A stretch of 45,297 nt of DNA, filler included, from Catajapyx aquilonaris (lineage: Eukaryota), in assembly GCA_000934665.2 (NCBI GenBank). It is 2 parts of 2 records of this genome, joined end to end, with 100 filler letters (N's around TTAATTAATTAA, not from the genome) between each part and the next. Parts side by side here need not be neighbours in the genome. Positions count along the whole stretch, not along the records: positions 22,724 to 45,297 come from KZ539425.1; 1 more part is not named here. One strand, 5' to 3'. Of the stretch, positions 1 to 45,297 are shown one piece after another. The position numbers were made by a program, and so were the translations under genes. Positions within the stretch are counted from its first letter, which is position 1, and the number at the start of each line of letters is the position of its first letter. The notes under the pieces are model-generated. The model was not told where the DNA came from. It did no database searches and saw only the letters and a program-made list of their open reading frames with translations.

Positions 1-1825
1 TGTTTGCCTAGCAGTCTAGGCGAAAGTCCGGCCCTGACTGCATCGGTCAAGTCAACGGGGTCAGCATGGTCAAGGAATTCATGAACTGTCTGTTTTGTAC
101 AATTATTATACAAATGCACCATTGCAATCACAACAAATCAGTACACCCCAAACAACTACAAAATTCTGTCCTAGATGATCAGCAGACAGCAGTTTTAGAT
201 ATGTAGGCTACAATGCATGGATCTCGCATGATGTTTGTAGACTATATTGTGGAAATTATCGAAACACAGACAGCCGTCCATTCATGGGAATGGCTTGTGC
301 AGTAAAGATCTATAGCCAAGCACTTATGGCAGGGATCATCTTTTCAATAAGGGCATTTTTTCGGGTAACAAACCAAGGTTGGGACGAATTTTTCTTACAA
401 TAATTAATTGCTATTTTCCATGGTCGTTGAGAACTTTTCAGGGTTATTTTTTTCTCTGTCGAGTTCCACGTAGAACATACCGGTACAGGTACTATCTTTT
501 ACCATCATGCCGACACGCATTTATACGCCTGGTTAGATTGCGTATTAAAACTGCGATTTTTAACAAGTTGTGAGGGCAGTATAATATAGAGATGCTTGAG
601 AAGAAAGGTGTGGGGAATCCATTTCGTGTACTGGTACCTGCTTATCTATAGCATCGTAACGCAGCAAAACACTGCCTATACAACCCCCACCTTTCTTTAC
701 TCAGATCTATTTATCAACTGATTGAAATTTAATATTGTTTTCATTCTTGTTTCTGTATTAGACCAGTCTTTAGACGTGTTTGGAATTAATCTCCTTCCTC
801 CTGCGGGGTTGCGTGTCCTCTCACAGGACAGGAAGTATGGTGTTAAGGGCACCTGAGCAGACGTATGCCCTATATGAAGCTGCTCTTCTGGAGCGGGTGG
901 CCCTCCAGACAAAGAATGGGATGGGGTGAGGATGACCAAGGATGGCTGGAGGGACATGAGGCAGCCCTGAGGGGCTTCTGGCAGAGGAAGGCGGACATCA
1001 GCCTGACCAAGGCAGATGGTCGTCTGGGAGACCAGCGTCCACATGAGACATTCCATTTTATGAGAGTTCGTGCTCTACTACATGGATGTCAGACCGGCCA
1101 GTACATTGGTATCCCATATTGTCACCACCGATAAGTGGATTTCCTTTGCCCTCAGAGGTGGTACAGCTTCTTGCTAGTCTGGTGGAGGTATACTGGCATG
1201 AGACTCAGGCACACCTGGAGTGCTTTGTTGTCCCAACTGGTCCCACAAGGGTAAGAAGTCAACTTATGCTTGTATTCCAACAGAATGTGTTCCCCCAATA
1301 TTCTTAAAGTAAAGCATCATGACAAAACTGCTGAAGTTAACCCTATTAATATGTAAGGAAAAGAGAAATGGTGCCCTCTGCTTTCAGGTTTTAATTTGTG
1401 GGAGCCCTTTAAGTAGTGGATCCACCCCTAGCTTTGCACATGTGCCCTACCCTAGGGAACACTGCTGGAAATCTTGACCTGGTGCCAAAGAGAATGGTGG
1501 AGCCAGAGGTGGCCTCTTGAATCTGGAGTTGTCATCGGCATCAAAGAGATAATCAGAATCATTGTCACTTTCCCAATTTCTCTCAACTGAGGTCTTCTTT
1601 GACTGCTTGGTTTTCCCTCATTGCAGGATGACTCCAGTCAGAGGAGTTGACATTGGTGATCAAACTGACAACCTCCTGAGTGACAGGCAGAATGCTTAAT
1701 GAGTAATGACCAGACTATACTGCTTTGGAGCAAGGCAAAGATCATGAGTACCTGCTAGGTAAACTCGAAAATACTGTATAAATTTTTGGGACATGATACG
1801 TATTCTCTGAAATAATAACAATTAT

Positions 1826-2235
1826 TTCCCCACCCGGGAGCAAACCTTTCGCTTGCGTCATTGGGTCGTGACCCGCGCCTAAGGAGGCGTCTTGGCAACC
1901 TGACCTCCTGGGGGACTGCACCTGGCCCACCGCTGGACAATGCACCTGCACATGTGTCCCTGTTGTGTTATCAGGGAGCTACTCAAAGACTCGACTTGGC
2001 TTTGGGAATGTCATCTAATAACTTTAATCAACAATCACTACCATGGATACATAATACAACAGTCCCCTCCCCAATATCCCCAACCCTTACCCTATTTCCT
2101 AGTAATCCTTCCACCGGAGTTCGAAGTAAATACAATCAGAAAACTGTATGGTGGTCTGCCACCCCCCTATAACGACCAAGTAGTTGTATCACAGGGTAAA
2201 TAAAATAAATAAATAAATAAAATAAAAAATAAAAT
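1826..2235 (+). mobile_element. 5'-truncated SINE related to the element at 4968
   Basis: Shares the core TGGCAACCT(G/A)ACCTCCTGGGGGACT(G/A)CAC(C/A)TGGCCC with 5095-5130 and a similar 3' end, followed by a (TAAA)n tail. Confidence 0.75.
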
Positions 2236-3738
2236 AACAATAATTATTTATTTTTAAAATAATTATTATTTTAAAAACAGACATTGCCACATGCTCAGCG
2301 TACTTAGGCTACAATTTGGTACTGCTAACTTTAAGAGACGAGGAAACAAAATATAAAAATACAGGGTTCCACAAAAATATTTTTATCTTGCAAATCATGT
2401 TGACCCAGCATAATGGCTTGGCCAAAGCCAGAAAGGTCCACAAGTTGCAGAGCACTTCAAGGCAGTTGTTTCTGAAACACCACAGCTAATGAGCATGTTC
2501 ATTGAAATGGGGAGGCAGAGTGGGATTGCAGTAACATACGAGCCCACAGATAAAAGAGTACTGGTTTCCATACAAGCCTGGATGTGTGGTATGTGGGTGT
2601 CACCTTTTCATCTCATGCGGAGTTGGGTCATCTCTGGGCTAATTTCATAACCACCCCAGGGATCTCACAAAATGGTCATTAATAAAGAATGGATTTTTAG
2701 GTTCTTAAAAACCCACAAAAAGGTAGCCATTTAGGTCCTGAAAACAGTCATAATAGGCTATTAAATATGCAGTAAAAATCAAGCAGGTCTTAATTTATTT
2801 TCGTTCCTATAATGTGACTTACATCATAAATATTGCTACACTCTATAAAGCTGGAACTTGCCTAATCTTTGCTCTCTTGTAGTGATAAGAAACACTGATT
2901 TCTCATTCTCTCAACACAGAACATCATATAATTGGCAAAACTGTTCCTTTGCCTGATTTCCCTATGCCATCAATGTTCAAGTTTGGCTTATATTTTGACC
3001 ATCCTAACGTGAGCATTAACAGCCAAGGTGATATACGACACTAATACTATAGGCAAAGCAGAATAAAATATATTTTAGAATACAGAAATGTTCAAAGTTT
3101 CCGGGAGTATTAAAAAGGAGTAGGTTCGTTGTCAGTGCCAAGTGCATTTCTCAATGAGCTAGCCTTGTCCCACGGCACATTGCCTCAGGGCAGCTGTTAC
3201 ATTCAACTCAATAGCATCTGGCAGTCCTGACACACCACTGCATGTTTATCCCATCTCATACCCCACCAGAAACATGCTATGACTGATCAACTAAGGACAA
3301 TAATGCCCTCACAAAGATGTGCAGTTTTCATGTTGTGCATCTGATAATTATCTAGGTGACTTGTGAGAAATGACTACTCCACATCTTCACAAGGACCTGA
3401 TTGCACAAAGAAATTCGGTTGTGGTGTGATGAGGGATTAAGATAAGGGGATGGAAACCTTGTCCTACTTAACATGTTTCCAACATATTTGGAAGGTTACT
3501 TAATCACCAGTGTGGACTAGGACAAATTAAAAATTACAAATTAAGACCGCTAAATACTGTCATATTGCCACTTCTTTATTCAAAAAGTTAGAAGACTTCA
3601 AGACTACACTTTTCCCTGTAGCCTGATGTCTTCATTGCCATCAACCATATAGCTAAACAAAACATGGGTGATGTGAAAAAATATGGGATAACAAAAATGT
3701 CATAGTAAACAAACAAGAACCACAATGACAAGGTATAC

Positions 3739-3878
3739 ATTCATCAAAATAATCATTCATAATCATAATTATTCATCAAAATAATCATTCATAATCATAA
3801 TTATTCATCAAAATAATCATTCATAATCATAATTATTCATCAAAATAATCATTCATAATCATAATTATTCATCAAAAT
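3739..3878. repeat. Minisatellite, 32-bp unit ATTCATCAAAATAATCATTCATAATCATAATT, about 4.4 copies
   Basis: Tandem units read directly from the sequence. Confidence 0.9.
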
Positions 3879-3890
3879 ACTTGTCTTGTA

Positions 3891-4031
3891 CTATCAGTCC
3901 ACCAAGAATTGTCGTAGCGGCAGCGCACGAACTACAGTCTACAAGCACTTCTCCATTGACTTCTCCCCCCGGAAGTGCTCGTAACTGTAGTTCTTGCGCT
4001 GCCGCTACGACAATTCTTGGTGGACTGATAG
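3891..4031. mobile_element. Palindromic MITE, TA TSD
   Basis: TA|CTATCAGTCCACCAAGAATTGTCGTAGCGGCAGCGCA...TGCGCTGCCGCTACGACAATTCTTGGTGGACTGATAG|TA. Confidence 0.88.
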
Positions 4032-4472
4032 TACACTTATTATACCCAGTGGTGGGCATTTCAAAAATTCCAAACTTATCTAACTCGAATCTTCTATAAC
4101 TGGAATTTTTTCCCTGGTCCCATGGAGGTTTATAATTAATAATTAATTATTATAATATAATGTATTATAGGTAACTTATACAGGTTTTACTGTAGTTTCG
4201 AGAAATGGGGATTGCACAGCTGATTCTTTAAAAAAAAATCTCTATTATAATACCCAATTTATTTATCATTGCAGTCTCTCCAACATGAAGAAATAGGTCA
4301 CAACAAGTCTCCGTAATGATTTCCTATGGAGACATGGAACACACTAAAATAACTGCAGGTAAGCATCATCAACTGGAAGTGAAGCTCAACTATTTCAATA
4401 CCCTCATAAATGTCTTCACCATGTCCTTCTCTTTTCATCAATTTGCTACAAGGTGCATTTAAGGATATTCAA

Positions 4473-5322
4473 TTACAACAATGCACCTCTCAGATTCTTC
4501 AATTCCTGCAAATGGAAAGCAAAGTATACATTACTATCACAATTACTTAGCAACCAATGGCTAATACTTTTCCTAATTGTTTAACTTAAGGCCTATACAT
4601 CAAGGACTTCCATCTCTCATACTTTAAAAGCTGTGGCCTTTCATGCTATACGCCTGTTGCCAACATCCAATTTTCTACCCTCAGAAAAAGGCTAAGTTCC
4701 TTCTAGCTAGTGTGAACTACAGGAATGAGCCTGGCCAGTGAAGGGATAAAACTGGGATCTTCGTCCCTCCTTTAACCCTCCTCCTCTCACCATTAAACAA
4801 TAGAAAGTCCCTGAAGTGTGAGCCAGCCACTTTCTATGTCCCATGAATATGCTGAATAGTGAAGCAGGCTATCACCATGCAGAAAATCATAATAGCTTGC
4901 ACACATCAGACTTAGCCTTCTTTTGGGATATGTTTTGTCACATTACATTCACAAATGAATATTGTCAGGGGAGGTGCGGTGGCCGAGACGGTAACGTCTC
5001 AGCTTGCTGAGTGAAAGGTCCCAGGTTTGATCCCCGCCTGGGAGTTCCCTTCGCCTGCATCAGGAGGGTCTCTGACTAGCACCTTGGAGGTGTCTGGCAA
5101 CCTAACCTCCTGGGGGACTACACATGGCCCAACATCCGACATTGCACACTCTGCACAAGTGTCTCCTCCCCAACAATCCCTATCCCTACCCCACATCCCG
5201 AAGTCCTTGCACGGTGATTGAAGAAAAAAAGAAAATGATTCTGAATGGTGGTAATCCACCCCCCTACAGACCCTTATCGGGTTATCACGGGGTAATAGAA
5301 AAAAGAAGAAGAAGAAGAAGAA

Positions 5323-5393
<71 letters not shown>

Positions 5394-7281
5394 TCATTCC
5401 AAGAGCTGAAAATTGGCACTTGGGAAAATAAAATATACCAAGTCCTATACAGGGTGGTCGGTAAATGGCGGACAAGCTTCAGTTAGCGAGAATCCTTGTG
5501 AAAAACCAGTATATGGAAGTGAAGGTCATATTGCTCTGCGATGCATGGTTAGGGCTCACGAGGCCTCCAAAGTTTGGGCCAAATCATGACGTCACATCCG
5601 CCCTCGAAATTCAAACACTACCGTATCGCTTCTGTCTGCGGTGCGTTACCAGGGGTTGCCATGTTGACATCCCCCACATGTTCACCAAACAATGGAACCG
5701 TATAAACTCGCAGGGACGTTGCCAGGCATTGCCAAACCGTCGTCGCCGCGTGCCTGGCAACGTCCCAGGGAGTTTATACGGTTCCATTGTTTGGTTAAAA
5801 TGTGGGGGATGTCAACATGGCAATGCCTGGTAACAAACCGTGTACTGCAGCGATACAGTATTGTTTGAATTTCGCGGGTGGATGTGACGTCATGATTTGG
5901 TCCAAACTTTGGAGACCTCGTGAGCCCTAACCATGCATCGCAGAGCAATATGACCTTCACTTCCATATACTGGTTTTTCACAAGGAATCTCGCTACCTGA
6001 AGCTTGTCCGCCATTTACCGACCACCCAGGGTGTTTCAACTTTTTTGTCCGAAGTTATCGGAAATATTGCACTATAAGCTGATACTTTGTAAGCAGTGAC
6101 TTGCAACCGGTTTGTCAGAGGAATGGGGAATATTCCCTGCGAATCTTAGGTTGAAGTGGCATACACTGCTTACAAAGTAGCAGCTTCGTGTAATATTTCC
6201 GATAACTGTTCGGACAAAAAAGTTGAAACCCTCTGTATAAATAAGAATATGATGGGAGAAAGGGAGGCAGATTGGGATATGTGACACATGGACATATCAC
6301 CTTCTTCAATATTGCACAGTTTGTAAAACTTTTTAAGCTAGAGAAGTAGTGTCTTTACCGGATCTTTTAGCTGATGCAGTTTTGATATCATGAAGCTTCG
6401 CATCGGCATTTCTCGTCCATTCCGTAAAAATGCTCGCACATGGTGGGTTGCAATTTTATACATGAGAGGACAACATTCAGGTGTCACTTTACCTGGAAAT
6501 AACATTCTAAAAATATTGCAATATAATCAAGACCCCTCAGCAAGGCAGAAATAAAATACCTGAAAGTAATCCCTCAAAGTAACTCCCCAGTATGTCTTCA
6601 GCATTTTCATCCGGTTCCAAAAACGTGCATAATGGCACCAAAATCTATCAGAAGTTATAATATTAGAGCATGTAGTTTATACAGGAAACCATTTGGGTTA
6701 CCTGCTCCAGTGAAGTTCTCAACACCCTCACAACTGCAATCTTCTCACACCAGATCAATCTCTTCCAGTCTGAATGATGCTTTTGTTGCAGAGGAAGTAG
6801 CACAAAATGCGAAAATAGAGCATCGCCATAACTCACACCTCCAAACTGATCTACCAGCTGCATGTAACTGCAATCATACAAGACCATTGACAACTTTGCA
6901 AAGCTAATGTTATGACAGCACTCATTTTGACTCACTCACAAACAGTGATACAGTGATGCCCAAGAGAAGAGGGGACATGATTGTACCCTCTACAATTGTA
7001 AAGACTATTTTGTCTTATCTGGTTCATCAATTTCTACAATTTTCTGTACACAAGATCTAACTGTAACTTCAACCCAAATTTTTGGTACAGTAATCTCAGA
7101 CTTTTCTTTAAATGCATATGTTACGGTCAATGTGTTTAAGCCGGGCGTTTTGTAAAATGACCCGGGCATTGTATAGAATGCCCAATTTTTTGGGCAGTGT
7201 GTATAATGGGAAGGCATATCACGCATGGGCCGGACATTTTGTATAATGCCCACGGTTCGTCGGGCAGTGTGTTGATTCTTT

Positions 7282-7343
<62 letters not shown>

Positions 7344-10300
7344 CAATAATAATAATAATAATAATGATAATAATGATAATAATAATGATAATAATAATAA
7401 TAATAATAGGTTGGGTAATGCTTTCACCCATCAGGGTTTATCGCATGGACCTTTATTATTAGCGGCTGGTGTATACATAGCACATGGTACCTATTTAGCG
7501 CATCGCCCAGGCCCACGGGCAGGGTGACAGGAGGGGATGTGCAAGGTGCAGTGCATCTGACGCTGTGGTCATTTTGTGAACTCCCCCGGGTGGTTTGTCT
7601 TAACGGAAATACCACCCGAGACGAAGCCAGAGATGACCCGGAACTCTGCACGAGATGAAGGGGGTGTCCCCGGCCTGGGATTGAACCAGGGACCTTAACA
7701 TCCGTGGGCGCGTGCGTTACCGCAGCACCACTCCGCCTCCCATGATTCTTTTATCGTCATCTGTTATCGCTTGTAGACTACTCTGCCTATTGCTCCTACA
7801 CATTATTCTATTCAGATGGTCGTGTCTGCCTTCTCAGTCGTGTTTCATTCCACTTACGTATTTTTCCATATTCGAATTTGAAGTTGTGCTATATTTTTTG
7901 CGTGTTTCATCGCCATGGACGTGAGTGAAATGCAGAAAACGTTTGAGGAAAGGCTGGTCGGTCTCGGAAGTGGAGAAAAGGATAACAGCACCTTTCTTAC
8001 TACTCATCAGTACGAGGATCGACTATGCGCTGTCAAAGAAACCAAAGATGTTTCGAGAAGTAAGAAGGGGAAAAAACTTCCCATACACTACTGGCTTTTG
8101 GAACGGTTTGACCTTGTGAACATTGCTGGTAAGGAGAAACTAATCAAACGAATTACAGAGGAATCAAAACCCGTCTTGTACTTCGTACATCAAGACGAAC
8201 TGTTTGATATTTTACATCGCACTCATTTAGACATTGGGCATGGAGGACGAAACCACATGATTCAAGAACTACAACGCAAGTACTGTAATATTACTCGAGA
8301 AACAGTTATGGTTTACCTTAACCAGTGTATTTCTTGTCAAAAGAAGAGCACGTTGCCCAAACGTGGTTTAGTTACAAAGCCTATTTTGCATTCTGCTTTT
8401 AATTCTAGAGCACAAATTGATCTGATTGATATGCAATCACAAAACTACAATGATTACTGGTTCATCATGTATCAGGATCACCTAACCAAATTTGTGCTTC
8501 TGCGACCTTTGAAGACGAAGCGGGCAGAATAAGTGGCTTATCAGCTTTTGGACATCTACACAACTTTTGGGGCACCCGTCATTCTCCAGTCAGATAATGG
8601 CAGTGAATTTGTAAATTCTGTAATAGCAGGATTGCATGAGATGTGGCCTTCAGTGAAGATAGTACATGGAAAACCTCAACACAACCAGTCACAGAGTTCG
8701 GTGGAAAGAGCAAACAGGGACCTTGAATCTATATTGGCAGCATGGATGGCGGACAACAACACCCCAGATTGTCCATCAGGACAAAAATTTTTGCAGTTTC
8801 GGAAGAACTGTGCACAGCATTCTGGTATAGGAAGATCCCCTTATGAGGCTATGTTTGGCTCACAAGCAGCATGTGGCCTTACTTCCATCAGTATTCCGCT
8901 GAAACAGTTGACGGCATACATTCAGAGGACGACTTGGTACTGGCATTGACAACTGATGACCCAGAACGACCCATCCATCCAACATCACATCATGCTGAGG
9001 AAAGTGATGGAGTACATTCAGAGAACGACTTGGTACAAGTACTACCATTGACAACTGATGATCCAGAACGACCCATCATCCAACATCGCATCGTGCTGAG
9101 GAAAGTGAAACACATAACTGTACCACTTGCTCAACCCTACTAACAGAAAAAGAAGCTAAATCAAAGTGTCTGACTTGCATTCATTTGGAATCCATTCAAA
9201 ACAACAGAAAAAGGGCGGGTGAATGCCTCAAAAAGCAGGCTAAGAAAATGTTGAAGAGAACACAGGTCAAATTTCCTCCAGTTGAAGTGGGAGCGACGGT
9301 CCGTCTATCAATTCCTGACGTCGACAGGGGTCGTGGGTCCTCCAACAAAATCCTAGCAGTGGTGAAGAGTGTTGATGATGATCTGTACACACTGTCCTCT
9401 GAACATGGCCAACTCAAGCACAAGTACACGCGTGCAGAAATACAGGGTGTAAATCATAAGCGTGGCACCAGAAAAGGTGGTGGTAGAGGGCGCAGGTGTG
9501 AGCATTTTTGCATGAGGAACTAGGGGTCGGAAACACACCCTCACCGAGTTACGCCCCTTTCAAGTTTGCGGCAGGCAGTGTGCAAGAGGCGACGTGCGGC
9601 ACGCGGCGGAGTGGGTGAGGGGGGGCTTGGCAGGCGGGTTTCCGACCCCTAGTTCCTTATGCAAAAATGCTCACACCTGCACCCTCTACCACCACCTTTT
9701 CTGGTGACATGCTTAGGATTTACATCCTGTATATCCGTGCAAAGTAAGATGATTAAACTTAGCTGCTGTTACTGCAAAGGTAGATAGCACACTGATTTCT
9801 CTGGGGGAGGCAGCATCTTACAACAGTGTGTCAGGGTCACAGAGGTATAAGAAATGCAACTGCCAAACCAAACATGTTACAAAAAAGTGCGCATGCAGAG
9901 CTACCGGTCAGCTCTGTAATTCCAAGTGCCACAGTTCTTTATCTTGTTCCAATAAATGATCCTTATGATTAACTCTGATTATAATGCCTGTATGTTAATT
10001 TTGACCAAGGGAATTATTGTCTCAATAAAAAAACAGTGTATAATATATATTGGTAACCCTCTAGGCATTCTGTATAATGACCTGACATTTTATACATTGA
10101 CCAAAACTTGTTACGGGCATTATACACACTGCCCAAAAAATTGGCCATTCTATAGTGCCCGGTCATTTTACAAAACGCCCAGGTTAAACACATTGACCGT
10201 AACACATACATGACTTGTGCAGTTGTTGTCTTTTCAAGTTAACTGCTGCAGTTCCCTCAAACTGACATTTACTGACACTGTCCACTCTTGACCAACCTTC

Positions 10301-13300
10301 AAAGTGTGGCAGATTGCAAATTGCTTAACTAAAGCCACAAACACAATAGGTATCAATGAGATTTCTACTAATACAAATTTTATCTGACTCTTGGTAGGCA
10401 CAGTAAGGGGAGCACTGCTTTTGGATGCCAACTCTCTTTCTCTTCTACAAATTCAGAATATGAACTCACTATTTAAAAAAGAAAAAAAGTTCTGGTGTTG
10501 ATGCTTACAATTCTCTCCATGAGCTGATTCCTTCAATGTCTTGATCAAAGTTCAGCTCATCTGCATTCTTGAGAAGCTCTCTCAAAATGTATTGGATGTA
10601 GCCGTGAATAGTACGATCAAAGAACAGGTCACTCTTGGCCAAGAAGATGCAAGCAAGCCGGCAAAACCTAGATGTTACGGACAATTTCTTCATCTCCTTT
10701 GGCCTGCAGCATTCAAGCAGGTATACCCACTGGAGGCAGTCTCTGATTTTCTGTAGCGTCTCAGCATCCGAGGTCTCTGAAACATCTTTGCTGCAATAAT
10801 AATTACGTTACAAGTTATTTAAATGAAATTCTCAGGCAAATAACTTCATACATCAAGGGTGATAGGTCATAAGGGCGTATGAGCATGTAAGAGAATTTTA
10901 CATGAGAGGGAAAAAACCTTTCATTATTTCAATATTCGTTATAATTTTGTAACTGTTTTGTGCAGCACACACACGTTTCAATGCAGATGTGTGCTGCACA
11001 ATCAAGTTACAAAATTATAATGAATATTGAAATAATGAAAGGTTTTTTCCCTCTCATGTAAAATTCCCTTACAGGCTCATACGCCCTTCTGACCTATCAC
11101 CCTCGACATTAAAACAGTTCTGAATGAAACCTTCAATTGTGATGAAATTAATGTTTCTTTGGTCCCCATCAAGCAATTTCACAGTTGCTGTATAAATAAT
11201 AATGGAAACCTTTTCATTACGAAAAGTTTTCATGAAATAGTGAAACTCCAATGTACTGCGTGCTCCAGTTGAAATGTCCTAACTGGTTAGATGTGTTTTG
11301 GCAATTAGAGCCAGTTTTTTTGAACAGTTACTTTTAGTGGTTATCAAAAGTATTATCTGCTGTTTGGACCAATCTTTCTTTACACCCTGCAAAAATAAAA
11401 TAATAAATAAATAAATAAATAAAGTCCTTGATGGTTCATGCCAATTGTTCCAATGGTCCATTGCCAATTTTCAATTCATGGCAGGGCATAGGGAAAAATT
11501 ACTGTAATTACATTTTCTCATAATTTTGTGCCAGTGATTTGCACAGATCATCTGTGTGACTGTAAACAATGTGTTTTATCAAGATGAAGGAGCTCAGGGG
11601 TGTCCTTGAAGTGCCTGCGAACATCACTTGATTCATAACTTGGCATTTTAATTGCTGAATCACCTCATGATGGGGAAGAAACTGCCTTTGTTCTCCATGA
11701 CACATTTAAAGCAGGCCATCCCTAATTACCTTCAAAGTCTCACCAGAAATACTGTTGCATTGCTCCATACATTGTCTCCTGGTCTCCAGGGTCTTACCCA
11801 ATCAGGGCCACACCAACCGTAATGTCACAGACTAATTATAACCACCCACACACCACCCATAAGACAACCAAAAGATAATTGGGCAGAGTAGCCTTCTCGT
11901 GGTATGCTCCCATGAAATGGCTAAATAACTATGAAGGTGATTAGGATGGACTCCTTTAAATGTGGTGTGGAGAAAAAAGGCAGTTTCTTCCCAGTCATGA
12001 GGCAATTCGTCAATGAAAATGCCAAGTTATGAATGAAGTGATGATTACAAACACTTCAAGGACACCCCTGAACTCTTTCATCTTGATAAAACAGCGTTTA
12101 GTCATACACATGATCTGTGTGAGTCATTCGCTCAAAATTATGGAAAAATGCAATTACATTAATTTTTCCCTAGGAGTGAGCAGAAGTGACCTCCTTGCCA
12201 AATGTGCCCACCCCATAAGGGGTCGTCCATAAACCACGTGACCGAGTTTCGGGCACTTTGACCCCCCCCCCCCCTCCCCCCCAGGTGACCGACCGTGGTA
12301 TCCATTGGAACCCCCCTTCCCCCCCCTTTTTCACGTGTTTTTTTTTAAAAATGTCAATGTTATCAGAAAAAACGCGATCGAAATTGATAGCTCCTCACCT
12401 AACTGTTTAATCACGTAAAAATCATGTCTCCCCATGTTTTCGGGGTCGCTGATTTCGAATTCTAGGTTATTTTGAACCCATGTGCATCTNCCCTCCCCCC
12501 AAAACGGTCACGTGGTATATGGACGACCCCTAAGTGTTTGAGTCAATATGGCAGACAGACATGTGTTACAGGCATGGGCGAAAGATGAAGTGAGAGAAGT
12601 TATCAGTGCGTTCCATGTCATCGTCCAGACAACTGTATCCACACGTTCGACATTCACCTTTGTCGTTGACGGCCTTCCAGGCAGCTACTCCTCTGCCGCA
12701 CTGTCAAGGCTGTCATGAAACTGCTGACACCATCGGTGAAACATTTGCTGTGACATCACTTCCGAACAATAGACCTCAACGAACCACAAATGGATTTCTA
12801 CACCACTCTTGCCAAGTACCCACCCGAAGTGGATCAGCCCTCACTTCTTTCAACCACTTCTGTAACACATGTCTGTCAGCCATATTGACTCAAGTCCTTA
12901 TGGAGTGGCCACGCCAAACTCGCCAAACTCGCCAAACTCACCAGGTGAGTACTCTTCCTCTGCCAATATTGAAAATAAACTTTCCCGAGCTGTAAAAACC
13001 ATGATTTATCCCATTCTTCCACCATGCACTAAATTGTCAAGCAGTAGATTCCACACCTTAGGGCTATTACAGGGTCCCTTTTTAATTACATCATTTCACC
13101 CTGTCTACAGCATTAGTTATAAAAAGACAATGCATTGCTGCAAATGTCAGTCATACCTGTTCTGACTCATGCCATAGAGTTGCACGATGGGCCAAAAAGG
13201 CCAATCTACAGGTAGAGCAACTTGACAGTGGGAGGTCAGCTGAGCCATACTTTCACCACCTTGACCACTGAGACAGGCCACATAGGTATTTCCAATCAAT

Positions 13301-16300
13301 GTCAACCTCTCATAAGCTTGAGCAAGCTTCTCGGACTTACTGCACTGGCTATAACTGAAGGCCACACTGGCCAGTTCTGGGTATTCATTGATGTCCAAAA
13401 AAGACATAGCGAAGCTATACATCTTGTGGTCTCTGTCAAGAAATGTATGGTATAAACTCACATGGAGGCATTAACTAGGAAGCTTATTTATAAAAAGGTC
13501 TGAAGCTTTTATTTAAACTAAATGTAACACCTGTAATGTAGTTCTTAGCATTAGCTGCACTGCTGTAACATATGCTATAACATAATTATGCTGACCATTA
13601 GTGAAAAAAAGTATTATAGTGCATACAAATATTGCTGAAGAAAATTCACACACATACACCACTGACTTTACCTTACTGACTTAGTCATGGAAGATTATAG
13701 AGGATACCCCCAACTTCATAAACATATCCTATCCAAAAAAACTCAATTTGCACACTTACTTGAAAAACTCTGGTGAAAAGACAACATCCACTAGTAACTC
13801 CCTAATTAAGGATTCATTTCCTTCAGCGATGTGACTTAAAAGCATTAAGGAGATTCTGTGGTATAACGCTGGCCTTGAGGGAACCTGCCAAAAAAAGTTT
13901 AAGCAAGGCAAGATCATTACAATTCTTGAAACAAAGAAGAATTACAAAATTGAATGAGGCCAGATCTTTGCAATAATTATAATGTACCTTGAAACTGGCT
14001 ATTTTCAACACAAATACAAGGAAGTCGACTTCATATCGCAAGAACCAGTGGTTCAATGGGCTGCAAGAACTGTCCAAGAGATTTTTTAAGTAGCTCACTA
14101 GTGATGGATTTTCCAGTAATAGCTCTGACACCTAAAACAAAGCAAATCAGACACTTGCACACAAAATACCACTGCAAACTAACCTACCTCCTGTGCTACG
14201 TCTTTATTAATGCGGCCCATTGCATGTAATAAGTTAGCTAAACCTATTAAGTAATGGAATGGTGTCCCCTCTTTCACAATAGGAGTAAGTCTCTGATTCC
14301 ACATCACACTTCCCAATGATGGCAAATTAGAAGCATCTCGTTTTATTCCAGACTGGTGCCCATTCAGCAATATTGAGTACTTGCTGAAAAAATCAGAAGT
14401 TTAATATGGAGCCATGAACGCAAGTAATATAATATTGACCACAATATTTATCATCTGCAGGCAGTTATAAAATTAGGTTCACCACGTGAATACTCTACAA
14501 CTAATTGTACACTCTTTAAATCATCATAATCATGAATGATATCTTCATTGATCATACCTATTCTTTCCGAGCAATTCCTGGAATGTTGGGCTTGTTATGA
14601 GAGGCTTGATATAGCCGGTAAACAAATTCTTTAGCAGTCTCTGATTCTCTACCATTTTGCCAGCTGGATCATTTGCTTTTTCATCAAAGAAAGCTGCTAG
14701 GAAATTGAAGCCAGCGGCAGCCATATTCAAATACGAGTAGCCACCAATTCCAACTCGGGTCATTTCAACCGCCCACTTGGCTGTGCATCTCCCAACTTCA
14801 GGGCCCACTCCTGACTCTCGGCTCCACAGTTGTGGGCCTGATGACATGCTGACAACTTCTTCCAGAAGACCCAAAACAGCTGCACCCAGGTCATAACTAT
14901 AACAACCTTCTCCACTTTCCAAGATGCCCACTTTTTCAACCAAATGCATCAAAAACCTCATAATATTTGGATAAAATTCCCTGCAAAATAGATACTAATT
15001 AAAATATATTCAATGTTTAAAAATAAATACCTGACTTACACATAGTACGTGTAAGTAAGTCCTTGAGCCAGAAAGGTGCGCCAAGTGTAGTAACTTTCAA
15101 GACTAAGCAAAACAGACTCTTGCTTTGGCAGACTATATTGACCTGGATCAATACATGCATATGAAAGAATAGCATCCATCACATGATGTTTATGGATAAA
15201 CTCTGATGCCATGCTAGGCCCATGAGCAGACAGAACACGGACCAGTTTGAGTGCCAAACGGAGTGGGACACCATACACTGACGTCATCTCGGATGGATTT
15301 TCTGAAACTGGCCCGAAAGAGTATGTCAAAATCCTAAGGCACACCAAAGGCTTCCTTTATCATTTGGAAGCAGAATGACAAGCCTAGCTACTGCAAAAGG
15401 GAGTTAACGAATGAATGCTGTTGCCATTGAGTGGAGCAAAATTATTCATGTGCTTATTCCCATGACAATATATTAATGAATAAGTCTTTGGTAAAGCATG
15501 GGTCATTACATATCCTGTTCAAGATTTTGGTGAGTAATTCTTTGCATGCACAGTCAAAGGTCGAGGTGACCTGCAGAAGGGATAAAATTATCACGAAGCA
15601 CAAAATAATGATCCTATATCACTGGTGCAGAGAACAAAACTATAGTGTCATGTATATTTTTCACTCAGCAGCCTGAATTCCTGCCATCAGGGAAAGCAGT
15701 AGTTCCAAACCCTCCACAAAATGACATCCTGCTTCTAACAAAGAAAGACAGAACCCCAGACTCACGAAGCGGGGTCCAATCATGGGGAAGGAAATTGTCC
15801 ACTACTGTAGTAATGAGCCTTGGGCACTGAAACACAGCTCTAGCTGAGTTCTGTGAGTGCCTGCATATCCTAATAAGCGTCCCTAGTATGCTCAGGACAG
15901 CTTTAGGTGGTGGCCTCATCACCTCCAAAATGTACCTAGAAAATTACATCAGTATTAGTAGTCAAATCAGTTGGCCTATGTGTAGTATGTAACACAGACA
16001 GGAAGCCAAGATGGGAATGGATATTGAATTTTACTACCCCTAGATGTTCCCAAATGGCCTACTCAAAAGGAATGGTATTTTCTTCCAAACATAACATTAC
16101 TGGAAACAACAACAACAACAACAAAGCACTTAGAACTTTCTTAACCCTGTAGCGGGCATTGTTGCCTGAGGGCAACAATTAATTTGCGCAGGCGCCATAA
16201 GCTTCAACATTGGTCCTGGAAACCACAGTGTGGCTTGATGTCACAGTTAGTTTGTTAGCTTCGGCTAGATGACATGCAATGTCGACAATGATACGATCGT

Positions 16301-19300
16301 GATACGGTATGAAGCGGAGAGAAGCCAAGGTCGTTGAAAATGGCGCGAAATTTGAATTTGCTGAAGCAGCAATGGGGAACTAGCCTTGGTCTGGGATTTG
16401 GGATTTTTTTTCATAACTAGCTAGCCCATGCCTGTAAACATACATTCCATCACTCTGTTGCATCAAAATGACATTACTGGATAAATTACGGCACATTTAA
16501 AAGTGCCTTCAAAATTGGCGGGAAAAACGCCGCTGCCAATCGAAAGGGTACACTGAAACGCCTGGTTGACTGCGAGATATGAGGAATTTGACTTTGAATT
16601 AACCGTGGACACGACGGGAAGCATTCGCAAGGCGGCTGTAGGCCATCGAGGTGGAGAAAAGGGGGCCTTCATGTGCCGAATTCGGGTGACAGATGATTAC
16701 TGCCAGTTGGCACCACTGCCAGCCCCTTAGCTGATTGAGCGGCGTGAAGTAAAAACGCGCCCCGGCCGCTATCTTGCTCACGGAATGGGACGGTTGCTAA
16801 CCACAGCGAAGCATTTTACAACAATGACGGGGCGCGTTCTATAACACCATTTTTGCGTTCATTTCACTTCGCGTGACGTCAACATTTTCTAGGGAAACAG
16901 TGACGTCACCATTTCCCTACATAAAAACCCCAATTACTCCGGAACGGGAACTGATATCTTAAAACGGAATATGCCAAAAAAATCCAAAAAATATGGGCGA
17001 ATTTATTATGTAGTTTCCAAAATGAAGGCTAGTTCCCCATTATTGTTTCTGGTGCTGATTAGATATAGGTGCAGATATTAAATATCCAATTGCATGTGTA
17101 ACACTGCAAGAGTAGCTCTCTCGTCGACATTTGAGGCCATTCTAATTTTGCCAGCACAATTTCATCACAATTTTTTGGCGGCGCAGGCACAATATTGCTT
17201 GAGGTTTGAGTCCGAAGTCATTTTACTATTTTTATTCAAAAACAAAAACATGTACAGATATGACCATTACTACGTTTTTAAGGCCCGGCAATTACAATTT
17301 GGGCTGGAATATAGATGGCACCGAGATCTCAAGGGGAGCCGGTAAAGGAAAGGGGATCGTGACCCCCCCACCCCGAGCTGCATGAGACGGTGGAAGGGTG
17401 GGGGTTATGATCGCCTTTAGTTTCCTAGTCCCCTTTGCGATATGGATGCCATCTATTTATCAGATGAAATTGTAATCACCGGACCTTCAAAACTTAGCAA
17501 AGGTCATCTCTGTATGTGTTACCATTTTTGAATAAAAAAATACTCGCCATTACTTTTGACTCACCCGGTGTAACTTCAAAGTCATTGGGTCAGAGATGAC
17601 CAAAACATAATAAAAACCATCCTTACGTCGCATATGATGAGAAAAAGGCGTTAGAATAATTTTCTTCCCACAATCCTAAATGTGTGCAGTACAGGGTTAA
17701 TATTGGCCTAAATGCTTCCAAAATAAAACTATTTCTTAAGTTCTTACAAGCCAGTCATGTGAAATTTAATTCTTCCCAGAATAGGTGGGCCATGTGGTCT
17801 GGTCCAGCCTAATGAACTACATCTCAATGTGGCTCCATCCTTGGATGGGAGAAAGCCCCAGTCCCATTAGGCTGAAGGATTAAAGCTGCCTGTCACTAAA
17901 ACCTACTCACTTCATCCTCATCTTTCCTCATTAAGCTATATCTTTTGCAAGGAAACCAAGAAACAGACCAAGATCAGATTGCCATCCTGGCAGAAGGCAT
18001 TGAATAAGAGTGTCTCAGTGACATAAGGGCCATTCACACGTGCCACAAAATCTTGATCTTCAATCACGATTCTCTGAGGCAAAATCAGGATTGTTTGGTG
18101 ACTGTTCCCATGAGTCACATACTTTTCGTGATTTTCGGTAGATGGCTCCGGAACCACGTCCTCCCGCTAGCAAACAAATGGCTCTCGCTTCGGCTCACAG
18201 CCAAAGGCATTGATGACTCTATGATAGGCCTGGATCTAATAGCATGGAGGCATGTTATCTACGTTATTGGACAGGTCCTGGCTGCCCACAGAGCGAGGTA
18301 GCAGTAGGGTACAAGCAGAGGGCCTCCATGTTGCTCGGCTAAGAACCGATCTGGAGGCCGAGTGACGTCAGGATCACGACTGGAAACCTAGCAATCAGCT
18401 TCTACAAACTGATTCCCAGAGTCACCTTAGTAATCGCAATCGTGTGGAGGAAGGGCATGTGTCAACAGTCCAACCACGATTTTCGGGGGAAGAATCATGA
18501 TCCATGTGGCACGTGTGAATGGCCCTATAGACATTCTTGCCAGGCTGAATTGTTTGATCTGTACTTTGGAAGGATTACTTTATCCATCAACAAGACCCAA
18601 AACATTTTTTAGCCTTTTTGTAAATCAGCAAGAGTCACCCATTAAGCATGTAACAAGGTTCATACCTAAAACGTGGAAGAGTATCAATCCGGATCAAGGC
18701 TTGTATCACATCGAAGGCAACAATTTCATGATCTTTTAGTTCAGTGGCCTCAGTCCCGTCACTTGAAAATTTAGTTGGTGTTGGTAACAAAGGTTGTTGG
18801 TAACCTTTATACCATGAAAATGTCCTATCTAAACAAATTTCATCAACATCAGAGCATACTAGATGATACAAGGCATCTACAGTAGGGATCACCACTGATT
18901 CAGCCTTTTCATCCAAGGCAAATCTCAGCAAGATCAATATTCCAGCATCCAAACATTGCTGGAGAAGGGGAGCCTCCAGGACATCATCAAAGTAACCTTC
19001 TCTTGTCTGAAAGCAATAGCAAATATTACACAGTGGATTTGCAATGTTACTAGTTTAAGGGCCGGTTGCACAGATGCAAGTTATGGAGGAACTCGATAGT
19101 TACATATTGCAAATATCTATTATAATAATGAGAATTTTCCCTAATTTGCTTGCATACAACTGGCCCTTAGTCACAATAAAGGCATGTGCTTGATACAGCA
19201 AGGGGTATATACATTTTTTAAGACAGCCGCTAGTGTCCTTAATCCCAGTGCCCTTTGCTGCAAGTTGTTTGCACGTGAGAGTTGAAATAATTCATCCAGG

Positions 19301-21690
19301 GTATACCCAGCCCTTCCAGGTTCTTCTCCATGGTGGTGCAGTGCTTCTTCAGTTGGGATATCAGCATCATAAGAAATCAATTTGCCTGCAAGGAGATGCA
19401 TCCTTCTGTAACTCAAATGGTGTCAAGTATTAATGTACCCCCGCGAGCATAAAGATGGAGACGGCAGGCCCTTTTTTGACCTTTCTCTATCCGACTCAAA
19501 TTCATGAACTCTTTTTGGACCGAGTTAGCTGCTTCAGGCGTGTGTTCGTGTATTTATGACAGTATATTTGATACCGTAATAGCTGAGATTGGCAGAGCAG
19601 CCTGCCGAAGGTGAGGGTTTGCCGTCTCCATCTTTATGCTCGCGGGTGTACACCTTGCACCCCTCCCCCCTTATTTTGCAATTGGGTCTTAAGATTGCAA
19701 TGCAATCAATTGTGGTAGGAAAAAGGAGAATCCAGAGAAAACCCAATGCAAGCACATGGCAAACCCATTGAAATGATTTCCATAAGAAATAACTGTCCAG
19801 CACAGGGTTAAAACTCAGACTTCAGAAGTAGAAGAATGTGGGGCTAACCACCACACCATTGTGCTTCCCATGTACTTTGAACAAATACGAAGCCAAGTTT
19901 AGTTACTCATATTTAAAAAGTGCCTGCTGGAGCACTAAATGCCTGCAGTATCTCTGGAGTGCTTTGCATCACCACCAGAATGCATCACTGATCAGAGCAC
20001 CTGGAACACTGCAGTGCTTCACACAAATCCGATTCTGTCAGCAGTTGAATTAGAGTTCCCTTTTGGATAGTCCATGAAAGTATCTGTTCAGGAGTAACTG
20101 CTTAATAAGTAAATCCGTGCCAAAAAATCAATAACCACTTCAGATATGTCAAGTGGCACACATGTCACAGGACTTGCATGACCAAGTATGAAAGCCATGC
20201 CCCCTTCAAGACAAAAGAGAAATATAAGAGTAACAGTGGATGGCGAGACTAAAATCAGGGAGGATAAAAGTAACCCCTAATACCCACTATCCTAAAGAGG
20301 GTGAAGTCCAGATAAGGACGAAGGACGTTGGCACTGGAAATATTTATAGCAGGTAAGGGAAAAAATCGAAGTTTGAGGCTTTTTTCATTAGATAAAAGTT
20401 TTTCTTCTTGGCAATTTCTCTCCATTCACTCACTGTTTACCATGTAAAGAGACAAAATACTGAAATGCTACATGCCAAAAACTGATAAGGTCTATTCCAC
20501 AATACCTTGAAAATCAAATCTTGCTGGGTATCCTGTGTCTGAATTCAGAGCTTTTGGTATGGGCAAATTGGTGGTCCATTTCAGCTTGTCCATCTCTACT
20601 ACATCCATGTGAACCCACTTTTTAGCTTCTGACAAAGGAATTGGAAGTTCCTCTTCTACTACTTCATCTTCCTGTATTTGGTGCAGGTCCTCTTGAACAG
20701 GATCTTCCCAGGAGACTTTCTTAGTCTTGCTCTCTGTTGCATCCAAGGTTTTCATGGGATTATCCTGCTTTCTCTTCCTCCCAATAAACTCAATGAGCTT
20801 GGGATCCAGCCCTACCAGCAGCTCCTGCTGCTCATGAAGAATCTGTTCCTTCCCCATTTCTGCCATCTTTTGCATGCTCTCTTGATGAATCCTTTGTGCC
20901 TCGATTTTGCTTTGCAGGCCACTACCTTCTACTATCACACTACAATCACCTATAGGAAATAGTCATGGTAAACATGTGAGAGTGGGCAGATTCTTCCAGT
21001 GAACTGGGCCACTATGTGGGCAATTAGGATGCCCAGTCAAGGTTTGTAATGACCCCTCCCTATTAATTTGAGCTACTAGCCAGCCCTACTAACGTACTGC
21101 CCACTGACGCCCTCACCCACAACCCCTTTCAATCCACACTATAGACACTTATGTTCTACAACACTGAAAATGCTAAAGAGAACAAGATGAGATCTTCCTA
21201 TTTGGATACAATCACAGCCATCAGCAAAAAAGCATCCAACATGGCTGCAGAATGTGACGAGACACAAACACACAGATATGCAATGCCCTTATGTTTGTCA
21301 CTCAGAGTCATGACATCACTCACAGTCAAGTGACCCCCTAGCCAGTTTCAAACTTTGTAAATTCATATCTTCAGTCTAGAGCATCACAAATATTTTGGAT
21401 GTTCATCAGCATGCTTTGTGAAGGTGATGTGATGTTTTAAAAGTACAATTTTAAGTTTAAATTTTGGGGAAATGGCCCTTTAAACATTTTGCACAAAAGA
21501 ATTAATGAATGAAATGTGTTTTGAGAGTATGACATGTAAAAGAAAACTTACCCAAAATAGTCTGAAGTTCTGACATCTTTGATGTGTCTACTGTATCGAC
21601 ATCCATGCCCTCATCACTGCAAGTCATTCCTGTTTTCTTCTTTGCTTCCATTTGCTGTGCAAAAATGCTTTTCCTCAGGCTTCCAGACAC
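4473..21690 (-). CDS. RPAP1: RNA polymerase II-associated protein 1, multi-exon, 5' exon(s) missing. Exons: 21690-21552, 20949-20506, 19385-19213, 19006-18666, 15935-15766, 15307-15040, 14980-14558, 14383-14188, 14131-13988, 13884-13760, 13432-13157, 10790-10509, 6867-6702, 6644-6560, 6492-6359, 4505-4473
   Basis: Manually spliced through GT-AG introns with consistent phases into about 1132 open codons. RPAP1 hallmark motifs: IHQESMQKMAEMGKEQILHEQQELLVGLDPKLIEF, ARFDFQG, LHHHGEEPGRAGYTLDELFQLSR...QQRALGL, LPRFRYILEV, LPVDWPFWPI, DQFGGVSYGD, CPLMYKIATHHV. The last short exon (ELKNLRGALL*) is less certain. No start codon found before the gaps. Confidence 0.93.
4968..5390 (+). mobile_element. 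Full-length tRNA-derived SINE with (AAG)n(AAT)n tail
   Basis: Head GGGGAGGTGCGGTGGCCGAGACGG (A box)...GGTTTGATCCC (B box); core shared with the 1826 copy; microsatellite tail 5303-5392; imperfect TSD AATA(T/A)TGTCA. Confidence 0.85.
5450..6027. mobile_element. Foldback (near-perfect 578-bp palindrome) Tc1/mariner-type MITE
   Basis: TA|CAGGGTGGTCGGTAAATGGCGG... mirrored by ...CCGCCATTTACCGACCACCC; arms match almost to the centre near 5740. Confidence 0.9.
6027..6235. mobile_element. Tc1/mariner-type MITE fused to the right end of the foldback element
   Basis: CAGGGTGTTTCAACTTTTTTGTCCGAA...TTCGGACAAAAAAGTTGAAACCCTCTG|TA; related terminus at 45143. Confidence 0.85.
7285..7742 (-). mobile_element. 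tRNA-derived SINE with (ATT)n tail, nested in the Ginger element
   Basis: Minus-strand head GGAGGCGGAGTGGTGCTGCGGTAACGC...GGTTCAATCCC (A and B boxes); tail read as (AAT)n on + at 7285-7408; 12-bp TSD TGATTCTTTTAT at 7273-7284 and 7743-7754. Confidence 0.88.
7915..9958 (+). pseudogene. Disrupted DDE integrase/transposase (H2C2 zinc finger + rve core + C-terminal Cys-rich CXC-like domain)
   Basis: HRTHLDIGHGG...CISC; QIDLIDM (D), LQSDNG (D), SVERAN (E); C-terminal KKCNCQTK..TKKCACRATGQLCNSKCHSSLSCSNK*. Stop at 8530-8532, frameshift near 8880-8905, internal tandem duplication around 8925-9107, MITE insertion at 9443. Confidence 0.9.
9443..9729. mobile_element. Tc1/mariner-type MITE nested in the Ginger ORF
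   Basis: About 95-bp TIRs CAGGGTGTAAATC.../...GATTTACATCCTG with TA TSD; removing it restores the integrase frame. Confidence 0.88.
10854..11105. mobile_element. Palindromic MITE with 4-bp TSD ACAT
   Basis: CAAGGGTGATAGGTCA...TGACCTATCACCCTCG with arms over 110 bp; ACAT at 10850-10853 and 11106-11109. Confidence 0.85.
11489..12172. mobile_element. Diverged long-TIR MITE
   Basis: TAGGGAAAAATTA.TGTAATT... / ...AATTACATTAATTTTTCCCTA with about 250-bp imperfect inverted arms; TSD not recognisable. Confidence 0.75.
12219..12530. mobile_element. PIF/Harbinger-type MITE, TAA TSD
   Basis: TAA|GGGGTCGTCCATAAACCACGTGACC...GGTCACGTGGTATATGGACGACCCC|TAA; a related terminus GGGGGCGTCCAC occurs near 21910. 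Confidence 0.85.
16145..17696. mobile_element. piggyBac-like non-autonomous element with nested insertions
   Basis: TTAA|CCCTGTA...TACAGGG|TTAA; no transposase ORF. Confidence 0.7.
16371..17041. mobile_element. MITE nested in the piggyBac-like element
   Basis: TIR AATGGGGAACTAGCCTT / AAGGCTAGTTCCCCATT. Confidence 0.7.
18027..18525. mobile_element. PIF/Harbinger-type MITE
   Basis: TAA|GGGCCATTCACACGTGCCACA...TGTGGCACGTGTGAATGGCCC|TAT. Confidence 0.8.
19438..19648. mobile_element. MITE, TA TSD
   Basis: TA|CCCCCGCGAGCATAAAGATGGAGACGGCA...TGCCGTCTCCATCTTTATGCTCGCGGGTG|TA. Confidence 0.85.
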
Positions 21691-22189
21691 CTGTGGTGAG
21701 ACCTATCATGAGTCAAAAAATTGTCAACATTAGTTCAATTAATTACCTATATACAACCACAACTTTTACCACTCTATACAGCAAAATGGAATGAAGGGGG
21801 GGNNNNNNNNNNNNNNNNNNNNNNNNNNNNNNNNNNNNNNNNNNNNNNNNNNNNNNGACATTATGTTGCCTGGACTCATCCTTTTTAAGGACCACATCAA
21901 ATTACCTTAGGGGGCGTCCACATATTACGTAACGGTATTTTTGGCCATTTTTGACCCCCTCTGTAACAGATCTCCTGAACCCCCCCCCCGTTACGTAGCG
22001 CCCGCTATTTTTAAAATTTCGTGCTTCAGAATGAGCCCCACATGTTTCATGTTTATAAAACCAAGGCAATAATTTTAAGAATATGTTTACTGTAAAACTA
22101 CTGTACTTGTGAAAGAAAAGAACACTTTTGTACCGATACTAAAATTTAATATAGACAGAAATGGTGTGTATTTCAGCAGATTTGTTTAA

Positions 22190-22428
22190 AAAGGGGAAGC
22201 CGAGGCAACTCAGGCTATGAGGCTCTTAGGAGGGTGGGTGGAGGGCGAAAGAAAGGGGGAGGGGAAGATAGTTTTTGGAGTGTGGGAGGAAATTTATAAC
22301 GGGAGAACCCCGATATAAAACCCACACAAGCGCGGAGAGAACTCCATCGAAACTCAACCCATATGGGAAATCCTTGGCCCAATCCGGGGATCAAACCTGG
22401 GACCCCAGAGGTGGGAGGAGGCGGACTT
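22190..22428 (-). mobile_element. SINE with B box and V-domain-like central motif
   Basis: Minus strand: GGTCCCAGGTTTGATCCCCGG, then GTGTGGGTTTTATATCGGGGTTCTCCCG...TTTCCTCCCACACTCCAAAAAC, resembling the V-/Meta-SINE core. The 5' end is cut by a TA|CCGTATTTACGCG DNA-transposon terminus near 22436. Confidence 0.6.
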
Positions 22429-22623
22429 TATAATACCGTATTTACGCGCATATAAGACGCACCTTTTTTCTGATTTTTGTAGCTCAAAAAGTAGGGTGCA
22501 TCTTATACTCCAGGGCACAACAGGTGAAACCCGTGAGAAATCGTCCACACGCGTGCACAATTCCGGTGTGATCTTGCCACCTATACCTTTCAGATGCGTA
22601 GCATTGTCCCATTTTCCACTTGC

Positions 22624-22723
22624 NNNNNNNNNNNNNNNNNNNNNNNNNNNNNNNNNNNNNNNNNNNNTTAATTAATTAANNNNNNNNNNNNNNNNNNNNN
22701 NNNNNNNNNNNNNNNNNNNNNNN
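22624..22723. other. Artificial assembly linker
   Basis: Exactly 44 N + TTAATTAATTAA (stops in all six frames) + 44 N = 100 nt. Confidence 0.9.
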
Positions 22724-23139
22724 TCAACAATACCTCGGACATGAGCAATGGCCAACTGACATCAGGAGAAACTCCATTACAATTCTTTGATGATTAAACT
22801 TAAGGTCGACCTGGAAAAACAAAGTTAGTGGTTTAGGTTGAAGAATTTGAGAATGCCAGTAATTGACAACGACGTTGAACTTGGCCGTATTTCAGATCTC
22901 ACCACTTTTGACGGCCAAGCAGTCAGGAAAACTTGACCTTTTTTTACAGGAAGGTTTTTGGTGGGATCTCACCTCTTTTTGTAGGCAGGAGTGTAGGATA
23001 ATTATAAGAAAGCTCGGGGAGCCCCCTACGGTTGGGCGTGGAAGCAATGGTCCGTTAAATATTCCAAATAAGGTAATGAATAACTTAGAGCAAAATGTGT
23101 AGGTTATATACGAAAGTATGTAAAACGCTATCTTTTCCT

Positions 23140-23508
23140 CTGAATTGGACATCTGCTACACCTGATCGCTTAGCCCATTCGCGATCCTCAACCACTTCTG
23201 TGGATGCCTTATTAGCCCTTTTGAGTATGGATAAGTCTGGTCGGTAAATAGAATGATCTCAATCTATCGTACTCCAGAATAGTTTACTCTTGAGCCTTGA
23301 TGTCAGTAAAGGAGGCATTGATGAGATGCACTTTTAACTCTGGAAAGAGCCACGTAGGCTTGACCGCACGAGAAGACAGAGGAACCAATATCGATGAGTG
23401 CATTAGTGAGACTCAGGCCTTGGCTCCTGTGTATGGTAATGGCATACGCCACACAAATCGGGAATTGTTTCCCTGTACACATAGGCTCTATTGATGACCT
23501 CGAATCTT
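23140..23508 (-). pseudogene. Helitron/Helentron RepHel PIF1-helicase C-terminal relic
   Basis: Frameshifted translation RFEVINRAYVYR/KQFPICVAYAITIHRSQGLSLTNALIDIGSSVFSCGQAYVALSRVKS/HLIN...EYDRLR/YRPDL...DREWAK, i.e. PIF1/SF1B motifs V-VI. Confidence 0.85.
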
Positions 23509-23519
23509 ATTTGTATTTA

Positions 23520-24180
23520 AGGTATTTAGGTATTTGTTTTGTATTTGTATGAAATGCAATCGCAGCTTCAGTCAGATAGCTAGCGGTATGCAGGAGGGGG
23601 GGGGGGGGNTTAGGTATTTGTTTTGTATTTGTATGAAATGCAATCGCAGCTTCAGTCAGATAGCTAGCGGTATGCAGGAGGGGGGGGGGGGAAGGAGAGG
23701 GGTGAGGAGATGAGAAGAACGTGGAGAAGGCAGGAGGAGCACCAGCATAACTGGAATTTCAAAGTAAAAAAGTAATCCGTGGTAAAAATGCCGCATCTGG
23801 TAAGCAGCAGCAGACTTCGTGAAAATATTTTTTGGAGCATTTAGACTCAAAAAAGTGCCGTTTTCAGATTTATTCTGATGTTTGTTTGACAAGCTCTACC
23901 AGCATACCAAATTTCAGCACCCCAGGACCACTGGAAGTTCCCTTGAATTTTGATGATCTGTGAGTCAGTCAGTCAGTCAGTCAGTGTCACATTTTGGTCG
24001 TTTTGGGAGTTTTTAGGATTTTTTAAGTCGGAAATGAAAAGAGATATGAACATGGAAGTAAGGGGGTATTATTTTTAACCCATTTTTATCTACCCAAATA
24101 AAATTTTTGAAGCCACCTATGTTCACCAGTGCGATGATTCGAGGGGGTCAAAATGACGCGAGTTGTGTCGGGTAAAGGTG
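23520..24180. mobile_element. Probable Helentron-associated (DINE/HINE-like) non-coding segment
   Basis: Directly adjacent to the helicase relic; internal (CAGT)n microsatellite 23965-23986 following a CATACCAAATTTCAG block. Boundaries uncertain. Confidence 0.4.
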
Positions 24181-24774
24181 GTCCGGCAGTGCGGCGAGAA
24201 CTTGGCGGGGGAACTGCCCTGCCCCCTAATACCTGTCATGCCATTATGGCTGCGCTTAGCATGCAGTAGACCAAGAAGAAAAAAAAATCACCTGTGCCGA
24301 CATAGGTGAACAAGGAAATAAATGAAGACCACAATTCAATAACGCCCCAATTGTGAAAATTGAAAATGTCCAGGAACTGAAAAAAAAAACACTATTTATC
24401 TCTGTTTCTGTTCATGATAGGCAAATGTGCTCTAAACCGAATGACATATATCTACAACATTAATACCTGACAGCACTTTCATTGAAAAGTCCATGCAATT
24501 TATATTTTATTTAAATACTTTTAATGCTCACAATTGGGCCCTTCTTGCATTGTATCGTTCCTTTGGCTTAAATATGGAGAATAAACCGTCTCAGGATCAA
24601 ATGAATGAATGAATACCCTGTAACTTGTAATATCCAGAACCACTTATCTCCCATGAAATTCACAATTTCTTGGGTTTAGAAACAGGTGACCAAGTTCACC
24701 TCCGAGTCGCCTTCGAGTGGCCAAGTTCACATATCCAAGATTCTATGCTTCTGGTAAGGTTGTGTCCCTCCCCT

Positions 24775-24845
24775 ATTAGGGATTGAACCCGGAACCTTAA
24801 CATTCGTGGGAGCATATGTTTCCGCAGCGCCACTTTGTCTCCCCT
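24775..24845 (-). mobile_element. Degenerate tRNA-derived SINE head (family of 7285-7742)
   Basis: GGGATTGAACCCGGAACCTTAACATTCGTGGG...CCGCAGCGCCACT aligns with 7677-7735. Confidence 0.7.
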
Positions 24846-26398
24846 AGGAAATGCCCTTATGCCACAATGCCTAGCAAATTAAACCATCTCCGTAAATTCA
24901 GTGCATCCACCAATTACGCTAATTGGCCACCTCAAGTGACTTCGTATCTTATGGTAATTCCGGAATTATGTGGGATTTGAAAGTAGACTTCCAGACAAAG
25001 TGAATGCAATTAAATAATACAGTATTTGCAAAATATTACTCCGTGTTGAAAATAAAATTTCCCATCCTACATCTGTACGTACATTTCTAAAGTTCTTCAG
25101 AGCAAACATAATTATGGAACGAGGTGGGGGTGTGAAGTGGGGTTGGGGGGGGGGGGGGGGNCAAGGGATCAAAAATGCAGGGGAAAAAACACATGGCTGT
25201 GCATTCTTTTCTTGGGCCTACTCCATCCGCATTCCTCCTTTTACACATCCAATCAGAATATCCGTGTCGACAAGCAGGTAATCTATCACAGATATGTATA
25301 CCCCTATTTTTACCAGCACCCCAACATACCCGGGCAAGGCCGGGTAACCTGCTAGTGTATAATGTAGCAGAACTCTTTGGGTTAGTCGCAATGGTGACAA
25401 TCAACAACAATCAATCATTGTTCAATGTTGCCACGGTTACCATGGTGACTAGTTGCCATGTAATATGTCGTTTCATCAATATATGGATTCAATAAAATAC
25501 AGTTCAACGTAGCATACAAAATCCCCACACATACTTCACTTGTCCAAATGTGGGTGCCCCAGAAGGTGGTTGTGTTCCCCAGAAGGGACAGCAGATTTCA
25601 GCACTACTCTCAGACAAGGAAAGTAAAAAATATGCCTATATTTACACATCGACATCATCATTCATAAGGTTTTAAATATTACAAACAATAAATAACTCAT
25701 AATACTAATCAATATTCGAGAATTAATTACTAATCATAATCAGAACATGAAGGTGCAGCCATTTTTTCCTGAGTTAAAATTCAAACAGCTGTATCTTAAA
25801 AAGCTGATACAACACTGAGCAAGTTTGAAGTTGCATCATTAGCTGTGACTCGACTGAAGAACCCATGACTATACTGCCAGGTCTTTAGCAACAGAAGAAC
25901 TGGCACAAAAAAATTAAAATGTAACAACTGTGCAGGTGTGCCCTATCGGGGACGCTCGGCATATCTGGGTTAATGTGAATTGATGTAATTTGAAGCAATG
26001 AAAATTGGTTACACTACTTCTGTAGGTACAGACCCTGGTAAAATGCATCAAGGAAAAAAGAATCGGGGCCTACCTGTAGTACACCGGAGATGGGTTGTTC
26101 TCTGCAATGACTCAACATGAGTTAAACCCAATTAACCACCGAAGAGAACAGTATATTAACCCTTTGGAATTTAGCATGTACCACATGTGAAAAGGATTTA
26201 TGCATTCTGCATGGTCATGCAGGTCAATTCCAGGCGTAATTTGACATGTTTAACTTGTGTCATATTACACCTGGAATTTACCCTCGGATTTTGAGGGTTC
26301 TTGTTGGGTAGGTTGGTGCAAATTGACTCTTACTGCACCTCAGAGACACAAGGAAGTTATGTCAATTTAAATGGCTTGATGTACTACTTTCATTGCAG

Positions 26399-29300
26399 AT
26401 GGAAGGTCAAGGGAGGGCAAGAGGTAGGGCCAGGGGCCGCACGCAGGCTCAGGCCATGGGGGAAGGGGTGGCCAGGCCAGGCAGTGAACTGGTGGCATCA
26501 GGATCCCAGACGCGCCCCCCGGTTGGAGGCGGAAGGGCCGTGGCTGCAGGGGAGAGACCTCCTGCTCCGGGAAGGTCCCAGGCACCACCAGTCCCGCAGG
26601 AGGCAGCTGCCCAGCCAGAGAGGGTCGTGACCGCTGGTGCCGCCAGCTTGCAGAAGGAGTTGGCCGCAATGGCCATCCAGGAGGGTGAGCCACTTCATTT
26701 GCTAGCGTTGCTTTTGTAGTCCTCTTCAAGTTCTCCAACTACTAGGTGCATTGATCTCCCACATGTTGCATGTTGATCAGCTGGCATGATTATGCTTTTT
26801 CAGGATGTGGCAAGGAGGTGCTGGTGGGCAGGGGAGGCGCCAGGGAGAATAGGGATCGCAGAGATGAACATGTTCGCACCCGCCCAGACCACGTCAGCAG
26901 CAAGCAGGGCAGCACAGGCAGGGTCGTCAAGCTGATGGCCAATTACTTTGAAGTGGTCAAGCGTCCGGAGTGGACCCTGGTTCAATATCGGGTGGACTTC
27001 ACCCCAGAAGAAGACCGCACATCTGTCCGGAAGGGGATGCTGCGTTCATGCAAAAACAAATTGGGGGGAGACTACATTTTTGACGGAACTGTCCTGTACA
27101 TGAATCGCCGCCTCCCAGGGGATCGCCTGAACACCTGCTGCGAACGTGGGACCGACCAGGAGAAGATACAAGTGACTGTCCGCATGGTGGGGGAATTGCA
27201 ACCGTCAGATCACATGTACCTCCAGGTGTTCAACATCCTGCTGAGGCGCACCATGGGGCACTTGAAGCTGGAGATGATAAATCGCCACTTCTACGACCGC
27301 CATGCAAGCATCAAGATCCCCAAATTTAACCTGGAGCTTTGGCCTGGGTACATCACCTCCATTCGGCAGCACGAACACCGTCTGCTGCTGTGCACCGAGA
27401 TACACCACAAGGTCCTCAGGCAGGACACTGTGTTGCAGCAGCTGTACGTGTTCCATGGACAGGACGAGAAGAACTATCAGAAGCTTGCAGCGGAGGCCTT
27501 GCTCGGCTCCATGGTGATGACCCGGTATAATTCCAAGACCTACAGGATTGATGACATTGACTGGGAGAAGTCCCCAGGGGAGGTGTTTCCATGGCGCGAT
27601 GGAGGGGACATCTCTTATGTGGAGTATTACAAGCAGCGCTACGGAGAGGTGGTGAAGGACATGAGCCAGCCTCTGCTGGTCTCCCGACCCCGCAAGACGG
27701 ACGTCCACCGGGGCCAGGTGGAGTCGCTGTACCTGGTTCCAGAGCTGTGCTCCATGATGGGGCTGGACCAGTCCATGCGGGAGAACTTCCAGCTGATGAA
27801 GGCCATGGGGCAGCACACCAACCCGGCCCCTGACAAGAAGGTGCAGGTCCTTCAGCGATTCATGAACCGCATCCAGAGCGAGCCCAAGTGCGTGGAGGAG
27901 CTGGGAGGCTTCGACCTGAACTTCGGGAGCAGGCTGGTGGAGCTGGACGGCCGGGTTCTGCACCCAGAACTGATTGTCCTGTGTAAAAACAAGGGCACCT
28001 GTGGGGGGCCGCAGGCCGACTGGACCAGGGACCTCCGCAGTAGTCCTATGCTGAAGGTAAGGGAACGCATTGCCCCCTTTGCCATTATCAGGAGATGCAA
28101 TTGCACTGGATAACATTTCCCAAAATAATGCATGTTGATGTCAGTTGGGGGTTTATGTAGCTAATGCAAAGTAATGGACAGTGATGCAGGTTCAAGTGGG
28201 TTGTGCGTCCCAAAAATGCATGCATCCAATGCAGAGTTGGTCATGAAGGTGTTGGTGTGCATCATTAGGCGTTGAATAGGCATGGAAATTCCCTTCCCCT
28301 GTAGAGGTACTGATCAACTCTCCATCCCCAGGTCGTTCCCCTGGCCAACTGGGCTGTGATTGTCCCGGAGCGTTACCGAGCGGACCTGCCCGCATTCGTC
28401 CAGACCGTGCACCAGGCCGGGGCAGGCATGTCCTTCTCAATGGCGGAGCCGCACGTGGTGTCCCTGAAGGAGATTCAGCCCCAGCACTACGTGAAGGCCA
28501 TCGACGAAGCAACGTGGCCCCACAGATACTGATGATAATCCTTGGCTCCAACCGCAAGGACATGTATGGGGCCGTAAAGAAGCGCTGCTACGTGGAGAGG
28601 GGCATGGCGTCTCAGGTGGTGGTGGCCCGCAACCTGAAGTCCAAGGGACTCATGTCCATCGCCACCAAGATCGCAATCCAGATGAATTGCAAGCTGGGAG
28701 GGGAGCCCTGGTCCGGAGACATCCCCTTAAAAAATTGCATGATGGTGGGCTTCGACGTGTACCACAACACAGCGCAGAAGGGGACGTCGGTGGGGGCACT
28801 GGTGGCCTCCATGAATCCCGTGTACACCCGCTACTTCAGCACCGTGGCCATACATAGCCATCAGGAGGAGCTGTCCAACTTCATCGCCACCAACATGGTG
28901 CAGGCCTTGCACAAGTGCAAGGAGACAATGGGCAAGCTGCCGTCGCATATCATTCTGTACTGTGATGGAGTTGGTGAGGGCCAGGTGAGCCAGTGGTTTT
29001 TCACAGTAACTATGGGAGGGGACCTGCCACTTTCCTCACTGCAAGTGCTGACCTTGAAGTAGACAATGTCTTTCATGATTGTTGTGTTTTCATTGGAAGT
29101 TGTTCCTGGTAGCATCAGATGGGCAGTTAGTTTCCAAGTGCCGACCTGTGTTTAAAAGCGTGTCCTTTGCCTTTGCAGGTTGGCTACGTGAAGGATCACG
29201 AGTTGTCCCAGATCCAGGAGTCCCTGGCCAAGATCTACAGCCCAAACGCCTACAAATTTGCGTTCATCATCGTGAACAAGCGGCTGAACACCCGCATCAT

Positions 29301-29631
29301 GACCGCCCAGCAGGGGAACCCCAGCCCTGGGACCATTGTGGACGACATCATCACTCTTCCGGAGAGGTACGACTTCTACCTGATCTCCCAGACGGTGCGG
29401 CAGGGGACGGTCTCGCCCACCAGCTACTCCATCATCTTCGACACGCTAAATCTGGAGCCGGACAAAGTGCAGCGGCTTACCCACAAAATGTGCCACCTGT
29501 ACTTCAACTGGAGTGGCACCGTCCGCGTGCCTGCCCCCTGCCTGTACGCCCACAAGCTGGCCTACCTCGTTGGGGAGTACATACACACCGATGTTCACTC
29601 CAATATGTCAGACACGCTCTTTTTCTTGTAG
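26399..29631 (+). CDS. piwi: Piwi/Aubergine-clade PIWI protein, exons 26399-26684, 26804-28056, 28332-28984, 29179-29631; one frameshift near 28505-28515 (young pseudogene or assembly error)
   Basis: N-terminus MEGQGRARGRARGR (RG/RA motif), KLMANYF, PAZ (TRYNSKTYRIDDIDW...YYKQRY...LYLVPELC), MID (SQVV...SIATKIAIQMNCKLGG), PIWI (GFDVYH, HQEEL, CDGVGEGQ, DFYLISQTVRQGTVSPT, CHLYFNW, YAHKLA, terminal LFFL*). Splice sites are canonical and phase-consistent. Summed exon length is 2645 nt, not a multiple of 3. Confidence 0.95.
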
Positions 29632-30380
29632 TCGCGTTTGCTGCTGTCCGAGGCAAGTGGATGGGATTTAAAAGTGTCCGTTCCGTTTTTAATAGGCTCA
29701 TTTTAAAGGAAGTGGGTTGAGCCATTTATTTTATTTGTGTTTCGTTTTTTTAATTTTTTAAAATGATCCCCGTCCATCTTGACTGCTTTTAAAAAAACTT
29801 TTCATTGTAAGTTAATCCCTTTTTCATGCGTAGTTTGAACTTGTTTAGTTGCCTTCATGTGATGCATTTTGTTGGGGGGGGGGGGTCACCAGCCTTGCCA
29901 CCCCATTATGTTGGGAGTCTTCATTTTTGTTCTTAAAAAAAAGAAAAAGAAAAAAAAGGAATTGATTTATTTTGAAGGACTGTCAATAAAAACTTAAATC
30001 ATGATTACCTATTGTGTGGAGTCGTTTTGTTGACATCAGCTGCCGTCCACCCTCATCCTTTATTTTTGGGTGTGGGTCCATATCCCCACAGCAGCAGTTC
30101 CAGACGTCACCAATGCAGCTGTGAGGAGGGCAACAATGGAGCTTGTGACACCACTGCCATGAGTGATGAGCAACAAATATGCAGTCTGCCAACAATCCCC
30201 TGGTTGCAATTCAGTGACACTTCCCAGCAGCGAGGGCTCTCTGGATCCAGTGAAAATGCATGACATTGATTTATGAGACATCCGGTACATTTAAATACAG
30301 TTAAAATACAGTAGTATCGATCATAGCTACGATTTCGGAATTGTATCGACATGTGCTATTGGCAATTCTGTGATTCCAAC

Positions 30381-32065
30381 ATGGCCGCCGCCACCACGAG
30401 GGTGAATCCGATGCTCTCCCGTCTTTTAAAAGTGTTCTTCAGGCCACCTGGGCGGCCCTCGACCCTGGGCGGCCCAGGGGCAGCAAGCCGGAGCATCTCC
30501 TCGGCAGGTACATCAATAAACACAACCCCACATCTGGCTGAATCAGGCTGGAATGACCTTGTAAACCACACTTGTTCATTACCATGCCAGTTGATCCTCA
30601 CAGTTTATTAATCACATTTTAATTATATTAATATTCATATCCTTATATACAAATAGTTGTGGGCACGTCTCTGCCATATTTAGTCCAAATATGATGGTCT
30701 GGTTGATTCTAACTTACTATTTATTATTATACCGTACTTTACTATGTATGTTATTTTATTTTATTTTATTTATTTTACTTATTATTTGGTACTAACACTT
30801 ATAACATGTTTCAGGCAGCGAGTTTGTAACATTTGAGAGCCGCAGGAGTAAGCGTCGTGAGGAAGCCGAGAGATCTATTCTGGTCCAGGTCGCATCGTCC
30901 AAGTCGGCAGGTGACCTTCTCAACTTATGCTTGGAGTTCGGGGCGGTCCAGCGAGTATTCCACTACTGGCTCGGAGACGGAAAGGGTCGTACCGTAAGTC
31001 TGTACGCTGTGAGACACATTTGACATTTAAAATATGTATTGTAATTTATCGCAGGATTTCCTACTATTGCAATTCGAGAGTCAGTCGCAGAGGAAGGAAC
31101 TTATCCGGAAGACATCGTTGTGGGGGTGCCTATCACATCGCCATTTATGTGGTTCAGAGCCAAAGGGAAAAAGAAGAGCACGAACCGATCCGTAACGACC
31201 ATACCCATTGAGACTCAATCGCAAGTTAGCGATTCAGAGCTGCGAAGTCGGCTTACGAAAGCTCAAAGCGTAAGTACGTCACAACGTACAATTTGCAGAA
31301 CGGATATTAATTGAACTTTTCAGAGTGAAGAACAGATGGTTGAGCTTCATCGTAGCGTACGACTCGATGGTCTCGGAAGTCGGCTTCGATTTTTGGCTGC
31401 CCATCGGGTTGAAATGGCCCTCAGTGGCATGTTTCAGGATATACGTGTCCTGCCATTTGGGTCGTCAATCAACAGCTTCGGAATGCTCAACTGCGACTTG
31501 GATGGGGTTATGGAGCTTCAAAGGGAAGATGATGTTAGTACCATTTATTAATGAGGATAAAGCTGCAATATCAACTTATGTCAATTATCGTAGCAATGTC
31601 CCGCTGGTGTTCCAAGCCAAGTCGTCTTTATCCAACCGGCGTATCCAGAAGCAAAGGCATCTGGAAGTCGTGGGCGACGTCCTCCAGCAGTTCATCCCAG
31701 GTTGCACTCAAGTCAAGTGGATTCTCCAGGCGCGAGTCCCGATCCAAAAATACTTGCAGGAAATGACCGCCATCGAGATTGACCTCTCAATATCTAACAT
31801 GTAAGCTTCGATTTACATTTAAGTACAATATGTAAATGAAAATATTTGCAGGTCTGGCGTGTACATGTCCGAACGGCTGTACATGTACGGCGAGATGGAT
31901 AAGCGAGTGAGGCCTTGAGTGTTTGCGTTGCGACGGTGAGCACGATTCTGCCATGTGACCAGCAAAGTACCGGGGAAGTGGATCACAAACTTTTCGCTGA
32001 CTTTGCTCGTCGTATTTTTCCTGCAGACAAGACCTGTGCCGGTGTTGCCGTCTGTAAACACGCAG
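30381..32065 (+). pseudogene. MTPAP: Mitochondrial poly(A) polymerase, decayed and 3'-truncated. Exons approx. 30381-30507, 30815-30993, 31055-31269, 31324-31533, 31594-31800, 31852-32065
   Basis: Arg/Ser/Ala-rich presequence-like exon 1; RREEAERSILVQV (RL domain); VPITSPFMWFRA; nucleotidyltransferase motif PFGSSINSFG..CDLD; ARVPI; EIDLS; DKRVRP..F..R..A; ITNFSLTLLVVFFLQ. Lesions: frameshift near 31105-31120, phase mismatch near 31594-31600, in-frame TGA at 31916 and 31937. No C-terminal PAP-associated exons seen. Confidence 0.88.
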
Positions 32066-33040
32066 GTGAGTTTGAAGAAAAAGCAAGCACTCCCATCACA
32101 CTAACTTATAACAGTTATAAGTGCCCACAATATTGAACCCCTCCCTCAAAGAAGGGTATATGTTGCAAAATTGCCGAAATTGAACTGGCCAGTGACAAAG
32201 GTAGTGTCCCTTCCTCTCCATCGTATGATCCTGGGTCCGTCTGTGGCAATTTCGCTCATCACAGCAGAGCTCGAAATGTAGCTTGTCCCATAAGAAGGTT
32301 GGTTCTTCCGTCCCGTTTTTTGCATTTTTCTCTAAACTTCACATTTGTTACATACACCCTTCTTGGAGGGTTCGATTACTATTTTCAGGTAACAGGTCGG
32401 AGTGGGAGTACAAAATGTCTTGACATATTTGAAAATGGGTACACGACAAAAAAAATAAAAGAAGGGAACCACTGACATAGATGAATGCATCCACATGATT
32501 TGGACATGTTTCTTCTTGTTTTTTTTTTTGCAATTTATGATGGAGCAAAATATAAAAATTTGCTGGTTACATGGCTTGTAGCCAATTTTGGACATGTCTT
32601 ATGGAAATAAATTTAAATTATTTGTGCATATTTACAGGTGGTAATCCCAACCTCCTTTTTCCCCCATCATGAACCCCAAGGCTTTATTTTATGTTATACT
32701 CCCTTTCAAACATTTTTGCCAAGTATGTTGAAATCTTCCATTTATGCACGTTAGGAGTGATTGGCAATATTGAAGTCTTATTTTGTTACAGATGGTTACC
32801 ATAGAAATATTTGTTTATAAATCGCCAGTCTTAGCCATCCTATTTAGCCTAACTCCAAATTTTTGCTCGATTCACACATCCTCAAGTACATGTTCCAATG
32901 GCTTCACCCATGTTGTTTCCAGCTCATGAACTGCACAAGATGCTAAGAGCTCTCACAGCATGCAGGGTAATGTATCACCTAAGATATTCTTAAGTCCCAT
33001 CAGGAATTTATTTTCATTAACAAGAATCTCCAATTTGCAG

Positions 33041-36000
33041 CTATTCATTTCCCGAGATAGCTATGCCTTCAATGTGCTCAACGGTGAACAACCCGATGCC
33101 TCATACCGGTGTTCCTGTTTGATAGAGATATTGGTGAATGAGGAACTAGCCTACACCATCCTGAAAAAATCTGCCACCAAATTCTACGTTAAGTTGAAAC
33201 AATTCAGGCGAGAGCGACTAGGGTGTGATAGGAACGTTGAGCGGTTCTATTATTATAATATGAACCAAATACCTGTCCTGAAACAAGAGGCAAGTGAAGT
33301 CTACAAGACTGCCACACTATGATAACACTAAACTCTGTGTTCCAGAAAATTGATGAAATCACCATTCGCACAATCATGAATGGGATTAAGACCATTCTAC
33401 CTGTCATTACTACCTTGATACACAGTGTGCAAACCGTGCGAGATGCGATAAAGAGCGACATTCAGGCTGCGCATTTACAATTCTTCAGGCTGTTCAAACA
33501 TCACCTCCTAATGAAAGTGCAGGGCGAGCTGGGAGATTGGACATTCAAAATACTTCCAACTCTCAAAGGATCTCCCAAATGTCATCAGGTAAGTTGGAAT
33601 GGAAGCATAGTGTGGTGATGTTACAAGTGGTTGATTAAAAAGAGCTGGAGTGTGAACAGTGGTGTGGTAAAATAATATATATGTTTAAAAAAACAAAAAC
33701 ATGGATGAACATGCTGTGTCCATGCGCTGTGTACATTTCGCTTTTTCACCATTACAAAACAAGAGTCTATGCAACTAAAGCGGACAACTCAAATAATGAC
33801 GTGTCCTCCATCACCCCTGACATGCTGGAGAACACCTCAGGGTGGGCGATTTTTGGCTTAAAATTGTGTTTTCTACTAAAGGGGCACATGTGGAAGGGTA
33901 CCGATTTTTTTACATAAACTTGATGAGTGTCCCTTCTCATTTGTACAATTTCAACACCATCGTCCAGTAACTTGCATAGTGATATCATGTTGAAACTAGG
34001 GAGGTTCATTGCGCACACCCTGTATATCATTAGACAACAAAGACCATGGTTGAACAGGTGATCCATGCACGTGATAAAACCACATGTAACATAGAGTATA
34101 TAGGGAAGTACCTGTTTTACTCTGCTTCATTTTATACCATTTCACATTAACACCAGTTTGAAAATTATGGTATTTTTTTAAATATTAAATTGGAAAATTG
34201 CGAAAAATGTGAACATAACAAAGCAATCTAAACATAAGTGCATTGCTGCAACCCTTCTGAGTCCAAATGCACTGCAGTAGTGGCGCTTATTTTGTGTTTC
34301 GTGGTGCATTGTGGCAGGCTGTATAACTCTGCACTCCCCGAAGCACCGTACCTATTATTACAATACTGGTACCCTACGTATACTGCAGTCCTTGCCAAAC
34401 AAGGAAAGGAACCATCAGAACCCCATAACCCTCAACCTGGAACCTCACATTAAACATGTGCATTAAATTTTTCAAATACTCAACATTAAAAACAGCAATA
34501 TTGGTACCATCTGTGGAAATTTTGGAACCTATCTCATTCACTTATATTATAATTCTGTCTCGTTTTACACCAATTCATTGTACGGCGCTATGTTGCTGGA
34601 ACCAATTAATGGCGTAAAACAGGTACTTCACTGACAAACAAGTGATGTCTGTGCTCGAGCATATACATAATTTCATATGTTAAGATTGTGAAATCTGATA
34701 CTGCATATTCATGCTGAAGCAGAAGCATTATTAATTTTTAAGCTAATTTGTTGGAGTTCTTTAACATGGATCATTTTCATAACAATTGCCTCGACATTTG
34801 CAATGATTCAGCAGTAGGTTACCTGGCACTCATGACATGCCTACTTTGCTGCTCGATCAGGCTGAATCAGCCCAAACTGGCCCATTTGGGTTAGTGTGGG
34901 TGAATGGTGGGTCTGGCCTGAGCTGGTTCTTAGCAGAACATACCTCCATGTATGAGATTCAGTATGATGACATATTTCTCGCAATATGCAGCAGTGGGTG
35001 TAAGCAGGGCCGTATTAAGGCCTATGTGGGCCCCTACGATGCTATCTTCCAACCTGTGTTTCCCTCCCCCCAGAGCTTATTGTAAGGAAGTTGGAGAACG
35101 GCACAAAAGGCATGTTAAACTTGTAGTTATATGGAAAAGGTGAAATAAACCCGCCCCATGCGAAATTTTTTGGTGGGTTCAAGGTCACACAAGCTTAGGT
35201 GAATGTAACTGACAAAGTAGGCTACAGTGGAATCCTCCTGTACTGTCAACACATCGGATACAAGCAAATACTGCATAGAAAGGTCGGTTCCTTTCATATT
35301 TCCAGCAGTACCATCAGGTACCATAAAAATTAGCTGTTCAGAGGTTAATGAAGTCAAATTTCTTTCAAATATTTAGTTTGAAAGGAGCTCTCACCAGATA
35401 AGCAACGTTATGGTTAACAAACGGTATTGATGGTCATAATTCATGTTCTTTATTGACATAGCTTTAACATAACTCGGAGAATGTGATTTTCCCCCAGTAT
35501 CTTGAACTTTTCATTGCACGTGAGAATTTGTGTGTGTGTGGGGGGGGGGGGGGGGCNNNNNNNNNNNNNGGGGGGGGGGGGGCGCTCAAAAGTTTCAATG
35601 GCGGGCTTAGCCAGCTATTATTACTTATAATTAATTTTTCGGGTCACCTGTGCTACTTACAGCCAATGATTGCAGGGGTCGAAATTTAAAAATTTTCTCC
35701 AGATGCAGAGTTTGCACTCCAGACTAATCTGGAGTGCCTTAGATGAATCTGGAGCAGAGCCAATTGGAGTGCAAACTTCGCACTCCAAGGCTCAGTTTGG
35801 AGTGCAGATGACAGTTTTGGAGTGAAAATAATTGCACCTTTGCATCCGAATATTTCGACCCCGGCGATTATTTACCTGTTGGGAGGGGTCCCGGAGCAGA
35901 GGGGCCCTGTTGAGCCTGCGACATCTTTATAAAAAAATAACAAATTTCGATTGTTATGAAATTAATGCGTGTTTTCGATGTTTATTACCAATTACCTGAA

Positions 36001-36846
36001 AAATTATAAGTGTATGTGCAGTATGACTGCTAAAGCAGTGCTGGGGCCCCATATGTTCAATTGTAAAAGTAGCAGACCAGCCCCCCCCCCACCCCCCCCA
36101 TTGCCCCCATTGGAGGGGCCCAGCAACCTGTACACGCCGGCTCTGTGTATTGATGTATACAATACAGTACCGGTATATCGGGCCCCTGCGAGGCCCATAA
36201 ATTTCGTTGGGTCCAGGGCTCGTGCCCCGGTAGGCCCCTTCGGTAATACAGCCCTGGGTGTAAGCATACACAGGTATACACCATGTGACTACACCTCTAT
36301 GTGTGGATATGAACATACCGTACTTATTGCGGAAATACGTACTGTACGGTATAACATGGCTAAAATGTGTTATAACCTGTTTTGTCTGGACTAGTTTATT
36401 TGCGATTGGGATCGCATCTTTAAAGCTGTACAAAATAGGCCTCATAGCCAAATGCGGAATCCTAACTCACTATTCACTTTCCTTCTCATTCACTGGCATT
36501 GTGACCACAGAAGATGAGGTATGCCGACCTTGTAGAGGCAATGAAGACACTCAAATCCTGGGAGATGGAAGGTGAAGAGTTTCACAATAACTGGATCAGC
36601 ATTAAAAAGCCATTTCTCAAGGTATCTGCCAATAAGTGGCTGGACCAGTGGCAGAAAAGCAACATGATCCAAGAACATCATGAGACCTACATCAAGAAAT
36701 GTAAAAGGTGCCAGCAGGTATGCGAAGAATACACAGACGTTCTTGACAAAGTCTTGGAAATTGGCGCTGCCAAGTTATCAGCACTTTCCAAGGAAGGAGA
36801 ACACTTCATAAAAGGCGAGGTTGTCCAAGTCCTTCGCGGAACAATG
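33041..36846 (+). CDS. Three open, phase-0 exons of an unrecognised protein (33041-33289, 33346-33588, 36511-36846; about 276 aa), no start or stop defined
   Basis: Acceptors ttgcag|, ttccag|, ccacag|; donors GAG|gcaagt (GC-AG), CAG|gtaagt, ATG|gtagga. The exons join in frame without stops and have protein-like composition. No family recognised. Confidence 0.5.
34105..34629. mobile_element. MITE
   Basis: TIR GAAGTACCTGTTTTAC / GTAAAACAGGTACTTC. Confidence 0.6.
35005..36256. mobile_element. hAT-type non-autonomous element, with a nested small MITE near 35674-35863
   Basis: CAGGGCCGTATT...AATACAGCCCTG with an exact 8-bp TSD GGTGTAAG (34997-35004, 36257-36264) and GGGCCCC subterminal motifs. 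Confidence 0.85.
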
Positions 36847-37477
36847 GTAGGAGTCATGTACTTGAGATGCACTTACACTATAGTGAAACCTCAATTCAAT
36901 GTTTTTGTCAGGACCCCTCAAAGGAAAGTATGGATTGGGGAAAACAAAAAATGCGGGAGCCTATACCACATAAGATTTGTTCTGAGATCCTAAGAATTGA
37001 ATGATGGATCTGGAAACTATCAGTCGAGGTTTAACTACTTTTCTAAAATATCTAGTCACGTCAATTGGCACCAGAATTGAGAAAACACTGTTTTCTATTA
37101 AAATTTATGGCATACTGTATAACACGACAGCCTTATTCAAGTACTATAACTGGGTAACAATAAATACTGATTTCAATGACTCAATGAGCATGGTAAAAGA
37201 AAAAGCACCTCCAGTTCAAAAAGACCCCAACTCAGTGGAAACAGCCAGTTTGCACTTTTTATTATTGCATGTGTACGTAGATGGACAAAATCATTTCTTG
37301 TCGCCCACTGATGAAGAGAATAACTTATATTTTATACATACAGAAATAATATTAAAACTACAATTCACCAATTAACTAATTGTTATTAAGAAATAATGAG
37401 ATATCTGCTGGGTGCAGGAACTATGCGTTTGGCATATATATGTCTGGTTCAGGAATATGTGCAACAATGTTTTCATG

Positions 37478-38115
37478 TTAAACTGTTAAGGAGACTGTTA
37501 AAGATAAGGTGTGTAGTAGGTCTACTCTAAGGTGGTTTGGCCATGTGGAGAGGATGAAGGAGGAGGAGATTGTGAAGAAGGTTTATTTGGGTGGAGTAGT
37601 TGGTAAGAGGGGCAAGGGTAGGCCTAGGAAGACATGGTTGGACCAGGTGGGTCAGTGTCTTAAGGGTGTTGCTAGTGTTAAGCCGAGACGTTCATGTGTC
37701 AATAGGACCATGGACGTGGCTGAGGCTAGGGTTGTTTGTTTGGATAGGTGTAAATGGTGTAGGTTAATTAATGGGTAAATAGGTTTGAGGATAAGGCTTC
37801 CTTCACTCCGGCAAGTAGAGGGGACGTCCTTGGCGGGGTCGATGAGGTGCAAGGGTGGTGCCATACACGTCGCGTGGCCAGGGCGTCCGGAGTAGTGGCT
37901 GGTGGCCAAGGGGGTTGATTTGGTGAAGTACCGTATTGCATAGTGTAATATTTAAATTTAATATTCAGTGTCTGTCATCTGAGATGGGCAGGTGTGGGGA
38001 GTGGGACGGGTTGTTTATAGGTTTATTTTCACAAGTTTTATTTTAGTTCATATGTTGGGTTAGCTTGCGTCTCCCTTCATCACTGACTACCCCTCATAGG
38101 GAAATGTCGTGATGT

Positions 38116-38174
<59 letters not shown>
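37478..38174 (+). mobile_element. 5'-truncated RTE(BovB-like) LINE 3' fragment
   Basis: LRWFGHVERM...VKKVY...GKRGKGRPRKTWLDQV C-terminus, 3' UTR, (GAT)n tail, TSD GTTTTCATG at 37469-37477 and 38175-38183. Confidence 0.88.
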
Positions 38175-38653
38175 GTTTTCATGACAAGATTCATATTTTG
38201 TGTTGCATGTTGTATGAGAAATTGTTGTTCCAAGCAATAATGGATATGGCCATTGACTGGAGCTATGAAAAGTGGGGTCAGTGCAGGTGGGTAGGGATTC
38301 TTAGGTGCTTTTGTCACCTCTTGTGCCTGGCCAAATCCGTTGTTGCTTCTAACAATGAAAGGGTGCACACAGTTTCCATGCTAAATCTTCATATTGATCA
38401 AACTTCATGGGAACAGAAAAAACCTAAACTGAAAATGAATCTACAGCCAGTCTAGATAATTTGAGTAAAAACATAATTTCCCTAGCTCAAGGGGAACCTT
38501 AAGAATTTTGGCCAAACATTAGCATTATATCCGATAAGGAATTTTTTTCCAGATTTTAATACAAAACCGGTTATAGTGGGGACAGTAATGACTACCGGTA
38601 TTGAATATTTTAAAGATGCGAATGGTCTACAAAAATGGCATAATAATACAATA

Positions 38654-39644
38654 CCGTAAAATGGGGCTACTTTGATCCTGCTTTCGTCCAAGCACATACC
38701 AAGTACTTCAAAAATGCATAATATATTAATATGGCAGGTAATGATACTAACTACATGTAATAATATAAGCACAGTCAGAATCACTTAGGATTGGTGCATC
38801 TGTGGTAAAGGTGTCATACATCGAAGTTCGTAAACCCGCCAGCAGAGGGCTACTTTCCACCAGTCACTTTGGCACGCGTTTTCAATAAGTCCGTACTGCT
38901 AAGAACAGTGCAGCTGCATGATTGTGTAGGCATCACGTTCATTTAGCATGCAAGGATTTGTAGTACATTCCAGGCATATGTAAGTCACGAAATAATGCTT
39001 ATCAGGAATTGTGAGGGGGAAAAGAAATCAAAAAAGTTGTAAGTGCTGGGGGTTACTTTGGTCCAGAATATGCTTGGACCAAAAGAAGCCCCAAGACTCC
39101 TTGTACATTATGGCCATGATAAACTGGGCTCTCTGGGTACAGTCAGTGAGTAAAAAACGGGTCTCCATGCCATTACCAATGTAGTACCATACCAGTAGCA
39201 TTTGTACTCATATACAGTATTTGATTATTCAGACGAAATACCATTTAAAAATACAGACTATTCAGACAAATATAGCTACTGCTGCTTCGAATTATATCCG
39301 AGGGACCTCCCATCTCCAAGATGTACAAATGTCTTGGCCTATATGGATTATCTGGACCAATAACACTCAATGGGGTTTAATTTATTCACTCATGGACATT
39401 TTTCCAAGGGATTCATCATACTGGACTAAAGTAGCCCCCACACCATGGGGCTTCTTTAGTCCAATTTTGCAATTTTCTGTACAGTGTTACTGTATATAAT
39501 CTACACTGCACGAACAATAGTGCAAAAGTGTTGCTAAGATGTTCAAGAAACATGCATAATTTTTTTACAGTTCGAAACTGCAATAGTAAGGGAGATATTA
39601 ACCAAAATAACCAAAGATTGGTACAAAGTAGCCCCATTTTACGG
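38654..39644. mobile_element. pogo/Tc-type MITE, TA TSD
   Basis: TA|CCGTAAAATGGGGCTACTTTG...CAAAGTAGCCCCATTTTACGG|TA; internal copies of the GGGG(C/T)TACTTT motif near 39048 and 39428. Confidence 0.85.
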
Positions 39645-40525
39645 TATATCTCGAAACATGAGATCACTGTGAAAAATGGGATTGATAATATCTTGAAAAC
39701 AGTCATGCCCATGCCCCTTAATTTCCCTATAAGGAGCAGTGGTACGGTAATTATACTAATTAATTATGTGAAAGATATAATTAGGCCTACAATCATAGAA
39801 ACGTGTTTACAGGAAATATTTACACATTGGAAGAATGAATTCTACTGATTTGATGGACCAGCCCCACAGTCTGAAACAGTGAATCATCCACGAAAGTTCA
39901 AAAGTGCACATCAGTTGGAGGCCTTCTGGAGCCGTTTTGTGCATATAATATGCACTTGACTAAACTCGGTACCAAATTACCTGTCTAATTGTGGCAAATA
40001 ACATGATGCATCATGTGAATAATTTTGAGTCATCATAGTCTGGGACCACATTTTGAAAGCTTTCAGCAATGATTGCCACAATAACATTATTGCTTGTGTT
40101 TATAGGCCAGTAACAAGCCTAATGCCAAGTTCCTATGCCCAGCAGTTTTAAATACGTATAGCAGGCAGTTTTGATGTTATTTTTGTATACATAAAATCTT
40201 CTTCCCATCATTGGAGCAAAGAATATTTTTTTTGGTCCAATCTAAACGGAAAAATTGCAAGCTTGCTCTTTGCAACACATTCCTTAAAAGTGGGGAATTT
40301 GAACCTAATACACGTTACCTACTTAATCATTTATTACCATCAAGATTTATTGTTACCCAGTTATAGAATGCTTGAATCATAATACAGGGTGGTCAGACAG
40401 CTGTCAGCTTCCGAGCAGGAAGGTCGTGTGGGGTTGGGGCTGTGCACGTGCGCTAAAAGGGCCGGATAAGTTTCCCCAGTTTACTGGCACTAGTGTCTAC
40501 CTGGAACTAGTGTGCACCCATCCAA

Positions 40526-41536
40526 ATGGGGACCGTAACACTCTTGCAAATCGGTGAGTTGTTGGACGCCTTCAAGGCGGACTTTCTGTCCAGGATGGAT
40601 GCTGCCATGCTGAATCTGCGTGCCTCCATGGAGGAATCCAACCGTCAAATTTTGGAGCAATTGGAGGGTCAAAAGGAGGCAACGAAAATCCTGCGGGCAG
40701 AAAACGACCAGCTGTGGACCGAAAATACGCAGCTAAAGTCACGTATGGAGACACTAGAAAATCAATCCCGTAGAAACAACGTCATACTTCGGGGGGTGCA
40801 GGAACGTGAGGGCGAAACCTGGGCGGATGCCGAAAGCCTTTTCCGCAAAACAGTGTCGGACTACCGACTACACTCGGCGCCCGGTCAAATTGAGATCCAA
40901 CGAGCGCACCGACTGGGTCCCAGGCAACAGGGACGAAACCGCCCCATTATTGCTGCACTCCTACGCTTCAAGGATACAGACGAGATAATCTCCAATGGAA
41001 GGAACCTCAAGGACTCTTCGATTAGTTTGGCGGAGGACTTCTCGTCATCGACACGAGACAAGAGGCGACAGTTGACACCCTACCTAAAGGAGGCCAAGAT
41101 GAAGGGCAACAAAGCACGACTCAGGGTGGACAAGCTGATTGTGAACGGGACGCAATATGAATTGACGGAGGACGGCCGCGACATCCAGATGTCCTACCGC
41201 AACTACGGGAGGCAGTTTACGGATCGCAGCTCTGACGTCATCGAGGTGGCTCCGTATGGAAAAAGGCCTGTACAATCCCCGATGAATGTGGACAGCACAG
41301 CAAAGAAACCAAATACAACGAATACCAGCCCACAGCAACAACATGAAGCTGGAGACGACCATGACCTCGTCCATGATCAAGCGGCTGTTGACCTGAGTGA
41401 ACCGCCTATTGACGACGGGGAAGAACTCGTCGAGAACCAGGCGCAGTCGCACACGCTGCCCGTAGCAGCCAAGCTAAGTAAATTTAAGCGTAACCAGCCG
41501 AAAGGGAAAGAGCCCCAGCAAGCTCCTGGGAACTAA
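40526..41536 (+). CDS. LINE ORF1 (coiled coil + L1 Transposase_22-like RRM/CTD)
   Basis: Heptad region, then LENQSRRNNVILRGV.E, IQRAHRLG...RPIIA, EDFS..TR..RR.L, DKLIVNG. Confidence 0.88.
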   Translation: MGTVTLLQIGELLDAFKADFLSRMDAAMLNLRASMEESNRQILEQLEGQKEATKILRAENDQLWTENTQLKSRMETLENQSRRNNVILRGVQEREGETWADAESLFRKTVSDYRLHSAPGQIEIQRAHRLGPRQQGRNRPIIAALLRFKDTDEIISNGRNLKDSSISLAEDFSSSTRDKRRQLTPYLKEAKMKGNKARLRVDKLIVNGTQYELTEDGRDIQMSYRNYGRQFTDRSSDVIEVAPYGKRPVQSPMNVDSTAKKPNTTNTSPQQQHEAGDDHDLVHDQAAVDLSEPPIDDGEELVENQAQSHTLPVAAKLSKFKRNQPKGKEPQQAPGN

Positions 41537-44500
41537 CAACTAAAATGTGTCAGTGACTCTCAGATACCTTTAACAAGTTCGCAGATAGCTTGTTGGAATA
41601 TCGCGGGTACCTCGATTCTTGATCGAGCTTCTGATATTCTCAATGGGCAATCAAACTGTATAGTACTAGGTCTGTTGGAAACATGGTGCGCGATACCTGT
41701 GTCACTACCTTCCCTCGAGTGTCGTTATTCTTTTTTCCAAACTCCGGCAGTGAAACTACACAAAGTTGGCCGCGGAATGGTGTTACTAGTTGCAAAAGCA
41801 TGGGCTATCACTGTGGTGCGGTCCTCTGAGTGGTTTATTGCAGTCAAATTGATTCTCGGTACTGTTTCCTTTGTGGTTATTCTTGTCTATTGTGTGCCAA
41901 GTGGCGATTTTGCGGACATGCTGAATGAACTTGCTTTGATGATCAATGATGTGTATGATGATGGTGACCCTGTTTTGCTGATGGGCGACTTTAACGCCCG
42001 GCTGGGCAATTATTTCTCACAGATTAACCCCAGCATTAGTGGCCCCAACCAGTTGCTGGTTAGGGCATCCAGAGACAGTGTATTGAACCGCAGGGGCAAA
42101 CTTTTTTGGAACTTTGCGGAGGATTTATCTCTTACGATAGTAAATGGTACCACCAGGTCAGATGCGAAAGGGGAATACACGTTCGTTTCACACCAAGGCT
42201 GCTCAGTAATTGACCTCATTGGAGTGTCCGAGTTGGCGTATAGCTGGACTCAGGACTTCCAAGTTCTAAATCAAATTGGATCCGACCATTTCCCAGTAGT
42301 CTTGTCCCTCACCCTTCCCACCTACCACGTTGCGGTGTACCGACCTACTCCTATAATGAAATTAGCTCCTACTTGGTCGCCACTCGACCATCTGGCAGAC
42401 AAAATAGAGGAATGGGACTTATTGGAACTTCCTAACCAGATGACCCCGGGTAATGACATACAGGCGACATTGGATAGTTCGGCGATATCTTTCCAAGAAA
42501 ACGCACAGGCTCTTTTGCGCGACCAAGGCTTACTCTACGAATTTAGACCACCCAGCCCTAACAACATTCGAATAAATACAGCAAGATGGTACGACTCGGA
42601 ACTTAGGGATAGGAAAAAACAAGTGCTTGCCAAATTAGAACTATGGCGGAAACAGCCGACGCCGCAACTTTCGCTGGAATATAGGTCAATGAACTCAGAA
42701 TACAAAAACCTAAAGATAGCAAAAGCAAAACGATACACAGCTGAAAGGCTGAAATTATTAACAGAGACAAAGGAGGCCAAAACTTTTTGGCGCATAATCA
42801 AGGAAACCGAGAACAATAGGAATCGTGCCTCCATACCAGACGGAAATTGGTGGGAATACATAAACGAGGCTTTCGGTTCAGGTTGCCGATTCGACGACAT
42901 GCCCTTGGAGCCAAGGTCGACGTGTAATTCGAGATCGGACTTGATCCTTCTGAAATATATTTCTCAGGACGAGTTACTGGCACAAATCAAGAAGTTGAAC
43001 GGCAATAAATCAGTGGGACCCGACTTCGTATCAAACTCATTCCTAAAGATTGAATCGAAACCGTTGGTTGACTACTTGCTGGGTCTTTTCAATACGTGCC
43101 TGGACACGGCTTCGGTCCCCTCAAATTGGCCTAAAGCTCATGTGATTCCGATTTACAAAAAAGGCGATCCGGACTTGCCGGCAAACTATCGACCAATAAC
43201 GTTATTCAATAATATTTTTAAGCTCTACACTTCCGTTCTGGTCAAGAGACTACAAACCTGGCTTGAAACAAATGACACCCTCCCGGACAGCCAAGCGGCC
43301 TTTAGGCAGGGGCGTGGCTGCCAGGACCAAATCTATATACTAACTACGTTGATACAGTCACGCTTGAGAAGACCGAAAGGGAAACTCTTTGCGCTATTCG
43401 TGGACTTATCGCGCGCTTTTGATAGTGTGGACCATGCCGCTCTGTGGAGGCAGTTAATCTCGGTTGGCTTACCTTGGAAATTTGTCACAACTATTAAGGA
43501 CATATACTCCAAAGTTCGCCTAGTCCCGAAGTTTGCGCAAAGCGAGGAGTTAGCAGTTGCAATAGGGGTCCCGCAGGGTGAACCCCTTTCTCCTACACTA
43601 TTTAATATCTTCATATCAGACATTGACGAATACTTTGCGAATAATGGCGCTCCAGGGGTATCGATAGCTACAAATTGTCCGGACGTGCACCTTCTTGCCT
43701 ACGCTGATGATCTGGTTCTTTTGTCAGACAATCCAGTATACTTCGAGAAGAACATAACCATTCTTCACAACTACTTTGAAACTAAAAATTTGACGATTAA
43801 TTTGGGAAAGACGAAGGTAATGGTTTTCTCGAATGCCGGAAGAATGCACAGCCGGACTTTCTATTTGGACGCAGTGCCGCTGCAACAAGTTAAAGAATAC
43901 ACATATTTGGGAGTGCCTTTCTACAACAACGGAAATTTTAAACGTTCCTTGCAGTTCTTCATAGGGAAAGCGAAAGTGGCAATTCACGCGCTCTGGGCCA
44001 CTCTATTGAAACTCAAGAAGAGACCTCAAGGTGGCGCTCAGACTCTTCTACTCGAAGATTTTTCCGATATTGACCTACGCGGCGCCGGTCTGGTCTTTGG
44101 GCTATTTTGAAGAGTTAGAAGCAATTTATAACCTATACATAAAGAAGTTTTTCGCACTGCCGAAAACTACCGCCGGATATTTTTTGTGACTCGAACTTAA
44201 CTTAAAACCCATTCGACCGCGTTTGATCAAATGGCTTATACGGTTTCTTCTTAAATTGGGTAGAGCTGGAAGTGACTCGCTGCTTCACAGGGCATTCACG
44301 TGCAGCCAAAAAACAGTATCGGGGCACAAGAAGTCAAAATGCTGGATTGAAAGGGCGAGGGTATACCTAGCGGAAGCGGACGCTGCTCTTGATTGCCTCG
44401 AGGATACTGATATGGCTGCATCCCTCGCTAAGCTGACCGAAAACTGTCACCGGGACGACTTGCTGAGACTTAACTCAACTACACGATATGTAAACTATCT

Positions 44501-44879
44501 GGATGCCTGGCAAGACATCCTGAACATACCATCCGAGATACCATCTTATTTGGACGGGTCTTTGCCACTTCCTATATCAAGGCTTATTATTAATATTAAA
44601 AATAGTTCACCATATATTCGGATAAAAGATCAGACTTTGAAGCTAAACAATGACGAATACTGTGAATACTGCAACTTGGATGAGCCTTTCACTTTATATC
44701 TTATAATCTACAGTTGCCCTATATTTGCAACCCCCAGACAAACTTTCCTAAATGATTTCCCGTCGGCCCCTGGTTTTAATTTAGTCCGAATGACCAATAA
44801 CCTGACTCGCGAGGATCACTACAGCCTTTTCAACTTCATCTCGAATGTGCTCAGAAGAGTAACATTCTGTGCATATTGA
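41537..44879 (+). CDS. LINE ORF2 (AP endonuclease + reverse transcriptase + C-terminal Cys motif), with a frameshift near 44020 and a TGA near 44187
   Basis: IACWNIAG, GLLETW, GDFNAR, SVIDL, SDHFPV; NYRPITL, QAAFR, FVDLSRAFDSV, GVPQGEPLSPTLF, YADD, YTYLG; after the frameshift PILTYAAPVW; CEYC...IIYSC. Confidence 0.92.
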
Positions 44880-45142
44880 GAAACGAGCAGTGTAATTCTT
44901 TCCGCTTTCGCATGCGACATGCCGCTTCCCCAATTTCTTGAGCCCAGGTCATATATTGTATTTGTGTACTCTACAAGTGCTTTGGCCCCCTCTTACCTGC
45001 TTTTTGTCAACTGATAACCCACACATGCACCTCATGCTTCTTTCCTTGCCCCACCCTCCTTGATATTAAGTTTGTACGGATGTCTCCCCCTAATGGCTAT
45101 GCCCAACGGGGTAAATTAAATAAAATAATAATAATAATAATA

Positions 45143-45297
45143 CAGGGTGGTCCAACTTTTTTGTCCGAACAGCTATTGACAAATTCGGCCTAAGCTGCTT
45201 ATGTTGTAGTGCGTTACCTGGCAACCCCGGCCAGCGGGCCAATTCAAACACCAGCCCATGGAGAGCGCTTCCATTGTTGCCACTGTTTACAAATCGA
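45143..45297. mobile_element. Left part of a Tc1/mariner-type MITE (family of 6027-6235), target of the LINE insertion
   Basis: TA|CAGGGTGGTCCAACTTTTTTGTCCGAACAG matches the TIRs at 6027 and 6235. Confidence 0.8.

Follow-up and report, generated by a model that had tools for sequence, protein, structure and literature searches.

Introduction

It has long been debated how the ORF2 of a LINE is translated when its RNA is bicistronic. Among leaky stops of viruses, that of MoMLV gag-pol lies in the sequence UAG-GGA and is followed by a downstream pseudoknot (Beier-Grimm type III), and that of tobacco mosaic virus (TMV) reads UAG CAA UUA; the CARYYA consensus for the bases past the stop reportedly goes back to Skuzeski in 1991. 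A LINE layout in which ORF1 and ORF2 share a frame across a stop may already have been reported for plant and fish L1-like elements.

The portions of PMC13517186 that deal with such motifs describe the TMV type I motif as needing no downstream structure to act in plants, yeast or mammals, and in the first two as acting on any of the three stops; they give it as not known from animal viruses and name TAA as the weakest readthrough codon. For LINEs, a review devoted to ORF2 translation (PMC3894237) covers IRES, reinitiation and 2A, and the terms 'readthrough' and 'in-frame' are absent from its text. In L1 the two ORFs lie 63 bases apart, the ORF2 AUG is optional and reinitiation is unconventional, whereas in SART1 they overlap at UAAUG, as summarized in one section of PMC5972666. 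In Candida albicans Zorro3, four in-phase stops separate the ORFs; a passage in one review leaves stop bypass possible (PMC3956500), and another paper finds that a functional first ORF2 ATG is needed for retrotransposition (PMC1965478). For a Paramecium LINE clade, 'Group 3', readthrough appears as a one-line suggestion, made without context analysis in the relevant passage (Guerin et al. 2017, PMC5405496). A full-text literature search for LINE stop readthrough turned up no more than this Paramecium suggestion and the remark on Zorro3.

Results

A defective, full-length APE-type LINE

The DNA analysed, here called the window, is a stretch of 45,297 nucleotides from Catajapyx aquilonaris (GCA_000934665.2), in which positions 22,724 to 45,297 come from KZ539425.1. 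Positions 40395–45137 hold an APE-type LINE with target-site duplications, a copy that is full-length though by now defective (Table 1). The 15-base duplication has exactly two matches in the window, a number that none of 100 shuffles gave, and the element carries a simple-repeat, A/T-rich 3' tail and has neither LTRs nor long internal repeats. ORF2 encodes an AP endonuclease and then a reverse transcriptase (PF14529, Exo_endo_phos_2, E 2e-11; PF03372, E 2e-3; PF00078, RVT_1, E 2e-38), and in a structure database comparison the nearest solved reverse transcriptases were those of R2 and human L1 ORF2p. No second copy of the element was found within the window.

Table 1. Coordinates of the element and its parts in the window
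Feature	Position	Strand	Evidence
Left target-site duplication, TAATACAGGGTGGTC	40380..40394	+	exact repeat
5' untranslated region	40395..40525	+	stretch from duplication to first ATG in ORF1 frame; border inferred from duplication
ORF1, 336 aa	40526..41533	+	frame; AlphaFold model; fold matches; homology to upstream ORFs of relatives
Single in-frame stop TAA dividing ORF1 and ORF2	41534..41536	+	reading-frame analysis
Hexamer CAACTA (fits CARYYA, TMV type I context)	41537..41542	+	directly 3' of stop
ATG-less linker, 19 codons, QLKCVSDSQIPLTSSQIAC	41537..41593	+	from stop to endonuclease W-N
Out-of-frame mini-ORF, ATG TGT CAG TGA	41545..41556	+	8 bases past stop
ORF2 AP-type endonuclease domain	41594..42298	+	PF03372 residues 20-251; PF14529 residues 113-254
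ORF2 reverse transcriptase domain	43157..43918	+	PF00078 residues 541-794, E 2e-38
Lesions: frame break and in-frame TGA	44017..44189	+	frame analysis; run-contig comparison
ORF2 C-terminal part with Cys-rich knuckle-like motif (44661-44717)	44190..44879	+	ORF2 profile HMM positions 868-1096
3' untranslated region, A/T-rich, (AAT)n tail at end	44880..45137	+	sequence
Right target-site duplication	45138..45152	+	exact repeat of left one

The ORF1 frame covers 40511..41536, its TAA included, and the length of ORF1 is counted from the first ATG at 40526. Searched by sequence, ORF1 returned no Pfam family above cut-off and no PDB match. An AlphaFold model of the protein has a pLDDT above 90 across about residues 11–220, except that two blocks of ten residues (71–80 and 111–120) fall to 79, and below 50 in the tail. 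The model places a helix at residues 6–81, a beta-alpha-beta-beta-alpha-beta arrangement at 85–170 and a C-terminal domain at 174–222, and the parts assigned to these stretches are a coiled coil, an RRM-like domain and the C-terminal domain, followed by a disordered tail (226–336). In a PDB fold search with this model the best 11 matches were all human LINE-1 ORF1p (E 1e-8 to 7e-5). The predicted architecture, coiled coil plus RRM plus C-terminal domain, is that of an L1-type (type II) ORF1p.

One stop separates ORF1 from an ATG-less ORF2

Frame analysis directly established the anatomy of the junction and agreed with the original prediction that ORF1 ends at the TAA at 41534–41536 and that the same frame stays open into the endonuclease. 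The codons after the stop are CAA CTA AAA TGT GTC, and the frame continues to 44110 (857 aa), reading QLKCVSDSQIPLTSSQIACWNIAGTS. The linker before W20-N21 has no in-frame ATG, and near-cognates in frame are limited to two ATA codons. Both ATGs are also where they had been placed: the first one in the ORF2 frame, at 41777 (residue 81), lies inside the endonuclease, behind N21 and E48-T49-W50 (invariant residues taken from invariant alignment columns), and the only nearby one, at 41545, is in another frame and meets a stop after three codons. Judged from this frame, ORF2 could not start at an AUG without loss of the endonuclease N21 and E48. A restart AUG of the SART1/calicivirus type, overlapping or adjoining the stop and in the ORF2 frame, was not found at 41534–41536.

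An ATG-less ORF2 is in itself no proof of readthrough, since human L1 ORF2 can start without its AUG, according to passages of PMC5009743 and PMC5972666. The main rival of readthrough is one in which, as has been proposed for mammalian L1, ribosomes would terminate at the TAA and ORF2p would be made separately, by AUG-independent reinitiation or internal initiation at a non-AUG codon, with the shared frame incidental or historical. We regard this as unlikely, though deserving of serious attention. The same passages hold initiation independent of the ORF2 AUG to be likelier than bypassing in human L1, and SART1 couples its ORFs at UAAUG (PMC5009743, PMC5972666 and PMC3708506, in the parts concerned with that element); the short out-of-frame ATG 8 bases past the window stop points the same way. 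Against this stand the window linker, with no in-frame AUG and two AUA as its only near-cognates, and the judgement, in the part of PMC3894237 on ORF2 translation, that classical reinitiation after a long ORF1 is highly improbable.

The sequence TAA CAA CTA fits the type I (TMV-like) pattern of stop plus CARYYA, with TAA in place of UAG, the leaky codon of that type. CARYYA occurs at 0.26–0.32% of all positions (element and window). Because 5 of 1192 codon-aligned positions in the element's own coding sequence carry it, its presence straight after the junction stop is a ~0.4% event, a figure that covers CARYYA alone, while the original prediction might have taken several other 'leaky' contexts. 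The RNA after the window stop is not taken here as a stimulatory structure: a 127-base fold had z = −2.2, but the first 80 bases past the stop are not unusually structured, ranking at the 38th percentile among coding windows of the element itself.

A contig from another sample of the species shares the stop

The window copy is damaged. Its ORF2 frame ends at 44110 by a frame break and continues in another frame, and the continuing ORF2 frame holds an in-frame TGA at 44187–44189. The same-species comparison used contigs of four DNA runs from one sample, from which neither copy number nor expression can be read. Relative to the window, these contigs have a 9-base length difference at 41771 in the endonuclease region and a 2-base length difference at 44017, and all of them differ from it at 44701, inside the Cys-rich motif.

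Such decay would suit a private nonsense mutation, whereby the family would have a single ORF (fused ORF1-EN-RT) or some other layout and the TAA would have arisen in a dying copy. The gene models of some relatives, for example a sawfly protein (P0105), could be read similarly, as they join an ORF1-like part to an EN-RT part in a single predicted protein with no stop between, but these are eukaryotic gene models, which may splice out a stop. The junction TAA-CAACTA is identical in the one contig per run that spans 41427–42320 (41427–42201 in one run); this contig, near-identical to the window copy and from another sample of the species, lacks three of the window's lesions yet keeps the same TAA. 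With an equivalent stop also in 22/22 informative relatives, 14 of them with an ORF2 frame exceeding 1000 codons (see below), we consider a private nonsense mutation very improbable.

Protein and metagenome searches found no close family members outside one same-species sample. Word-indexed protein searches across the junction gave no matches (lengths 656–2090 aa; 225–718 aa), an exhaustive protein search gave relatives at 28–38% identity only, and scanning metagenomes with this one ORF2 protein gave 66 pattern matches, 0 of them confirmed. The nearest arthropod protein relatives begin with a Met upstream of the endonuclease, these starts being gene-caller choices. The names that related proteins carry gave no guide to a LINE clade such as CR1, Jockey, I or L2.

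Distant relatives keep the stop and the frame

Our survey of distant relatives covered 80 metagenome loci scanned with an ORF2 profile, and 22 were informative, in that the N-terminus of the endonuclease is intact and both a stop and further DNA lie upstream of it. Loci L027, L029 and L076, whose frame is open to the contig end, and L014, whose stop lies in the contig's first bases, were unscorable; the 98 residues read upstream in L029 gave no ORF1 match. The loci are strongly diverged, with endonuclease identities of 13–47% for all pairs but one (78%). Every one of the 22 informative loci has a stop at the corresponding position. The ORF2 frame exceeds 1000 codons in 14; a stop within the locus ends 13 of these frames, and the remaining one (L022) runs off its contig.

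In 19 of the 22, a same-frame ORF of 109–751 aa directly precedes the stop (binomial vs 1/3, p = 4e-7), the pattern of a downstream ORF in frame across lineages with the stop retained that programmed readthrough would leave. Linkers between stop and WN range from 4 to 214 codons; therefore many indels have happened, all of them frame-keeping. The original prediction had named a sense codon at the junction, or a variable frame, as findings that would count against it, and the relatives displayed neither. An alternative genetic code behind these stops was considered and rejected, each locus having one such codon, at the junction, and the ORF2 frame exceeding 1000 codons in 14/19.

The upstream ORFs of four relatives are homologous in sequence to the window ORF1 directly, and a homology network joins those of 14 relatives with it; against Pfam, the ORF1s of the 19 in-frame relatives gave only sub-threshold, coiled-coil-like matches. 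An in-frame ATG between stop and WN is absent in 14/19 in-frame loci and present in 5/19, and all three out-of-frame loci have an ATG before WN (Fisher p = 0.036 vs in-frame loci). The five in-frame relatives that do have an ATG ahead of WN, at a short distance or further upstream, are what reinitiation might lead one to expect, yet reinitiation imposes no frame constraint, and 19/22 loci are in frame despite linkers of such different lengths.

Junction stops avoid TAA and lie in leaky-type contexts

The junction stops of the 19 in-frame relatives are TAG in 11, TGA in 8 and TAA in none, whereas the stops that end ORF2 in the same loci (n = 13) are TAA in 6, TGA in 6 and TAG in 1 (Fisher p = 0.002 for TAA). 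The base after a junction TAG is G in 9/11 (p = 8e-5) and that after a junction TGA is C in 5/8 (p = 0.01); taken together, G or C follows 15/19 junction stops and 2/13 terminal stops (p = 8e-4). Exact Beier-Grimm viral readthrough motifs, as far as the list in PMC13517186 extends, occur at six junctions: UGACGG (L019, L022), UAGGGV (L069, L072), UAGGUA (L071) and UAGGAU (L066). Reinitiation predicts neither the avoidance of TAA nor the G/C bias past the stop. Since 19/22 loci are in frame, with leaky-type stops and contexts, an in-frame, leaky-type stop is conserved across the wider group, and to judge from these sequences this argues for gag-pol-like readthrough.

CARYYA follows the stop in 0/19 in-frame relatives. 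It is therefore not a conserved family signal, being common only to the window element and one near-identical same-species contig, and for the same reason the comparative support for CAACTA as a signal is limited to that contig. Within the group compared, the CARYYA hexamer and the TAA are both peculiar to the window element.

In the TAG-type relatives the predicted structure past the stop is more stable than their own coding background, lying at or below the 25th percentile in 11/11, and the predicted hairpins begin past the stop, which they leave unpaired. Recoding of the RNA deserves mention here. In hepatitis delta virus, A-to-I editing at the amber/W site turns a stop into a Trp codon, and a similar edit, or another bypass, could in principle join ORF1 to ORF2. 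TAG and TGA are one edit away from UGG and TAA two, which would also explain the 0/19 TAA, and the stable structures of the 11 TAG-type relatives would suit editing as well. The window stop, however, is TAA in surroundings that are not unusually structured, the relatives' hairpins leave the stop unpaired, and their contexts match ribosomal readthrough motifs. We give such recoding scarcely any credence.

Discussion

With moderate confidence we favour readthrough of the single in-frame stop, yielding an ORF1p-ORF2p fusion, as the most likely mechanism suggested by these sequences. Most ribosomes would terminate at the stop and release ORF1p, and a small fraction would decode it with a near-cognate tRNA to give an ORF1p-linker-ORF2p fusion. 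Readthrough would set a high ORF1p:ORF2p ratio, and the fusion would tie ORF2p to its encoding RNA, much as in gammaretrovirus gag-pol readthrough. In the window element the TMV-type CAACTA may serve as the stimulator. That readthrough occurs, how efficient it is and that CAACTA acts together with TAA in this host are inferences.

The proposal of an ORF1-ORF2 fusion by programmed readthrough has thus fared unevenly. It gains from the single in-frame stop, the usual lack of an ATG, the avoidance of TAA and the G/C contexts; it loses from the lack of CARYYA in relatives and from the window stop itself, a TAA, which no relative uses at its junction. More broadly, a readthrough fusion may be the sole form of ORF2p in an ancient, large assemblage of APE-type LINEs whose ORF1p is L1-like, its lineages having independently settled on each of the three leaky-stop classes that viruses use (UAG-G with downstream structure, UGA-C, and stop plus CARYYA in the window element); we see this wider proposal as evenly balanced.

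If true, readthrough would be a third general way in which LINEs translate ORF2, in addition to reinitiation and stop-start coupling. It would offer a simple physical basis for the ORF1p:ORF2p ratio and for cis-preference, ORF2p being covalently joined to ORF1p on its own RNA, and ORF2 annotations that start at the first internal Met would be systematically truncated for such elements. Short reporter constructs would put the hypothesis to a direct test, and the junctions of the relatives would supply a varied, naturally occurring collection of readthrough contexts from eukaryotic hosts.

Comparison with known systems

The Paramecium 'Group 3' LINEs differ from the window element in forming a ciliate-specific clade, with a zinc-finger ORF1 and a host with reassigned stop codons, as portrayed in the section of PMC5405496 that treats them. 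Zorro3 is similar in that its ORF2 is set off from ORF1 by in-phase stops. With L1 and SART1 the window element shares a bicistronic RNA and the need for low ORF2p output, and with L1 in particular the predicted fold of ORF1p; unlike them, it has neither a spacer nor an in-frame AUG.

Its CAACTA fits CARYYA right past the stop, as in the TMV type I context, but the stop is TAA rather than UAG, the host is an animal and the hexamer is not conserved in relatives. Gammaretrovirus gag-pol differs in other ways: the LINE, a non-LTR element, lacks a protease that would split the fusion, the window stop is a TAA in a type I rather than a type III context, and the structures predicted for the relatives are hairpins. 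In both systems, however, a structural RNA-binding protein and a polymerase lie in one frame over one leaky stop, giving (in the LINE, by prediction) a fusion at low ratio, and the TAG-type relatives come nearer still, with G after the stop in 9/11, four matches to type III hexamers and relatively stable structure downstream in 11/11.

The ORF1-ORF2 junction

Frame analysis and the codon listing of the window element, an APE-type LINE, agree with the layout described in the original prediction, in which ORF1 and ORF2 share one frame, a single TAA separates them, CAACTA follows this stop and ORF2 begins without an AUG. The peptide encoded directly after the stop is QLKCVSDSQIPLTSSQIAC, which leads into WNIAG, the start motif of the AP-type endonuclease, and the Pfam families Exo_endo_phos_2, Exo_endo_phos and RVT_1 are all matched in the post-stop frame. 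The 19-codon linker between the stop and this motif (WN) contains no ATG, and its only near-cognates are two ATA codons. Alignments with relatives show no variation at N21 and E48-T49-W50, which by analogy with the L1 endonuclease presumably belong to the catalytic residues. The first in-frame ATG lies beyond these positions, so ORF2p begun at an AUG would miss the N-terminal catalytic part of the endonuclease. The chance of finding CARYYA, the TMV-type (type I) leaky-stop hexamer, directly after the junction stop is about 0.4% in this element; the 80 bases past the stop fold unremarkably compared with the element's own coding windows.

Coordinates of features in the window and, where a locus is named, on metagenome contigs of distant relatives
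Feature	Position	Remark
Trinucleotide microsatellite	38087-38455	long; frames give poly-Asp, poly-His or poly-Ile
15-base direct repeat	40380-40394; 45138-45152	TAATACAGGGTGGTC
Element	40395-45137	(AAT)n tail
ORF1	40526-41533	frame opens 40511; first ATG 40526
Junction stop TAA	41534-41536
CAACTA (codons CAA CTA)	41537-41542
Post-stop frame	to 44110	open 857 codons
Junction contigs	41427-42320	one per run; 41427-42201 in one run
Mini-ORF ATG TGT CAG TGA	41545-41556	three codons, other frame, starts 8 bases past ORF1 stop
First in-frame ATG	41777	residue 81
Length differences, window vs all run contigs	41771; 42892; 44017	9, 3 and 2 bases
ORF2 frame break (near)	44017-44110
TGA in continuing frame	44187-44189
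Differing base	44701	inside Cys-rich motif; window unlike all run contigs
2A-like GDIESNPGP	L036:282-480	just upstream of endonuclease
Very long in-frame upstream ORFs	L023:801-3053; L069:86-2311; L071:109-1941	611-751 aa

The element and its copies

The 15-base repeat occurs exactly twice in the window, an outcome obtained in 0 of 100 shuffles, and flanks a 4.7-kb unit, which marks the element as inserted in full length with the repeat as its target-site duplication. By sequence, ORF1 matches nothing in Pfam or PDB. Its AlphaFold model, with 15 homologues as input, places a long helix at residues 6-81, followed by an RRM-like domain and then a small C-terminal one, with a disordered tail of 110 residues that reaches the stop; the top 11 matches of the model among PDB folds are all human LINE-1 ORF1p.

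The window, in which 158 letters are N, holds no second copy of the element, and its one copy, with a broken ORF2 frame, is dead. In four DNA runs from one same-species sample, 67-73% of the element's sampled words are present. We compared the assembled contigs with the element at 80% likeness, and the sample's copies look more intact. The contig that spans the junction in each run carries two or three base changes and the 9-base length difference inside the endonuclease, with stop, hexamer and linker all unchanged. Because these contigs lack the window's 2-base and 3-base lesions, the TAA-CAACTA junction is also present in a more intact copy or allele, which we count as one extra, non-independent observation. 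Run contigs and depth rise toward the 3' end of the element, fitting 5'-truncated copies. The closest ORF2 relatives in protein searches, chiefly from arthropod genomes and assembled runs, are only 28-38% identical (about 40% in RT).

Conservation of the layout in distant relatives

An alignment of seven ORF2 sequences served to scan metagenome contigs; of 384 matches the 80 best by similarity were taken, and an ORF2 profile was run over all their stop-to-stop ORFs. Twenty-two loci were informative, having the endonuclease N-terminus in the ORF, an upstream stop and DNA before that stop; we excluded L014, L027, L029 and L076, which run off or start at the contig, and 54 loci without an intact endonuclease start. 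With endonuclease identities of 13-47% (one pair, 78%), the surveyed loci are evidently no near-duplicates.

The frame register is shared: a same-frame ORF of 109-751 aa directly precedes the stop in 19 of the 22, against one third expected under a free frame (p = 4e-7). Stop-to-endonuclease distances of 4 to 214 codons imply repeated insertions and deletions that never broke the frame. A homology network with the window ORF1 takes in 14 of the 19 upstream ORFs. The predicted absence of AUG holds for most relatives: counting from stop to WN (column one of the profile is a Met that precedes WN by three residues), 14 of the 19 in-frame loci have no ATG and five have one, versus an ATG in all three out-of-frame loci (Fisher p = 0.036).

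Predicted proteins from gene models of some arthropod relatives join ORF1-like and ORF2 parts, as would be expected if a private nonsense mutation had made the TAA; yet this origin is unlikely, because a stop stands at the equivalent place in every informative relative, including 14 with an ORF2 frame above 1000 codons (13 close at a stop and L022 runs off its contig). The sawfly gene models P0105 and P0152, in which an ORF1-like RRM region and EN-RT are joined with no stop, are either truly fused relatives or cases where the model spliced the stop out.

L036 is not in frame with its upstream ORF, and the pseudoscorpion gene models P0003 and P0006 carry motifs similar to its NPGP before the ORF1-like part; these 2A-like motifs represent a different predicted recoding device inside the same broad group. 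The very long upstream ORFs of L023, L069 and L071 have no detectable L1-type ORF1 similarity and no Pfam family, and L069 has a Gly/Ser-rich linker of 214 codons past its TAG.

Character of the junction stops

Junction stops of the 19 in-frame relatives comprise 11 TAG, 8 TGA and no TAA, versus 6 TAA, 6 TGA and 1 TAG among 13 ORF2-terminal stops of the same loci (TAA difference, p = 0.002). The next base is G in 9/11 TAG and C in 5/8 TGA loci; G or C follows 15/19 junction but 2/13 terminal stops (p = 8e-4, several of the survey's statistics having been picked after the data were seen). Judged by sequence, these are not ordinary stops. Stop-plus-CARYYA, the signal stressed in the original prediction, is not conserved: none of the 19 has CARYYA or TAA. 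Exact matches to the type II or III viral contexts occur in six relatives (L019, L022, L066, L069, L071 and L072).

Measured against coding windows of the same locus, the 80 bases past the stop fold more stably in every one of the 11 TAG loci (L005, L007, L008, L037, L049, L051, L056, L066, L069, L071 and L072; 25th percentile or lower, and for five of them the 5th or lower). Most TGA loci have no extra stability (TAG versus TGA, Mann-Whitney p = 0.003, post hoc, folds without pseudoknots). As a lead, this structure fits the downstream requirement stated for type III readthrough in a review (PMC13517186).

The layout, a shared frame with a single stop and an ORF2 that lacks an AUG, is real and conserved across the wider group of distant relatives, and bears the signature that a leaky stop would be expected to leave. 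AUG-independent reinitiation, discussed for human L1 (PMC5009743, PMC5972666), would account for an ORF2 without ATG but leaves frame conservation, stop-codon choice and context bias unaccounted for. RNA editing of the stop is only remotely possible. Given the conserved architecture, and though CARYYA and TAA are absent from the 19 relatives, we lean towards readthrough as the best explanation for ORF2p production in the element's lineage. CAACTA is a plausible, putative local stimulator in the window element: according to PMC13517186, the TMV motif needs no structure to function in plants, yeast and mammals, and in the first two of these it is active on each of the three stop codons. UAA is, by the same review, generally the poorest codon for readthrough.

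Comparison with known systems

Reviews of LINE translation describe SART1 UAAUG coupling, unconventional reinitiation in L1, IRES ideas and 2A peptides (PMC3708506, PMC5972666, PMC3894237), and a term search of the one dedicated to ORF2 translation (PMC3894237) found the word "readthrough" absent. In-phase stops in Zorro3 drew an open remark on bypass (PMC3956500); its ORF2 ATG is nevertheless required (PMC1965478). ORF1-stop readthrough has been explicitly proposed for Paramecium Group 3 (PMC5405496). Full-text literature, with few subscription journals covered, yielded no explicit LINE proposal beyond that one. L1-like elements of plants and fish may have drawn similar comments in older work, so earlier mentions may exist.

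The stable post-stop sequence of the TAG-type relatives resembles structure-dependent retroviral type III readthrough. The layout would be a gag-pol-style leaky stop in a non-LTR element; the new point is possibly that it is broad and ancient, with lineages differing in the viral-type context they carry.
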